A stretch of DNA of 64,000 bases from the NCBI GenBank assembly GCA_964421875.1, contig CAYQZD010000005.1, forward strand, positions 253 to 64,252. Direction: 5' to 3'. Under the pieces are notes generated by a model, which made no database searches, had not been told where the DNA came from, and was given only the letters and a program-made list of their open reading frames with translations. The first letter of the stretch is position 1. Each line of letters starts with the position of its first letter. This DNA is from an uncultured bacterium (GTDB lineage Bacteria; Electryoneota; Tariuqbacteria; Tariuqbacterales; Tariuqbacteraceae). Position numbers and translations under genes: made by a program. Positions 1 to 64,000 of this stretch are shown here, piece by piece.

Positions 1-808
1 TACTCCGAGTCGGATGCGCGCCTCCGACCAGACAGGCGTCAGACCTGTGAAGAAGATTCATCCGCTGAGAAAGCCAATCTCTGAAAGGGTCCGCATCGGA
101 ATCCAGAAAAGCTAAAACTTCTCCCCGAGCCTCCCGCGCGCCGATAGTCCGCTTTATCTCTTCGGAAACCCGGCCCGTGGGTATAATTCTCAGCCCCCGT
201 TGACTGCGGTTGAAGGGGCGGTCGGGAAGAACGATTATTTCGTAGCTGGGGTAATTCAGGTGAAGGCAGCGGTTGAGGCACCTCTCCAGCCGGTAATCCA
301 ATTTCCGGGCGTTGATTATGATAGAAACCATCGGAGGCTCAAGCTCCGTTCCTTCCAGATATCCGTAAACTCTACCCATAAGTTCGTCCCCTTTATCGGA
401 AAATTTGAAAGTTCCATTCGCGAAGTCGCATCCCAAACGCCGGCGCAGACGCAGCCTGGAGCGGCAGGCTGAAGACGCGTTCTTCGCCGGAAAATAATTG
501 GGGCTGAGAGACAGCGCCTTCTCAAAACTGAGTAAAGCCCGATCGTATACGCCATTGTGGAAATGAGCCATACCCTCAGCATAGCATTCCCGCAAAGCGC
601 CCTTCTTCAATCGAGCAGCTCGATTGAAAAAATCCATCGCTTCCTCGAAATCCCCCTCCTTCAGGCAAATATAACCCAGATGGAGAGAGGATTCAACCTC
701 GAATTCCCTTATTTCCAGCAGCGGTTCCAGCGCTGCCCTGGCTTCCGACAAACGGTTCTGCTCCGAAAGCAAGGTCGACAGGTTGAATCGAGCCTCCGGC
801 GAATTCCC
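1..808 (-). CDS. Partial CDS: last TPR repeats fused in-frame to a family-2 glycosyltransferase domain (…PPMVSIIINARKLDYRLERCLNRCLHLNYPSYEIIVLPD…AFLDSDADP…); continues beyond the window start
   Basis: Own minus-strand translation (codons ending at positions congruent to 1 mod 3) has no stop from 808 down to 1. GT2 hallmark motifs are present. It is not in the ORF track because no stop lies inside the window. Confidence 0.5.
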
Positions 809-811
809 CTC

Positions 812-1234
812 AATCCCGTGCTTGAAATACATCTTGGCGCGCTCGAACTCCCCGTTCGTAAGGTAAACCATACCCAGACCGTTCCAGCCTTGACCGCATT
901 TCGAATCTATATCAAGAGCCGCGCGGAAGCAGTCCTCAGCACGGTAAAGCTCACCTTTCGCAAGGTGAGTCTCCCCCAAACCCAACCAGGCCTCAATGTT
1001 CTTGGGCGAAGCGGTAAGCGCCTCCTTGAAGGCGAATTCTGCCTCCGGATAACGTCCCTGGAGCCAATAAACCAATCCCAGAGCGGCATCCGCTTCGCCC
1101 TGATGATTCTCTATTTCCCGCGCCAGCATCAGGTTTTGTTCCGCCCCCTCCAAATCACCCGATTCAAAGCAAGCCATCCCCTGTGTGAGTGGCGATTTCA
1201 ATGCGCTGTCAACGTTATTTGAGCCGTCAGTCAT
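812..1234 (-). CDS. TPR-repeat protein, N-terminal part; same frame as the 1..808 CDS but separated by TGA at 811-809, which appears to result from two compensating 1-nt indels (about 838 and 780)
   Basis: ATG at 1234-1232. Translation reads MTDGSNNVDSALKSPLTQGMACFESGDLEGAEQNLMLAREIENHQGEADAALGLVYWLQGRYPEAEFAFKEALTASPKNIEAWLGLGETHLAKGELYRAEDCFRAALDIDSKCGQGWNGLGMVYLTNGEFE…, with perfect 34-aa TPR periodicity. It is absent from the supplied track. The plus-strand ORF 557..1222 is its antisense shadow. Confidence 0.5.
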
Positions 1235-1734
1235 AGTGCCGATTGGTTCTTTTAATACTATTACATTGATATGGTCTTCCCGGAGTGAACCATCTCACCC
1301 TTCGCACAAATTGTAAAAGCAAAGTTTGTGACAGTTTACGGCGTGATTGTTATTTTATTGATAAATATTGACTAACGGTTGAAACCGGTGGGAGTAATGG
1401 GTAAGTTTATCCTTCAAGTTAGAGGAAAGGGCAATTATTGCCCCGGCGGATTATCCTTGAGGAAAGAATGAAAGTCATTAGTGGTTTTAAAGAATTGATA
1501 ATGAGAAATTCTAAAATTTGTAACACTTTACCTCTCCTGAATTATTCATAACTTACTAAGAATAGACCGGATTAAAAAGATATACAGGATTTTTTAATCA
1601 ACATCAATTTCCGTAAGACTTTAGCTTTATGGTTCATCTCCAAAGTAGTTGCACTGTGATTTAACTTAGAGCAAATTGGACATCTTTCATCCTATTGGTT
1701 TAATAATAGTTGATTGACCAATAATAAACCATAG

Positions 1735-2769
1735 GAGGCGAAAGATGTCCGGGATTTAAATTTCGCCAATATCAAGGTTTGGCTGAGATTCAACTTCCGC
1801 AAACTGCGGTGTCCCGGTTGTGGGGTCAGGCTCGAAGATCTGGAATTTATCGATCCCTACTTCCATGTTACCACCAGGCTGGCGCAATACATCGTTCATA
1901 TCTGCTCCTTTATGACGGTTAAGGATGTAGCCGACCATCTGGGGCTGGACTGGAAAACCGTGAAAGCCATCGACAAGGCTTATCTGAAGGAAGCTTTCTC
2001 TAAGACCGATTACGAAAATCTTCGCATCATTGCCATCGATGAGATTGCTATCCGTAAGAAACACATATACCTGACAGTGGTCATCGATTACGAAACCGGC
2101 CGTATCGTTTGGATGGGAAAGGGGCGTTCCAAAGCGGTATTGGACCGGTTCTTCCGCCACATGCCCCAGTTGGCAAGGCTCCGATTTTTCGCCGTGGCGA
2201 TGGACATGTGGAAACCTTACATCGATTCGGTGACACAATGGTGCCCAAGAACCGCTATCGTGTTCGATGGTTTCCATGTAATTGCAGCCTTCAACCGGGT
2301 CATCGACCAGGTCAGAAACCAGGAATACCGCAAAGTAAAAGGCAAAGACAAACTGATTTTCAAAGGCTTGAAATACCTCCTGACTATGAATAAAGACCGA
2401 TTATCCATCGCCGGCGGAATGAAATTAGCCGTAGCGCTGGACCTGAACCAAAACCTGTCAAAACTGTATGTGTTGAAGGACTATCTTAAGTTTATCTGGA
2501 AATGCCGCCACCAAAACAACGCTAACTGGCTGCTGGATTACTGGTGCGAATTGGCTGAAGAAACTCAACTCGAACCCGTAATCAAATTCGCGGAAAAACT
2601 GAAAAGACACCGTGAAGGAATCATCAATCATTGCCGCTATCCCATCAGCACCGGCAAATTGGAAGGTATCAATAACTCCTTGAAAGTCCTGAAACGCAAA
2701 CACTACGGTTTTCACGACACCGAATACTACATCCTGAAAGCAAAATCCATCTTCAACGGTTGCAACTAA
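1735..2769 (+). mobile_element. ISL3-family transposase gene, 5'-truncated (IS remnant or pseudogene)
   Basis: The frame is open from 1735, upstream of the track ORF 1912..2769. It encodes …FRKLRCPGCGVRLEDLEFIDPYFHVTTRLAQYIVHICSFMTVKDVADHLGLDWKTVKAIDKAYLKEA… (second CxxC of the ISL3 N-terminal zinc finger, then the DDE core). There is no start codon and no first CxxC, because of the stop at 1732-1734. An AT-rich region lies upstream. Confidence 0.75.
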
Positions 2770-2849
2770 AATGGAGATGAACCTGAAATTAAAACCATGA
2801 AACTGCTGCAGGTGAAGTAGGTCTCGAGTCTGAAATCTCAAGTTTTTAC

Positions 2850-2876
2850 AGCCCCTGATTCCGGGGGCTTTTTTTA
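2850..2876 (+). terminator. Rho-independent terminator downstream of the transposase remnant
   Basis: agcccc-tgattcc-ggggct hairpin followed by tttttttt. Confidence 0.6.
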
Positions 2877-3071
2877 TAGTTCAGACGGATGATTTATGGC
2901 ATTTCTGAATATAAAATCACTGAAATATTTGCAAATCGCAAAAAATTTATTATATTTAATTAATTTGTAGTTCTCCCTCTCGAATGGGGAAAGAGAGAGG
3001 TATGTTTTCTTATATAGCATTTTAACTATACATATCATAAAATCATATTAATTAACGGGAAGGAGTCGACT

Positions 3072-5042
3072 GTGCTGCCCGGAGTAAAGAAGTATCCCCA
3101 CATTTTCCAGCCGGGAAAAATGGGCAAAATGGAGACCAAGAACCGCATCAAGTACGCCTCGACCGAGACCAATTTCAACACCCGCGACGGCTTCGTCACC
3201 GACCGCGAAGTAGCTTATATGCGCGCTCAAGCCAAGGGTGGCGCCGGAATCGTCACCACTCAAGGGGCTTATACCGACCCCTCAGGCGAAGGCAAAGGTT
3301 ATGTCGGTATGATGGGTATCTGGGACGATAAGTATATCCCTGGTTTGAAACGTATCGCGGACGCAATCCACGAATATGACGCCAAAGCCATCCTGCAGCT
3401 TATGCACTGCGGCCGGGTGGGAGGCATCGAACTGGAATACACCATCGGTCCTTCGGAAGTTCCCCAAGCCATACCCCGTTTCCGCCCGCCGCGGGAAATG
3501 ACTCTTGAGGACATCGAACGTAATATCCGGGAGCACATCGAGGGCGCCAGGCGCTGCGTCGAAGCCGGTTACGATGGAGTGGAGATTTCCGGCATCGTCG
3601 GCTACCTCATATCCAATTTTGTCTCCAAATACACCAACAAGCGCACGGATAAATACGGTGGCTCTTTGGAAAACCGCGCACGCTTTATGACGGAGATTGT
3701 CGAAGGCATCCGTACGGAAGTCGGTCCCGATTATCCCATCGTCATCAGACTTTGCGGCGAAGAGCTATTGAACGACCGCGGCGGCAACGCTCCGGAGGAA
3801 TCGCTGGAAGTCATAAAACTGGCGGAAAAGGCGGGCATCGACTGCCTCTCAGTGACCGCCGGATGGCAGGAGTCGGCGGTGTCCGTAATCACCCGCGACT
3901 GCCCGATGGGGAGCTGGCTCTATATCGCGGAGCGGATGAAGAAACACCTGAAGTGCACGATTGCGATGGCTTACCGGCTCTTCCTGCCGGAATTCCCCGA
4001 AGCGGCGATGAAGAGCGGGCACCTCGACTACTGGGAAATGTGCCGTCCCATGATTGCCGACCCTAATCTGCCGCTAAAGATAATGGAAGACCGCATCGAG
4101 GACATCATCCCCTGTATGGCTTGCAACCTCTGCCTGGCGCGCCTCTTCCGCGATCAACCGATAACCTGTATGGTCAGGCCCTGGGTGGGGCATGAGGAGG
4201 AGGAGGACTGGCAGGTGAAGTCTGCGCCGACCAGGAAGCGGGTGGTGGTCATTGGCGCGGGACCTTCCGGGATGGAATGCGCCTGGGCGGCTGCGGAGAG
4301 GGGGCACGATGTGACCGTTTTTGAGAAGTCCGGCGAGGTCGGCGGCCAGCTCACCGCTGCGGAACGGGGTCCCGCCGGTGACGAAGAATTCCGCCGCCTT
4401 ATCGACTGGCTGAAGCGCCGCTGCGACCGGGCGAGGGTGAAATTCGTAATGAATCACGAAGTTACCGCCAGGGATTTTTCCGATCCGTTGACCAATCCCG
4501 ACACCATCGTGCTGGCGGCAGGTTCAAGGGTGGAAATCCCGGATATCCCCGGCGCTGAAAAGTATCCCCCTATGTTCGCGCACGGTGTGATGTATGGGGA
4601 TGTAGAGATAGGGGAAAACGTGGTCATCGTCGGCGGTATGGGGCTGGGCATCTCTGTAGCGCAGTTGCTATTGGACAAGCCTTTCCGCGCGGGCGGTCAT
4701 AAGATTACGATGGTGGAAAAAGCCAAGAAAATCGGCCGCGACGTCAATCCATCCTACATTTGGCGCTATGTGAAGAAGTTGAAGCAGGGGAATGTGCTGC
4801 GCTTGACCAAAAGCGCGTTGAAGGAGATAAAGGAAAAATCCGTGATCGTGACCACACCCGAAGGCGAGCAGGAAATTCCCGCCGACACTGTCGTCATCGC
4901 TGGGCCTTTGAAGTCGAACAACGAGCTGGTGGAGGTTTTAGACCTGGCAGCGGGCGAAGTGTTCACTGTGGGCGACGCTATGGCGCCAAGGAGGGCGCAC
5001 AACGCGATGATGGACGGATACCGGGCGGGGTTGAGGATTTGA
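3072..5042 (+). CDS. 2,4-dienoyl-CoA reductase-like flavoprotein (Old Yellow Enzyme TIM-barrel N-domain plus FAD/NAD(P)-binding oxidoreductase C-domain)
   Basis: 656 aa. The N-terminal region has an OYE-like pattern, the C-terminal region has GAGPSGMECA and VVIVGGMGLG Rossmann motifs, and a CxxC…C cluster resembles the FadH 4Fe-4S site. Confidence 0.7.
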   Translation: MLPGVKKYPHIFQPGKMGKMETKNRIKYASTETNFNTRDGFVTDREVAYMRAQAKGGAGIVTTQGAYTDPSGEGKGYVGMMGIWDDKYIPGLKRIADAIHEYDAKAILQLMHCGRVGGIELEYTIGPSEVPQAIPRFRPPREMTLEDIERNIREHIEGARRCVEAGYDGVEISGIVGYLISNFVSKYTNKRTDKYGGSLENRARFMTEIVEGIRTEVGPDYPIVIRLCGEELLNDRGGNAPEESLEVIKLAEKAGIDCLSVTAGWQESAVSVITRDCPMGSWLYIAERMKKHLKCTIAMAYRLFLPEFPEAAMKSGHLDYWEMCRPMIADPNLPLKIMEDRIEDIIPCMACNLCLARLFRDQPITCMVRPWVGHEEEEDWQVKSAPTRKRVVVIGAGPSGMECAWAAAERGHDVTVFEKSGEVGGQLTAAERGPAGDEEFRRLIDWLKRRCDRARVKFVMNHEVTARDFSDPLTNPDTIVLAAGSRVEIPDIPGAEKYPPMFAHGVMYGDVEIGENVVIVGGMGLGISVAQLLLDKPFRAGGHKITMVEKAKKIGRDVNPSYIWRYVKKLKQGNVLRLTKSALKEIKEKSVIVTTPEGEQEIPADTVVIAGPLKSNNELVEVLDLAAGEVFTVGDAMAPRRAHNAMMDGYRAGLRI

Positions 5043-5297
5043 TACGGCTCGCAGAGTTGGTGAATGGTTATTGAATCACGAAATCCGCGAAATAACACTA
5101 AAGAACACGAAAACAGAAGCGGTTAAGATTAACATAGTCATCCTATCTACTTACTCGTATTGGTGATTTTGGTTTGGATAGAATGCTCATCGCGCATTTA
5201 ATCTCTTATGTTTTTGTGTGTTTCCGGAGTTTCGTGTTTTTCGTGATTCAAAAACGTAAAAAAAACATATCTACTTTTCCATAAACACATTTCAAAT

Positions 5298-6941
<1,644 letters not shown>

Positions 6942-6994
6942 CGATAGATATATAATCGAAGAGAATTTGAAATCAGGGATTAGGAGGAAAGAAT

Positions 6995-7216
6995 ATGTTT
7001 ACTTCCTACAGATTGAAAGCCAGTGAATTGGACAGTAAATTCCTTCAGTCGATTAAAAACTTGTTCAAGGGCAAAGAAATCGAAATTACGGTTTCCGAAG
7101 TCGATGAAACCGAATATTTGTTAAGGTCTGAAGAAAACAAAGAGCGGCTGCTTCAGGCTGTCCGGAATGTGAAAGCGGGAAGGAATCTGAAAGAAGTAAA
7201 TCTGGACGATTTATAA
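6995..7216 (+). CDS. yefM: Phd/YefM-family antitoxin
   Basis: 73 aa. The C-terminus ETEYLLRSEENKERLLQAVRNVKAGRNLKEVNLDDL matches YefM ([27 protein letters not shown]). A GGAGG RBS is present. It overlaps the next gene by 1 nt (TAATG). The context is AT-rich. Confidence 0.8.
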   Translation: MFTSYRLKASELDSKFLQSIKNLFKGKEIEITVSEVDETEYLLRSEENKERLLQAVRNVKAGRNLKEVNLDDL

Positions 7217-7472
7217 TGAGGAGAATTGTCTTTGAACTAAACGCTTTTGAAGATTTCTGTTATTGGACTGAAATCGATAAAAGCAAATCCAATAAAATTA
7301 AAGCATTAATTCGCGACATTATAAGGAGCCCGTTCACCGGTTTGGGTAAACCTGAACCTTTGAATATGAACTTCAAGGGTACTGGTCGCGCAGAATCGAT
7401 AATGAACATCGCCTGGTTTATGAGGTGAAAGAAGAGGAAATTATAATAATTTCATGCAGGTATCATTATTAA
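7216..7472 (+). pseudogene. yoeB: YoeB/Txe-family toxin gene with a -1 frameshift near 7380
   Basis: Frame 1 gives [55 protein letters not shown], which stops at 7428. The +1 frame continues [30 protein letters not shown], ending at 7472. Together these equal full-length YoeB. One T is missing in ggt(t)actgg. Confidence 0.8.
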
Positions 7473-7534
7473 TAATAGTCGGTAGCGCTTTCTTTTATAG
7501 TATGAAACATACAACTTAACTTATAGGTAATCTA

Positions 7535-8119
7535 ATGGAATCCCTACCCTTCAAACCTGAAAAAGCCCAGCGCACCGCGGCTATAATCACCTGGTTCATT
7601 TTATTCTTGATACTGTTAATACCGGGAATAATCCTGGCTATGTTAGTCAGATATCCGGGGAATGCGATAATAGCCTGGTGCACCGCGGGCTGGACCGTGT
7701 TTATGCTGATCGTCCTCTGGTATCTGCCGCTGTACTACAAGAATCTCGGATACGCCGTCGAAGAAGAGATTGTTCGCGGCAACCGGGGAGTTTTCTGGAA
7801 AAAGCGGGTCACCGTCCCCTATACCAAGGTCACCAATGTGGACATCACCCAGGGACCTTTGCAGCGGGCGTTGAATGTGGGGCATATCCATATCCAGACC
7901 GCGGGCGCGTCCGGTTCCCAGGGCGGTCCTCCCGAATTGAAGTTAGAAGGAATCCGCGACCTTGAGGGCGTGAAGGACCTGATTATGGAGCGAGTGAAAA
8001 GACATATGCTTAAAAGCGCCGGGGAAGCGAAGATTGCATCGGAAAAACCATCAGATTCGGAGACACTGTCGAACATACTCGAAGAATTGAAGGCTATCAG
8101 GGGGGTATTGAGTAAGTGA
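7535..8119 (+). CDS. Membrane protein with bacterial PH domain (bPH_2/YdbS-YdbT-like, DUF304)
   Basis: Two N-terminal TM helices followed by GVFWKKRVTVPYTKVTNVDITQGPLQRALNVGHIHIQTAGASG, a typical bPH_2 motif. GC content is host-like. Confidence 0.65.
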   Translation: MESLPFKPEKAQRTAAIITWFILFLILLIPGIILAMLVRYPGNAIIAWCTAGWTVFMLIVLWYLPLYYKNLGYAVEEEIVRGNRGVFWKKRVTVPYTKVTNVDITQGPLQRALNVGHIHIQTAGASGSQGGPPELKLEGIRDLEGVKDLIMERVKRHMLKSAGEAKIASEKPSDSETLSNILEELKAIRGVLSK

Positions 8120-8384
8120 ACGCAGATGACACTGATGAAACGTAAGTGCTGCCGCGTCTCCGCACTCGGCAATTTATCAGCGCAATCAGCGAACATCAGT
8201 ATTATAATCAGCGGTTCAGAGAATTCAGAATCGCTGATGTTAGGTGATAAACTCTGATAACGCTGATGGAATGCGAATTGCAGGAAACCACAGATGACGC
8301 AGAAGACACAGAAATAAGAAGTCATGAAAATCATTTGATAATAGTAGTAGTATTAATATCATTCACAATTAAGGGAGTTATTAA

Positions 8385-9332
8385 ATGGAATCAGAATTTG
8401 GACGAATAGAGAATGTTGAGGTTCGTAAACATTTTCAAAATGAAGCCTCTAAATTTACACCTTGGCTGGCAAAGGAGGAAAACATTCAATTGTTAGGAGA
8501 GGCTATTGGGATTGAACTTGAAGTTGAGAATACAGAAGTTGCTGTCGGTCCATATTCGGCGGATATTTTAGCTCGTGATACAGGGACTGGTAAATATATA
8601 GTAATTGAGAATCAGTTAAAAAAGACAGACCATGATCATTTAGGTAAACTCATTACTTATGGAGCAGTTTTAGATGCGGGTATGGTGATTTGGATTGCCA
8701 CGGAATTTACTGAAGAACATCAAAAAGCTTTGGAATGGTTAAATGATAATAGCTCAGAGGATATTGCTTTCATTGGCGTGCAAGTAGAATTATGGAAAGT
8801 TGACGATTCGCGTCCTGCTGTACGATTTAATGTGTTAAGCAAACCTACTGAGATATTAAGACAAGTTTCGAAAGCGAAGGCTGAAAGTGATTTATCGGAA
8901 ATAAAAAAGCTGGAACTTGAATTCTGGACACTATTCAGAGAAAAATTGTTGGCGACAAAAGAACTGCCTTCCGTGCAATCAGCGAGACCGCAGGCTTGGT
9001 TTGATGTGGCTCTAGGACGTTCCGGGATATTCATTTCAAATAATGTAAATACCTGGGACAATAAAATTACACTTAAGGTCTATATATCACACAAAGTTGC
9101 AGATATATATTTACCAAAACTAATTGAACAGAAAGTTGAAATAGAAGAGGAAATTGGTGAGAGACTGATCTGGAATCCATTTCCAGAAAAATTAGATAAG
9201 ACTATCATATTGTATAAAGATTTTGATTTAAATGATAAAGAAAGATGGACTGAGTGCTTAATATGGATGGTCGATAATACTCTCAAATTCAGAAAAGCTT
9301 TTGCTCCAAGGATAAAAAAAATAGGTAAATAA
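8385..9332 (+). CDS. DUF4268-family PD-(D/E)xK nuclease-like protein
   Basis: 315 aa in an AT-rich region. Motifs: FTPWLAKEENIQLLGEAIGIELEVENTEVAVGPYSADILARD…YIVIENQLKKTDHDHLGKLITYGA…VIWIATEF. Confidence 0.6.
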   Translation: MESEFGRIENVEVRKHFQNEASKFTPWLAKEENIQLLGEAIGIELEVENTEVAVGPYSADILARDTGTGKYIVIENQLKKTDHDHLGKLITYGAVLDAGMVIWIATEFTEEHQKALEWLNDNSSEDIAFIGVQVELWKVDDSRPAVRFNVLSKPTEILRQVSKAKAESDLSEIKKLELEFWTLFREKLLATKELPSVQSARPQAWFDVALGRSGIFISNNVNTWDNKITLKVYISHKVADIYLPKLIEQKVEIEEEIGERLIWNPFPEKLDKTIILYKDFDLNDKERWTECLIWMVDNTLKFRKAFAPRIKKIGK

Positions 9333-9420
9333 CGATTTGATTGTCATTATATTTACTTGCTCAATTATACTTGGATAAAAGACAAATATTATTAGAAAAT
9401 AAACACAATCATTACCTAAT

Positions 9421-9822
9421 ATGCAAAGAAAAATCCGCATACTTATCGCCAAGCCCGGCTTGGACGGGCACGACCGCGGCGCCAAAGTGATGGCCGCCGC
9501 TTTCCGGGACGCCGGTTTCGAAGTCATCTACACCGGCCTGCACCAAACCCCCGAAATGGTGGTCGAAGCCGCCCTGCAGGAGGACGTGGACGCCATCGGT
9601 CTGTCGATTCTCTCCGGGGCGCATATGACCCTGTTCCCCGCGGTGCGCAAACTGATGGACGAAAAGGGACTGGACGACGTCCTGCTCACCGGCGGGGGCA
9701 TCATCCCTGAAGAGGATATGACCGAACTGGAGAACCAGGGCGTCGGCAAACTGTTCGGACCCGGAACCCCCACCGCCCAGTCGATTGGATTCGTGCGCGA
9801 CTGGGTGGAAAAGAGCCGGTAA
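9421..9822 (+). CDS. mcmA2: Methylmalonyl-CoA mutase small subunit (cobalamin-binding domain)
   Basis: 133 aa, [29 protein letters not shown] (DxHxxG B12-binding motif). Confidence 0.85.
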
Positions 9823-9874
9823 CCGGAACTCAGGATACAGGATTCAGTTCTACCGATGACAGGATTATCTTCTT

Positions 9875-9917
9875 AACTTGCAGACTTGTCAACTTGCTAA
9901 CTTGCCAACTTGTAAAC
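9875..9917 (+). promoter_or_regulatory. Tandem octamer array (A)ACTTGYNA x5 about 20 nt upstream of yebC
   Basis: aacttgcagacttgtcaacttgctaacttgccaacttgtaaac. Similar arrays lie at 26053..26090 (upstream of xseB) and 62787..62845 (upstream of kdsA). Confidence 0.5.
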
Positions 9918-9936
9918 ATTTATATTTGAGGTCGAT

Positions 9937-10683
9937 ATGTCCGGACATTCCAAGTGGGCGACTATTCGGCGGAAGAAGGAAAAAACCGACGCCGCCCGCG
10001 GCCGGATATTCACCCGGCTGATAAAAGAAATCACCGTGGCGGCTCGGATGGGCGGCGGCGACGAAGCCGCCAATCCCCGCCTGCGCACCGCCGTCCTCGA
10101 CGCCAAAGCCGCCAATATGCCTCAGTCCAACATCGACCGCGCGGTCAAGCGCGGCACCGGTGAACTGCCGGGAGTGGTCTATGAAGAGGTGACTTACGAG
10201 GCTTACGCTCCCGGAGGGGTGGCGCTGCTCATCAACACGATGACCGACAACCGGAACCGCACTATCAGCGAAGTCCGCCACATTTTCACCCGCAGAGGGG
10301 GGAATATGGCGGAAGCCGGGTCAGTTTCGTATATGTTCGAGCGTAAAGGGGTGATTTCCATCGATCCCAAGGGCTTGGGTGAGGAGGAAATAATGGAAAT
10401 CGCCCTGGAAACCGGCGCGGAGGACATCAAGGAGGATGAGGCCAATTTCGACATCATCACCACACCCAACGAGTTCGAGGAGGTGAAGAGCGCGGTCGAG
10501 GCCGGTCCCGTGGAAATCCTGTCGGCGGAAATCGCGATGGTTCCTTCTAATTATGTCGAGGTCTCCGGTGAGGATGGTAAAAAGCTCCTAAAACTCCTGG
10601 ACGACCTGGAAAACCACGACGATGTGCAGAACATTTACGGCAATTTCGACCTCGATCCTGCGCTTCTGCAGGAAGAGGAATAG
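9937..10683 (+). CDS. yebC: YebC/PmpR-family transcriptional regulator
   Basis: MSGHSKWATIRRKKEKTDAARGRIFTRLIKEI… is the canonical YebC N-terminus. Confidence 0.9.
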   Translation: MSGHSKWATIRRKKEKTDAARGRIFTRLIKEITVAARMGGGDEAANPRLRTAVLDAKAANMPQSNIDRAVKRGTGELPGVVYEEVTYEAYAPGGVALLINTMTDNRNRTISEVRHIFTRRGGNMAEAGSVSYMFERKGVISIDPKGLGEEEIMEIALETGAEDIKEDEANFDIITTPNEFEEVKSAVEAGPVEILSAEIAMVPSNYVEVSGEDGKKLLKLLDDLENHDDVQNIYGNFDLDPALLQEEE

Positions 10684-10697
10684 CGGGCTGCTATCCG

Positions 10698-11180
10698 ATG
10701 ATTGTGATGGGTATCGACCCCGGCAGCGCGGTCACCGGGATGGGGGTGGTCGAAATCGAGGGTGAGACCAAGCGTCTGCTGGGATTCCGCGCTATCAGGA
10801 CTAACGCCCGCAAGTCTTTGCCAGAGCGGCTGGGGCAGATTTACCGGGCGGTTCAAGCGGATATCGCTGGATACAATCCCGATGTATGCGCGGTGGAGCA
10901 GGTTTTCGGGGGGAAGAACATCCGCTCGGCGCTGATTATCGGACAGGCGCGGGGAGCGGCGATGATGGCTGCCATCAACGCCGGGGTGGAAATCGCGGAA
11001 TACACTCCGGCGGAGGTGAAAATGTCGGTGGTGGGGAACGGCGCCGCTTCCAAGGAGCAGGTGCAGTATATGGTGAAGCATATTTTAAAGCTGGCTGAAG
11101 CGCCCCGCCCTTTCGACTGCGCTGACGCCATAGCGGTGGCGCTATGCCACGCGCATCGAAAGAAATTGAGTGGACATTAG
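10698..11180 (+). CDS. ruvC: Crossover junction endodeoxyribonuclease RuvC
   Basis: MGIDPGSAVTGMGVV…VEQVFGGKN…. Confidence 0.9.
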   Translation: MIVMGIDPGSAVTGMGVVEIEGETKRLLGFRAIRTNARKSLPERLGQIYRAVQADIAGYNPDVCAVEQVFGGKNIRSALIIGQARGAAMMAAINAGVEIAEYTPAEVKMSVVGNGAASKEQVQYMVKHILKLAEAPRPFDCADAIAVALCHAHRKKLSGH

Positions 11181-11210
11181 ACAGATTAATTATTCTCAGG
11201 AAATAGATAT

Positions 11211-11798
11211 TTGTACCACCACATCACCGGCAAAATCGCCGCCAAACACCCGGCGCACCTCATCGTCGAAAACGGCGGGTTCGGATACAGGATTAACATC
11301 CCCCTATCCACCCACAACAAGGTGGGGAAGGTGGGGGATACGGTGAAACTGCTGCTCACTCCCCACATTCGGGAGGACGACTGGGCTCTGTACGGTTTCG
11401 CCTCCGAGGAGGAGCGGGGGCTGTTCGAGCTTTTGCTGACCGTGTCGGGCGTGGGACCCAAATCAGCCTTGGCGGCGTTATCGGGGATGTCCGCGCAGCA
11501 GTTCCGCACTGCTATCGCGGCAAACGATGTGGACAAACTCACCCTCATCCCCGGCGTAGGGAAAAAGACCGCCCAGCGCATCGCTTTGGAACTCAAGGAC
11601 AAGGTCAAAGCATTGCCTGGGGATTTCGAAGCGGGCTTGCCGCTGGAGGCGGAGTATGGGGAAGCCGTGCTGGCGCTGGAAGCGTTGGGGTTCAGCCGGG
11701 TTCAGGCGGAGAAGGCGGTGGAGCGGGTGATGAAATCCGGCGGCGCCGACCAAGCGGAGGAGATTATCCGCCGGGCGCTGGGGGTGATGGGGGGGTAG
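11211..11798 (+). CDS. ruvA: Holliday junction branch-migration protein RuvA
   Basis: HhH motifs LLTVSGVGPKSALAAL and LIPGVGKKTAQRIALEL. Confidence 0.85.
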   Translation: MYHHITGKIAAKHPAHLIVENGGFGYRINIPLSTHNKVGKVGDTVKLLLTPHIREDDWALYGFASEEERGLFELLLTVSGVGPKSALAALSGMSAQQFRTAIAANDVDKLTLIPGVGKKTAQRIALELKDKVKALPGDFEAGLPLEAEYGEAVLALEALGFSRVQAEKAVERVMKSGGADQAEEIIRRALGVMGG

Positions 11799-11869
11799 TG
11801 ATTTTCGACATTGCGGAGAGTGTGTGGGAGGAGTATATTATAGTTTATCCAAATTGGTCCAAACGACTG

Positions 11870-12898
11870 TTATAGTGAGTTGACGAACAGGATTGATTTG
11901 TTGAGTTCCAATAGCAAAATGAACCTTATTCCTGAAGGAGTGATGTAGAAGTTTCTACCTATTCTTGCCAAGAGTCCTAAATCTATTGAATAGTTCGAAT
12001 ACATCTTGAAGGCGTCGCCAGAAGCTTTTAGAGCCCATTCGTGATGCTTGCCGGATAAATATAGGAAAAATTTTCTGCATTCTTCAAATGGTACTGGATA
12101 GAAGTTCTTAGATAGTGCGAAAACAGATTCTACCGTTGTGTAAATTCCATAAGTGGCTGAACTAAAAAAAGGATTTTGCTTGATAAAATTGCTTAAAACA
12201 ATGCTTTGTTCATCGCTGACATAGTTTGTCGGTTTATTTAAGTCTCTTTTTTTAACGAATTCCTTTCCCAATTCGTTTAATTTAGGGGATTTACTATTAT
12301 CAATTAGTCCAAATTCTTCAGATAATTTTAGGTAACTATTTATAGTGCTGGGAGCTAAAGAAAAAGAAGATGAAATATCTGAAATTGAAATATCATCGTT
12401 TAGTGCATAAAGTATGCGATTAATCAAGTATAGATTCCAAACACCATGATTCTTAGGTTTTAGTTCCACAAGATTGGAAATAGCTTTAACACGAAAATAG
12501 AATTCCTTCAATAATTCGTAAGGTGAGTACTCCACTGGTCTTATGTCATTATCTGAACAGTAAAGGATGTCTTGTTTTGTGAATTTTGGACACGCTAAAT
12601 ATAGATTTATCGGCAATCTTGGCATTTCTTGCCGATCTTGAAGGACAAGCAAATCATCCTTATATCGGAGTAATTGAAGACAGAACTCCTGTCTGCTCTG
12701 TTCAACTTTAAGCTCGAGGAGATGCAGGCGATTTCTTCCCAGAAATAGTAAATCGAGGATACCTCCAGAAGGTAAATGCTTCTGCCGACCAACTAGAGAT
12801 AAATCTCCCTCGAAAGAAAGCACCGTTTTTGTAATGTCAATATGGGTAGAAAGGATGTCTTCTATTTGTGATTCTCTAATTTCAATGATTTTATTCAT
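11870..12898 (-). CDS. Hypothetical PD-(D/E)xK nuclease-like protein (Hjc-like D-x13-E-x-K core) with C-terminal winged-helix-like region; in an AT-rich inserted cassette
   Basis: 342 aa at about 33% GC. N-terminal …IEDILS…GGILDLLFLGRNRLHLLELKV has the spacing and pattern of the archaeal Hjc active site VDLVAGNGKKYLCIEVK. The C-terminal segment LAPSTINSYLKLSEEFGLI resembles a wHTH recognition helix. Overlaps the upstream small gene by 8 nt. Confidence 0.5.
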   Translation of the reverse strand: MNKIIEIRESQIEDILSTHIDITKTVLSFEGDLSLVGRQKHLPSGGILDLLFLGRNRLHLLELKVEQSRQEFCLQLLRYKDDLLVLQDRQEMPRLPINLYLACPKFTKQDILYCSDNDIRPVEYSPYELLKEFYFRVKAISNLVELKPKNHGVWNLYLINRILYALNDDISISDISSSFSLAPSTINSYLKLSEEFGLIDNSKSPKLNELGKEFVKKRDLNKPTNYVSDEQSIVLSNFIKQNPFFSSATYGIYTTVESVFALSKNFYPVPFEECRKFFLYLSGKHHEWALKASGDAFKMYSNYSIDLGLLARIGRNFYITPSGIRFILLLELNKSILFVNSL

Positions 12899-13139
12899 CT
12901 TTCCCTAAAACCTCATAAATATAATAATCGCACTCGGCGCAGATAAAATCGCCTTCGGGGAATGGTTTTCCCATATCGATTCTTGTTTGAACATCATTGC
13001 AGTCTGGAACACGATTAACATAAAAGCCGCTTCCCCATTTTACAGAGCGGCCACATTCATTGCAATTTTCGACAATTTTTTCCATAGCAGGATATCCCTT
13101 TTCGTATTGCATTACTATTAATTTAGACAATTTAGACAA
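12891..13139 (-). CDS. Small Cys4 zinc-ribbon protein (73-82 aa), co-transcribed with the nuclease-like gene
   Basis: CNEC…(17)…C…(19)…CAEC. TTG start at 13139, or ATG at 13112. AT-rich. Confidence 0.45.
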   Translation of the reverse strand: MSKLSKLIVMQYEKGYPAMEKIVENCNECGRSVKWGSGFYVNRVPDCNDVQTRIDMGKPFPEGDFICAECDYYIYEVLGKDE

Positions 13140-13166
13140 TTATTCAAATAAATATACGGCTATTTT

Positions 13167-14192
13167 TTGCCCCCCAACCCCCTAACCAACCCCGCCCTCA
13201 TCGAGGGCGAAGCGGAATTCGACCGGGCTTTACGGCCGGCGCGGCTGGAAGAGTTCGTGGGTCAAGTCCGCTTGAAGGAGAACCTCCGGGTCTTCATCAC
13301 CGCCGCCAAACAGCGCGGTGAAGCGCTGGACCACTGCCTCTTCTTCGGGCCGCCGGGGCTGGGGAAAACCACCTTGGCGCACATCGTCGCCCGCGAGCTG
13401 GGGTCGGAGCTGAAATCCACTTCAGGCCCGGTGCTGGAGCGCGCCGGAGATTTGGCGGGGCAACTCACCAACCTCAAGGAGGGGGACTGCCTCTTCATCG
13501 ATGAAATCCACCGCCTGAACCATGTGGTGGAGGAGTATCTGTATTCGGCGATGGAGGACTTCCGCATCGATATAATGATTGACAAGGGTCCTTCGGCGCG
13601 CACCATACAGCTTAAACTGCCCCCTTTCACCTTAATCGGCGCCACCACCCGGGCGGGATTGTTGACCTCGCCGCTGCGGGCGCGGTTCGGGGTGGTGGGA
13701 AGGCTGGACTATTACCAGCCGGAGGATTTGTTCAGCATCATCAACCGCAGCGCCGGTATTTTAGGGGTGGAGGTGGACGAGGGGGGCGCGCTGGAAATCG
13801 CCTCCCGTTCCCGCGGTACTCCCAGAGTCGGCAACCGCCTATTGCGCCGGGTGCGGGATTTCGCCCAGGTGGAGGGGGACGGGATGATAACGCGGGATAT
13901 CGCCCAGCACGCCCTGGAAAGGTTGGAAATCGACCGTTTCGGCCTGGACGATATGGACAAGCGTATCCTGACTGCCATCATCCGCAACTTCAGCGGCGGG
14001 CCCGTGGGATTGAACTCGCTGGCGGTGGCGGTGGGGGAAGAAGCTGACACCATCGAGGAAATCTACGAACCCTTCTTGATTCAGCAAGGCTTTCTGGAGC
14101 GGACTTCCCGCGGCCGTCAAGCCTGCCGCCGGGCGTATGAGCATATGAACCTGAACCGGGATGAGAACGATGAACAGCCGGGGTTGTTTTGA
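13167..14192 (+). CDS. ruvB: Holliday junction ATP-dependent DNA helicase RuvB
   Basis: Walker [20 protein letters not shown], sensor motifs. Apparent TTG start immediately after the inserted cassette. Confidence 0.9.
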
Positions 14193-14356
14193 ATAACAAG
14201 CTGAAATGGTGTTTCTTATTACCTGAAACATATACGTGCTGTCGACTCTCCGCTGTCAACATCATATTTAATAAAAATAATTGTTTGGTGTCGGGTGCGG
14301 AGACCTGACACCACATTAAGCGCTTAAGAATTGGAAAATAACAAACGGAGCGTTGA

Positions 14357-15385
14357 ATGCGTTTATCCGACTTCAAATACAATATCCCGCAGCGGCTGGT
14401 AGCCCAGCATCCGCCGGACAAACGGGGAGAATCGCGGTTGATGGTGGTGCACAGGGATACGGGAAAAATCGAGCATAGGATGTTCTCCGATATCGTTGAC
14501 TATCTGAATCCCGGAGACGGGGTCATCATCAACGTCACCAGAGTTTTCCCCGCCCGTCTTAAAGGATACAAGGAGAAAACCGACGCCGATATTGAAGTGC
14601 TGCTGCTGCGGGAACTAAACGATTCGTTGTGGGAAGTCCTGGTCAAACCAGCCCGCAAGGTTCGCACCGGAAACACCATCACAGTGGCAGACGACATCGT
14701 CTGTGAAGTTGTGGATAACACCACCTCCGGAGGCCGCGTGGTGCGTTTCCTCTACGATGGCGATTTCCACCAAGTGGTGATGGAACACGGACTTCCACCA
14801 CTGCCCCCTTATATCAAGCGGGAACCCACTACCGATGACCGGGAACGGTATCAGACGGTTTACGCTCAGGTCACAGGTGCGGTAGCGGCTCCCACCGCCG
14901 GGCTGCACTTCACCGAAGAATTGATTACTGCCCTGGATAATAAAGGCGTTAAGATTATTCCCGTCCTGCTGCACATCAGCCTGGGGACTTTCCGCCCGGT
15001 GACTGTAGAGGATTTGACCCGGCATCGGATGGATTCGGAGTATTACGAGGTGACTAAAGAGTCCTCGCACGCTATCAACGAGGTCATCAAAGGCGGCGGA
15101 AAAATCATTGCGATTGGGACTACTGTAGTGCGAACCCTGGAGACTGTAGCCAACTTTATGGGCGGGGTGAAACTGGGGCGGGGCTGGACCGATAAATTCA
15201 TCTATCCCCCCTACAAATTCAAGGTGGTGGACCGTCTGGTCACCAATTTTCATCAACCCTGCTCCACTTTGTTGATGCTGGTCAGCGCCTTCGCCGGGCG
15301 GGATCTGGTGTTGAAAAGCTACAGAAAGGCTATCAAGGAGAATTACCGCTTCTTCTCCTATGGCGACGCACAGGTTTTCTTGTAA
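14357..15385 (+). CDS. queA: S-adenosylmethionine:tRNA ribosyltransferase-isomerase
   Basis: MRLSDFKYNIPQRLVAQHPPDKRGESRLMVV…. Confidence 0.9.
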   Translation: MRLSDFKYNIPQRLVAQHPPDKRGESRLMVVHRDTGKIEHRMFSDIVDYLNPGDGVIINVTRVFPARLKGYKEKTDADIEVLLLRELNDSLWEVLVKPARKVRTGNTITVADDIVCEVVDNTTSGGRVVRFLYDGDFHQVVMEHGLPPLPPYIKREPTTDDRERYQTVYAQVTGAVAAPTAGLHFTEELITALDNKGVKIIPVLLHISLGTFRPVTVEDLTRHRMDSEYYEVTKESSHAINEVIKGGGKIIAIGTTVVRTLETVANFMGGVKLGRGWTDKFIYPPYKFKVVDRLVTNFHQPCSTLLMLVSAFAGRDLVLKSYRKAIKENYRFFSYGDAQVFL

Positions 15386-15538
15386 AACCTTGATTAAATT
15401 TGACTTATTCTGTATTTATTCTTTAAGTATTGAAGTCAGCAAGTCAATCAGTCTAAATAATTGAACATCTTGGTGGGATTCGACTCTTGAATCCCCCGCG
15501 CTGAGTTTTGGTATAATTGAAATTAAAACTATCTGAAA

Positions 15539-16255
15539 TTGGGCGAATTCGATTATAAATCGATGTCTGCGGTCATCGCCGCAGGCGGCTTCGGTGAACG
15601 TTTCGGCGGAGAAGTTCCCAAACAGTTCGCCGAATTGGAGGGGGAGCCGGTGGTCATCCGTTCCCTCAAACCCTTCATTTTGCACCCGGATTGTTCGGGA
15701 ATAGCGGTGGCTGTCCCCGGCGGCTGGGTGGACTGGATGAAACGGGAGATTAGAAACCAGGGCTGGAGAGACCGGGTTAAGGTAGTGAAGGGGGGGGAGT
15801 ACCGGGGCGATTCGGTCTATGCCGGTCTAAGGGCTTTGAAGGAAACCGATGTGGTGATGATACACGATGCGGCACGGCCTTTTATCCCCCTGGAATTGAT
15901 TACTACCGCCGCTCGCAAAGCCTGGGAATACGGCGGAGCAGCGGCGGCGATTCCGGTCTCCGACACTCTCAAAAGGGAGAAGGACGGCATCGTCAACGGA
16001 ACCATTACTCGCGCAGGTCTCTGGCGGGTGCAGACTCCCCAGGCTTTTCGCTATAAGATAATTATGAAAGCCTATAAAATCGCCCGTAAATTGGGATTCC
16101 AGGGCACGGATGACGCAGTGCTTCTGGAACGTTTCACCGGGATAAAGGTCAAACTGGTGCCCGGCTCGGACCTGAATATTAAAATCACCACCCCCGACGA
16201 CCTCTACCTCGCGCGCGCCGTGGTCAGAATACTATCGGAAAAAATAATTGACTGA
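15539..16255 (+). CDS. ispD: 2-C-methyl-D-erythritol 4-phosphate cytidylyltransferase
   Basis: AVIAAGGFGERFG…. Confidence 0.85.
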   Translation: MGEFDYKSMSAVIAAGGFGERFGGEVPKQFAELEGEPVVIRSLKPFILHPDCSGIAVAVPGGWVDWMKREIRNQGWRDRVKVVKGGEYRGDSVYAGLRALKETDVVMIHDAARPFIPLELITTAARKAWEYGGAAAAIPVSDTLKREKDGIVNGTITRAGLWRVQTPQAFRYKIIMKAYKIARKLGFQGTDDAVLLERFTGIKVKLVPGSDLNIKITTPDDLYLARAVVRILSEKIID

Positions 16256-16335
16256 TACTGAATACTCGGTATTATTATCTGTCTGATGTCGAATACAGAT
16301 TCGAGATGAATAATTAACCATCAAATGAGGTTACA

Positions 16336-16737
16336 GTGAAGAATAATAAATATCTTTTGTGTTCCATCACCCTCATTCTAACGCTATTCCTTATCCTGTT
16401 TTCCGCCTGTTCCAAGAAAGAAACGCCGGAACCGGCGGCGCAGGCTGAGGAAAAATCCAAAGTCGAGATAGAATTTCCTCAGGGGATACTGCTTTCAGAG
16501 CTTGAACCGGAAGAATTGGCGATGAAGTATCGGCTTTCGGCGATTTCCTACGGGAGCGCCTCGGCTTTCCTGGAAGTTGAAGACGGCGACACCTCCGGTA
16601 TGGCGGCGCTGGGAGTTAAAGTGCGGACCTTTCTGGGTGATGAAGGCACTGTGATAGCAGCCCGCTTCCCCATCGATTCTCTGCCCCGGATTCTGGAGCT
16701 TCCCAACGTGAGTCTTTTTATGCCGGATTTGGAATAA
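16336..16737 (+). CDS. Hypothetical lipoprotein (signal peptide + lipobox LFSAC)
   Basis: MKNNKYLLCSITLILTLFLILFSACSKKE. Confidence 0.5.
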   Translation: MKNNKYLLCSITLILTLFLILFSACSKKETPEPAAQAEEKSKVEIEFPQGILLSELEPEELAMKYRLSAISYGSASAFLEVEDGDTSGMAALGVKVRTFLGDEGTVIAARFPIDSLPRILELPNVSLFMPDLE

Positions 16738-16793
16738 ATGGCGGATTCCTGGGATTAAGTTTATTCAGTAGTTGATACTTATGGCAATCCATT

Positions 16794-17276
16794 ATGGCTG
16801 AAGATTTCCGCATAGGCAGCGGTTTCGATGTGCACCCCTTGGTGTCGGGGAGGAGATTGATACTAGGGGGCGTGGATATCCCCTTTGAGAAGGGGCTGGC
16901 GGGCCACAGCGACGCGGACGTGCTTTGCCACGCAATCGGCGACGCCCTGCTGGGTGCGGCTTCATTGGGGGATATAGGCCTGCATTTTCCCCCTGATGAT
17001 GCGAAATGGAAGGACGCCGACAGCCTTAAAATGCTGTCCGATATCGAGCGAATGGTGTGGAAACGGTATTTCCGGGTGGTGAATGTGGACGCTACCTTGA
17101 TAATGGAACGGCCCAAAGTCGCCGGTTACCGCCAATCGATGCGGGAGAACATCGCGAAAGCGCTGCAGATAGGTTTGGAGAACGTTTCAGTTAAAGCTAC
17201 CACCACCGAAGGGTTGGGATTTACCGGCAGGGGTGAAGGTGTGGCGGCAATGGCGGTGGTTTTACTGCGGAGGTGA
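16794..17276 (+). CDS. ispF: 2-C-methyl-D-erythritol 2,4-cyclodiphosphate synthase
   Basis: [12 protein letters not shown]…[19 protein letters not shown]. Confidence 0.9.
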
Positions 17277-17283
17277 ATAAGAA

Positions 17284-17904
17284 TTGATTGGCTGGATAGA
17301 GGGAGCAGACGCTCTCTGGATTTATGGGTTGGTATTCATCAGCACCTTTTTTGAGAGCGTTCTAACTCCGCTTCCGGGTGATACCGCAGTGGTTTTTGGA
17401 GCCTACCTTGGGGGGTTGGGGCAGCTTAGTTTTCTGATGATTTATCTCTCCGCCACTTTAGGCGGGACGCTGGGTTTTTTAGCGCAGTACCTGTTCGGCC
17501 TTTATATTTACACGCGCGGGATGCAGCGAGGCAGGATTCTAAAGATGAATATGAGAGCCGTTGAAAAGGTGGGAGTATATTTTCGACGCTGGGGATACTG
17601 GGTCATTTTATTCAACCGTTTTCTCTATGGAATACGTTTTTTCGTGGGAATATTCGCCGGACTGTCTAAAATGCCCTGGTATCTGGTTATATTTCTGGCT
17701 TTCCTCAGCGCGGCGCTATGGAACTTGATTCTGGTTTACTTAGGATTGACTCTTGGTGAAAACTGGGAGTTTTTCCGGGAGGTTATCTGGAAATACAACC
17801 GGTTTTTCCTCGCCGCTGTGTTACTGGTCATTGTCGTTTATCTTTTCTGGCGGTACTATTTGAAACGTATAATACGTGAAAAACAAAGGCGGGACAATCT
17901 TTGA
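17284..17904 (+). CDS. DedA/VTT-family membrane protein
   Basis: Polytopic membrane protein. ESVLTPLPGDTAVVFGAYLGG matches the DedA signature. Confidence 0.65.
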   Translation: MIGWIEGADALWIYGLVFISTFFESVLTPLPGDTAVVFGAYLGGLGQLSFLMIYLSATLGGTLGFLAQYLFGLYIYTRGMQRGRILKMNMRAVEKVGVYFRRWGYWVILFNRFLYGIRFFVGIFAGLSKMPWYLVIFLAFLSAALWNLILVYLGLTLGENWEFFREVIWKYNRFFLAAVLLVIVVYLFWRYYLKRIIREKQRRDNL

Positions 17905-17950
17905 TATTGAGACATACATTCGAGTATCTTAAAAAGTATTACAAAAAACT

Positions 17951-19414
17951 GTGAAAAATCCATCATCAAGCGAACATAAGGGCGAAACGCGGGTCCGCTT
18001 TGCCCCCTCCCCCACCGGATATCTCCATCTTGGCGGGCTGCGCACCGCACTCTTCAACTACCTGTATGCCAAAGCCTGCGGCGGCAAGTGCATCCTCCGC
18101 ATCGAAGACACCGACCAAAGCCGACTGGTGGAAGGGGCGGTGGAAAACCTGCTGGAAGCATTCCGCTGGCTGGGAATCGGTTTCGATGAGGGGCCGGGTC
18201 TCGGCGGCGGTTACGGGCCCTATACGCAATCGGAACGGTTGGTTATATATAGGGAGCACGCGGAAAGATTGTTGGAGGAGGGATCGGCTTATTACTGTTT
18301 CTGTTCCGCCGGCAGGCTTGAAAAACTGCGCCGCGAGCAGGCTTCGCGCGGTGAAACTCCGATGTACGACCGGCTCTGCCGGGATATTCCCTTGAATGAA
18401 GCGAAGACACGCGCGGAAAATGAACCGCACGTGGTGCGGCTGAAAATGCCGCTGGAAGGGAGTATCAGTTTCGAGGACGGCGTGAGGGGTGAGATTCGGT
18501 TCGAAGCGGCTGAAACGGACGACCAGGTGCTGCTGAAATCCGACGGCTATCCCACCTACCACCTGGCGAATGTGGTGGACGACCATTTGATGAGGATAAC
18601 GGATGTAATCCGCGGGGAGGAATGGCTTACTTCAACCCCGAAGCATATCCATCTTTATCAGGTTTTCGGATGGAGCCCGCCCCGGTTCCATCATCTGCCG
18701 CTGCTGCTGAATCCCGACCGTTCCAAGCTGTCCAAACGGCAGGGCGACGTGGCGGTGGAGGATTACCGCGCTAAGGGGTATCTGCCGGAAGCGCTGCTAA
18801 ATTACACTTCGCTGCTGGGGTGGAGACCCGATGGCGACCGAGAATTCTTCACCCTGGGGGAGCTTGAGCGGGAGTTTGAGTTGAACAGGGTGGGAAAGTC
18901 GGGAGCCGTCTTCGACCTGGAAAAACTGAATTGGCTGAACAAACGCCATCTGGCGGAGTTGAGCGATGAGGAGTTTTTCGAGTGCGCCGCCGGTTTCCTG
19001 CCGGAAAACATCGATATAGCTCCGGAGGTCAGGGATAGAGTCTTGACGGCGGTGCGGGAGCGCTCCACTACTTTTGTCGATGCCGCGCGTGAAATAGAGC
19101 CCTTCCAGGGCAGGCGGGAGCTTCCCTTAGAAGGCGAGGGCTGGGAGTGGCTGCGCACAGAGGATTCACGGGTATTGTTGACAGCGTTGCACGATTCCGT
19201 AGAGGGAAGCGGGGAATGGACCGATGAGGTTTTCAAGAATCTGCTTAAAACCGCCGGAAAAACTGCCGGTCTGAAGGGCAAAGCGCTCTGGATACCGGTC
19301 AGAGTGGCTTTGACCGGAAAACTTCACGGTCCCGACCTGGGATTGATGGCGGAAACGTTGGGACGGGAACGGTGCAGGGAATTTTTACGGGAAGCGCTGG
19401 ATAAAGCGGTATAG
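17951..19414 (+). CDS. gltX: Glutamate--tRNA ligase
   Basis: RFAPSPTGYLHLGG (HIGH), KLSKR (KMSKS). Confidence 0.9.
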   Translation: MKNPSSSEHKGETRVRFAPSPTGYLHLGGLRTALFNYLYAKACGGKCILRIEDTDQSRLVEGAVENLLEAFRWLGIGFDEGPGLGGGYGPYTQSERLVIYREHAERLLEEGSAYYCFCSAGRLEKLRREQASRGETPMYDRLCRDIPLNEAKTRAENEPHVVRLKMPLEGSISFEDGVRGEIRFEAAETDDQVLLKSDGYPTYHLANVVDDHLMRITDVIRGEEWLTSTPKHIHLYQVFGWSPPRFHHLPLLLNPDRSKLSKRQGDVAVEDYRAKGYLPEALLNYTSLLGWRPDGDREFFTLGELEREFELNRVGKSGAVFDLEKLNWLNKRHLAELSDEEFFECAAGFLPENIDIAPEVRDRVLTAVRERSTTFVDAAREIEPFQGRRELPLEGEGWEWLRTEDSRVLLTALHDSVEGSGEWTDEVFKNLLKTAGKTAGLKGKALWIPVRVALTGKLHGPDLGLMAETLGRERCREFLREALDKAV

Positions 19415-19473
19415 AGTAAGTGTATGTGTTCGGTCTGTGTAAAAGAGGGTAACTTTTGTTTCAAGGATAGTTT

Positions 19474-20493
19474 ATGCGGATACTGGTATTGATGGGGGGC
19501 AGCTCCCCGGAGAGGATGGTGTCACTGGCTTCGGGTGAGGCGGTGGCGGAGGGTCTCGACCGGAAGGATCATCAGGTTCTGAAGATGGACCCTTCCGCGC
19601 CCCAGAAGGTCTATACCATTATGGAGAAAGTGTTCGAGGGCCCCGTTGGAGAGGTTCCCATAGGTCAGAACGCTCCCCTTTCAGGGGATAATATTGCTGA
19701 GATATTGCGTAGCTTGAAAAAATACTCCGTGGATTTGATTTTCCCTATGCTGCACGGAGGCTGGGGAGAAGATGGACGTTTGCAGGCGGTCTTTGAATTA
19801 TCGGGAATACCCTTCGTCGGCTCCGGCTCCACCGCTTCAGCCCTGGCGATGAATAAACACCTCGCTAAGCGGGTGATTTCCACTGAGGGTATTAATACGC
19901 CGGAGTTTTTCTTCCTTCACAACAACGTGCTCGACCGGGCTCCGGAGATGTGCGAAGAATTCGGTTATCCCCTGGTGATAAAGCCCAATCACGGCGGTTC
20001 CACCGTGGGACTCACCATCGCCCGCAACCGGCGGCCGCTGGAAATGGGGATTCGTCAGGTTCGGGAGATGGAGGATGATTTGCTGGTGGAGCGCTATATC
20101 CCGGGCCGGGAACTCACCGTGGGGATATTCGACGGACAGGGGATGTCGGTGGTTGAGATGATTCCCAAGGACGGATTTTACGATTACAAGCATAAGTACA
20201 CCGAGGGCCAGACGGATTATATTTGCCCTGCTGATATTGGAGCAAAATTGACTCAGGAGTGTCTGGAAACCGGCTCCCTCGCCTTCAGGCTGCTGGGGTG
20301 TGAAGTTTTCGGCAGGGTCGATTTCCGTTTGGATGAGCAGGGGAAGCTGTATTTCTTGGAAGTCAACACCATTCCTGGGATGACCATGCAAAGCCTGGTC
20401 CCCAAATCCGCTCAGGCAGTGGGGATGGATTTCCCCGAACTGGTGAACCGGATAGTGGTGGCAAGTGTCAACCTGAGTAGGGAATTCTCCTGA
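19474..20493 (+). CDS. ddl: D-alanine--D-alanine ligase
   Basis: ATP-grasp. HGGWGEDGRLQAVFE, KPNHGGSTVG, FLEVNTIPGMT. Confidence 0.9.
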   Translation: MRILVLMGGSSPERMVSLASGEAVAEGLDRKDHQVLKMDPSAPQKVYTIMEKVFEGPVGEVPIGQNAPLSGDNIAEILRSLKKYSVDLIFPMLHGGWGEDGRLQAVFELSGIPFVGSGSTASALAMNKHLAKRVISTEGINTPEFFFLHNNVLDRAPEMCEEFGYPLVIKPNHGGSTVGLTIARNRRPLEMGIRQVREMEDDLLVERYIPGRELTVGIFDGQGMSVVEMIPKDGFYDYKHKYTEGQTDYICPADIGAKLTQECLETGSLAFRLLGCEVFGRVDFRLDEQGKLYFLEVNTIPGMTMQSLVPKSAQAVGMDFPELVNRIVVASVNLSREFS

Positions 20494-20624
20494 GAAGATA
20501 GATAGTATGGATGTCGAATACCCGGTTATCAAGTTGATAATATGGACAATTTTTTGTATATTATTAGTTTAAATTTCTCTGCGACCTATCGCTGTCTACA
20601 GCCTGACTTACAAAGCCTTGCTGA

Positions 20625-22856
20625 ATGATGACTTCATCAAATATGAATACGAACTCTGGACAATTATTGACCCGGCGCCGCTTAATACCCCTGATTCTGA
20701 CCGCTGCCAGCGTGATTGCCTTTTCCGGGTGCGGCGGTATGAACACCTGGATTTCCACCGCGAAGAATCCTCCGATAGCGGAAGCGCCTCACGATACTAC
20801 CGAAGAATCCCACGGCGACAGCCTCATCGTCAGCGGCAATTCTGTCAAAGTGGAGTTCGAGGAGGCGGAACGTGACGCGGAATGGCTGAAACTCTCCAGT
20901 CAGGAGAAGCTGGATTCGGTGGCGATGCTGCTGGATTTAGCGGTGTCGCATCAGGAGGATGGAGACAACACGGTAGCGGAGTTCTATTTCCACGGAGCGC
21001 GGGAAAAACTGGGGGAAATCGAATACTTAGCCGATGAAAGCGAAAGGTTGGATTATTTAAGGCTGGAGATAGAGATCGACCTCCACTACCGGGAATTCGT
21101 AACCGCGCTGGATACCATTCCCGCCCAAAGTTCTCCCGACGCCGTAATGATGGGCATTGACTTGGCGGAAGGGGATTCTGCGGTAGTGGACAGTCTTTTC
21201 CTGGAAAAGCCGGAAGTGACCTTCGGTTCAGCCGCAGTTGATTCGGCGCTGGAAGCGAGTGTCGAGTTCCCGCAGGTGCCGGTAGTGCGGAACCGTAAAG
21301 TGGAGAACGCCATTAATTTCTTCCGGCACAAGGGGCGCAAAGTTTTCACCGTATGGCTGGCGCGGTCGGAGTACTATATTCCGCAGATGCAGAAGATTCT
21401 GCGGGAGGAAGGGCTCCCGGAAGAGTTGGTTTACCTGTCGATGATAGAATCGGGCTTCAATCCCAAAGCCTATTCCTACGCCCACGCTTCCGGTCCCTGG
21501 CAGTTCATCCGTTCCACCGGGAGGATTTTCGGGCTCTACAGCGACTGGTGGTACGACGAACGACGCGACCCGGTCAAGTCCACCCTCGCCGCTTGTAAGT
21601 ATCTGAAGAAATTGTATCTGGAGTTTGAGGATTGGTACCTGGCGCTGGCCGCCTATAACTGCGGGGAAGCCCGGGTGCGCCGGCATATGCGGCGTTATAA
21701 CACCAGAGATTTCTGGAAATTGAAACGCCTTCCGCGACAAACCCGAAACTATGTACCCACTTACCTGGCGGCGATGACAATCGCGCAAAATCCCGCTGAA
21801 TACGGCTTCGACGAGGTGGTGCATAAAAATCCATTGCCTAACGATTCGGTGGTGGTGAGGGAATGCCTCGACTTGACACTGGTGGCAAATATCCTGGACA
21901 CCAGCTACACTGCGGTGAAGGCGTTAAATCCGGCCATTGTTAGATGGTGCACTCCGCCGACCAGGGACAGCATCTGGCTGTATATTCCCCAGGGGACAGT
22001 CGATAAGTTCGTCGAAGGCCTCTCCGCGGTGCCCGAGAGCAGCAAGCGTAGTTGGGTGCGGCACCGGGTAAGGCCGGGAGAGACCTTATCCACTATCGCC
22101 CGGCGTTACGGAACCTCGATGAAGGCAATCCGGGACATCAAAGCCAACCGCATCTATAGTTATCATAAAATCCGAGCCGGAAAGCACCTGTTGGTTCCGG
22201 TGCCGCCCGGTAAATACAGCGAAAAGTGGGCTGTCAATAATCAGTTGGAATCATCCAACAAATTTATTCCCCGGGAAGCGGCATCCGGAAGGCAGAGAGT
22301 GGTTTACACCGTTCGCAAGGGGGATAACCTCTCCACCATCGCCCAGCGCTATCACACCTCCGTGGGCTCGCTGAAACGCTGGAACCGGCTCTGGGGCAAG
22401 CGTTTCATCTACCCCGGACAGAAATTAGTGGTTTACACCCCGGTCGAAGCCGGGGAAGATTATACCCGCAATATCCCTAAGAATACGGACAGTTCCGGTG
22501 AGTATCATAAGGTGCGGCAGGGAGAATCTCTCTGGCTCATCGCCCAGAGTTATGGAACAAGCGTGGATGAGCTTAAAGATCTGAACGGGCTGACCGGCCG
22601 CTGCGTCATCCGTCCCGGCGATAAAATCAGGGTGAAGAATGAGAAGAAGGAAGATAAAATCCTTGATTTAAGTTTAGTGAAATCAGCGGAGGCGGGCGAG
22701 TCCAAGCTTATTGTATATGTTGTCAGAAAGGGAGATACTCTATGGGAAATCTCCCGCGCTTTCGGAGTTCCTGTCTCCGAAATCAGAAAATACAACGCCC
22801 TGGGACGGCGCAATTTGATTAAGCCGGGTGAAAAACTGTTGATTCCTCGGAAATAA
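20625..22856 (+). CDS. mltD: Membrane-bound lytic murein transglycosylase D-like (SLT domain + 4 LysM repeats)
   Basis: ESGFNPKAYSYAHASGPWQF (SLT). Four LysM repeats: HRVRPGETLSTIARRYG, YTVRKGDNLSTIAQRY, HKVRQGESLWLIAQSYG, YVVRKGDTLWEISRAFG. Confidence 0.85.
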   Translation: MMTSSNMNTNSGQLLTRRRLIPLILTAASVIAFSGCGGMNTWISTAKNPPIAEAPHDTTEESHGDSLIVSGNSVKVEFEEAERDAEWLKLSSQEKLDSVAMLLDLAVSHQEDGDNTVAEFYFHGAREKLGEIEYLADESERLDYLRLEIEIDLHYREFVTALDTIPAQSSPDAVMMGIDLAEGDSAVVDSLFLEKPEVTFGSAAVDSALEASVEFPQVPVVRNRKVENAINFFRHKGRKVFTVWLARSEYYIPQMQKILREEGLPEELVYLSMIESGFNPKAYSYAHASGPWQFIRSTGRIFGLYSDWWYDERRDPVKSTLAACKYLKKLYLEFEDWYLALAAYNCGEARVRRHMRRYNTRDFWKLKRLPRQTRNYVPTYLAAMTIAQNPAEYGFDEVVHKNPLPNDSVVVRECLDLTLVANILDTSYTAVKALNPAIVRWCTPPTRDSIWLYIPQGTVDKFVEGLSAVPESSKRSWVRHRVRPGETLSTIARRYGTSMKAIRDIKANRIYSYHKIRAGKHLLVPVPPGKYSEKWAVNNQLESSNKFIPREAASGRQRVVYTVRKGDNLSTIAQRYHTSVGSLKRWNRLWGKRFIYPGQKLVVYTPVEAGEDYTRNIPKNTDSSGEYHKVRQGESLWLIAQSYGTSVDELKDLNGLTGRCVIRPGDKIRVKNEKKEDKILDLSLVKSAEAGESKLIVYVVRKGDTLWEISRAFGVPVSEIRKYNALGRRNLIKPGEKLLIPRK

Positions 22857-22862
22857 TTTGAG

Positions 22863-23747
22863 GTGAATTTGCGAAAACGGGATTTCACAGCCTTTCTCAT
22901 AATCATCGGGGTGACACTGCTCTTCCTTTTCATCCTCTTCAGTGTTTTCCATGGCTCCAGCAAGATGGAGGGATTATCTATCTCCGGAGGAGAAAAGGTA
23001 GCTCTGCTGGAAGTCAAGGGTATGATTTTCGACGCTAAAAGCTTCGTAGAGGACTTGAGGCGGTACCTGAAAATCTCCTCCGTCAAAGCCATTGTGGTGC
23101 GCGTCGACAGCCCCGGCGGAGGGGTGGCGGCTTCCCAGGAGATGTATGCGGAACTGAGAAAGGCCAGAGAAAAACTGCCGGTGGTAGTCTCGATGGGCGG
23201 TGTCGCAGCTTCGGGCGGATATTATCTAGCGCTGGCGGCGGATACCATTATGGCGAATCCCGGCACCACCACCGGGAGCATCGGCGTAATCGCCGGCGTC
23301 ACCCTAATTCACCGGCTGGCGGAAAAAATCGGCGTCGACTACGAAGTCATCAAGAGCGGGAAGTTCAAAGACACCGGCAACTCTTTCCGAAAGATTACTC
23401 CGGAGGAGCGAAAATACCTCCAGGAATTAATCGATGATGTCTATGAACAGTTCATCGAAGTAGTGGCGGTGGAACGCGGTCTGCCCTTGAATGAGGTGAG
23501 AAAGATGGCGGACGGGCGGGTTTTCACCGGCAGGCAGGCCATGGAAATGAACCTGGTGGACCTGTTAGGAAACTACCAGGACGCTATCACCCTGGCGGGC
23601 GAGCTGGGCGGCATCGAAGGCACTCCCGAAGTGCTGGAAAAAAAGAAGCGCAAACTTACACTCTGGGATATTCTGTTCGGCGACTTCGAGGAAGCCCTGC
23701 ACCGCCTGGATTTGAACCGCACCGAAGTCCGCTACCAAATGCCGTGA
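22863..23747 (+). CDS. sppA: Signal peptide peptidase SppA (36K type)
   Basis: VRVDSPGGGVAASQEMY, GGYYLALAADTI. Confidence 0.85.
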   Translation: MNLRKRDFTAFLIIIGVTLLFLFILFSVFHGSSKMEGLSISGGEKVALLEVKGMIFDAKSFVEDLRRYLKISSVKAIVVRVDSPGGGVAASQEMYAELRKAREKLPVVVSMGGVAASGGYYLALAADTIMANPGTTTGSIGVIAGVTLIHRLAEKIGVDYEVIKSGKFKDTGNSFRKITPEERKYLQELIDDVYEQFIEVVAVERGLPLNEVRKMADGRVFTGRQAMEMNLVDLLGNYQDAITLAGELGGIEGTPEVLEKKKRKLTLWDILFGDFEEALHRLDLNRTEVRYQMP

Positions 23748-23830
23748 ATTGGGATTCAGGAGTCGGGGTTCGGGATTCAGTAAACGGTACTAGATATTCA
23801 ATAAAAATCATCAACTTAAAAAGGAGAGTC

Positions 23831-23920
23831 TATGCCCTGTGGTCGGAAGCGCAAGCGTCAGAAGATTGCGACTCACAAGCGGAAAAAGCGCCTGCGCAAG
23901 AATCGTCATAAAAAGAAATA
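23831..23920 (+). CDS. Very small basic protein (29 aa), candidate ribosomal protein bS22 (AURKAIP1-like)
   Basis: MPCGRKRKRQKIATHKRKKRLRKNRHKKK, preceded by an AAGGAG RBS. Resembles the bS22 KRK..M..HK.RKL..R..RR pattern. Below the track size cutoff. Confidence 0.45.
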
Positions 23921-24032
23921 GTCGGTGACAATGACGCGCGGGTAATTAAGCCCGCTATGCACATAATCTCGGACGGCGCTGCATATCATACTGACAGACT
24001 ATTATATTATGAATTAAGGCGCGGAATCGCCT

Positions 24033-24251
24033 TTGCATTCAACAATCGGAAAAATGTTGATTATCGCCGGGGGGGCGCTCACGATTTTGGGCGCGTTGCT
24101 GATGTTCGGTGAAAAAATTCCCTTCCTGGGTAAACTCCCAGGAGACTTCACCTTCAAGGGAAAGAATTTCACCCTGTATTTCCCTCTGGCTACCGGGATT
24201 GTCCTAAGCCTCGTCATCACCCTCATCCTCAACCTATTCGGGAGAAGGTGA
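24033..24251 (+). CDS. DUF2905-family small membrane protein
   Basis: 72 aa …FLGKLPGDFTFKGKNFTLYFPLATGIVLSLV…. Overlaps the xseA start (ATGA). Confidence 0.6.
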   Translation: MHSTIGKMLIIAGGALTILGALLMFGEKIPFLGKLPGDFTFKGKNFTLYFPLATGIVLSLVITLILNLFGRR

Positions 24252-25459
24252 TGAAGGTCTATAAAGTAGGAGAACTCACCCGGACCATCAAGGCTCTGCT
24301 GGAACAGAACCTGCCCACCCTCTGGGTAGAAGGTGAAATCTCCGAGTACACCCGCCACCGCAGCGGACACCATTATTTCACCTTGAAGGACGCGGAATCG
24401 GCGCTCTCCTGCGTAATGTGGCGGGGGCAGGCTTCGACGCTGTTTTTCACCCCGCAGCCGGGAATGAAAGTGATGGCGCAGGGACGAGTGACGGTTTACG
24501 AAAAGGGCGGCCGTTACCAGTTCGAGGTCTGGGAACTCCAGCTTTCCGGCGAAGGGGAGTTGATGGCGGCTTTCGAGCGGATGAAAGCCAAGCTGGCGGA
24601 GGAAGGACTTTTCGACCCTGCGCATAAGCAAGCTATCCCTAAGTTTCCTTGGCGGATAGGACTGGTGACTTCGCCCACCGGCGCCGCTGTCAAAGATTTG
24701 GTATCGGTGAGCCGCCGCCGGAATCCGGCGCTGGAGTTGATATTGTCGCCGGTGAGGGTTCAGGGCGAAAGCGCGGCGCAGGAAATCGCCGCCGCCATTG
24801 AAGCCTTCAACCGCTATAGCGGGGTAGATTTGTTGATAGTGGGCCGGGGCGGCGGTTCGCTAGAGGACCTATGGCCCTTCAATGAGGAATTGGTGGCGCG
24901 GGCGATTTTCGCCTCGAAAATTCCCGTGATTTCCGCCGTGGGGCACGAAGTGGATTTCTCCATCGCCGACCTCACCGCCGACCTCAGGGCTCCAACCCCC
25001 TCCGCCGCGGCTGAAATCGCGGTTCCGGACGCCAAAGAAATACTGCAAAGTATGCTGGAGGCCCGGCATCGGATGGAGAGCGCGATAACCATTCGCTTGA
25101 AAAACCTGCGGGAACGGATGGAATGGGCGCAGAAATCGCGTGCCTTCAACCGCCCCTTCGAGCTGTTCCGCGAGTTTTCCCAGCGTTTGGACGATTATCG
25201 GCGCAGGCTGGACCTAAGCTCCCAAGCGGCGTTGGAACGGCGTACAAGCGCGCTGAACCGGCTGCAGGGAACTCTGCGGGCGATGGATCCCATCGCGGTG
25301 CTGAAGCGGGGGTATTCGGTGGTCCGCAAGCTCCCCGAAGGTGTGGTGGTGACCGACGCCTCGACGCTGGCAAAGGGGGATAACCTCTCCTTGACCTTCG
25401 CCCGCGGCGGCGCGGCGGGTCGGGTGACCAAAGTCGAGGATAACCGTCTGCCGCTGTGA
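24248..25459 (+). CDS. xseA: Exodeoxyribonuclease VII large subunit
   Basis: OB-fold N-terminus WVEGEISEY…HHYFTLKD, catalytic domain GRGGGSLEDLWPFNEE. Confidence 0.9.
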   Translation: MMKVYKVGELTRTIKALLEQNLPTLWVEGEISEYTRHRSGHHYFTLKDAESALSCVMWRGQASTLFFTPQPGMKVMAQGRVTVYEKGGRYQFEVWELQLSGEGELMAAFERMKAKLAEEGLFDPAHKQAIPKFPWRIGLVTSPTGAAVKDLVSVSRRRNPALELILSPVRVQGESAAQEIAAAIEAFNRYSGVDLLIVGRGGGSLEDLWPFNEELVARAIFASKIPVISAVGHEVDFSIADLTADLRAPTPSAAAEIAVPDAKEILQSMLEARHRMESAITIRLKNLRERMEWAQKSRAFNRPFELFREFSQRLDDYRRRLDLSSQAALERRTSALNRLQGTLRAMDPIAVLKRGYSVVRKLPEGVVVTDASTLAKGDNLSLTFARGGAAGRVTKVEDNRLPL

Positions 25460-25696
25460 CTTGCTGATGGTGTCATTGCATGTCGTCATTCTGGGAAGAA
25501 TGACCGGAAGGGGGATGTCATTCCGAGCGAAAGCCGGAATCCATCTTCTTGTATTTCTATGAAATACTGGACTCCCGCTTTCGCGGGCGTGACATCGCAT
25601 AGGACATCATTTTTAGAACCGATATAGTTATTAATGTGGCGGAACATACCCCCCGCAGGATTTGTCGGGGGATAAATCCCCGACCTACAAATATTT

Positions 25697-25728
25697 AATC
25701 CGCTTAATCAGCTTAATCTGCTGTGAGT
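25697..25728 (+). repeat. 32-bp element aatccgcttaatcMgcttMatctgctgtgaRt (copies also at 44554..44585 on the minus strand and 62686..62717)
   Basis: Three near-identical copies in intergenic regions. Each has an internal tandem aatccgctt x2. Confidence 0.7.
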
Positions 25729-25827
25729 ATTATTTTTAATGATAAAATATTTGTGAATATCAACTTCAGAATGGCTAATACTTCACTGATGGAAAGCGTA
25801 TTCGTCATCAGCCGTACGGCTGATCAT

Positions 25828-25921
25828 TCTTTTCCGGAAGGATTCCAGCTTACGCCGTACGGCGCATAGGACGCCGGAATGACCATTTTGCTTATGACTT
25901 CAGATAGCTATAGTCTTACCA
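25828..25921 (+). repeat. About 95-bp composite hairpin element, copy 1 (second copy 39025..39098)
   Basis: tcttttccgga[a/g]ggattcc … gccggaatgaccat[t/c]ttgctta … gctatagt[c/t]ttacca conserved between copies, with an indel in the central hairpin. The 21-mer ttccggctgcgccggaatgac also recurs at 62631..62651. Confidence 0.65.
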
Positions 25922-26052
25922 GAATGGTAAGCTGTTACTATTAATGGGGGCGAATAATAGTGTGCATTATCAATGAGAGAAATAGTTATTTTTGTAGGGA
26001 TTCAACATGTTGAACCCCTACTGGAATGTCCACTATAATCCGACCTGATTAA

Positions 26053-26090
26053 TAACTTGTTAACTTGCTAACTTGTAAACTTGTGAACTC
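26053..26090 (+). promoter_or_regulatory. Tandem octamer array TAACTTGY x4 about 19 nt upstream of xseB
   Basis: taacttgttaacttgctaacttgtaaacttgtgaactc. Confidence 0.5.
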
Positions 26091-26108
26091 TCTAATTCTA
26101 TCTATTGA

Positions 26109-26348
26109 ATGACTGAAAAAAATAAAGACAGTAAAGAGCCCGATTTCGAAGAGGCTCTCTCCGAAATCGATTCCATCGTGACCAAGCTGGAAGGCGGGGA
26201 GCTGTCACTGGACGATTCACTCCGGATGTTCCAGCGGGGGATGGAATTGGTCGATTCTTGTTCCCGGAAACTGGACAAGGCGGAGGAGAAGCTGAAGGTT
26301 TTGATTGAAGGCGCCGGGGGTGAATTCACTTTGAGGAATGGTGAATGA
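26109..26348 (+). CDS. xseB: Exodeoxyribonuclease VII small subunit
   Basis: FEEALSEIDSIVTKLEGGELSLDDSLRMFQRGMEL. Confidence 0.85.
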   Translation: MTEKNKDSKEPDFEEALSEIDSIVTKLEGGELSLDDSLRMFQRGMELVDSCSRKLDKAEEKLKVLIEGAGGEFTLRNGE

Positions 26349-28237
26349 AATACAGTTTTTTGCCTAAGATAGATTCTCCCGAGGATTTGAAAAAGCTTTC
26401 ACTGGAAGAACTCAAGATTCTGGCGGATGAAGTGCGGGACTACATTATCCAGATAGTTTCCGAGACCGGGGGCCACCTGGCTCCTAGCTTGGGCGCGGTG
26501 GATTTAGCCATCGCCGTCCATTATGTCTTCGATTCCCCCCGGGACAAAATTATATGGGACGTGGGTCACCAGGCCTACGCTCACAAAATAATCACCGGGC
26601 GGCGCGAAGCTTTCGCGACCAATCGCTGTTGGGAAGGGTTGTCGGGTTTTCCCCGGCGGGAAGAATCCCCTCACGACGCATTCGGCACCGGACACGCTTC
26701 AACCTCCATCTCCGCCGGACTGGGACTGGCATGCGCCCGGGACGCCGCGGGAGAGGACTACACGGTGGTGTCGGTTATCGGCGACGGCTCCCTCACCGGG
26801 GGGTTGGCTTTTGAGGGATTGAACAACGCCGGCGCCTTGGAGAAGGACATCATCGTCATCATCAACGATAACAATATGTCCATATCACCCAACGTGGGAG
26901 CCTTGCACAACCACCTGGCGATGATACTCACTCACCCCGCATACTCCAAGCTGAAGGACGAAATCTGGGACATCACCGGCAAGCTCCCCTCCGGAGAATT
27001 GATTCAGAAGGCGGTAGGGCGGACTGGGACCGGTTTGAAAGCGATGGTGACTCCTGCTCTGCTCTTCGAACGGTTGGGTTTCAAGTTCACGGGTCCGGTG
27101 AGCGGTCATAACATCGAGAAACTGGTGCGGATTCTGCGCCAGGTCAAACAACTCAAGGGGCCTCGGATACTATACGTGCTCACCCAGAAGGGGCGGGGTT
27201 ACAAGTTTGCCGAAGAGGACGCCATCCGCTTCCACGGACTGGGTTCGTTTGATAAAACCACCGGAATGGCGAATGGAAGAAAGCGGAAAGCGCCGTCATA
27301 TACCGCAGTGTTCGGCAAGGCTATGGTGGAACTCGCCGCTAAAAATGATAAACTGGTAGCCATCACCGCCGCAATGTCGGAGGGAACCGGACTGACGCTG
27401 ATGAAGGATGAATTTCCCAAAAGGTTTTTCGATGTCGGTATCGCGGAAGGGCATGCGGTCACCTTTGCCGCAGGGCTGGCTTCGCAGGGTATGAAGCCGG
27501 TGGTGGCAATCTATTCCACTTTCCTCCAGCGCGCCTTTGACCAAATTATCCACGATGTGGCGCTGCAGAACCTGCCGGTGGTTTTTGCCATAGACCGAGC
27601 CGGTGTGGTGGGTGAAGACGGGCCTACGCATCACGGATGCTTCGACCTCAGCTATCTTAGGGGAGTTCCGGGGATGACCATTATGGTTCCCCGAGATGAG
27701 TCGATGCTGAGGGATATGCTATATACCGCATCTCTGTATAAAGCCGGACCGGCGGCGATAAGATATCCTCGCGGCGCCGGAGTGGGAGTGCCGCTAAAAA
27801 CGGGATTTGATGAGGTTCAGATCGGTAAGGCTGAAATCCTCCGGGAAGGGAGTGAAATCGCCATCCTGGGAGTGGGACCGGCCCTCCACGAATGCCTGGA
27901 AGCAGCGGAAATGCTGGAACAGGAGGGAATTCACCTCACCGTAATAGACCTCCGCTTCGTGAAGCCGCTCGACCGGGAACTTATACTGAGCATCGCCGAA
28001 TCCCATAGTTACCTCCTTACGGTGGAAGAAAATGCTATTGAAGGGGGCCTCGGCAGCCGGGTGCTGGAACTGTTGTCAAAACTTGATGCGCCTCCCAAAG
28101 TGAGGCGGATGGGTATCCCCGACCGCTTCATCGACCAGGGGCCGCGCCGGCACTTGCTGAAAAACCTGGGTCTGAGCGCTGAGGGGATTGTGCAGACAGT
28201 CCAGGAGATGTTTCCCTCACTGAAAAAAGTGCATTAA
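26345..28237 (+). CDS. dxs: 1-deoxy-D-xylulose-5-phosphate synthase
   Basis: GGHLAPSLGAVDL, GDGSLTGG (TPP motif). 4-nt overlap with xseB. Confidence 0.9.
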   Translation: MKYSFLPKIDSPEDLKKLSLEELKILADEVRDYIIQIVSETGGHLAPSLGAVDLAIAVHYVFDSPRDKIIWDVGHQAYAHKIITGRREAFATNRCWEGLSGFPRREESPHDAFGTGHASTSISAGLGLACARDAAGEDYTVVSVIGDGSLTGGLAFEGLNNAGALEKDIIVIINDNNMSISPNVGALHNHLAMILTHPAYSKLKDEIWDITGKLPSGELIQKAVGRTGTGLKAMVTPALLFERLGFKFTGPVSGHNIEKLVRILRQVKQLKGPRILYVLTQKGRGYKFAEEDAIRFHGLGSFDKTTGMANGRKRKAPSYTAVFGKAMVELAAKNDKLVAITAAMSEGTGLTLMKDEFPKRFFDVGIAEGHAVTFAAGLASQGMKPVVAIYSTFLQRAFDQIIHDVALQNLPVVFAIDRAGVVGEDGPTHHGCFDLSYLRGVPGMTIMVPRDESMLRDMLYTASLYKAGPAAIRYPRGAGVGVPLKTGFDEVQIGKAEILREGSEIAILGVGPALHECLEAAEMLEQEGIHLTVIDLRFVKPLDRELILSIAESHSYLLTVEENAIEGGLGSRVLELLSKLDAPPKVRRMGIPDRFIDQGPRRHLLKNLGLSAEGIVQTVQEMFPSLKKVH

Positions 28238-28345
28238 GGCGGATTCTCCGACCGGCGAGTCGAAACCAATCGATACGTTCAGACCTGCAGACCTGCGAAC
28301 TTAGGAATACATATCCTACAACTCCCATATATTTCTGAGGCGGAT

Positions 28346-29197
28346 TTGATACTGGGGATAATCGGAAATACCAGAAAAACGGAGTGCTGCGCCATACTTC
28401 CCGAATTCCTGGAGTGGCTGACACGGCAAGGCGCAAGGTATATTGCCGACCAGGATTTAAAAGACTTACTCCAGGACCTCCCCTATGAATATTATCCCAG
28501 AGAAGACCTGGCAAAACACTGCAATGTTGTGCTCTCCTTCGGCGGCGATGGAACTATGCTCTCTACCGCCAGAGCGGTGGGCGTGAGCGAAACCCCCATC
28601 CTGGGAGTGAATATGGGAGGAATGGGATACCTCACCGACGTCTCCCCCGACGAACTGCGGGAGAAGATGAGCGACTTTTTAGCGGGGAAGTACATCGTCG
28701 AAAACCGTATGCTGCTAAAGGCGACAGTGGAGACGGGGGGAAAAGCTAAAGTCTTTCATGCGCTAAACGACGTGGTGATAGACAAGGGCGCGGTTTCGCG
28801 CATTATCGATATCCGCACCACCATCGAAGGACGCTATTTCAACACCTTCAAGGCCGACGGAATCATCGTTTCCACACCAACAGGTTCCACCGGCTATTCC
28901 CTGAGCGCCGGAGGACCCATCCTGGAACCCTCGATGGAAGGAATAATCATCAATCCCATATGCCCCCACACTCTGGGGCACCGGCCCATAGTGATTTCCG
29001 CCGATAAATCCATCGAGATTGAATCCGACCCGCGCCTGAGGGAGCAGGTCTTCGCCTGCGACGGATTCAGAGAGTTGTTGATTCCTCCCCAAACCAAGGT
29101 CACGGTGCAAAAGTCGGAGCGGGTGGTTAGACTCATTATAATGAAAGGGAGACATTTCTACGATGTGCTGCGGGAAAAACTGAACTGGGGGATATAG
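28346..29197 (+). CDS. nadK: NAD kinase
   Basis: GGDGTML, NMGGMGYLT, DGIIVSTPTGSTGYSLSAGGP. Confidence 0.9.
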   Translation: MILGIIGNTRKTECCAILPEFLEWLTRQGARYIADQDLKDLLQDLPYEYYPREDLAKHCNVVLSFGGDGTMLSTARAVGVSETPILGVNMGGMGYLTDVSPDELREKMSDFLAGKYIVENRMLLKATVETGGKAKVFHALNDVVIDKGAVSRIIDIRTTIEGRYFNTFKADGIIVSTPTGSTGYSLSAGGPILEPSMEGIIINPICPHTLGHRPIVISADKSIEIESDPRLREQVFACDGFRELLIPPQTKVTVQKSERVVRLIIMKGRHFYDVLREKLNWGI

Positions 29198-30091
29198 TTG
29201 GGACTGTTGGCTTCACTGAAAACCGGACTGAAACGCACCCGCGAAAATCTTAATCTGAGCCAATTTCTGCGGGGGAAAAACCGCCTCAATCAGGAATTCC
29301 TGGAAGAACTGGAAGAGATTCTTTACCAGGGAGACCTTGGAGTCGAAGCTACGGAATCCCTGCTGGATGCGCTGCGTCAGCGGGCGGGAAAAGTGGATAC
29401 CGGCGGGGATTTAAAGGAAATCCTGCGGCAGGAGATGGTCAAGCTGTTCCCGGAAAACGGCGCGCAGCCTATGTTTCATCAGCCGGAGGTAATCCTGCTG
29501 ACGGGAGTGAACGGATGCGGCAAAACCACCACCGCCGGTAAATTAGCTCATAACTATGTACAGTCTGGAAAAAAAGTTGTTTTAGCAGCGGCGGATACTT
29601 TCCGCGCCGCAGCTATCGAACAGCTTGAACTATGGGCTGAGCGCGCCGGAGCCCGGCTGGTGAAACAGTCTCATGGAGCGGATGCGGCTTCAGTGGCTTT
29701 CGATGCGCTGCAGTCGGCTATTGCGAAAGACGACGACGTCCTAATCATTGACACTGCGGGACGCCTTCAGTCCAAATCCAACCTGATGAATGAGTTGGAG
29801 AAAATCCGGAGGGTCTTGAAAAAATTAATCCCGGAAGCGCCCCATCAGAACCTGCTGGTCTTAGATGCAATCATTGGACAGAATGCGATGTCCCAGGCTG
29901 AAGTGTTCAAGGATAGAGCCGGCGTTGACGGGCTGATATTGACTAAACTGGACGGCACCGCCCGCGGAGGCTCGGCTTTCGCCGTCTCCCGGCGCTTTGA
30001 ACTGCCGATAAGATATGTCGGGGTAGGGGAAAAAATCGATGACCTGCTGCCCTTCGAGCCTGACCGTTTTGTAAAAGAATTGCTGGGCTGA
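29198..30091 (+). CDS. ftsY: Signal recognition particle receptor FtsY (NG domains only)
   Basis: LTGVNGCGKTTT, DTAGR, TKLDGTARGG. Confidence 0.9.
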   Translation: MGLLASLKTGLKRTRENLNLSQFLRGKNRLNQEFLEELEEILYQGDLGVEATESLLDALRQRAGKVDTGGDLKEILRQEMVKLFPENGAQPMFHQPEVILLTGVNGCGKTTTAGKLAHNYVQSGKKVVLAAADTFRAAAIEQLELWAERAGARLVKQSHGADAASVAFDALQSAIAKDDDVLIIDTAGRLQSKSNLMNELEKIRRVLKKLIPEAPHQNLLVLDAIIGQNAMSQAEVFKDRAGVDGLILTKLDGTARGGSAFAVSRRFELPIRYVGVGEKIDDLLPFEPDRFVKELLG

Positions 30092-30094
30092 ACC

Positions 30095-31378
30095 TTGCCG
30101 CAGCGGGTGAAATTTGTCAATCTGGGCTGCCCGAAAAATCTGGTCGACTCGGAACGGATGGCGGGGCTGCTAAAAGGTGCCGGCTGGAATCCTGTCGAAG
30201 AACAGTCCGTTTGCGAAGCGCTGGTAATCAATACCTGCAGTTTCATCGAGGACGCACGCAGAGAATCGGTGGAAGCTATACTTGAAGGCTCGCGCTGGAA
30301 AGCTGAAAGAAGCGGGCGCAGACTCTATGTCGCGGGCTGCCTGCCCCAACGCTATCCGCAGGAGTTGCGGGCGGAACTGCCGGAAGTCGATGGATTCTTC
30401 AATGTGGGCGAATATCAGGGCTTGGTAGAAGCCGTTTCCAAATCCCCGCTCGCTTCAAGCGGAGTCCGGCGCAGATTCCCCTTCACCCCCCGGCACTACC
30501 GCTACCTCCGCATCGCCGACGGCTGCGACCGAAAATGCGCCTATTGCGCTATCCCCGCCATTAGAGGTCCCTACAGCAGCCGCCCTTTGGATGAATTGGT
30601 CGAGGAGGCAGAAGCTTTAGTGTCGGAAGGCGCGCGAGAGCTGGTGATTGTGGCGCAGGAAATCAACAGCTACGGCAAGGATTTACCCGGCGGCGGGAAT
30701 CTTATCGGTCTCCTCGAAAAGCTCACGGGCATTGAAAGCCTTGATTGGATAAGGCTGATGTATTTACACCCTCCGCTGGTGGAGGAGACTTTGATAGAAT
30801 TCGCCGCGGCGGAATCCAAGATGTGCCCTTACTTCGATTTTCCCATCGAGCATATCGCCGATGGGATACTGCGACGGATGGGGCGGGGGATAACCCGCGC
30901 CGGAATCGAAGGCAAACTTCTCAAGATGAAGGAGTTAATCCCGGACTGCGCGGTTCGCACTTCCATAATGGTCGGATTTCCCGGCGAAGGTGAAGCCGAG
31001 TTTGCGGAACTGGCTGATTTTGTCGCCGAAGGGTGGTTCGACCGCCTTGGAGCCTTTGTCTATTCACCCGAAGCCGGAACCAGAGCCTATTCACTGCAGG
31101 GAGCCGTCCCTCCGGAGGAAGCCGCCTTCCGCCAGGAAACAATAATGGAAATCCAGCGGGAAGTGTCCCTTAAGCGGAACCGGTCAATGGTGGACCAAAA
31201 GCTTAAAGTGTTGGTCGACGAAGCGCTGGATGGCGGCCAGTGGTTTGGCAGAACGGTCTATGACGCCCCGGAAGTGGACGGCGGTGTGATTTTCCGGGGA
31301 GAGGCCGCAGTGAGTGAATTTACGGAAGTTATGGTCACCGAAGCGGGAGAATACGATTTGCAGGGTGTTTCAAAATGA
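30095..31378 (+). CDS. rimO: Ribosomal protein S12 methylthiotransferase RimO (MiaB-like radical SAM + TRAM)
   Basis: VNLGCPKNLVDSE; radical-SAM CDRKCAYCAIP; TTG start. Confidence 0.75.
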   Translation: MPQRVKFVNLGCPKNLVDSERMAGLLKGAGWNPVEEQSVCEALVINTCSFIEDARRESVEAILEGSRWKAERSGRRLYVAGCLPQRYPQELRAELPEVDGFFNVGEYQGLVEAVSKSPLASSGVRRRFPFTPRHYRYLRIADGCDRKCAYCAIPAIRGPYSSRPLDELVEEAEALVSEGARELVIVAQEINSYGKDLPGGGNLIGLLEKLTGIESLDWIRLMYLHPPLVEETLIEFAAAESKMCPYFDFPIEHIADGILRRMGRGITRAGIEGKLLKMKELIPDCAVRTSIMVGFPGEGEAEFAELADFVAEGWFDRLGAFVYSPEAGTRAYSLQGAVPPEEAAFRQETIMEIQREVSLKRNRSMVDQKLKVLVDEALDGGQWFGRTVYDAPEVDGGVIFRGEAAVSEFTEVMVTEAGEYDLQGVSK

Positions 31379-32640
31379 AAAAGATGCCATTATTATCAGC
31401 GCTGCTCATCTTACCGGCGGCTCTAAACTTAATCCTGCCGGGTCAAAGCCTGCCCCAGTATGTCAGGGATCCCCTGCGTATCGACAAGGGCAAATTAAAT
31501 TTTGACTACATTGTGATGTTTGCCGACAGCCTCGACCGGAACCGCCTGAAAATCTTCGCTAACGTTATCTATGACGAACTGCAGTTCATCAAGAAGGATG
31601 ACACTTTTAACGCTCGCTATAGATTCACCTTCACCATCCTCGATATAAACGGAGAATTTCTGGAAAGCAAGCGCGTCAATGGAGAGATAAAAGTCGAGGA
31701 TTTCTTCGAAACCAATTCACGCACTAAGTACCAGGCAGTGGAACGTGATTTTGACCTTCCCCCCGGTGAATATACCGTGAAACTTGAGCTTCTCGATTAT
31801 GAAACCAGGGAATTGAAAACCAACGACCGGAAAGTGGTTATCCCCGGCAGAGTCGGTTCGAATCTGCTGCTCGCGGGACCGATACTCCTGGATACCATTA
31901 TTATCGCCGATGATGGGAGTGTTAAACTGACTCCGGGAGTGTCAGGGGATATCTTTGACGGCAAGGATAATATCTGGGTTTATTTCGAAGTATTTTCCCA
32001 AGAATTTCCGCTTGAATTGAGTATCAATTACCGCCTGCTGGATTCCAAGGGTAAAGTCCGGGTAAACGGAGACTTCAACCGCAGCCTGCAAGGGAATGTG
32101 CTGAGAGATAACTTCTCCCTTGATATTGACCGCTTCCCCTTCGACAATTACAGGCTGATATTCACCGTAAAGAGCGGTCCCCGCTCTGTCAACGGCGCTA
32201 AAAATTTCCGCATCCGCTGGCCCGAACTCCCCTCCACTATCCGCGACCTGGACACCGCTATCGAACAGCTCCGTTATGTCGCCACCGACAAGGATATTTC
32301 CCGTTTGAAGGAAAATTATCCCGGAAGGAAACTGGAACTGTTCCTCCGTTTCTGGTCGAAATGGGGCAAGAATCAGTCGGAATCTTCGCAGTTGATGGAG
32401 GAATACTACCGCAGAATCTGGGAGTCTAACCACAGATTTTCTGATAACGGCTGGCGCAGCGACCGGGGGCACGTTTACGTCGTGCACGGTCCGCCGGACG
32501 AAGTCGACCGCCGTATCGACGACCTCTACAGCCGCACCTACGAAGTCTGGTATTACATCGAGGATAATAAACGATTTGTCTTCGTGGACGATGGAGGCAT
32601 CGGAACCTACAGGCTGCAAAGTCCCTTCTGGGGTAACTGA
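31375..32640 (+). CDS. GWxTD domain-containing protein (FCB-group specific), secreted
   Basis: Signal peptide; C-terminal …FWSKWGKN…SDRGHVYVVHGPPDEV… is the GWxTD signature. Confidence 0.7.
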   Translation: MKKMPLLSALLILPAALNLILPGQSLPQYVRDPLRIDKGKLNFDYIVMFADSLDRNRLKIFANVIYDELQFIKKDDTFNARYRFTFTILDINGEFLESKRVNGEIKVEDFFETNSRTKYQAVERDFDLPPGEYTVKLELLDYETRELKTNDRKVVIPGRVGSNLLLAGPILLDTIIIADDGSVKLTPGVSGDIFDGKDNIWVYFEVFSQEFPLELSINYRLLDSKGKVRVNGDFNRSLQGNVLRDNFSLDIDRFPFDNYRLIFTVKSGPRSVNGAKNFRIRWPELPSTIRDLDTAIEQLRYVATDKDISRLKENYPGRKLELFLRFWSKWGKNQSESSQLMEEYYRRIWESNHRFSDNGWRSDRGHVYVVHGPPDEVDRRIDDLYSRTYEVWYYIEDNKRFVFVDDGGIGTYRLQSPFWGN

Positions 32641-32642
32641 AA

Positions 32643-33614
32643 TTGGCCGGAAGTATGTTTTCGCACGGGAGAGAGGATACTGACATCATAAAACCTCATC
32701 CCCTGAAAAAGGGGGACGGTGTGGCGGTAGTTTCGCCGGCTTCAGCAGGCAAACCCGAACGCTTCGAGCCCGCTTTGAATCGCCTTAAATCCTGGGGATT
32801 CAGACCGGTTGAGGGGAACCACGCCAGAGCTAATTTGAAGTACTTCGCCGCACCCGACTTCGAGAGAGCCGCTGATTTCAATCGATACCTCGATTCGCCT
32901 CAGGTTTCCGCTATCATCGCTTCCCGCGGGGGATACGGATGTTCCAGACTGCTCCCGATGCTGGATTACGGCGGAGCATTGAGAGGACGGAAGCTAATCC
33001 TTGGTGGGTCGGATTTAACCGCTCTGCTCTGGGCGGTACATCAAAAAACCGGTTTGGTCACATTTTACGGTCCTATGGCGCTGGAAATCGGGGCGGGACC
33101 GGAACCGTTTTCGGAGACAATGCTGAAGAAAGCGTTGTCGGGGAACCTGGAGGGCGGCGTGGAATTCCCCCCTCACCATCGACCGGCCGAGATTATCCCC
33201 GGCGCTGCTGAAGGGCGGCTCATCGGGGGATGCCTCTCGCTGGTGGTCAACCTGCTGGGAACCGAATACTTCGGGGACATCGACGGCAGAATATTGTTTC
33301 TGGAAGAAATAGGCGAGAAGCCTTTCAGGATAGACCGGATGCTGACCCAGCTCCGAAACGCCGGAGTATTCGACCGCATCGCCGGCCTTCTGCTGGGGGA
33401 TTTCAAAGACTGTTGGGCGGAGGGTGAGGAGGATTCTTTTACACTGGAGGAGATAATCGACCAGCTTGTTGGGGATAAAGGGATTCCGGTGATGGGAAAC
33501 CTTCCCTTCGGCCATGACCAAATAAAAATGATCCTGCCCTTAGGGGTAGAAGTATATTTCAACGCTGAAGCCGGGACTATGGTTTTTCTGGAAGAGGCGG
33601 TTTCGGAAGAGTAA
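32643..33614 (+). CDS. ldcA: LD-carboxypeptidase (peptidase S66, muramoyltetrapeptide carboxypeptidase)
   Basis: KGDGVAVVSPASAG…IIASRGGYGCSRLL…LPFGH. Confidence 0.8.
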   Translation: MAGSMFSHGREDTDIIKPHPLKKGDGVAVVSPASAGKPERFEPALNRLKSWGFRPVEGNHARANLKYFAAPDFERAADFNRYLDSPQVSAIIASRGGYGCSRLLPMLDYGGALRGRKLILGGSDLTALLWAVHQKTGLVTFYGPMALEIGAGPEPFSETMLKKALSGNLEGGVEFPPHHRPAEIIPGAAEGRLIGGCLSLVVNLLGTEYFGDIDGRILFLEEIGEKPFRIDRMLTQLRNAGVFDRIAGLLLGDFKDCWAEGEEDSFTLEEIIDQLVGDKGIPVMGNLPFGHDQIKMILPLGVEVYFNAEAGTMVFLEEAVSEE

Positions 33615-33648
33615 CTAATGGAAAAATCTGCAGGAAAATGGTAATAAT

Positions 33649-34290
33649 ATGCCGGAAGATGGATTGAGATTGGCGGTGTTCGCTTCCGGGCGGGGCAGCG
33701 ATTTCCTCTCGCTGGTGGAAGCTTCACAGAAGGAGGATTTGGGCTGGCGAGTGACGTTACTGATAACCAACAATCCGGAAGCGGGAGCTATCGAAAAGGC
33801 CGAAAAGCACGGTATCCCTCACCAAGTGATCAATCGCAGGGACTTCGCTGAGCGGAACGACTTCGTGCGTACGCTGCTGGAGACTTTCCAGGAATATCGG
33901 ATTAATTTTATAGCGCTGGCGGGGTATTTGCGGAAAATACCACCGGAGGTTATCCGCCGCTTCCCCGGACGGATGGTGAACATCCATCCCGCTCTGCTCC
34001 CCTCCTTTGGCGGGAAAGGGATGTACGGCGAGCGGGTGCATCAGGCTGTGCTGGACACCGGATGCAAAGTCAGCGGCGTCACCGTCCATATTGTCGATGA
34101 AGAATACGACTGTGGTCCCATTGTCGCTCAGCGCATAGTCGAAGTCCGCGATGACGATGACTGCGAATCCCTGGCAGCGAGAGTGCTCGAAGTTGAACAT
34201 AAGCTCTATCCTGAAGCGCTGACCTGGTTCGCTCAAGGCAGGGTGCGCTTTGAAGGCAGGCGGGTTAAAATTTTAAAAGAGGAACAGTGA
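33649..34290 (+). CDS. purN: Phosphoribosylglycinamide formyltransferase
   Basis: NIHPALLPSFGG, VTVHIVDEEYDCGPI. Confidence 0.9.
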   Translation: MPEDGLRLAVFASGRGSDFLSLVEASQKEDLGWRVTLLITNNPEAGAIEKAEKHGIPHQVINRRDFAERNDFVRTLLETFQEYRINFIALAGYLRKIPPEVIRRFPGRMVNIHPALLPSFGGKGMYGERVHQAVLDTGCKVSGVTVHIVDEEYDCGPIVAQRIVEVRDDDDCESLAARVLEVEHKLYPEALTWFAQGRVRFEGRRVKILKEEQ

Positions 34291-35813
34291 ACAAGTTTGA
34301 AATCAAGCGGGCGCTGCTAAGCGTCTCGGATAAAACCGGAATAGTCGAACTGGCGAAAATCTTAACCGGCGCCGGAGTGGAAATTATATCCAGCGGAGGG
34401 ACGGCGAAAATTTTACGAGAGGCGGGATTGAAGGCGCTCGAAGTCTCCGATTACACCGATTCGCCGGAAATATTCGGAGGGAGGGTGAAAACCCTCCATC
34501 CTCGAATTCACGGCGGTATCCTGATGCGCCGCGGCAATGAAGAAGACCTCAAACAGGCGGCGGATAAATCGGTACTCCCCATAGACCTGGTGGTGGTGAA
34601 CCTCTACCCCTTCAAAGAGAAGGTTATAGAATCCACACCCGAAAACCAAGCCCTGGAGGAGATTGACATCGGCGGCGTGGCGCTGCTCAGGGCGGCGGCG
34701 AAAAACTTTCCCGGAGTGGTAACGCTATGCTCGCCAGACCAGTATGGCGAATTCATCGAAGCGTTTCACGGTAAAAGCGGAATCACCATGGAACAACGCC
34801 GGAACTGGGCGCGGCAAGCCTTCTTGCACACCGCTGAATACGATTCCGCGATACACGCCTATCTTACCAGCGGCGAAGGCAGCTTGCGGATTCGGGGAGA
34901 ACTTAAGCAGGAACTCCGTTACGGCGAAAATCCCCACCAAAAAGCCTGGTGGTACGCCTCGGACAATACCGGAATGAGTTCCAGCCGCCAGCTCTGGGGG
35001 AAAGCGCTCTCATATTTGAACGTAATGGATCTCGACGCCGCACTAAACATTGTTCATGATTTCGAACCGCCGGCTTGCGTTATCATTAAACACACCACGC
35101 CCTGCGGTTTGGCGCTGGGTGAAAATCCGGTCCAGGCTTATCGCCGAGCCTTCTCCTGCGACACCAGGTCCCCCTTCGGAGGAATTGTCGGATTTAACCG
35201 GGAAGTGGACTTAGAAGCGGCGGAAAGGATGGCGAAAATTTTTTTAGAAGGGATAATCGCGCCGGGATTTACTAAAGAAGCCCTGACAAGACTGAAGAAA
35301 AAGAAAAACCTGCGCCTGATGGAATGCCCCGATTGGAAGCCACCCCAACAATTAAAAACTGCAACCGTTTCCGGAGGGTACCTGGTTCAGGAATCAGATA
35401 CTGCTCCTTTCAGGCGGGAAGACTTCAAAGTCGCCACTAAAATCCAGCCCTCGGAGGAGCAGTGGGAAGCCTTGATTTTCGGCGCTAAGGCGGTCAAATG
35501 GATCAAATCCAATGCGGTGGTATTGAACAATCGTTATCAGACGCTGGGCATCGGCGGAGGGCAGACCGCCCGCGTTGGAGCGGTGGAAATCGCAGTGGCT
35601 AACGCGCGGCTTTTCCGGCACGACTTGCAGGGGTCGGTGATGGCTTCCGACGCATTTTTCCCCTTCCCCGATTCTGTCGAAGAGGCGGCCAGAGTCGGCG
35701 TTAAGGCTGTGGTGCAGCCGGGAGGGTCGGTTCGAGATGAAGAAGTTATCGAGGCGGCGAACAAGCTCGGTATTGCTATGGTCCTTACCGGAAAGCGTCA
35801 TTTCCGACATTGA
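34287..35813 (+). CDS. purH: Bifunctional AICAR transformylase/IMP cyclohydrolase
   Basis: KRALLSVSDKTGIVELAK…SSGGTAK. 4-nt overlap with purN. Confidence 0.9.
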   Translation: MNKFEIKRALLSVSDKTGIVELAKILTGAGVEIISSGGTAKILREAGLKALEVSDYTDSPEIFGGRVKTLHPRIHGGILMRRGNEEDLKQAADKSVLPIDLVVVNLYPFKEKVIESTPENQALEEIDIGGVALLRAAAKNFPGVVTLCSPDQYGEFIEAFHGKSGITMEQRRNWARQAFLHTAEYDSAIHAYLTSGEGSLRIRGELKQELRYGENPHQKAWWYASDNTGMSSSRQLWGKALSYLNVMDLDAALNIVHDFEPPACVIIKHTTPCGLALGENPVQAYRRAFSCDTRSPFGGIVGFNREVDLEAAERMAKIFLEGIIAPGFTKEALTRLKKKKNLRLMECPDWKPPQQLKTATVSGGYLVQESDTAPFRREDFKVATKIQPSEEQWEALIFGAKAVKWIKSNAVVLNNRYQTLGIGGGQTARVGAVEIAVANARLFRHDLQGSVMASDAFFPFPDSVEEAARVGVKAVVQPGGSVRDEEVIEAANKLGIAMVLTGKRHFRH

Positions 35814-35924
35814 TTTATAATTGCGCGAATCAAAATTCACTATAATGACTGTGACAGGGAGGTACACAATATAGCGATGAATTACATAACTCAGCGAAAA
35901 GCTGAATATAGGTTGAAGAACCGT

Positions 35925-36947
35925 ATGCTGTTTTCATTTAGCAGTCTATTTTCCAGCGATATTGCCATTGACTTAGGAACGGCGAACACCCTGGTCTACG
36001 TCAAAGGAAAAGGTATCGTTATTCGCGAACCCTCGATGGTTGCTCTGCAAAAAGACAATCATAAAATGGTGGCGGTGGGTTACGAAGCCCGGGAAATGCT
36101 GGGGAAAACTCACAAGAGCATCGAAGTGGTTCGTCCGATGTGCGACGGAGTAATCGACGACGATGAGATTGCGGAGGAGATGATTCGTTATTTCATTCGC
36201 AAGGTTCACCGCAACCGCTTGATTCGCCCTCGAGTGACCATCTGCGTCCCCTCAGGTGTGACCAAGGCCGAGAAACGGATTATCAAAGACAGCGCGGAAC
36301 ACGCCGGCGCACGTGAAGTGTATCTAATCGCAGAGCCGATGGCGGCGGCAATGGGTGTAGGACTCCCGGTCAATGAACCGGTAGCCTCGATGGTAATTGA
36401 CATCGGCGGCGGAACCACCGAAATCGCGGTGATATCGTTGGGCGGTATCGTAAACGATATCTCCGTCCGCGTCGCCGGAGACGAAATGGACGACACCATC
36501 CTCCAGTTTATGCGCCGTAACCATAACCTCCTGATCGGGGTGCGCTCCGCGGAAGATGTGAAATGTAATATCGGCACAGCTATGCCGCTGGATAAAGAAC
36601 TCACTATGACCGTCAAGGGACGCGATTTGGTGTCAGGCATCCCCAAAGCGATAGAAATAAACTCCGTGGAAATCCGAACTGCGCTCGCTGAACCCCTCAA
36701 TGCGATTGTGGACGCGGTAAAACTGACCCTGGAAAAAACCCCGCCTGAATTATCCGCCGACATCAGAGACCGGGGGATTATCCTGACCGGAGGCGGCTCC
36801 CTGCTAAAAGGACTGGATATGCTCCTCCGAGAAGAAACCAGTCTTCCAATCAATCTGGCGGAAGACCCCTTGACCTGTGTAGTGCGCGGAACCGGCAACG
36901 TTCTAGACAATCTCACAAAGTTTGAAAAACTGCTGCTGGATAACTGA
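35925..36947 (+). CDS. mreB: Rod shape-determining protein MreB
   Basis: MLFSFSSLFSSDIAIDLGTANTLVYV… The ATG at 35925 fits the canonical MreB N-terminus. The track ORF 35877 is a 5' over-extension. Confidence 0.9.
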   Translation: MLFSFSSLFSSDIAIDLGTANTLVYVKGKGIVIREPSMVALQKDNHKMVAVGYEAREMLGKTHKSIEVVRPMCDGVIDDDEIAEEMIRYFIRKVHRNRLIRPRVTICVPSGVTKAEKRIIKDSAEHAGAREVYLIAEPMAAAMGVGLPVNEPVASMVIDIGGGTTEIAVISLGGIVNDISVRVAGDEMDDTILQFMRRNHNLLIGVRSAEDVKCNIGTAMPLDKELTMTVKGRDLVSGIPKAIEINSVEIRTALAEPLNAIVDAVKLTLEKTPPELSADIRDRGIILTGGGSLLKGLDMLLREETSLPINLAEDPLTCVVRGTGNVLDNLTKFEKLLLDN

Positions 36948-37059
36948 GGCGATTACAGAGTAACGAAAAACAGTCTTGTCATTTCGAGCGAGGCAAAGCA
37001 ATTAAGCGAAGAGCCACTTTATAAAATAAGTATAGCTGACTTTTCAATCCCTCCCCTCT

Positions 37060-37845
37060 ATGTCAGAATTCATCTACAGATTCAGAGTCTATATTACGTT
37101 GGTTTTGTGTTCCGCCGCGAGTCTGATAATTCTCAACACCAACCAAAACGCCCAGATCGAGATTCTAAGGTTGAAAGTCTCCACCGCCGCAAGTTTCATC
37201 ACCCGCCCCTTACTTTTCATACCTCGAACCATTAGCCTCTATGCCGATAACCGGAGCTTGAACCGCGAATTATTCCGGCTCGGTCAGGAGAATGCTGCGC
37301 TCCGCGAAATGAGGGCGGAAAACGAGCGTCTCCGAGCGATGTTGAATTTCGTGCACCCCACTGAACTGCGCTATATCCCAGCCATCGTTGTGGGAAAAAG
37401 CTCCGGCGGATTGGTGAACAGCATTACTATCGACCGGGGACGGGAGGACGGAGTGTCGGACGGCTTTCCGGTGGTCTCCGCAGCGGGACTGGCGGGGCAG
37501 GTGGTGAAAGCTGATAAGAACAGCGCCCTTTGCCAGCTTCTGCTGGACAATCATTTCGGAGCGGCGGTTAAAGACCAGCGCAGCCGGGTGGACGGCATCA
37601 TTCACTGGAACAGCGGAGACCTCTGCCGGCTGGATGGAATACCAGCCACGCTGGAGGTCAGTGTGGGGGACACCCTGGTCACCTCCGGACTGGACGGAGT
37701 CTATCCCAAGGGAATCAATGTGGGAGTGGTCATCAAGGTGCGCCGGGAGCGGGCCACCCTGTTCCAGGAAATCATGGTCGAACCATTCACCGATTTCCGC
37801 CGCCTGGAGGAAGTCTTCATATTGATACCGGAAAAATCGAAATAA
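37060..37845 (+). CDS. mreC: Rod shape-determining protein MreC
   Basis: TM anchor, coiled coil, and C-terminal β-domain GLVVSAAGLAGQVV, SGLDGVYPKGINVGVV. Confidence 0.85.
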   Translation: MSEFIYRFRVYITLVLCSAASLIILNTNQNAQIEILRLKVSTAASFITRPLLFIPRTISLYADNRSLNRELFRLGQENAALREMRAENERLRAMLNFVHPTELRYIPAIVVGKSSGGLVNSITIDRGREDGVSDGFPVVSAAGLAGQVVKADKNSALCQLLLDNHFGAAVKDQRSRVDGIIHWNSGDLCRLDGIPATLEVSVGDTLVTSGLDGVYPKGINVGVVIKVRRERATLFQEIMVEPFTDFRRLEEVFILIPEKSK

Positions 37846-37894
37846 GCCAAGAATAATTGACCTCTAAATATTTTTTTCGTATATTGTTCATAGT

Positions 37895-38386
37895 ATGAAC
37901 GATTTCAGCCGAATTAATCGAAAAAGTCCCAGACTGAACTGGTCTTCGGAATCGATACTGCAAGCCCTCGACCAACTGACGAACTCATACCGCTCACTGG
38001 AAAACCGCCGCGCTGAAAAAGCGGGACTCACCAGCGCAGAAGCGCGCTGTATGATGTGCTTCAACCGCGATAAGTACCATACTGTAAAAGGCCTTGCGGC
38101 TGAATTAGGACTGGTGAAAAGCCGTATCACCCGAATCGCAGACGGACTGGCGAAAAAGGGATTGACTGAACGTCTTCCCGACCCCGAAGACCGGCGAATC
38201 TGTATGATGAGACTGACACCGGATGGAGTAAAAAAGCTGGAAGAACTAAACCGTTGCTGCCATGAAACTCTCGAAAGTCTCTTCCATGACGCCACCTTAG
38301 AGAGAAAAGGGCAGATTTTGGGTACACTGGCGGAAATCACCGGTAGTCTGGAACAGGCGAACCTGCGGGAACCTTCGAGCCTTTGA
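37895..38386 (+). CDS. MarR-family transcriptional regulator
   Basis: wHTH LTSAEARCMMCFNRDKYHTVKGLAAELGLVKSRITRIADGLAKKGL…RLPDPEDRR. Confidence 0.8.
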   Translation: MNDFSRINRKSPRLNWSSESILQALDQLTNSYRSLENRRAEKAGLTSAEARCMMCFNRDKYHTVKGLAAELGLVKSRITRIADGLAKKGLTERLPDPEDRRICMMRLTPDGVKKLEELNRCCHETLESLFHDATLERKGQILGTLAEITGSLEQANLREPSSL

Positions 38387-38423
38387 TTAAGTGTAATCGA
38401 TTGACAATGGCAACGAACAAACA

Positions 38424-38543
38424 ATGAAGACGAGAAATTTTCAGCGGACTATTATGACCGACGCGATCATTATTATAATATTCGCCGTCACCTGGATTCT
38501 GCTTCAAACTGTAATTCTACCCAAACTGGGAGTGCCGACCTGA
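38424..38543 (+). CDS. Possible 39-aa hydrophobic peptide
   Basis: MKTRNFQRTIMTDAIIIIIFAVTWILLQTVILPKLGVPT. Single TM helix, no clear RBS. Below the track cutoff. Confidence 0.25.
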   Translation: MKTRNFQRTIMTDAIIIIIFAVTWILLQTVILPKLGVPT

Positions 38544-38685
38544 GCCTCCCAAGCCTGCGATATCGAGGATCGATACCAGAAAAAAGAAATTCTACGCGAA
38601 GGAGAATCCAAGGAGACAAACCAAGCGAAAAAGAGAGAAACGGAATCGAAAAATAATACTGAAATCGATGATAAGAGGTGATTAA

Positions 38686-38880
38686 ATGCCCATTTTCGAA
38701 TATATATGCTTGAAGTGCGGCGCCGAGTTCTCGGAATTGATTCGCACCGATGAGGAGAAACCGAAATGCCCGGTCTGCGCCGGGGAAAAGGTGGAGAAGA
38801 AAGTATCTTCCTTTGCTTCGAGCGGGGAGAGTCATAGCGGTTTCTCTACCGGTCAAACTTCCTGCTCACCCTTCGGTTGA
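38686..38880 (+). CDS. FmdB-family zinc-ribbon protein
   Basis: MPIFEYICLKCGAEFSEL…KPKCPVCAG. Confidence 0.8.
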   Translation: MPIFEYICLKCGAEFSELIRTDEEKPKCPVCAGEKVEKKVSSFASSGESHSGFSTGQTSCSPFG

Positions 38881-38925
38881 GGATAAGAAAAAGGCGGCCG
38901 GAGGCCGCCTCGCATCTCTAAAACC

Positions 38926-38951
38926 AGCCGCGGCTCAGCCGCGGCTTTTTC
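38926..38951 (+). terminator. Rho-independent terminator after fmdB
   Basis: agccgcggct-c-agccgcggct GC-rich hairpin followed by ttttt. Confidence 0.6.
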
Positions 38952-39024
38952 GTTTCAATTCTGGTAACACTTTACTTAGCTGAAGCGCTAAAGTCATTCT
39001 GGCTGCAAAGCAAGCCAGAATCCT

Positions 39025-39098
39025 TCTTTTCCGGAGGGATTCCGGCTGCGCCGGAATGACCATCTTGCTTAATACTTCATAACGCTATAGTTTTACCA
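39025..39098 (+). repeat. About 95-bp composite hairpin element, copy 2
   Basis: See 25828..25921. Lies between the fmdB terminator and rluB. Confidence 0.65.
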
Positions 39099-39103
39099 TA
39101 AAC

Positions 39104-39793
39104 CTAAAGTCTTACCAATTCCCGCACTTCCTCAGATGTCAAATACCGCCATTCCCCCTCCGGCAGATTCCCCAGCGTAAGCGTATCTTCCCGCACCCGT
39201 TTCAGTTTCACCACCCGTTTCCCCACTGTTTCCGCCATCCGACGTATCTGACGCTTCAATCCCTGCCTTAAAACCACCCGGTAAGCGCCTCCACCCAGGT
39301 CCTCTATCCGGTGGAAACGGCACTTAGTCCCGTCCAGATTCACTCCGCAGGTCAACCGTTGAATATCGGACGGGGTGAAAGGATGGTTCAGTTCGATGAC
39401 ATATTCCTTCTCTACCTCCTGCGAAGGATGGGTCAGGGAATAGGCTAATTTCCCGTCGTTGGTCAAGAGCAACAATCCGGTCGAATTTTTATCCAACCGT
39501 CCCACCGGATAAACCCGTTGCTGAACCTTTACGATGTCGAGCACGGTGGAGCCCTTCTCCCGCCCGCTCCTGCAGGTGGACAACACCCCCGCCGGTTTGT
39601 GAAGCATTATATAGACCGGCTCCTCCGCTCGGAGGCTGACGCCTTCGACTGTAACCTTATCCCGTTCCGGGTCGACCGGAGTGGTGATTTCGGCGCACGC
39701 GCCGTTCACTTCCACCGCGCCCTGCAAGACAAGCTCCTCCGCCCGCCGCCGGGAACAATAACCCATTTGAGCGATATATTTTGCCAAACGCAT
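39104..39793 (-). CDS. rluB: Pseudouridine synthase, RsuA/RluB family (S4 domain + catalytic domain)
   Basis: MRLAKYIAQMGYCSRRRAEELVLQG… (S4), …VGRLDKNSTGLLLLTNDG (catalytic Asp motif). Confidence 0.85.
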   Translation of the reverse strand: MRLAKYIAQMGYCSRRRAEELVLQGAVEVNGACAEITTPVDPERDKVTVEGVSLRAEEPVYIMLHKPAGVLSTCRSGREKGSTVLDIVKVQQRVYPVGRLDKNSTGLLLLTNDGKLAYSLTHPSQEVEKEYVIELNHPFTPSDIQRLTCGVNLDGTKCRFHRIEDLGGGAYRVVLRQGLKRQIRRMAETVGKRVVKLKRVREDTLTLGNLPEGEWRYLTSEEVRELVRL

Positions 39794-39854
39794 CTAAACA
39801 ATACCGAAGACCGAAAACCGAACTCCAACTTATGTCAATCGTTCATCGGCGGTC

Positions 39855-40643
39855 TCAGCTCGATTCGCCACCCTCGTCCACCTTTATCTCCGGGCTTGCC
39901 TTCAGCCCCTTGATGAAGGGCTGGAACAGATCGATGGGCACCGGGAAGATAGTGGTGGAGTTGTTCTCAGCAGCTACTTCGGACAGGGTCTGCAAATAGC
40001 GAAGCTGCAGCGCCATAGGATGGTCGCCGATGATAGTGGCAGCTTCCGCCAAACGGGTCGCGGCTTGGAACTCGCCTTCGGCGTTGATAACCTTGGCGCG
40101 GCGCTCGCGCTCTGCCTCAGCCTGACGCGCCATTGCACGCTTCATCTCCTGCGGCAAATCCACATGCTTGATTTCCACCCGCCTGACCTTGATGCCCCAG
40201 GGATCGGTGTCGGTGTCTAAAATGCGTTGGATGTCCTGGTTCAGCTTGTCCCTTTCAGACAGTAAGTCGTCTAAATCGGCCCGGCCTAAAATGCTCCTCA
40301 GTGTGGTCTGGCTGTGCTGAGAAATAGCGTAAGGATAATTGACCACCGCGATAATAGCCTTCTCCGGGTCCATCACCCGGTAAGTTATGACCGCATTCAC
40401 CTGCACTGAGACATTGTCCTTGGTGATGATGTCTTGAGGGGGAACGTCGAAAACCACATCCTGAATGTTCACGCGGTTGAGCTGATCGATGATGGGGATG
40501 AGGATGATAAGCCCCGGTCCTTTAACCCTGCCAGTATAACGGCCCAATCTCAACACCACAGCGCGCTCCCACTCTTTCAACACCCGAATGGCGCTGGCAA
40601 GAATGATAACAGCCAGCACGATGATGGCGATGTAGAGAGACAT
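39855..40643 (-). CDS. SPFH/band-7 (stomatin/HflC-like) membrane protein
   Basis: N-terminal [18 protein letters not shown]…[25 protein letters not shown]. Confidence 0.85.
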
Positions 40644-40875
40644 AGGTTCTCCTTGATATATTGATACTGTGAGTTACGACACTATGAGATTCAGAATGAT
40701 TCAATATAATGATTACTGAGGGAATTAGCAAAGAATTGTAGGATTGATTCATCGACCGTCAGAATATTATTTACTAAAACCTTGACAATCAATTATGAAT
40801 TGACTAAATTTAATTGTCCGAATAATATCTCTAACAAATTCAAGACGGTTATTAGACTCATCTAATCAGCGGGTA

Positions 40876-42240
40876 GTGAATATGAAAAAGATTATCATCA
40901 TCGGGCTGCTCACAGCGGTGCTGCTATCGACTGCGGTTCCCGCCTCGGCCTATACGCTTTCCGGTAGTATCAGCGGCGGCGTGTTCTTGGGGGGGATAAC
41001 CTATGTGATTGCGGTATCTTTTGACAGCGCATCTTACGAAATGTACCTTGGCCTGGTATTATTTGGCAACGGGTCCTATAGAATCACCGATATCCCCGCC
41101 GGACAGTGCATCATCGTCGCCTTCCAGGACCGGGATAACAACGTTCAGCCCTCCACCGGCGACTATTTCGGCTGGTACGGCCAGCAATTGCCGGAGATTG
41201 TGAACGTCACCGGAAATATGAGCAACCTAGACATCCAAATTGCGCCATTGCCGACCACGCAAATCGCCGGCGCTATCACCTACAACGGGCCCCTCACCGG
41301 TTTGACCCTGGTGGAAGCAGCCACCGATCCTCAGTTCACCCAGAACCAGTTCTACTCCATCGTGCTCGATTCCACCGGAAACGGAGCCTATACCGTCTTC
41401 CTCGATCCCGGAGTTTACTATGTCCGCGCCTTCCTCGACTCGAACCTGAACCTCGCCTACGACCCGGGAGAACCCTACGGATACTACGGCTACCCCGGCG
41501 CGCCCGCTTCTGTCAATGTGACCTCCGTTCCGGCGCAGGGAATAGACTTCGCCCTCTACGATCCTGCCGGTGCGTTGTCGCTGACGTTAGCTCCGGTCGG
41601 AGCGCCGGTGGTGATTCCCCCGACTGGAGGCTCCTTTGAATTCTCGGTTCAACTTGCCAACAACGGCAACTCCCCGGAAAATGTCGACGCCTGGATCGAT
41701 GTCGTTCTGCCCAACGGCAATCCCTACAGACCCCTGCTGAACCGCGCTTTAACCGTCCCCGCCGGAGCGCAAATCGTACGGATGTTGAATCAAACCGTGC
41801 CGGGGATAGCCCCGCCGGGCCAGTACTGGTACCGGGGATTTGTGGGGAACTATCCGAACATAATCGCGGCGGCGGACAGCTTCTTCTTCAATAAGATGCA
41901 GGTGGACGACGGAGATTCAGCCGAGGATAACTGGGACATTGAAGGATGGGACGGCCGCGCAGAATCCGTTCCGCCGGAAACAGCGATTCTCCTCCCGGCG
42001 TACCCCAACCCCTTCAATCAAACCACGGCTCTCAGCTTCAAGCTGCAAGCTGCTGGTCAAGTCCGGCTGGATGTGTTCGACCTCGCAGGCAGGGAAGTAG
42101 CAACGCTGGCGGATGGGAGTTACTCCGCCGGAACTCACACCGTCGATTTCGACGCTTCGGGACTGCCCACCGGAATGTATTTCATCCGCCTGTTTTCAGG
42201 GGGAACGGCATCGGTTCAGAAAGTGTTGTTAATGAAGTAA
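40876..42240 (+). CDS. Secreted protein with T9SS C-terminal sorting domain (β-sandwich, carboxypeptidase-regulatory-like repeats)
   Basis: Signal peptide. The C-terminal tail …GMYFIRLFSGGTASVQKVLLMK is typical of a Por-secretion CTD. Followed by a family-A hairpin terminator. Confidence 0.6.
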   Translation: MNMKKIIIIGLLTAVLLSTAVPASAYTLSGSISGGVFLGGITYVIAVSFDSASYEMYLGLVLFGNGSYRITDIPAGQCIIVAFQDRDNNVQPSTGDYFGWYGQQLPEIVNVTGNMSNLDIQIAPLPTTQIAGAITYNGPLTGLTLVEAATDPQFTQNQFYSIVLDSTGNGAYTVFLDPGVYYVRAFLDSNLNLAYDPGEPYGYYGYPGAPASVNVTSVPAQGIDFALYDPAGALSLTLAPVGAPVVIPPTGGSFEFSVQLANNGNSPENVDAWIDVVLPNGNPYRPLLNRALTVPAGAQIVRMLNQTVPGIAPPGQYWYRGFVGNYPNIIAAADSFFFNKMQVDDGDSAEDNWDIEGWDGRAESVPPETAILLPAYPNPFNQTTALSFKLQAAGQVRLDVFDLAGREVATLADGSYSAGTHTVDFDASGLPTGMYFIRLFSGGTASVQKVLLMK

Positions 42241-42247
42241 ATAATAG

Positions 42248-42275
42248 TGCGACAGGGTCTCCGCACCCTGTCGCA
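42248..42275. repeat. Family-A hairpin repeat (N-cagggt-ctccgc-accctg-N), terminator-like
   Basis: tgcgacagggt ctccgc accctgtcgca followed by a T-rich tract. Other copies with compensatory outer-stem changes lie at 44653..44676, 44701..44726 (reverse loop), 45835..45862, 61004..61025 and 62588..62611 (reverse loop). A degenerate copy is at 44598..44622. Confidence 0.75.
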
Positions 42276-42324
42276 AGTCTTTGTGTTTGTTGTGCTGTCG
42301 ACTCTCAGTCTGTCTGACAATTAA

Positions 42325-42362
42325 AAATGTCATTCTGAATCCGCCAACCGGCGGATGAAGAA
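42325..42362 (+). repeat. Nested-hairpin element gtcatt..gaatccgc-loop-gcggatgaag..aatc (second copy 44506..44545; partial 61058..61085)
   Basis: gtcattctgaatccgccaaccggcggatgaagaatc versus gtcattgcgaatccgctgtacagcggatgaagcaatc. The outer stem differs by compensatory changes (ct/ag vs gc/gc) and the inner hairpin loop differs. Confidence 0.6.
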
Positions 42363-42913
42363 TCTCTTGTTTATATTTGATTTACAAAAATGCAAATGAT
42401 TCGCTTCGCTCAGCATGACATATTCTCAGACAGTCAGCAGAGACCCTGCGCCGCGAAGAGTATTTTTTTAGACTTGAGACCTGAGACATATTCTAAAATA
42501 AAGAGGGGCAAAATATGCCTGAAGTATTCATTTACGGTAAGGACACCTGACACTACACCTCCGACGCCCGAAACGATTATTCCCGCCGCGGCTACGATGT
42601 GAAATATTACCGGGTGAACCAAGACCGCGCCCAACTGGAAGTGATGCTGAAACATTCCAAAGGCGCGCGCCAGGTCCCGGTTATTGTGGAAAGCGGAAAG
42701 GTGACCATCGGCTTCGGCGGAACTTGAGGGGTGTAGGAGAACCTCCGGCGGAGCCGGAAGGATTCGAAAGATGGGATGCATAGCTTTGATACCGCGCCCT
42801 CCCGGAACAAGGGAGGGCGTTTTTGCTCCCCTTCAGCCCCGCCCTTGACATTAATCCCGAAAATTCGTATTATTTACTTGCATCGTATCCGTCTTTACCA
42901 AACGGGGATCGAT

Positions 42914-44491
42914 ATGTTAAGGAAAATCATCCTTTTCGCAGCCTTTCTGTCTTTGATTATCTCCTTTACTCCATCCTTATCTGTTGCAGATCCCTTCCAC
43001 CTCATCACCTGCGTCAGCGGGGATTCTATCGGCGACCAGTTCTATCATATCGCCAATGGGCACGGCGATGTCAACGGAGATGGTTATGAGGATGTTCTCA
43101 TTGGCGCTCCGGCGCAAGATAACAGCGGGGGCGGATACGCCAAACTGTTCTTTGGCGGTACAACATTCGATACTATCCCCGATTTGATTTTCGGAATGGA
43201 TTCTTCGGATTCTTTCGGTTTCAGCTGCGCTTTTGTCGGGGATGTCAACGCCGATAGCTATGACGATATTATGATAGGAGACCCTTATGTTACTTACAGA
43301 TATTACGGTGACGGGGCGGCTTATTTGTATTACGGCGGCGCTAATATGGACACTATCCCCAATATGATTTTTCGGGGGGAATTTTACTGGCATACACTGG
43401 GGGAAAATGTGTCCGGCGCTGGGGATGTCAATGGGGACGGCTATGACGATTGGTTGATAAACGCGCCGAATGACGATATATGCGCTCTTGGGAGGATATA
43501 TTTATATTATGGTGGCGCGCAGGTGGATACTGTCTGCGATGTATATTTTCAGGGTGAGCCATTCGATGGGCTTCGTTTCCAGCATCCAGCCCTTGGCGAC
43601 ATCAACGGTGACGGCTGTGGAGACTTGATTTTTAATAACATTGCGATGACTAAAGTCGATATTCATTTTGGTTCTCCGGTGATGGATGCGGTTCCGGATT
43701 TGATGTGGCGGGGAGATTCTCCGCAAAGATTTTTTTCAATACCGGTTGCGGGGGTTGGTGATTTGAATGCCGATGGTTTCAATGATTGGATAATCTGTAT
43801 TAACCAAGATTATTCTATATTCTTTGGGAGCGCCAATCCGGACACGATTCCCGATATGGTTTTCAGCCCGGAGCTGCCTTGCACCTGGTTCTGGGATATG
43901 GTTGTGGGCAGCGATATTGATGGGAATGGCGTAGATGATATTGTCTTTGGTGGTGGTGGAGCGGACAGCTCTTGGACGGGCAATGTTAGTGGCTATCTAG
44001 GTGGACCGAATTTCGATAATCAATATGATTTTTTCTTTGATTCGGGTATCTATCATGAATTTTTAGGAATAACATTAGGTGTAGCGGACATTGACGGCGA
44101 CTCCGTTTTCGAGGTGATAGGCGGCGCTATGCAGGAAAACGTATCGAATCAACCCTGGGGCCCTGGCCGGGTGTGGATATTGACCACGCAGGAGATGGGC
44201 GTTCCCCGGAAGCCCCCGCCCGCGCCTTGCGCCTTCACCCTCCTTCCCCCATACCCCAATCCCTTCAACGCCGCGCTCGCCATCCCCTTCACCCTGAGAG
44301 AAGCCCTCCCGCTGAAAATCACCGTCTTCGACGCCGAGGGAAGGCAGACTGCCGTATTGCTGAACCATCCGCTTTCCGCCGGGAACCACATCGTCCGTTG
44401 GGACGCTTCAAATCTATCCAGCGGAGTCTATCTCATCCGCCTGCAAACGCCGCAGGCTATGAAAACCGCCCCCGCCGCGCTGGTGAAGTGA
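42914..44491 (+). CDS. FG-GAP (integrin-α-like) repeat protein with T9SS C-terminal domain
   Basis: Signal peptide MLRKIILFAAFLSLIISFTPSLSVA. Repeated GDVNGDGYDD/VGDVNADSYDD/LGDINGDGCGD FG-GAP motifs. CTD …GVYLIRLQTPQAMKTAPAALVK. The track ORF start 42776 is an upstream over-extension. Confidence 0.75.
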   Translation: MLRKIILFAAFLSLIISFTPSLSVADPFHLITCVSGDSIGDQFYHIANGHGDVNGDGYEDVLIGAPAQDNSGGGYAKLFFGGTTFDTIPDLIFGMDSSDSFGFSCAFVGDVNADSYDDIMIGDPYVTYRYYGDGAAYLYYGGANMDTIPNMIFRGEFYWHTLGENVSGAGDVNGDGYDDWLINAPNDDICALGRIYLYYGGAQVDTVCDVYFQGEPFDGLRFQHPALGDINGDGCGDLIFNNIAMTKVDIHFGSPVMDAVPDLMWRGDSPQRFFSIPVAGVGDLNADGFNDWIICINQDYSIFFGSANPDTIPDMVFSPELPCTWFWDMVVGSDIDGNGVDDIVFGGGGADSSWTGNVSGYLGGPNFDNQYDFFFDSGIYHEFLGITLGVADIDGDSVFEVIGGAMQENVSNQPWGPGRVWILTTQEMGVPRKPPPAPCAFTLLPPYPNPFNAALAIPFTLREALPLKITVFDAEGRQTAVLLNHPLSAGNHIVRWDASNLSSGVYLIRLQTPQAMKTAPAALVK

Positions 44492-44748
44492 TAACTGTCA
44501 TTGCGAATCCGCTGTACAGCGGATGAAGCAATCGGGTGGAATTGTTACAAAAAATTCACAGCAGATGAAGCGGATTAAGCAGATTTTATTTAAATGTGGA
44601 CCAGGGTCTCCGCACTCTGTCCGAGAATACCGAAAATGCGTCTTCCTTGGTGGCGCAGGGTCTCTGCACCCTGCGCTATATGATTAATACACAAATACTT
44701 GCAACAGGGTGTGGGGACACTGTTGCACCATTAAACACCCCCCCCGAA

Positions 44749-44776
44749 ACAAAAAACCCGCCCCCTTCAGGGCGGG
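44749..44776 (-). terminator. Rho-independent terminator of the sigma-factor gene (minus strand)
   Basis: Minus strand reads aacccgccctgaagggggcgggtttttt. Confidence 0.65.
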
Positions 44777-44796
44777 TTATCATCTCATTTCCTTCG

Positions 44797-45654
44797 CTAA
44801 CCGAGATATGAGCGCAGGACCTTGGACCTTGAAGTGTGCCGCAGCCTTCTTATCGCCTTCTCTTTAATCTGACGCACCCGTTCCCGCGTCAGATTGAACA
44901 GCTCGCCGATTTCCTCCAGGGTCAAAGGGTGTTCCCGATTCAAGCCGAAGTAGAGCCTGACCACTTCGGCTTCCCGCTCGGACAAGGTCTCCAATGAACG
45001 CTCCACCTCGATTTTGAGGGATTCGTTCATCAGGATGTCGTCCGGGGGAGCCTGCCCGTCGTCGTGGATGACGTCCAGCAGGCGGTTGTCCTCGCCCTGG
45101 TTGAAAGGCGCGTCCATCGAAAGGTGCCGGCCCGACATCTTCATCGTGTCGGTCACCTCGAAGGTGCTCATATCCAGCTGTTCGGCGATTTCCTCGGCTG
45201 AGGGCTCGCGCTCGAACTCCTGCTCCAGGTCGTTGTAAGCCTTCCCGATTTTGTTCAAGGCGCCCACCCGGTTCAAGGGCAGCCTGACCACCCGGGACTG
45301 CTCCGCAAGCGCCTGCAGTATCGACTGCCGAATCCACCATACCGCATAGGAGATAAACTTGAATCCGCGGGTCTCGTCGAATCTTTTAGCGGCTTTTATC
45401 AAGCCAAGATTACCCTCGTTTATCAAGTCTCCCAGCAACAAGCCCTGGTTTTGATACTGTTTAGCCACGCTCACCACAAATCTGAGGTTGGCTTTTGTCA
45501 GTTTCTCCAGCGACCGCTGGTCGCCCTGGCGGATTCTGCGCGCGAGTTCGATTTCCTCTTCCGGGTCCAATAGCTCCATCTCACCGATCTCCTGGAGATA
45601 CTTCTCCAAAGACTGGTTAGCGCGCATATTCATTCTTTTAGAAACTCTGACCAT
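44797..45654 (-). CDS. rpoD: RNA polymerase sigma-70 factor, short FCB-type primary sigma (RpoD/SigA-like, regions 1.2-4)
   Basis: 285 aa. [26 protein letters not shown]…, [13 protein letters not shown] (region 2.4), C-terminal region 4 HTH. Confidence 0.85.
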
Positions 45655-46159
45655 ACGCCTCCATGTTTGAGTTTGTCAGAGAACGATTATTTTCAATGTT
45701 TGACATTTTACTGATACGAAGTTGAGCTAACATATACAAATCTATGTTTTATATGCTATTAATATAATGTTGCGAAATTAATTCGTTTAATCCGTTTAAT
45801 TCGTTGTGAATCTAAACTCAAAATAAACTAACAGTGCAACAGGGTCTCCCCACCCTGTTGCATGTCTTTGTTTATTAATTACATATCGCAGGTTGCAGAC
45901 AGTTTGTCATAAAATATCCCAAAATTGTCATTCCCGCGAAAGCGGGAATCCAGAAATCATTAATAACCAATAGGATACAATAACCGGTAAACCTAATATT
46001 TTTCGATTATTCCTGTTTCCAGACAGACTGCTGAAATCCTGCGCCACGAAGCAAAACGCAATTTCGGAATTCTCGGACAGTCTGTGCTATGGAATCACAG
46101 CAGTATTGAAGCTAACCTCGTTAAGGAAAATACTTACAGTCAATATATCGACAAATACC

Positions 46160-47692
46160 CTATTTAGGTTTAATCACCTGGAAAGTCTTTCTGCCGTTGC
46201 GCGATATCCTGAAAAGGATGCTCTTCTTGCGCTCCTTCAAGTCCTGGGCGATGCGGCTGAAGTCCCCGATATCTTTCACCGGACGCCGGTCGATTTCGAT
46301 GATGACATCCCCCGGCTGTAAAATGTCAGAAGCGGGGCTGCCGCGGTCGATTTCCACCACCAGAGCCCCCTCGTCCTCAATGATATTCCATTGCCGCGCT
46401 TCCTGAGAACGAAGGCTTCGCACCTGAATACCCAGCCAGGCCTCGGAACCAGATACGCCCGCATCGGAAGCTGTTTCCAGTTCAGAGCGGTCCCCCAGGG
46501 TGAAGTTCAGCTTCTTCACTTTGCCGTCCCGGATAACCTTGGCGGTAGCTTTGTCGCCCGCGTTCTTGGAAGCCACAAGCTGACGGAATTGAGGCACAGA
46601 CTTCACTTGAACATCGTCGAATTCGATGATAACGTCGCCGGGCTCTAATCCGCCTTCAGCCGCGGGAGTCTTATCCACCACCTGGTCCACAAAAACACCG
46701 CGCACCTTTTTCTCCAGCCCCAAAGCCTCCTTCTTAGACATAGTAAGCTCCATCGGCATCATCCCCAGATAACCGTGAGAGACTCTGCCGTTTTCCCGAA
46801 GCTGCTTGGCCGCGTTCTTAGCCATATTGATGGGGATGGCGAAGCCGATGCCCTGCCCCTGGGTGTTGATTGCGGTATTGACGCCAATCACCTCCCCCCG
46901 AATGTTGCACAAAGGTCCGCCGGAATTGTCGAAATTGATGGAGGCGTCGGTCTGGATGAAATATTGCACATCGGGCCCGCCCCCGGCGATGGGGAGTTCA
47001 CCTCGGCCCAACGCGGAAACCACACCCACCGTCACCGTATTGTCCAACCCGAAGGGATTGCCGATGGCGATGGCCCAATCGCCGATTTTTATCTTGTCGC
47101 TGTTGCCCAACTCAGCTACCTGATCCGGCTTCAAACGTGCTTTAATTTTTATCAGAGCCACATCGGTCACCGGGTCCGTCCCCACAATCTCAGCCTCGTA
47201 TTCGTCCTCATTGGACAGCCGCACTAAAAGTTCCGTGGACTTGGCGACGATGTGGTTATTGGTCAGGATATATCCATCCTGATTAATAATAATCCCGGTC
47301 CCCCCGGATTGAGTCCGCCGCTGTTGCTGGGGAGGATTATTTCTCCGCTGGTTAGGGAACAGGTCGCCGAAGGGTCCAAAATCGAAAAAGTCGAAAGGTA
47401 TCGTTACATTCTCCTCCCTGGTCGCGGTTATCGACACTACCGCCGGCCTGAGCTTCTCCGCCACCGCCACAAAGGGGCTTTCACCAGCTTCGGTCAAAAC
47501 CGGCGCCGCGGTGCTGGAAACAGCGGCGGTGAGATCTTCTTCGGCGACACTCGCGTCGGTCCAATTCATCTTGGAAGCGAACAGAATCCCCATTATCGCG
47601 GATACGCCCGCCACCAAAGCCAGGATCGCAACGCTTCTCAGCCTAATTTCTGTCCTTTTTCTCATAGTGTACTCGGATAGTTTGTGAGTCAA
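46160..47692 (-). CDS. htrA: Periplasmic serine endoprotease DegP/HtrA (trypsin domain + 2 PDZ)
   Basis: GTGIIINQDGYILTNNHIV (His), GNSGGPL (Ser), two PDZ modules. Confidence 0.9.
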   Translation of the reverse strand: MTHKLSEYTMRKRTEIRLRSVAILALVAGVSAIMGILFASKMNWTDASVAEEDLTAAVSSTAAPVLTEAGESPFVAVAEKLRPAVVSITATREENVTIPFDFFDFGPFGDLFPNQRRNNPPQQQRRTQSGGTGIIINQDGYILTNNHIVAKSTELLVRLSNEDEYEAEIVGTDPVTDVALIKIKARLKPDQVAELGNSDKIKIGDWAIAIGNPFGLDNTVTVGVVSALGRGELPIAGGGPDVQYFIQTDASINFDNSGGPLCNIRGEVIGVNTAINTQGQGIGFAIPINMAKNAAKQLRENGRVSHGYLGMMPMELTMSKKEALGLEKKVRGVFVDQVVDKTPAAEGGLEPGDVIIEFDDVQVKSVPQFRQLVASKNAGDKATAKVIRDGKVKKLNFTLGDRSELETASDAGVSGSEAWLGIQVRSLRSQEARQWNIIEDEGALVVEIDRGSPASDILQPGDVIIEIDRRPVKDIGDFSRIAQDLKERKKSILFRISRNGRKTFQVIKPK

Positions 47693-47741
47693 AGGTAATA
47701 AGTCTAAATCCCTCCGGGGAAAACCAGGCTTGAGCGCCGGG

Positions 47742-48785
47742 TTAAAAAGTCAATTTCCCCGTACTTAATAAAACTATTTTCCCGCCGTTTAGTTCCTGCG
47801 ATAATATGTTCAAGCGCCGTATATAATCGGCGGTTTGGCTTTTACCCAATAACCTGGGCTGGAAATTCACTTCGGCGTTATAAACGTTCAGCGGTGAGAC
47901 TTGAACTCCCACCGGATTTCCCTGCCAAAAATCCACCGCTGCGGCAAGACCCACCCGGGCGTTCTCACTGTAGGAAGCGAAACTGAAGTTCCCCAGGCTG
48001 TATAATATGGGAACGCCGCGGTATATCTCCACTCCCTGCGGAATATGGGGATGATGCCCCACTACCAAATCCGCCCCCAGGTCGATGCACAGATGCGCCA
48101 GTTCAATCTGGTAATCTTTCGCGGTATCCTGCAGTTCCGCCCCCCAGTGAAACGACGCCACCACCACATCGTATTCCCCGTCGCAGCGCGGTATCGCCTC
48201 CTCCAAATCCTCCCGCCAGGGGAAGGCAGTCCCCGCAGTAGAATCGGTAGCCCAGAATTCTTTGGGGAAAGTGGCGGAGAATCCCAGAAATGCGAAAGAC
48301 TTCCCCTTTATTTCCAATACAGCCGGCTCCAGCGCCGCGCGGCGGTTCATCCCCGCCCCGAAATACCGGATATTGGACGATTCAAGGTTCCGAAAAGTTT
48401 CCTCAAGTCCAACAGCCCCGTAATCGAGGATGTGGTTGTTCGCCAATGTGACAGCTCGGATATTGGCTTGAGCCAGGCTCTTTTCGCTGCCGGGTGGGGA
48501 CCTCATATTGAATTCCTTGGGGAAGGCGTCGCCGCCGGAGGCTATCGGTCCCTCCAGATTCCCCACCACCAGGTCGGCCTCCCGAAAAAGCTCACGACAG
48601 CCCCTGAAAGGGTAGTCTATCCCGTACTTATCGATGAAATCCTCCGCCCAGCTGCCCAGATAAATATCCCCCACGAAAACGATGCGGGCTTCCTTTCGTA
48701 GGGGAAAACCATCCTCTGCCCATCCTACTGGCGAAATCAACAGGCAGACCAGACCTGCGAGTGCTATGGAAGATATGTCTCGCAT
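47742..48785 (-). CDS. capA: CapA/PGA_cap-family metallophosphoesterase (poly-γ-glutamate capsule biosynthesis-like)
   Basis: Signal peptide, GNLEGPIASGGD, VVGHHPHIPQGVEIY. Confidence 0.7.
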   Translation of the reverse strand: MRDISSIALAGLVCLLISPVGWAEDGFPLRKEARIVFVGDIYLGSWAEDFIDKYGIDYPFRGCRELFREADLVVGNLEGPIASGGDAFPKEFNMRSPPGSEKSLAQANIRAVTLANNHILDYGAVGLEETFRNLESSNIRYFGAGMNRRAALEPAVLEIKGKSFAFLGFSATFPKEFWATDSTAGTAFPWREDLEEAIPRCDGEYDVVVASFHWGAELQDTAKDYQIELAHLCIDLGADLVVGHHPHIPQGVEIYRGVPILYSLGNFSFASYSENARVGLAAAVDFWQGNPVGVQVSPLNVYNAEVNFQPRLLGKSQTADYIRRLNILSQELNGGKIVLLSTGKLTF

Positions 48786-48840
48786 ACTATTAATAATTCT
48801 CTATTCAATACGGTGCAGTTTAAACCAGTTATCTGCGTTA

Positions 48841-48872
48841 TGTCAGGTCTTTAGCGCAACGGAGACCTGGCA
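48841..48872. repeat. Family-B hairpin repeat (caggtct-ttagcgYAgcgg-agacctg)
   Basis: Shares its 12-nt loop and 7-bp inner stem with 55124..55157. Located downstream of rluD on the minus strand. Confidence 0.65.
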
Positions 48873-49089
48873 TTCACCCTGCCGCAAACCCCATTTTTTA
48901 CATATCTGCCCGGGCCTTTAAGCACGCGCCCTAAGTATAAACCAACTTTTTTACCCTAAAAACTTGACAAATGTTCATCTGTTATGTAAATTACCTGAGA
49001 GGGGGCTTATATAAAACCGGGCCCCACGGCGGAGGGGTACTCATAAGGCGCCGCCCTCATTTTCATCATCAAGAAAATAATTCCGAACA

Positions 49090-50073
49090 TCAGTGGCGCT
49101 GTCCTTCATCCCTCAGCATCTTTAATACTTCCGTAAAATCCTCCGGCAAATTACTTTCGAAACGCATAAATTCGCGCTGCACCGGATGGAAAAAGCCCAA
49201 AGTGCGCGCATGCAGCGCCTGCCGTTTCATCACTTCGAGATAGCGTGCGCAGGCTGTGCGCTGCAGTGAACTCAAACCCCCGAACCGCGCGTAACGCCCC
49301 CCGTAAACCGGGTCGCCGAATACGGGGTGTCCGAAGTATTTCAGGTGCACCCGTATCTGGTGAGTCCGCCCGGTGGCAAGCTTCAACTCCAGCAGAGTCA
49401 ACAGTTCGAACCTTTCCGCGACTTTATACCTCGTCAACGCCGGTTTCCCCGCAGCGCTGACGGTGAACAGCTTGCGGTCGCGCGGGGAGCGGCTTAAACC
49501 GCCTTCAATTTCCCCTTCAAGATTTTTAGGACAGCCCCAGACCAACGCCAGGTACTTCCGCTCGATGGTGCGGGCGCTGAACTGTTTTCCCAGTGCGCCC
49601 AAGGTGTATTCATCCTTGGCGGCGACCAGCAGTCCGCTGGTATCCTTATCCAGGCGGTGCACAATGCCGGCGCGGAAATCATGCCCCTTCTCCCGCAGCT
49701 CGCGGTAGCGCCCTAAGAGCGCGTTCATCATCGTTCCCGACCAGTTGCCGTGCCCCGGATGAACCACCATCCCCGCAGGTTTATTGATTACCAGTAAGTT
49801 ATCGTCTTCATATACTATTTTTAGGGGAATGTCCTCCGGTTCGAAGGAGGGTTGGGGACGAGGCTGAAGTCTAACGGTGACATTTTCACCGGGGGATACT
49901 TTATAACTGGCTTTGACCGGAGCGGAATCGACGGTGACCAAGCCCAGGTCGATGAGATGCTTGATGTGGGAGCGGGATATTTTAGGGATTCGGTTTACCA
50001 GATAAACGTCAATTCTCTCCTTGGTCTGGTTCGGTGAAACCAGAATCTTTATCTCCCCCGTGATTGGCGGCAT
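49090..50073 (-). CDS. rluD: RluA-family pseudouridine synthase (RluD-like, S4 + catalytic domain)
   Basis: RIDVYLVN…HRLDKDTSGLLVAAKD. Start uncertain: the track start overlaps lspA by 65 nt. Confidence 0.85.
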   Translation of the reverse strand: MPPITGEIKILVSPNQTKERIDVYLVNRIPKISRSHIKHLIDLGLVTVDSAPVKASYKVSPGENVTVRLQPRPQPSFEPEDIPLKIVYEDDNLLVINKPAGMVVHPGHGNWSGTMMNALLGRYRELREKGHDFRAGIVHRLDKDTSGLLVAAKDEYTLGALGKQFSARTIERKYLALVWGCPKNLEGEIEGGLSRSPRDRKLFTVSAAGKPALTRYKVAERFELLTLLELKLATGRTHQIRVHLKYFGHPVFGDPVYGGRYARFGGLSSLQRTACARYLEVMKRQALHARTLGFFHPVQREFMRFESNLPEDFTEVLKMLRDEGQRH

Positions 50074-50572
50074 TGTGCGTCTCCAGAGAAGAGATTGGTT
50101 TCCGGGATGAGAAGAAAAGCATATAAATCACCAGGATAGTCATACCTACCGAAACCGCGCTGTCAGCCACATTGAAAACGGGCCATCTATCCATAATAAA
50201 ATCAGGGAAATCGAAATCGAGGAAATCCACCACCCTTCCGGTGACAATTCGATCGACTAAGTTGCCTAGGGCTCCGCCTAAAATCGCTGCCAGAGCCAGT
50301 TTGGGCAGGAGGGGATAGTCTTTGAGAGTAGAAATAAAATATATTAATAGAATAACCGCGAGTATTGTGGTGATGATGAGGAACAGCCTCCCCCCGAATT
50401 CAATGCCGAACACGATGCCGTCGTTCTCCACATAGGTCAATCGGAAGAAATTTTCGCCCCAAATCCTCAAAGACTGATTCAAGGTCATAGTATGCCTCAC
50501 CAGATGTTTTGAGATTTGGTCGAGGCCTAGAATCAGCCCGGAGAGCGCAAATATCCAATAGCTGCGGTTCAA
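50009..50572 (-). CDS. lspA: Lipoprotein signal peptidase II
   Basis: Four TM helices, conserved NxGxAFG-like region (…VENDGIVFGIEFGG…), C-terminal DRIVTGRVVDFLDF. Confidence 0.85.
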   Translation of the reverse strand: MNRSYWIFALSGLILGLDQISKHLVRHTMTLNQSLRIWGENFFRLTYVENDGIVFGIEFGGRLFLIITTILAVILLIYFISTLKDYPLLPKLALAAILGGALGNLVDRIVTGRVVDFLDFDFPDFIMDRWPVFNVADSAVSVGMTILVIYMLFFSSRKPISSLETHNAANHGGDKDSGFTEPDQGEN

Positions 50573-50590
50573 AATACCAAGCAGGCCGGC

Positions 50591-50989
50591 TTATTTTTTG
50601 CTTTCTTCGTTGGATTTGCAGTCAATGCAAAGACGGGCGTGAGGCACCGCATCCAGCCTGGCTACGGAAATCTGTTCCCCGCATTCCATGCAATAGCCGT
50701 AAGTGCCCTTTTCAATCCTCTCCAGCGCCCTTTCCAGATGGTCCAGATACCGGCCTTCGCGGTGGGCGAAGAGGAAAGCTTTTTCCCGTTCCTGAGCGTC
50801 GGTTCCCTGGTCAGCCATATGGAATGAGTAGGTCGAGTGATTGCCGGAATATTCCTTCAGGGAAGTGTCCATCGAGGCTTCCTTGAGGTACCCCAGCTCT
50901 TTGAACAGGTTCTCCATCTTCTGCAGAATAAGCTGCTTGAAGTGTTCAAGCTGTTCTTTGCTAAATCTGCTATTCTTCTTTTTCGGCAT
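50591..50989 (-). CDS. dksA: DksA/TraR-family C4 zinc-finger regulator
   Basis: YGYCMECGEQISVARLDAVPHARLCIDCK. Confidence 0.8.
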   Translation of the reverse strand: MPKKKNSRFSKEQLEHFKQLILQKMENLFKELGYLKEASMDTSLKEYSGNHSTYSFHMADQGTDAQEREKAFLFAHREGRYLDHLERALERIEKGTYGYCMECGEQISVARLDAVPHARLCIDCKSNEESKK

Positions 50990-51072
50990 CTTTGAGACTC
51001 CGATAATGAAATCTGTCTATTAAAACTCCATCGTTTTTAACAAGTTCCCAATGAGATATCAGTGCAATTCAA

Positions 51073-54000
51073 TTACGCCCTAACCAGTTGTATTGTCGAG
51101 GTTTTCTCATTAATTTTCACCGAATCCCCTTCGGTCGAATCGCGGCGCTGGAATTCCAAGGCTAAGATTTCCCGGCTGATGAGTTCTCGGTGGCGCGCCA
51201 GCGCTCCCGATAAACGTTCATCGGCGCTGAACTTCACCTTGATGCGGTCGGTGATGTTGAAATCTTTAGTCTTGCGGAGATTCTGGATTTTATTGATAAA
51301 TTCCCGCGCGTAACCTTCGTCGATGAGGTCGTCGGTCAGTCTGGTGTCAAGTATCACTGACAAACCGGCGCCCCGGCGGAAAGCCAAACCTTCCCCAGCG
51401 CTCTCTTCCACTATGAGGTCGTCAGCGTCCAGAGTTTCCCCCAGCAGGGAGATTTGACCGGAGTCGAGGAAGGCGTTCACCGCTTCTTCGCTCAGTCCTG
51501 CTATCGCCGCTTGCGCCTCCTTCATCCGAGCGCCGAACTTGGGGCCCAATGTGCGGAAATTGGGTTGAAGCGACCGTTTTACCAGCCCCTCTTCGCTTTC
51601 GGCGAAACTAACCCGTTTTACATTGAGTTCTTCAGCGACGATATCGGTCATATGCTCCACCGAATCACGGTTGGCGGTGATAACCTGCAGTTCCGGCAGG
51701 GGCTGGCGGATTTTCAGCTTGGTTTCGTTGCGCAACGCCCGGCCCAAGGTAACCGCTTCCCGCACTGTCTCCATCCGCGCTTCCAGTTCGCGGTCCCGAA
51801 GTTCCCCGCGAACCGCAGGGTAGTCGTCAAGATGCACGCTGTCCTTCCGGCCGGACTGGCCGGCGCTTAAATTCTGATAAATCTCTTCCGCGATGAAAGG
51901 CATAAAGGGCGCTAAAAGTTTGGAAAACTCCAGCAGAATGTAATGCAGTGTCTGGTAAGCGCACTGTTTATCGCTGTCGTTCTCCGATTTCCAGAAACGG
52001 CGGCGGGACCTGCGGATGTACCAGTTGGTCAGCAGGTCGATGAATTTCTCGATGGCGGTTCCCGCCGGAGCGACATCGTAACTGTCCAGCGAAGCGGTTG
52101 TCTGCATTAGCAGCGCCTGGAATTCCGAGATAATCCAGCGGTCCAGACTGTTTTCGCTGTCGAGATTGTAAGTTTCCGCCGGCGTCCAGTTATCGACGTT
52201 GGCGTAGGTTACGAAAAAACTGTAAGCGTTCCACAGCGGTATGGAAACCTTCCGCAGGTTGTCCACCAGCAGTTCGTTCGAGAAGTATTTTACGTTCCAG
52301 GGATTGGAATCGACAAATATCCATCTGAAAGCGTCAGCTCCGTATTTCTCCAATACCTGCATCGGATGCACCACATTACCCTTGGACTTGGACATCTTAT
52401 GACCCTTCTCGTCCAGGATAAGTTCGGTGCAGATGACGTTCTTGTAGGAGGATTCCCCTTTAACCAGCACCGCCGCCGCCAGCATAGTGTAAAACCAGCC
52501 TCGAGTCTGGTCGATGGCTTCGCAGATGAAGTCGCCGGGGAATTGACCGTCGAAGACCTCCACCGACCCTTCAGTCGCCGGATAACCAAACTGGCCCCAG
52601 GGCATAATCCCCGCGTTGAACCAGGAGTCGAGCACGAAATTTTCCCGGCGCATATCCCCTCCGCAATCTTCGCATTTCAACACTACCCGGTCGATGGCGG
52701 GTTTGTGAGGGTCGAAATCGGGGGGGAGGTGTTCACCTTGAGCCTGGAAATGAAGTTCGTCCAGTTCCGCGATAGAACCGGCGACAGTGTGCTTCCCGCA
52801 TTTTTCACAGGTCCAGACGGGGAGGGGTGAACCCCAATACCGTTCTCGCGTGATGTTCCAATCGACGTTGTTCAACAGCCAGTTGCTGAAACGGCCCTCT
52901 TTGATATGGTGCGGATACCAGTTTATCTTTTCGTTGGCCTCTAACAGCTTATCTTTGATTTGGGAGGTTCGAATGAACCAGGAAGCCCGGGGGAAGTACA
53001 TCAAATGATTGTCGCAGCGGAAGCAGAAGGGATAGGAGTGAGTGTGCTTCTCCTTGTGCAGGAGCAGTCCCCGGCTCGCCAGGTCTTTGATGATGTCCAC
53101 ATCCAGGGATTCGTCTTTGAAATTCCGCCCCGTGAACTGTCCGGCGTGGCATTCCCCATTCTCGTCCACATTCTGGATGAAGGGGAGGCTGCGCTCCCGG
53201 ATGATGCGGAAGTCGTCCTCGCCGTAGGCGGCAAGGTGGACGATGCCGGCGCCGTCCTCCACCGTGACATAGTCGTCGGCGATGATGGTATGGGCGTCAG
53301 AGCCTGGATGGTCCAGGAAATCCCACAACGGGATATAACGCCGCCCTTCCAGTTCTTTGCCTCTGGCGGAACCGATTTCTTCGAATTTCCCCAAATGTTC
53401 CTTTAGCGCTTCAAGACGAGGCCGGGCGACCACTACCTTATCGCCGTTCTCCAGTTTGAGGATTACATATTCGATATAGGGGCCCACTGCTAAGGCCACA
53501 TTGGAGAGCAGAGTCCAGGCGGTGGTGGTCCAGGCGATGTAGTACAGGTCGGGGTCTTCAGCGTCCCGGAAGCGGGGGAACAGAGCAAAATCGACGGTAT
53601 CCTGATAGCCTTGCGCCGTTTCGAAATTGGAAAGCGTGGTGCCGCACCTGGCGCAGTAGGGGGAGATGCGGTAGTCCTTATAGAGCAGTTTTTCACCGGG
53701 TTCCAGCCCCAGCTTCTCCCGTATCTCCGGTGCGGGGTTCCAAATTTGTTTGATGGTCCACCAGTCGGATTGGATGTAGTCGTTGGTCAGCGTGGCGTAG
53801 GAGTTTTCCATATCGAGGAAACGCCCCAGGCGGCGGATGGAAGCTTCCCATTCACCCTTGTATCTGAAAACGGTTTTTCGGCAGTATTCTATATACTTCT
53901 CTATACCGTATTTTTCTATGTCGCGTTTCGACTTCAGTTTCAGTTCCCGCTCGGCGGTCAGCTCCACCGGCAAGCCGTGAGTGTCCCATCCCGCTTTGCG

Positions 54001-54249
54001 CAAGACCCGGTAGCCGCGCATCGTCTTGTAGCGGCCGAACAGGTCCTTCAGCGCGGACTGCATCATATGCCCCACATGGGGTTTACCGTTGGTCCCCGGA
54101 GGGCCGTCGTAGAACACCCAGTCCGGCGCGCCGTGACGCTGGTCTATCGAGCGTTGAAAAACATCTTTATCGTCCCAGAAACGGAGGATTGCTTCCTCCA
54201 TCCGGGGAAAATCAATCTTATTGAGCGCTTCCTTGAACAATATCCTCAA
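51073..54249 (-). CDS. ileS: Isoleucine--tRNA ligase (type 2, about 1058 aa)
   Basis: HMGHM (HIGH-like: PPGTNGKPHVGHM), KMSKS (HKMSKSKGN), editing domain. Confidence 0.9.
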   Translation of the reverse strand: MRILFKEALNKIDFPRMEEAILRFWDDKDVFQRSIDQRHGAPDWVFYDGPPGTNGKPHVGHMMQSALKDLFGRYKTMRGYRVLRKAGWDTHGLPVELTAERELKLKSKRDIEKYGIEKYIEYCRKTVFRYKGEWEASIRRLGRFLDMENSYATLTNDYIQSDWWTIKQIWNPAPEIREKLGLEPGEKLLYKDYRISPYCARCGTTLSNFETAQGYQDTVDFALFPRFRDAEDPDLYYIAWTTTAWTLLSNVALAVGPYIEYVILKLENGDKVVVARPRLEALKEHLGKFEEIGSARGKELEGRRYIPLWDFLDHPGSDAHTIIADDYVTVEDGAGIVHLAAYGEDDFRIIRERSLPFIQNVDENGECHAGQFTGRNFKDESLDVDIIKDLASRGLLLHKEKHTHSYPFCFRCDNHLMYFPRASWFIRTSQIKDKLLEANEKINWYPHHIKEGRFSNWLLNNVDWNITRERYWGSPLPVWTCEKCGKHTVAGSIAELDELHFQAQGEHLPPDFDPHKPAIDRVVLKCEDCGGDMRRENFVLDSWFNAGIMPWGQFGYPATEGSVEVFDGQFPGDFICEAIDQTRGWFYTMLAAAVLVKGESSYKNVICTELILDEKGHKMSKSKGNVVHPMQVLEKYGADAFRWIFVDSNPWNVKYFSNELLVDNLRKVSIPLWNAYSFFVTYANVDNWTPAETYNLDSENSLDRWIISEFQALLMQTTASLDSYDVAPAGTAIEKFIDLLTNWYIRRSRRRFWKSENDSDKQCAYQTLHYILLEFSKLLAPFMPFIAEEIYQNLSAGQSGRKDSVHLDDYPAVRGELRDRELEARMETVREAVTLGRALRNETKLKIRQPLPELQVITANRDSVEHMTDIVAEELNVKRVSFAESEEGLVKRSLQPNFRTLGPKFGARMKEAQAAIAGLSEEAVNAFLDSGQISLLGETLDADDLIVEESAGEGLAFRRGAGLSVILDTRLTDDLIDEGYAREFINKIQNLRKTKDFNITDRIKVKFSADERLSGALARHRELISREILALEFQRRDSTEGDSVKINEKTSTIQLVRA

Positions 54250-54291
54250 CCTTAAAAGTTAAATTCGCTGCCTCAGTCTGTCGTGGACTAC

Positions 54292-55035
54292 TTATCTGCC
54301 GCCCCCCATCCCTTCAAAAAAACTGGCAATATGCTTATAGCCTTGGGGTATCTCAAACAGTTCAGGGGGTGGTTCAGCCTTTTCCACCTTGACCACCCGG
54401 GTGATGGAATTCATCACCGCCGATTCGATTTCGGTCAAGACCGGAAACCCTCCCATTTCCTGCCAGAACTTTATCAGCTTCTTCTCCTCGCCCCCGGCGT
54501 CCCCGAAAAACATCAGCATCATATCGGAATACAAGTCTTTGGGAGCGTCCACTTCGGCGGAAACCCACAACGCAAAGCGCTGCACGAACCCGTCTCCGGC
54601 GTATTTATCGCTTAAGGCGATTTCCTCCGTGTTCCATTCTCCCACCTTCATCATCCGGCCTGTTTTTCGGTAGAGGTCGTCAGGGACGGAAATTTTCCCC
54701 TCCTCGTCCATCTGCACGCCCATCATCATCAACAGCATACTATAGAGCTGGCGCATTTCGGACAGCTTCACCTCGCTGTAAGTCTTGTCCGAGGGATTCA
54801 CCAACCAGACTATTTCTTTATCCAAACGGGCGATGATAACTTCGCCGCCGGTTTCGTTCCGCAGCTTGTTCTCAGCCACCCAGATTCTGGAATAGGCAGA
54901 GTCCTGCTCCCCGCTGTAAACGGAGATGATGATTTCCACCCGTTCGATGTAATGCCCGGTTCCGGCGAAGACGGAACTTATCAACCCGGCTATGGCGATT
55001 ACCGCTGCGAGCAATTTTGTACCGCAGATTACCAA
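54292..55035 (-). CDS. Hypothetical exported protein (possible DUF4412-like)
   Basis: N-terminal signal/anchor MVICGTKLLAAVIAIAGLISSVFA; no catalytic motifs recognised. Confidence 0.5.
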   Translation of the reverse strand: MVICGTKLLAAVIAIAGLISSVFAGTGHYIERVEIIISVYSGEQDSAYSRIWVAENKLRNETGGEVIIARLDKEIVWLVNPSDKTYSEVKLSEMRQLYSMLLMMMGVQMDEEGKISVPDDLYRKTGRMMKVGEWNTEEIALSDKYAGDGFVQRFALWVSAEVDAPKDLYSDMMLMFFGDAGGEEKKLIKFWQEMGGFPVLTEIESAVMNSITRVVKVEKAEPPPELFEIPQGYKHIASFFEGMGGGR

Positions 55036-55123
55036 TCGTCTCTCATAATATCATTCGTCAAGAAATGAAAACCCTAAAGCGAAAATTTCAATAAAAATGA
55101 AATAATGGTTGAAATTCTTCGTT

Positions 55124-55201
55124 CAGTCAGGTCTTTAGCGTAGCGGAGACCTGACTGAGGCTGGCAGGTTACGCCCGTTTTGGGCGCGCAAGACCTGCCA
55201 G
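55124..55201. repeat. Family-B hairpin (cagtcaggtct-ttagcgtagcgg-agacctgactg) plus adjacent nested hairpin; probable terminator for pnp
   Basis: 11-bp stem at 55124..55157 and a second 9-bp stem at 55161..55201. Same family as 48841..48872. Confidence 0.6.
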
Positions 55202-55224
55202 AACATTAATTATATCTTTTACAG

Positions 55225-56061
55225 TTAAACTTCCAATCCTTCCACCACCCCACGCATTACGGTGGTCAGTTTGGGCTCAGCCCGGTCCGCCACAGCGATT
55301 ATGGTTTCGATGGTGGTGGGTTTCAATGTATCGGGGAAACACAGGTCTGTGATTACCGTTAGTCCCAGCGCCTTCATTCCGCACTGGTTGGCGACGATAT
55401 TTTCCGGCACGGATGACATCCCGATAACATCGGCGCCGATGCGCCTTAGAAGCCGGTATTCCGCTCTGGTTTCCAGCGAAGGACCGCTCATTGCGGCGTA
55501 AACTCCACGATGGAGCCTGATATCGTTTTTACGAGCCACGCTCTCGGCAAGTTCCATCAGTTTTTTAGAGTATGGTTCCGATAAATCGGGAAAACGAGGT
55601 CCCAGTTCGGGATGGTTCAATCCTATCAGCGGGTTGTCGCCCATCAGGTTGATATGGTCGTCCATCAGCATTAAGTCCCCTTCGCGGTACATAGGATTCA
55701 GCCCTCCGGCGGCGTTGGATAGGAGCAGCGTTTCCGCTCCCATCCGGCGCATCACCCGCACCGGGAAGGTGATTTGGCGCATATCGTAGCCTTCGTAGTA
55801 GTGGAACCGACCCTGCATTATCATTACCTTTTTTCCGTTCAGTTTCCCCACAATGAGCCGTCCTGCGTGGGTCTCCATTGTCGATACGGGGAAATGGGGG
55901 ATGTCCCCGTAGTGAATGCTGTGCTCAATATCGACGTATTCCACCAACTTCCCCAGGCCGGTGCCTAAGATGATGGCGATGGGAACCGGCTCCGTGACGA
56001 TGTTCAAGAGATAATCTTTAGCTTGATTTACCTGCTGATTGAGTTCTTCGCCCTGGTCCAA
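55225..56061 (-). CDS. Purine nucleoside phosphorylase / MTA phosphorylase family (trimeric PNP)
   Basis: IAIILGTGLG…HAGRLIVGKLNGKKVMIMQGRFHYYEGY. Confidence 0.8.
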   Translation of the reverse strand: MDQGEELNQQVNQAKDYLLNIVTEPVPIAIILGTGLGKLVEYVDIEHSIHYGDIPHFPVSTMETHAGRLIVGKLNGKKVMIMQGRFHYYEGYDMRQITFPVRVMRRMGAETLLLSNAAGGLNPMYREGDLMLMDDHINLMGDNPLIGLNHPELGPRFPDLSEPYSKKLMELAESVARKNDIRLHRGVYAAMSGPSLETRAEYRLLRRIGADVIGMSSVPENIVANQCGMKALGLTVITDLCFPDTLKPTTIETIIAVADRAEPKLTTVMRGVVEGLEV

Positions 56062-56107
56062 TCTATTACCTCGTTATTAGAGTGCTATGTCGTTGTATTT
56101 ATAATAA

Positions 56108-56605
56108 TTATTCTGATTCCTCGCTACGCGCGGCTTTGTCCTCCGGTTCCTCGTCATCGTCTTTTTCAAGCACGTCTATAAGTTCCAACTGGGAACTAAC
56201 CAAATGTTTCAAGCGGCGCACGAAAGACCGTTTTTCCGCCCTCAGCAATTCCAATTCTTCGCGGAACTTAGCCGCCTTCTTGCGGGCTTCCCCTAAGATG
56301 GATTCGGCCTTGATTTCAGCTTCCCGGTGGATGATTTCCGCCTCCTTGCGTGAAGTTTCCACCGCCCTTTCCGCCGATTCCTGAGCGCTTATCATCGTGG
56401 TCTTCCACTTCTGTTCCAGTTCCTTGTAATCGACGAGTTGGGTTTCCATCCGGACAGCCTGCTTCTGCAACTCCTCGATGCGGTCCCTCATCGCCGCCAT
56501 CTCTTCGGAGACCATTTCCAGAAAAGCGCGCACTTCATCGGAGTCGTAGCCCCGAAAAGCTTTGGCGAATTCGTGCTTTTTTACATCCAGCGGGGTGATT
56601 TTCAT
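56108..56605 (-). CDS. divIVA: DivIVA-domain cell-division protein
   Basis: MKITPLDVKKHEFAKAFRGYDSDEVRAFLEMV + coiled coil. Confidence 0.85.
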   Translation of the reverse strand: MKITPLDVKKHEFAKAFRGYDSDEVRAFLEMVSEEMAAMRDRIEELQKQAVRMETQLVDYKELEQKWKTTMISAQESAERAVETSRKEAEIIHREAEIKAESILGEARKKAAKFREELELLRAEKRSFVRRLKHLVSSQLELIDVLEKDDDEEPEDKAARSEESE

Positions 56606-56641
56606 CAGCGTTCTCCCATTAAAGATTACGGCGCTTCAATT

Positions 56642-56929
56642 TTAATAAAGGCGCATCCCCAAATTGAGAAGGGCTGAGACGATGATTGAACGGGCGAAAT
56701 ACAGGATAATCAACACCACCAGCGGGGAAAGGTCGATGCCGCCCATATTGGGCAGAATGCTCCGCACCGGCTTTAGCGCCGGTTCCGTGAGGTCCTCGAT
56801 AAATCGCACCAGCCGGCTGCGGGGATTGGGATTGAACCAGGATATCAGCGCCCGGACGATGATAATCCAGATGTAAACCGCAATGGCGAAATTCAACAGC
56901 CGGGCTATGATAATCAGTAAACTACCCAT
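56642..56929 (-). CDS. yggT: YggT-family membrane protein
   Basis: 95 aa, two TM helices; position between yggS and divIVA. Confidence 0.75.
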   Translation of the reverse strand: MGSLLIIIARLLNFAIAVYIWIIIVRALISWFNPNPRSRLVRFIEDLTEPALKPVRSILPNMGGIDLSPLVVLIILYFARSIIVSALLNLGMRLY

Positions 56930-57635
56930 AGTCCCGCCCGCCGAAAAACGCGGTTCCGATGCGAATCATATTGGAACCCTCTTCTATCGCAGCCTCGAAA
57001 TCGCTGGTCATACCCATCGACAAAATTTCCATCTCGACACTGGGGATTCCCGCAGACTTGATTTTTTCGGCGGTTTCACACAGTTTGACAAAACAGGGAC
57101 GCACCTCTTCCGGATCTGGCAGGAATCGTCCCACGGTCATCAATCCCTGTATTTTTAGGGCGGGAAGCTTCGCCAGTTCCCCTGTTAAATCAACCGCTTC
57201 TTCGGGCTGAATCCCATATTTGGTTTCCTCGCCGGAAGTCTTCACTTCCACCAGCACGGGAATTGTCTTTCCCAGGTCTTCCGCAGCCCGGGACACAACC
57301 TGTCCCAGCCGGAGCGAATCGAGGGATTGAATCATATCGAAAAGCGCGGCGGCTTTACGGGCTTTGTTGGTCTGCAGGTGCCCCACCATATGGCGTGTGA
57401 ATTTCAGCTCGGGGTGGGCGGAATCGAGTTCCCGAAATTTCTTTTCCGCTTCCTGGTATTTGTTCTCCCCGATGTGCTTTATCCCGGCTTTCACCGCTTC
57501 AGCCACCGCTTGGGGCGGGCGGGTCTTGCACACTGCAACAACTTGAATCTCTTCAGGATTCCGGCCGCTTCTAACCGCTGCCTCAGCTATCCGTTCAAAG
57601 ACTCTTTTTATATTGTCTTCTACACTAATATTCAA
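56922..57635 (-). CDS. yggS: YggS-family pyridoxal-phosphate homeostasis protein (alanine-racemase-fold)
   Basis: QVVAVCKTRPPQAV…HMVGHLQTNKARKAA. Confidence 0.85.
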   Translation of the reverse strand: MNISVEDNIKRVFERIAEAAVRSGRNPEEIQVVAVCKTRPPQAVAEAVKAGIKHIGENKYQEAEKKFRELDSAHPELKFTRHMVGHLQTNKARKAAALFDMIQSLDSLRLGQVVSRAAEDLGKTIPVLVEVKTSGEETKYGIQPEEAVDLTGELAKLPALKIQGLMTVGRFLPDPEEVRPCFVKLCETAEKIKSAGIPSVEMEILSMGMTSDFEAAIEEGSNMIRIGTAFFGGRDYG

Positions 57636-57820
57636 TACCTGTAATTTAGAGGATGTTAAATATAGCTTTTTTTATCATAAATTGCAAAGAATTAGTATTA
57701 CTCATCACTAAGTATTTCATCCTTTGTTCAAATAAGAAAGCCCATTTAAAAAGCGGACTTTGATAAAGGTAAAATTGAGTTGTTATCAAGAATCAATCAC
57801 CATCGCCCCATGAGCGCCGA

Positions 57821-58798
57821 CTACCTCCCCTCATACCAGCCTTTAACGAATTCCCGCACTACCTCCCCCGCGCTCTTGATTTCCCGCACCAATCCAGAGG
57901 ATTGTCCCGCTTCGAACAGCCCCTCCCCGCCGTCGCCTAAGAATATCCCCAACCGCCCCCGGCCGGTTCCGTGCAGTTCCGATAAATTCTCTTTGGAAGC
58001 GCCTCGGACTTCCGCTTCCCGCACCCGCTCCGCAAAGGGAGTGCGGACGATGCGTATTGGTCCTATGGTCCTGAACGCCAGGTAGGTCCCGGTGTCGCCC
58101 GCTACGACCACCGCCCGCTTATACTCCTCCGCGGCGGAGGATTCCACCGTTGTGGCGAAACGCGTGCCCACCTGAATCCCCTCCGCCCCCAGCGCTATCG
58201 CCGCTTTGAATCCGCGCCCGTCGGCTATTCCTCCGGCGGCGATGACCGGGATTTCCAGCGCGTCCGACACCTGGGGAATCAGGCAGAAGGTGGTTACTCC
58301 GTCGAAACCGTTATGGCCCCCGGCTTCCACCCCTTCAGCCACCACCGCGTTGCATCCCGCGCTTTCCGCCTTTAAAGCCATTTTCACCGTGGGAACGCAG
58401 TGAACCCATTTAATCCCGGCGGACTTGAATATTTCAGCGGCCTTCGCCGGATTTCCGGCGGAAGTGAAAGCGATGGGGACTTGCTCCGCAATAGTCACCT
58501 CTATCAAATCCGGGGCGTGCTTATACATCAGCGGGATATTCACTCCGAAAGGTTTATCGGTGGCAGCCTTCGCTTTACCGATATGGCGTCGAAACAGTTC
58601 CTTCTCCATCGAACCTCCGCCAATAAGCCCCAAACCGCCGGCCTGCGACACTGCCGCAGCTAATTTCCAGCCCGCCGCCCAAATCATTCCCCCCTGGATG
58701 ATGGGGTAATCGATGCCGAATAATTCGGAAACGCGTGTATGTATGGCAGGGAACTTACGGTCAGTATTGGTTGTTTCACTCATAGAATATTCCTCCAA
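57821..58798 (-). CDS. Nitronate monooxygenase-family FMN oxidoreductase (NMO/FabK-like)
   Basis: FGIDYPIIQGGMIWAAGWKLAAAVSQAGGLGLIGGGSM. Confidence 0.8.
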   Translation of the reverse strand: MEEYSMSETTNTDRKFPAIHTRVSELFGIDYPIIQGGMIWAAGWKLAAAVSQAGGLGLIGGGSMEKELFRRHIGKAKAATDKPFGVNIPLMYKHAPDLIEVTIAEQVPIAFTSAGNPAKAAEIFKSAGIKWVHCVPTVKMALKAESAGCNAVVAEGVEAGGHNGFDGVTTFCLIPQVSDALEIPVIAAGGIADGRGFKAAIALGAEGIQVGTRFATTVESSAAEEYKRAVVVAGDTGTYLAFRTIGPIRIVRTPFAERVREAEVRGASKENLSELHGTGRGRLGIFLGDGGEGLFEAGQSSGLVREIKSAGEVVREFVKGWYEGR

Positions 58799-58811
58799 CC
58801 TTCGTGTTTAC

Positions 58812-59423
58812 TCATTTCCTTTTTTGGCCGAGCCATTCAATCAGTCTGCGCCGGGTTTTGATCGACGGAATCAGTCCGTAATGGACAAAACTGATGTCTT
58901 CGATGGTGTAAAACGCTCGGGGATTGTATTTTTTAATAGTCTCGACCACTTCTTTGATGTTCCGTCGGCGGACCACGGTGAAAAACACTTTCACCGGCCC
59001 GCGGTTGCCTTCGGCCTCAATACTGGTGACCGTAAGTCCCGATTTTCGAAGTTGTTCAATCAATTCCGAAGCCTCTTTTCTGGTGATAACTCTTATCAGG
59101 ACGATACCGGTGGCAATGCGCTTTTCCAGGATGATTCCGGCGTAGTTTCCAGCGGCGAAACCGGCGGCGTAAGCCAGGTAGTTCAGCGGATTGGTCAGGT
59201 TCTGCATTATCTGGCCGATAGCGATGAGCCATATCAGCACTTCGAAGAATCCCAGGGCGGGCGCTAAATACCGATTCCCCCTGGAAACGAAGATTATCCT
59301 CAAGGTGCCCATAGAAACATCCACTATCCGGGCGAAAAAAATCAATCCCGGAATCACCAGCCATTGCCCGATTTCAGTTCCGAATATTTCCGTAACGTTC
59401 ATAATAATTGATAATTTTCCCAA
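58812..59423 (-). CDS. YitT-family (DUF161/DUF2179) membrane protein
   Basis: TM N-domain + C-terminal DUF2179-like α/β domain (…VTSIEAEGNRGPVKVFFTVVRRRNIKEV…). Confidence 0.6.
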   Translation of the reverse strand: MGKLSIIMNVTEIFGTEIGQWLVIPGLIFFARIVDVSMGTLRIIFVSRGNRYLAPALGFFEVLIWLIAIGQIMQNLTNPLNYLAYAAGFAAGNYAGIILEKRIATGIVLIRVITRKEASELIEQLRKSGLTVTSIEAEGNRGPVKVFFTVVRRRNIKEVVETIKKYNPRAFYTIEDISFVHYGLIPSIKTRRRLIEWLGQKRK

Positions 59424-59518
59424 AAATCGCTATATATTATCTTGGATTAAAAATAACTAATCCATAGGATATAATCAACCGCAAGGGATGGAACCGATAT
59501 TATGGAGAAGGCTGTACT

Positions 59519-60964
59519 TTGCTGACATTCATCATTCTCTCGGAAACCGGAAATCCCCCGCAAGAGGTTGTCTCCGCCGCAACTTCTCTGGGGACAGTTT
59601 TCATTATGCATCCTCCGGGAACCGCTATTCAGCAATATAGGGGCGCGGAGACAGTCATAGCGGAAAACATCCCCGCGGCGCTGAACCGCATCGCTAAAAA
59701 CTGCCGGACGCGTTTCCTAACAGTTGCGGGCGAGGATGCAGAGCCGGTTTATGACCTTCACCATCTGGTGAAGATGGCTCCCGAGGAGGCGGCTTATGTT
59801 TACGGCGATTATGAGCAAGTCGCGGGAGAGTCCGTCCGTCCCCAGCGCGCCTATACTGGTTCCGAAGATATTACTGAACGCGCCGAGTTGGGTCCTGTGG
59901 CGCTCTACCCGGTTTTAGCTTTAAAACGCGCGGGCTGGTGGAACGAGACGCTGAAATATACCTTCGACTACGACCTGAGGCTGCGTTTAGCGGAAATCGG
60001 AGCTGTCCACCATATCGCCAATCCACTTTTCAAACTGCATCCTCGGGAACCGGAAGGTGAAGACGCCGCGCTGTCGCAGAAGCTGTTTTTTCCCGGTCGG
60101 GGCAAATACGGCGGTTTTTCCTACTTGTTTATGGAGCCGGAGGAGGAGCGGGAAATCGAAAGCGTTTTCGCCGACTGTTTGAAGCGGCGCGGCGCTTACC
60201 TCGAAGGAGAAGCGCCGCCGATGGAGCCGGAACCGTTGTCGTCTCCTGCGGTCTCGGTCATCACCCCGGTTTACAACCGGGAACGCTATATCGGCGAAGC
60301 CATCGCCAGCGCGCTGGAGGGGGAATTCCGGGATTTCGAGTATATCGTCATCGACAACGGCTCTATCGATGGTACGGTCGCAGAAGTGGAAAAATATATC
60401 CGGCAGGACTCCAGAGTCCGCCTTTTACGCTGCCCGGAAAACCGCATCGCCAAGTCCCTGAACCTGGGGCTTCTGCACGCTCAGGGGAAATATATATCCC
60501 AGCTCGATTCCGACGACCTTTACACCCCGGACACATTGCGTTCGATGGTGGATTTTATGGAGGAATCAGGCTGCGCTTTGGGGATTTCCTATTATTCCCT
60601 CATCGACGCCGAAGGGAACGACCTACCCGAATTTGGTATAATCAAGCACCTGGAGTACAGCCGCAACAACATATTACGCGTGGACGGCGCGGGGGCGGTC
60701 AGGGTCTGGCGCAAATCGGCGATGCTGGGATTCGGCGGCTTCGACCAGCTTATCCTCTGCGACTATGGTGAAGATTACGATTTGGCGCTGAAGGTGGGGG
60801 AGCGCTGGAGGGTGGGGCGCTGCCACCAGGTCTTGTATAAATACCGCCGCCATCCCGACAATTCCGACATCCTCCGCGACCCGATGTTCAAACTCCGCAA
60901 TAAAAACCTCGCCCGCAGCAGGGCGTTGGATAGACGGAAGAAAATGAATCTGGGGAGAGATTAA
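59519..60964 (+). CDS. Two-domain glycosyltransferase (C-terminal GT2 domain; N-terminal GT-like domain of unknown specificity)
   Basis: VSVITPVYNRERYIGEAIASAL…YIVIDNGSIDGT…QLDSDD (GT2 DXD). Confidence 0.7.
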   Translation: MLTFIILSETGNPPQEVVSAATSLGTVFIMHPPGTAIQQYRGAETVIAENIPAALNRIAKNCRTRFLTVAGEDAEPVYDLHHLVKMAPEEAAYVYGDYEQVAGESVRPQRAYTGSEDITERAELGPVALYPVLALKRAGWWNETLKYTFDYDLRLRLAEIGAVHHIANPLFKLHPREPEGEDAALSQKLFFPGRGKYGGFSYLFMEPEEEREIESVFADCLKRRGAYLEGEAPPMEPEPLSSPAVSVITPVYNRERYIGEAIASALEGEFRDFEYIVIDNGSIDGTVAEVEKYIRQDSRVRLLRCPENRIAKSLNLGLLHAQGKYISQLDSDDLYTPDTLRSMVDFMEESGCALGISYYSLIDAEGNDLPEFGIIKHLEYSRNNILRVDGAGAVRVWRKSAMLGFGGFDQLILCDYGEDYDLALKVGERWRVGRCHQVLYKYRRHPDNSDILRDPMFKLRNKNLARSRALDRRKKMNLGRD

Positions 60965-61206
60965 CCACGAATGCACACGAATTTACACGAATACTCACGG
61001 TGCTGCCGGGTCCCCGCACCCGGCAATCGTAGGGTGGGTTTCAACCCACCAATCATTTGTCATTGCGAACGAAGTGAAGCAATCGCTTTGTTTGGAGGGA
61101 TAATTCACTGGCTATGATGGCTATTATGGCTATGCAGGGCGGAATCTCATTCCGCCGAATTCACTAACCCCTAACCCCTAATCCCTAACCCCTTCCGGGA
61201 GGACAT

Positions 61207-62460
61207 ATGCCCCTGCCAACCAACCAACAAATCGAAGCCTGGCGCGCCCGCTGGGACGACCACCCAAGATTGAACGATAAAATCGCTTACATCCTAAAAG
61301 GCGACAGACCCGCCGAAACCGCCGAGGAAGCCGCCAAGAGGATGTGGGAGGTGAATGAGGAATTGAGGAAGGCGAATGTGGAAAGTGGTGAAAATGATTT
61401 TGAAATATATGAGGGAGAGGGTAAAAAGACTTGGATAATAGATAAGTATTCAGTTGTTCCTATCTTGGACATGCGCGGCATTGATTTTCATAAAAAAGAG
61501 TTGTGTGGAATCATTATCCCGTTTGCGCTACTTGAAAAATCTTTCTTGCTTCTTGCGCAATTGAATGGAGCTAACTTGCTTCGTGTTCGATTAGAAGGGG
61601 CAGATTTAAGTGGAGTACATATTGAAGGTGCAAGTTTTCGTTTCTCGCAAGTTGGTTTACATATACTTGATATTAATAATAAAAAAAGAGGAAATAAAAA
61701 ATGCATCTCTACAGAAAGGGAAAAAATAAACACGACTTTTGCCGATAATAATTATTTGCCAAGGATGATAAAATTATTGACTATTAGAGAAATAGTAATA
61801 GTAATTTCACTTTTAATTAAAGGACTCAAACCAGATATAATGTTTGGTACCTATGCTGATGAAATAAATGGAATTAAAAAGAAAAAATTCCATTTATGGT
61901 TTAAAGAAATCTATGATAGAAGTAAACTCTGTCGTTTGTTTTTCCTACGCTGGTTTTACACAGATTTCCGTGGAGTGAAAATCGATGACGCTGACACCAC
62001 CTTAGCCGCCGATTTGCGCCGTTATGTCCACGACCAGCAGTTTTTAGACCGTTTACGACAGAAGCATCCTATTCTTTTCTGGTTATGGAACATCACCACC
62101 TGCTGCGGCTGGTCGCTGTCGCGGGTTTTTATCCTGTCGCTCCTGATAATCGTTCTTTTCGCTTTGATATACGCCAACGCGCCCTTCCCCGCGCCGGATT
62201 TTATGCCGGATTGGCTGTTGATGCAGCCCGGCGCTCAACTCGTCGTCCCCGATATGAAATACGAGGAGATGGAGGGGATTTCCGACACCTTCAAGTGGTT
62301 TTTCTACTCCTTCGACATTTTCACCAATCTCGGCATCCGCAGCGCCCATCCCGCCAACAACTGGGGCGTGATTGTGGTTTTCCTCGAAACCATCGCCGGT
62401 TTCTCGATGTTGGGCTTGTTAATTTCGGTGATGGCGCAAAAGCTGGCGCGGAGGGCGTAG
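61207..62460 (+). CDS. Pentapeptide-repeat protein fused to an ion-channel (Ion_trans_2-like) pore domain
   Basis: Pentapeptide run LAQLNGANLLRVRLEGADLSGVHIEGASFRF. C-terminal TM-pore-TM with …FFYSFDIFTNLGIRSAHP…. The central part, about 61380-61960, is AT-rich. Confidence 0.6.
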   Translation: MPLPTNQQIEAWRARWDDHPRLNDKIAYILKGDRPAETAEEAAKRMWEVNEELRKANVESGENDFEIYEGEGKKTWIIDKYSVVPILDMRGIDFHKKELCGIIIPFALLEKSFLLLAQLNGANLLRVRLEGADLSGVHIEGASFRFSQVGLHILDINNKKRGNKKCISTEREKINTTFADNNYLPRMIKLLTIREIVIVISLLIKGLKPDIMFGTYADEINGIKKKKFHLWFKEIYDRSKLCRLFFLRWFYTDFRGVKIDDADTTLAADLRRYVHDQQFLDRLRQKHPILFWLWNITTCCGWSLSRVFILSLLIIVLFALIYANAPFPAPDFMPDWLLMQPGAQLVVPDMKYEEMEGISDTFKWFFYSFDIFTNLGIRSAHPANNWGVIVVFLETIAGFSMLGLLISVMAQKLARRA

Positions 62461-62786
62461 ATGGTAAAGTCGTGAAATCGTGAAGTCGTGATTGGTGTTT
62501 GGTGGATGGTGATTGGTGGAGAAAATTCACAGGCTATGATGGTTATGAAGGCTATTAATAGGGTGGGTCATTTAACGGATTTAGAATCCGCCGGGTGCGG
62601 GGACCCGGCGGGCACATCAATTCCGGCTGCGCCGGAATGACATCGTAGGAGGTAGGGCGGAATCTTATTCCGCCGGATGATTATAAATCCGCTTAATCCG
62701 CTTCATCTGCTGTGAATCTTGCATTGTATATTTCGACAACCTCACCGTTTCCGAAAAAAGGGGGGATTTGAGCCCGGGACTTTCAT

Positions 62787-62845
62787 ACTTGTTTACTTGT
62801 GCACTTGTACACTTCTTTACGAATTGTTGACTTGCCGACTTGAGG
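62787..62845 (+). promoter_or_regulatory. Tandem 8-nt-periodic ACTTG array upstream of kdsA
   Basis: acttgtttacttgtgcacttgtacacttctttacgaattgttgacttgccgacttgagg. Confidence 0.45.
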
Positions 62846-62860
62846 ACTATGAAAAAATAT

Positions 62861-62888
62861 TACCCCTCTACAGGGTAATTTTTTTAAA
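62861..62888 (+). terminator. Bidirectional terminator-like hairpin
   Basis: tacccctctacagggta followed by attttttt and aaaaaaaaa. Confidence 0.45.
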
Positions 62889-62954
62889 AAAAAACTTGAC
62901 TCATAAATTATTCGTCATTATATTCATCAATCAATTTCCGATTCCCGGTCTTTT

Positions 62955-63764
62955 ATGCGAACCATCGATATAGGCGGTATCCCTCTGGGGGCGGACAATC
63001 CCCCGGTTTTAATCGCAGGCCCCTGTGTGATTGAAAACCAGCGTTTGACCCTGGAGATTGCAAGAGAGATAAATAAGGTCTGCCGCGAGCGGGGCATCCC
63101 TTTCATCTTCAAAGCATCCTACGCCAAAGCCAACCGTTCCTCGGGGAATTCCTATGTGGGACCGGGGCTCATCGAGGGATTGAAGGCGCTGGAGAAGGTT
63201 AAAGGCGAGGTGGGCGTTCCGGTTTTGACCGACATCCACGAATCGGGGGAAATCGCCCGGGCCTCCGCAGTGGTTGACATATTGCAGATTCCCGCTTTCC
63301 TCTGCCGACAAACCGGCTTGGTTAAAGCTGCCGCCCGCGCCGGGCTGCCCTTGAACATTAAAAAGGGGCAGTTTATGTCCCCTCAAATGATGAAGCCCAT
63401 TGCGGAAAAAGCGGTGATGGCGGGCAACGAACAGGTGATTCTCACCGAGCGGGGCACGTTTTTCGGTTACGGCGATTTGGTGGTGGATATGCGCAGCCTG
63501 CCGATAATGGCATCCTTCGGCTTCCCGGTGCTCTATGACGCCACGCATTCGGTGCAGCAGCCTGGCGGGCTGGGCGATAGTTCCGGGGGATTGCGCGAAT
63601 TCATCCTGCCCCTGGCGAAAGCCGCGGCGGCCACCGGCTATGTTTCCGGTATCTATCTTGAAACCCACCCGCAGCCTGAGACCTCCCCCAGCGACGCCGC
63701 TTCTATGCTGCCATTGACGCAACTGACGGATTTCATCGCCTCAGTCTGGAGGTTATTTGGTTGA
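62955..63764 (+). CDS. kdsA: 3-deoxy-8-phosphooctulonate synthase (KDO8P synthase)
   Basis: MRTIDIGGIPLGADNPPVLIAGPCVIE…IFKASYAKANRSS. Confidence 0.9.
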   Translation: MRTIDIGGIPLGADNPPVLIAGPCVIENQRLTLEIAREINKVCRERGIPFIFKASYAKANRSSGNSYVGPGLIEGLKALEKVKGEVGVPVLTDIHESGEIARASAVVDILQIPAFLCRQTGLVKAAARAGLPLNIKKGQFMSPQMMKPIAEKAVMAGNEQVILTERGTFFGYGDLVVDMRSLPIMASFGFPVLYDATHSVQQPGGLGDSSGGLREFILPLAKAAAATGYVSGIYLETHPQPETSPSDAASMLPLTQLTDFIASVWRLFG

Positions 63765-64000
63765 ATACTTGAGATGACTAACGATTATGACGATATTATG
63801 AACAGGATTAGGCGCTAACTGTAGCTTTAATCACCTGATTGAGGGGTGTAAATCTACATTCCCCGAAACAACTAATCTTGTCATTACGTTCATCTTTTGA
63901 AAAAACATCCGATTTTCTTGAAAAAAATAGATATTTTGCTTGATTATTTGCTTGAGTTATTGTATATTTAACAATTGGTGGAAAATTATATTGAATTGAT

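Follow-up and report, generated by a model that had tools for sequence, protein, structure and literature searches.

In the window, that is, the whole 64,000-nucleotide (64-kb) stretch of DNA from an uncultured bacterium that was analysed, two overlapping genes of foreign composition lie between ruvA and ruvB. This pair is the orphaned inner half of a restriction–modification (R-M)-type operon; with a little less than even confidence, it is regarded as encoding an autonomous DNA-reading defence nuclease that would be gated by a small partner. The larger gene encodes a 342-aa protein (hereafter BIG), and the smaller one a Cys4 zinc-ribbon protein. A defence or addiction role had already been proposed for them in the first-pass annotation and is judged reasonable. 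The features of the locus are as follows:

10698–11180, plus strand: ruvC, intact
11211–11798, plus strand: ruvA, the left flank, of host composition (Pfam RuvA_N, HHH_5 and RuvA_C)
11799–11869, no strand: 71-bp spacer from the ruvA stop to the BIG stop (sequence, comparison with sister species L007)
11870–12898, minus strand: BIG, 342 aa, predicted NucS-like nuclease with winged helices (ORF, AF2, fold search)
12891–13085, minus strand: Cys4 zinc-ribbon partner, 64 aa, acidic, pI 4.4 (ORF, start conservation)
13086–13166, no strand: 81-bp divergent AT-rich intergenic region from the start of the zinc-ribbon gene to the start of ruvB (sequence)
13167–14192, plus strand: ruvB, the right flank, of host composition, TTG start (Pfam RuvB_N, AAA_lid_4 and RuvB_C)
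14357–15385, plus strand: queA

The domains of RuvA and RuvB were recognised by Pfam search with E-values of 1e-11 to 1e-77, and the 1.37-kb gap between the two genes (11799–13166) holds the two overlapping minus-strand genes, which are antisense to ruvA and ruvB and separate one from the other. The GC content of this cassette in 200-nt windows is 0.295–0.425 (0.356 over 12001–13000), while that of the flanks is 0.58–0.67, confirming that an AT-rich foreign segment is located exactly between ruvA and ruvB. At the left edge, the junction motif GATTTTCGACATT (11800–11812) is common to the window and to the sister species L007, whose RuvB is 89% identical and which lacks the rest of the left spacer up to the BIG stop (~54–57 bp). 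On the other side, the 81-bp intergenic region contains a tandem TTTAGACAAT repeat at 13122–13141, and TTATTTGAATAATTGTnnAAATTGT and the stretch ahead of the zinc-ribbon ATG are kept in L007. No consensus sigma-70 site was found in 13086–13166; this region presumably carries a putative promoter of the cassette and perhaps now also supplies a putative promoter of ruvB. The TTG start of ruvB had been suspected of being an effect of the insert, but L007 has ATG at that codon and the next relative, L121, has GTG; since the start codons of ruvB vary in this way among relatives, a non-ATG start is ordinary lineage variation.

L007 contains the same pair with the same junctions, and the cassette is ~80% identical in nucleotide sequence between the two. 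In this comparison the dN/dS is 0.066 for both cassette genes, 0.083 for ruvB and 0.055 for queA, so that purifying selection acts on the pair no less strongly than on ruvB. In the window and L007, the GC3 of the cassette is 0.32–0.40, as against 0.66–0.78 outside it; synonymous sites are near saturation between the two, yet the GC3 of the cassette is still low, and this persistence, which counts against the explanation preferred below, could instead reflect repeated replacement by foreign alleles. The same genes at the same site across the clade, with host-like composition, had been named at the outset as a finding that would speak against a foreign module: the shared site is indeed seen in the sister species, but the composition is not host-like. 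The segment is thus shown to be a horizontally acquired island that was later inherited vertically.

In L121, L122 and L123, the ruvA–ruvB site is filled by a different, unrelated AT-rich two-gene module, the second protein of which carries an Rx4H motif and matches HEPN_Apea weakly. Because unrelated cargo is found at this site in sister lineages, the site is an integration hotspot, and for annotation the ruvA–ruvB interval in this uncultured lineage should be read as a place where small two-gene modules of foreign origin are exchanged. The edges of the cassette showed no terminal inverted repeats, target-site duplications, tRNA genes, Rfam elements or integrase. The 10-nt repeat ATTTTCGACA was considered as an insertion signature and rejected, as it recurs in the zinc-ribbon coding region and not at the right-hand edge, at chance level. 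GATC avoidance was also rejected as a clue to specificity: GATC occurs 45 times in the window against 329 expected, but the depletion is shared by sister lineages without the cassette, and among cassette-bearing loci it is bimodal and unrelated to the intactness of the neighbouring methylase (M) and restriction-enzyme (R) genes described below. GATC depletion is a host trait.

BIG is divided into three domains in the AF2 model:

residues ~9–125: predicted nuclease domain, NucS/EndoMS-like PD-(D/E)xK, with E13/D14, D49, E62 and K64
residues ~158–216: first predicted winged helix
residues ~229–341: C-terminal predicted winged-helix domain, highly conserved

The nuclease core of the model consists of helices at 9–27 and 70–88 and strands at 34–41, 47–53, 58–63 and 97–103, that is, the alpha-beta-beta-beta-alpha-beta core with D...(D/E)xK that defines the PD-(D/E)xK superfamily. 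The N-terminal PD-(D/E)xK fold and the C-terminal winged helix had been proposed from the letters of the sequence, and both structure prediction and a fold search bear them out. The catalytic motif that had been read as D-x13-E-x-K holds as well, with its spacing corrected to D49-x12-E62-x-K64. This form is invariant within clade I; across bacteria and archaea, D49 and E62 are invariant and K64 is at least 90% conserved. By computed pI, the winged-helix half of BIG is basic and the small partners are acidic. Taken together, modelling and fold search show that BIG joins a predicted NucS-type PD-(D/E)xK nuclease domain to a pair of winged-helix domains. Neither Pfam, NCBIfam, PHROGs nor PADLOC has a named family for BIG and the zinc-ribbon protein, in agreement with the earlier statement that the family is unassigned.

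The BIG/partner family is rare but spread across at least 10 phyla. The survey covered 109 related loci, including 33 genome loci and 76 metagenome loci; the GC content of the gene is lower than that of its flanks in all 33 genome loci, and members at different loci are only 50–60% identical. In complete operons (e.g., L022, L059 and L023), M, the partner, BIG and R are all co-directional, and they occur in two permuted orders, M-Zn-BIG-R and R-Zn-BIG-M, with the pair central in both. The neighbours are a methylase matching N6_N4_Mtase and PADLOC MTase_II (E 1.6e-118) and a restriction enzyme matching MvaI_BcnI and REase_II, the latter being replaced by a BsaWI-like enzyme in one subclade. The operon methylases bear the SPPY motif, which is typical of N4-cytosine methylases. 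In most loci M and R are truncated or missing, and the pair is intact there; in the window and about seven other loci there is no methylase gene in the immediate neighbourhood. A complete type II R-M system, with M and R beside the cassette, is present in L022, L059 and L023, and no M or R homologue was found anywhere in the 64-kb window. The term "two-component system" used in the first-pass annotation is incomplete and passes over the essential fact, namely that the two genes form the middle of a methylase/small protein/nuclease/restriction-enzyme operon of four genes; moreover, the small partner is interchangeable or absent in other branches. Upstream N-terminal fragments of R in L054 and L109 had suggested that the cassette splits an R gene; this was rejected when fragment mapping gave the two whole-gene orders. 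A distant archaeal homologue (hhalign probability 99.9%) is located between a 7-deazaguanine synthesis/TGT-like cluster and a helicase–nuclease pair.

The gene-neighbourhood check advised earlier was run on the homologues and revealed M and R as the conserved neighbours, which bears on the proposal that the pair is a horizontally acquired Holliday-junction-processing factor hitch-hiking in the resolvasome operon and acting with RuvAB. PD-(D/E)xK resolvases do exist, and ruvB adjoins the pair not only in the clade of the window but also, as an independent case, in two Nitrospirales MAGs. However, those two MAGs are the only related loci with ruvB adjacency (2 of 109), yebC lies within 5 kb in two more, and the other 105 have no ruv or yebC gene nearby, these genes being absent near the pair in all 76 metagenome loci. 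The conserved neighbours are M and R, unrelated cargo occupies the same site in sister lineages, the cassette is antisense to ruvAB, and ruvC is present and intact. Nor does the supposed match of motif and spacing to Hjc survive: no Hjc match to BIG was found in Pfam (E ≤ 1), NCBIfam or PDB sequences, and Hjc/Hje-type resolvases are not its nearest structural neighbours in the fold search. A junction-processing role is therefore extremely improbable, and the association with ruv is treated as positional rather than functional; the two independent ruvB adjacencies exceed chance, but this was noticed post hoc.

The position of the pair in the operon could also suggest a selfish, homing-endonuclease-like cassette invading the intergenic regions between M and R and sometimes other sites such as ruvA–ruvB. 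Such a cassette would explain why the pair is always between M and R in any order or family, why every host shows it as an AT-rich block with sharp edges, why it lies precisely inside an intergenic spacer in the window, and why the adjoining genes are often degraded. On the other hand, it should leave terminal repeats, target duplications, tRNA landmarks or an integrase, none of which was seen, and near-identical copies in different contexts, while members are 50–60% identical. A search for phage carriage of the pair gave no matches, and the only plasmid copy is a single distant one on a non-mobilisable megaplasmid. Moreover, a dN/dS of 0.066 is not sustained by a single immobile syntenic copy, and a selfish origin is considered quite improbable.

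Somewhat less improbable, though still distinctly unlikely, is that BIG is an oversized controller or modification-state sensor that times restriction against methylation, and that in the window it is domesticated or left over. Its constant place between M and R in both orders, its association with several families of R and M as well as with a Dpd-like island, and the tandem repeat upstream of the pair are consistent with regulation. R-M controller (C) proteins, at roughly 80 aa, are small and of the HTH type, and they work with an upstream operator; BIG, with 342 aa and a nuclease domain, is unlike them. No conserved operator was found among the 37 upstream regions inspected, none being shared beyond the closest relative. 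In addition, a catalytic triad conserved from bacteria to archaea is superfluous for a pure regulator, and a regulator should decay after the loss of M and R, but BIG is under strong purifying selection.

The smaller gene overlaps that of BIG by 8 nt (ATGAATAA), and the corresponding overlaps in relatives are 4–29 nt; through this overlap it is translationally coupled to BIG. The Cys4 zinc ribbon of the original description is upheld, but the length of 73–82 aa is not: the protein most likely starts at ATG 13085 (MEKIVENCNECG...) and has 64 aa, because this ATG and the preceding AAAGGGATATCCTnCT are kept in L007, in which stop codons block the frame further upstream. Gene callers picked the same ATG. 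Among 19 homologues, C8, C11, C49 and C52 are invariant, as are G12, G18, G20, N24, R25, P41, P43 and G45. The AF2 model of the protein has a pLDDT of 76, and a fold search with it gave no informative match. Within the clade of more than 47% identity, the zinc-ribbon gene is directly upstream of BIG in most loci; in a different clade, an unrelated acidic small protein takes its place. The two unrelated kinds of partner have pI values of 4.2–4.8. The archaeal branch and some bacterial loci have no small partner at all.

A small upstream gene overlapping an effector gene is the classic type II toxin–antitoxin (TA) layout. Hence the pair may be an addiction module in which BIG would act as a toxin that cuts DNA, with the small acidic protein as its antitoxin or inhibitor; such a module would have stabilised the R-M island and outlived it because its loss kills the cell. 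Two unrelated acidic partners in the same position in different clades, the survival of the pair after M and R, and the HEPN-type Rx4H two-gene module in the same hotspot of sister lineages all agree with this. But addiction alone does not keep a toxin for long, since mutations inactivating it are neutral to the host, and this is hard to reconcile with the dN/dS of 0.066 of BIG and with catalytic residues conserved across phyla. Typical toxins are also much smaller than BIG and far less conserved over their full length; the loci without a small partner would have no antitoxin, and neither PADLOC nor Pfam gives a TA signature. Addiction is accordingly judged unlikely, though it is the likeliest of the rivals.

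The orphaned-operon explanation, which is tentatively preferred, can be described as follows. In the ancestral operon, BIG and its partner would complement the M/R pair; in the lineage of the window, M and R have vanished without trace, and the coupled pair has stayed intact under selection. BIG would read DNA through its basic winged-helix half and cut with the NucS-type site, and its target would be a DNA state foreign to the host, that is, a foreign modification or another non-self feature. The acidic, co-translated partner, which is a zinc ribbon in the window and an unrelated acidic protein in another clade, may gate or restrain it. Since BIG is retained for long without a cognate methylase, it would not be a conventional restriction enzyme attacking unmodified host DNA. 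PD-(D/E)XK–winged-helix fusions are known to work as modification-dependent enzymes, which seldom adjoin methylase genes (PMC11037411). By analogy with such type IV/type IIM fusions, BIG is most likely an autonomous defence nuclease. Against this explanation, the ancestral place in a methylase operon fits a regulatory or accessory role more easily, and siting exactly between M and R in both orders is unexplained by the simple co-localisation of two defence activities. Neither in sequence nor in structure could BIG be seen to resemble DpnI-type enzymes, and, as the archaeal branch is without a small partner, gating by the partner cannot be general.

A bolder extension, which is doubtful but worth stating, is that modification-based defence islands have a hitherto unrecognised third activity, and that BIG represents it as a reader-nuclease. 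Such a protein would monitor the modification state of DNA and, checked by an interchangeable small acidic partner, would be autonomous enough to persist as an immune nuclease by itself after the decay of M and R. The marks read would be of the methylcytosine type in bacterial operons and 7-deazaguanine in haloarchaeal islands. If this is true, R-M systems would gain a new class with four genes, and the orphan defence genes a new family.

The usual picture of a type II R-M system is one of two genes, to which a small controller is sometimes added. The BIG/partner pair points to a recurrent extra module that separates M from R in at least two restriction-enzyme families; BIG also has a distant relative in a Dpd-like archaeal island, and the module outlives the rest of the R-M system under strong purifying selection. 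Once worked out, the activity of BIG could explain the fate of decayed R-M islands, could add an orphan nuclease family to the defence catalogue and possibly gives a new DNA-modification-reading enzyme. Literature searches on the four-gene MvaI/BcnI arrangement and on PDC-S11 returned nothing relevant, and a review on Dpd describes no protein of the BIG architecture.

Among known systems, BIG is structurally nearest to NucS/EndoMS, with a strong fold match of its nuclease domain; this is the archaeal and actinobacterial mismatch endonuclease (PDB 2vld and 5gke; Pfam NucS_C). Among distant members, P0168, P0169 and P0181 score above the Pfam gathering threshold for NucS_C, while BIG of the window reaches no Pfam threshold. 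In NucS, however, the nuclease domain is C-terminal, and in BIG it is N-terminal, from residue ~9; the N-terminal DNA-binding/dimerisation domain of NucS is absent from BIG, which has two winged-helix domains instead, and the context of NucS is repair while that of BIG is R-M-like. This kinship with mismatch-specific endonucleases raises the possibility of a Vsr analogue, mending deamination at sites methylated by the M of the operon; the partner R families (MvaI/BcnI and BsaWI) cut CCNGG/CCGG-type sites, and some systems with sites of this kind are known to carry Vsr genes. It is nevertheless very improbable, in that the SPPY methylases point to m4C, the deamination product of which is uracil and is dealt with by general repair, the N-terminal domain of NucS is missing, and the pair is kept where no methylase exists. 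The DUF4268 proteins of PADLOC PDC-S11 also share a NucS-like N-terminal nuclease domain with BIG, but BIG has no DUF4268 and the match is weak (E 3.8e-6) and confined to residues 9–79. A full-length PDC-S11 gene is found at 8385–9332 of the window (E 3.7e-112) and belongs to a protein family separate from that of BIG.

The type IIS enzymes FokI and N.BspD6I have the reverse domain order, only domain-level scores and no sequence similarity to BIG. The M and R genes that flank the pair in complete relatives are of just the kind found in type II R-M systems of the MvaI/BcnI and BsaWI families; to our knowledge, no system of these families has been reported in which a nuclease–winged-helix gene and that of a small partner lie between the two. 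DpnI has a length of about 254 aa, and BIG, with its two winged-helix domains, is about 90 aa longer. DpnI, FcyTI and Psp4BI (type IIM/type IV) have, like BIG, an N-terminal PD-(D/E)xK domain and a C-terminal winged-helix DNA reader (PMC11037411), although no sequence or structural match between them and BIG could be detected. Both BIG and the DpnI-type fusions are able to exist without a cognate methylase; in contrast to these fusions, BIG is ancestrally the product of a methylase-containing operon and has, in most of its clade, a small partner.

The interval between ruvA and ruvB is filled by two minus-strand ORFs, BIG and its zinc-ribbon partner (Zn), which share 8 nt (ATGAATAA) and are translationally coupled. 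Among the genes of the locus, ruvA and ruvB are confirmed by Pfam, and yebC, ruvC and queA are named by Pfam family on an identical contig:

9937-10683, plus strand, yebC
10698-11180, plus strand, ruvC
11211-11798, plus strand, ruvA
11870-12898, minus strand, BIG, ORF of 342 aa
12891-13085, minus strand, Zn partner, ORF ending at 12891, probable start ATG 13085, 64 aa
13167-14192, plus strand, ruvB
14357-15385, plus strand, queA

In 200-nt windows, GC is 0.295-0.425 from the ruvA stop to the ruvB start and 0.58-0.67 in both flanks, and 12001-13000 (GC 0.356) is the lowest-GC kilobase in the window. The AT-rich two-gene insert described in the first-pass annotation is real, as judged by its ORFs, the GC windows and the Pfam assignments of its flanks; no repeat, tRNA or RNA element marks its edges in the window. 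The small protein, formerly put at 73-82 aa, is most probably 64 aa long: ATG 13085 and the sequence preceding it are kept in the sister species (locus L007), where the upstream frame is closed by stop codons, and gene callers likewise pick this ATG. The TTG start of ruvB, which had been raised as a possible effect of the insert, is ordinary variation in the lineage, since the sister species has ATG at the same codon and the next relative has GTG.

BIG is a member of the PD-(D/E)xK superfamily with a NucS-like nuclease domain. In its AlphaFold2 model, built from 46 homologues (mean pLDDT 87.5), residues 9-125 form an alpha-beta-beta-beta-alpha-beta-alpha-beta domain, which is followed by helical and winged-helix modules. 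Foldseek against the PDB gave significant E-values (1e-5 to 1e-4) for NucS/EndoMS only, and no full-length structural analogue was found; the sequence evidence independently agrees with a NucS-like fold, because distant full-length relatives reach the Pfam gathering score for NucS_C. The PD-(D/E)xK fold and winged helix read earlier from the sequence are thereby upheld, but the likeness to Hjc is lost, as Hjc (and also DpnI) is absent from the fold-match lists. The nuclease fold carries an invariant catalytic triad, and its motif is D49-x12-E62-x-K64 and not D-x13-E-x-K. E13, D14, D49, E62 and K64 are invariant across the 46 close homologues, and from bacteria through haloarchaea D49 and E62 never vary and K64 hardly does. 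Conservation is highest in the C-terminal third (about 229-341), and the two winged-helix domains make up the basic half of BIG (pI about 9). As had been proposed, the family is unassigned: Pfam, NCBIfam and PHROGs yield only sub-threshold winged-helix matches. BIG is not an orthologue of NucS, whose N-terminal domain it lacks and whose domain order is different, and it is not a member of the DpnI family. Residues 9-79 partially match the candidate PDC-S11 of PADLOC; Hjc, PDC-S11 and C protein were each rejected as its identity by membership tests.

The Zn partner is acidic (pI 4.4), with four invariant cysteines, which confirms its reading as a Cys4 zinc-ribbon protein, and a conserved core G-x-G...NR...P-x-P-x-G; the structural search with its model (pLDDT 76) gave no informative neighbour. 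In a more distant clade (34-46% identity) an unrelated acidic protein of 65-88 aa takes its position, and one subclade has no zinc ribbon and carries a BsaWI-like endonuclease.

The BIG family is widely distributed though rare, with an unexpected evolutionary pattern. When 5.8 billion proteins were searched by word index, 269 relatives came up, all of them unnamed or 'hypothetical', about 339 aa long and 52-60% identical to the query, from Poribacteria, Zixibacteria, Ignavibacteria, Planctomycetota, Marinimicrobia and others. Exhaustive profile searching of 1.84 billion cluster representatives gave only 176 at E<=0.001, about 30 of them full length, every one with the BIG architecture. With one genome per species, 33 loci were found among 185,579 species, all in MAGs of about ten phyla; 72,556 plasmids held one distant copy, and 50,697 phage records held none. 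In 33/33 loci the GC of the BIG gene is below that of its flanks, even in genomes of 55-66% GC, which bears out the foreign composition ascribed to the cassette.

When the ORFs flanking the pair in 109 loci were clustered without bias, then mapped and annotated, its usual setting proved to be a DNA methyltransferase (M) on one side and a type II restriction endonuclease (R) on the other, all genes being co-directional. The order M-Zn-BIG-R is complete in loci L022 and L059 and partial in L026, L047, L052, L021, L045, L049 and L053, while R-Zn-BIG-M is nearly complete in L023 and partial in L014, L028, L025, L054, L016, L060 and others. M is Pfam N6_N4_Mtase and PADLOC MTase_II (E 1.6e-118) with an SPPY motif, and R is Pfam MvaI_BcnI (E up to 7e-51) and PADLOC REase_II. 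The upstream M is of two methylase types, varying by locus; the zinc-ribbon-less subclade has its BsaWI-like endonuclease upstream and the usual methylase type downstream. Since variants of partner, R and M occur around BIG, it is the constant element and the others are exchangeable. The system is rated as of the restriction-modification/defence nuclease kind, with a four-gene arrangement that was not found in Pfam, NCBIfam, PHROGs, PADLOC or the literature searched. The earlier two-gene reading missed the operon to which the pair ancestrally belonged.

In the distant clade the R remnant is often preceded by a Bro-N gene (278-286 aa, with about 90% identity across loci L035, L037-L039, L083-L086 and L090-L102), which is inserted between BIG and the MvaI/BcnI-like gene, itself truncated at the N-terminus. 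Upstream there is a methylase-like gene, shortened to 226-244 aa, with a conserved N-terminal domain and SAM-binding motif I and no motif IV.

In most loci M, R or both are lost or reduced to fragments whose lengths vary widely, and BIG is a full-length open frame. Both are full length only in L022/L059; L023 has an intact R and an M without its N-terminal ~70 residues. No trace of either was found in the window, whose whole 64 kb was searched for homologues, or in L007, L011, L013, L018, L019, L024 and L064. BIG itself is occasionally broken (L042, and probably L019).

The window RuvB is about 70% identical to that of Calditrichota and KSB1, and the L007 RuvB and QueA are 89% and 90% identical to those of the window; L007 has the pair at this position too. 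Cassette and flanks align without a break at ~80% nucleotide identity, and the two species have both junction sequences in common, which indicates a single ancestral insertion.

Divergence and third-position GC, window vs L007
BIG: dN/dS 0.066, GC3 0.32-0.38
Zn ribbon: dN/dS 0.066, GC3 0.34-0.40
ruvB: dN/dS 0.083, GC3 0.77-0.78
queA: dN/dS 0.055, GC3 0.66

Judged from these sequences, the pair is functional and is maintained by selection in a setting that lacks M and R. Synonymous sites approach saturation (BIG pS 0.66), yet the cassette (window 11870-13085, L007 3708-4923) still has GC3 of 0.32-0.40 against 0.66-0.78 for the host. Simple vertical inheritance, with the mutation bias of the host acting on the cassette, does not account for this lasting foreign GC3, which may be due to compositional selection or to repeated replacement of alleles.

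In three further relatives (RuvB 81-83% identical) the ruvA-ruvB interval holds a different AT-rich module of two co-directional genes (GC 0.34-0.37; L121 729-1689, L122 2044-3004, L123 3014-4004). Its proteins, of 156-159 and 170-173 aa, have no family assignment, the second having an Rx4H motif and a weak HEPN_Apea match; the module is probably of TA/Abi type. Because unrelated pairs occupy it in sister lineages, the interval is a hotspot of small two-gene modules of foreign origin. A junction-processing factor linked to ruv, as once suggested, is the least likely of five rival explanations: the usual neighbours of the pair are M and R. In two Nitrospirales MAGs (L018 4738-7014, L024 4789-7014) the pair lies directly downstream of ruvB with no M/R remnant, an independent adjacency in an unrelated phylum that is above chance expectation but was noticed post hoc. 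A close relative (L120 4001-5458) has an annotated RuvB of 485 aa in which RuvB_N and AAA each appear twice, through internal duplication or a gene-calling error, and no ruvA is called nearby.

A second AT-rich island (6950-9400, GC 0.31-0.40) lies 2.5 kb from the cassette:

5298-6941, methylmalonyl-CoA mutase
7535-8119, plus strand, bacterial PH-domain gene
8385-9332, plus strand, PDC-S11/DUF4268 gene
9421-9822, B12-binding-domain gene of the mutase

Its candidate defence nuclease is a full-length PADLOC PDC-S11/DUF4268 (E 3.7e-112); as this separates the mutase and B12-domain genes, the island is a second NucS-like nuclease island wedged between functionally linked host genes. An ISL3-family transposase ORF (1912-2769, plus strand, 285 aa; DDE_Tnp_ISL3, E 1.4e-66) keeps only the last part of its N-terminal HTH and is probably truncated, in a lower-GC stretch (1200-3000); 61001-62000 is another low-GC kilobase (0.41). 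Over the 64 kb, several palindromes of 4 bp are strongly depleted: GATC occurs 45 times against 329 expected, GGCC 121 against 295 and CATG 39 against 162. CCWGG and CCSGG show no depletion. Sister lineages and about half of the cassette-bearing genomes are likewise poor in GATC, which among the latter is unrelated to M/R intactness. In L023, whose flanks are nearly GATC-free (observed/expected 0.07), the R-Zn-BIG-M operon is directly followed by an ORF of 298 aa (8048-8944) that has a DPPY motif and by eye looks like a Dam-type adenine methylase.

Because BIG has long been kept without a protecting methylase, it presumably does not cut unmodified host sites. BIG would fit best as an autonomous defence nuclease that recognises DNA in a state not found in the host, with the small acidic partner as a putative gate or inhibitor, and would complement the classical M/R pair in the complete operon. 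Against this speak the lack of homology to DpnI-type enzymes, the methylase as ancestral neighbour, which is unusual, and the central position in both gene orders, for which it does not account. Among the rivals, a toxin-antitoxin-like addiction pair ranks first, a regulator or sensor of the operon second, a selfish cassette invading M-R junctions third and a Vsr-like repair nuclease fourth.

The preferred reading of BIG as a defence nuclease also meets a difficulty in the archaeal members, which have no small partner. A far relative on a Halobaculum marinum megaplasmid (L124, NZ_CP119991.1, record 175269-188306; 28% identity, hhalign probability 99.9%, E 1.4e-32, 317 columns) has a TGT-like/DUF6884, QueD, QueE, FolE and QueC cluster on one side and a UvrD-type helicase and PD-(D/E)xK nuclease on the other. 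Another haloarchaeal member (L126 2440-6648) is followed by a gene of Vut_1, the preQ0/preQ1 transporter family, and by a HATPase_c_3 (MORC-like ATPase) gene; a third comes after a 1508-aa SF1 helicase. The L124 layout resembles the Dpd 7-deazaguanine modification/restriction islands (PMC5699537), which suggests that archaeal Dpd-like DNA-modification defence islands contain the BIG family; judged by its gene neighbourhoods, the family as a whole belongs to modification-based defence islands. PD-(D/E)XK-wH modification-dependent enzymes have been characterised (PMC11037411), to which BIG is proposed to be functionally analogous, and conceptually it stands close to known defence nucleases.
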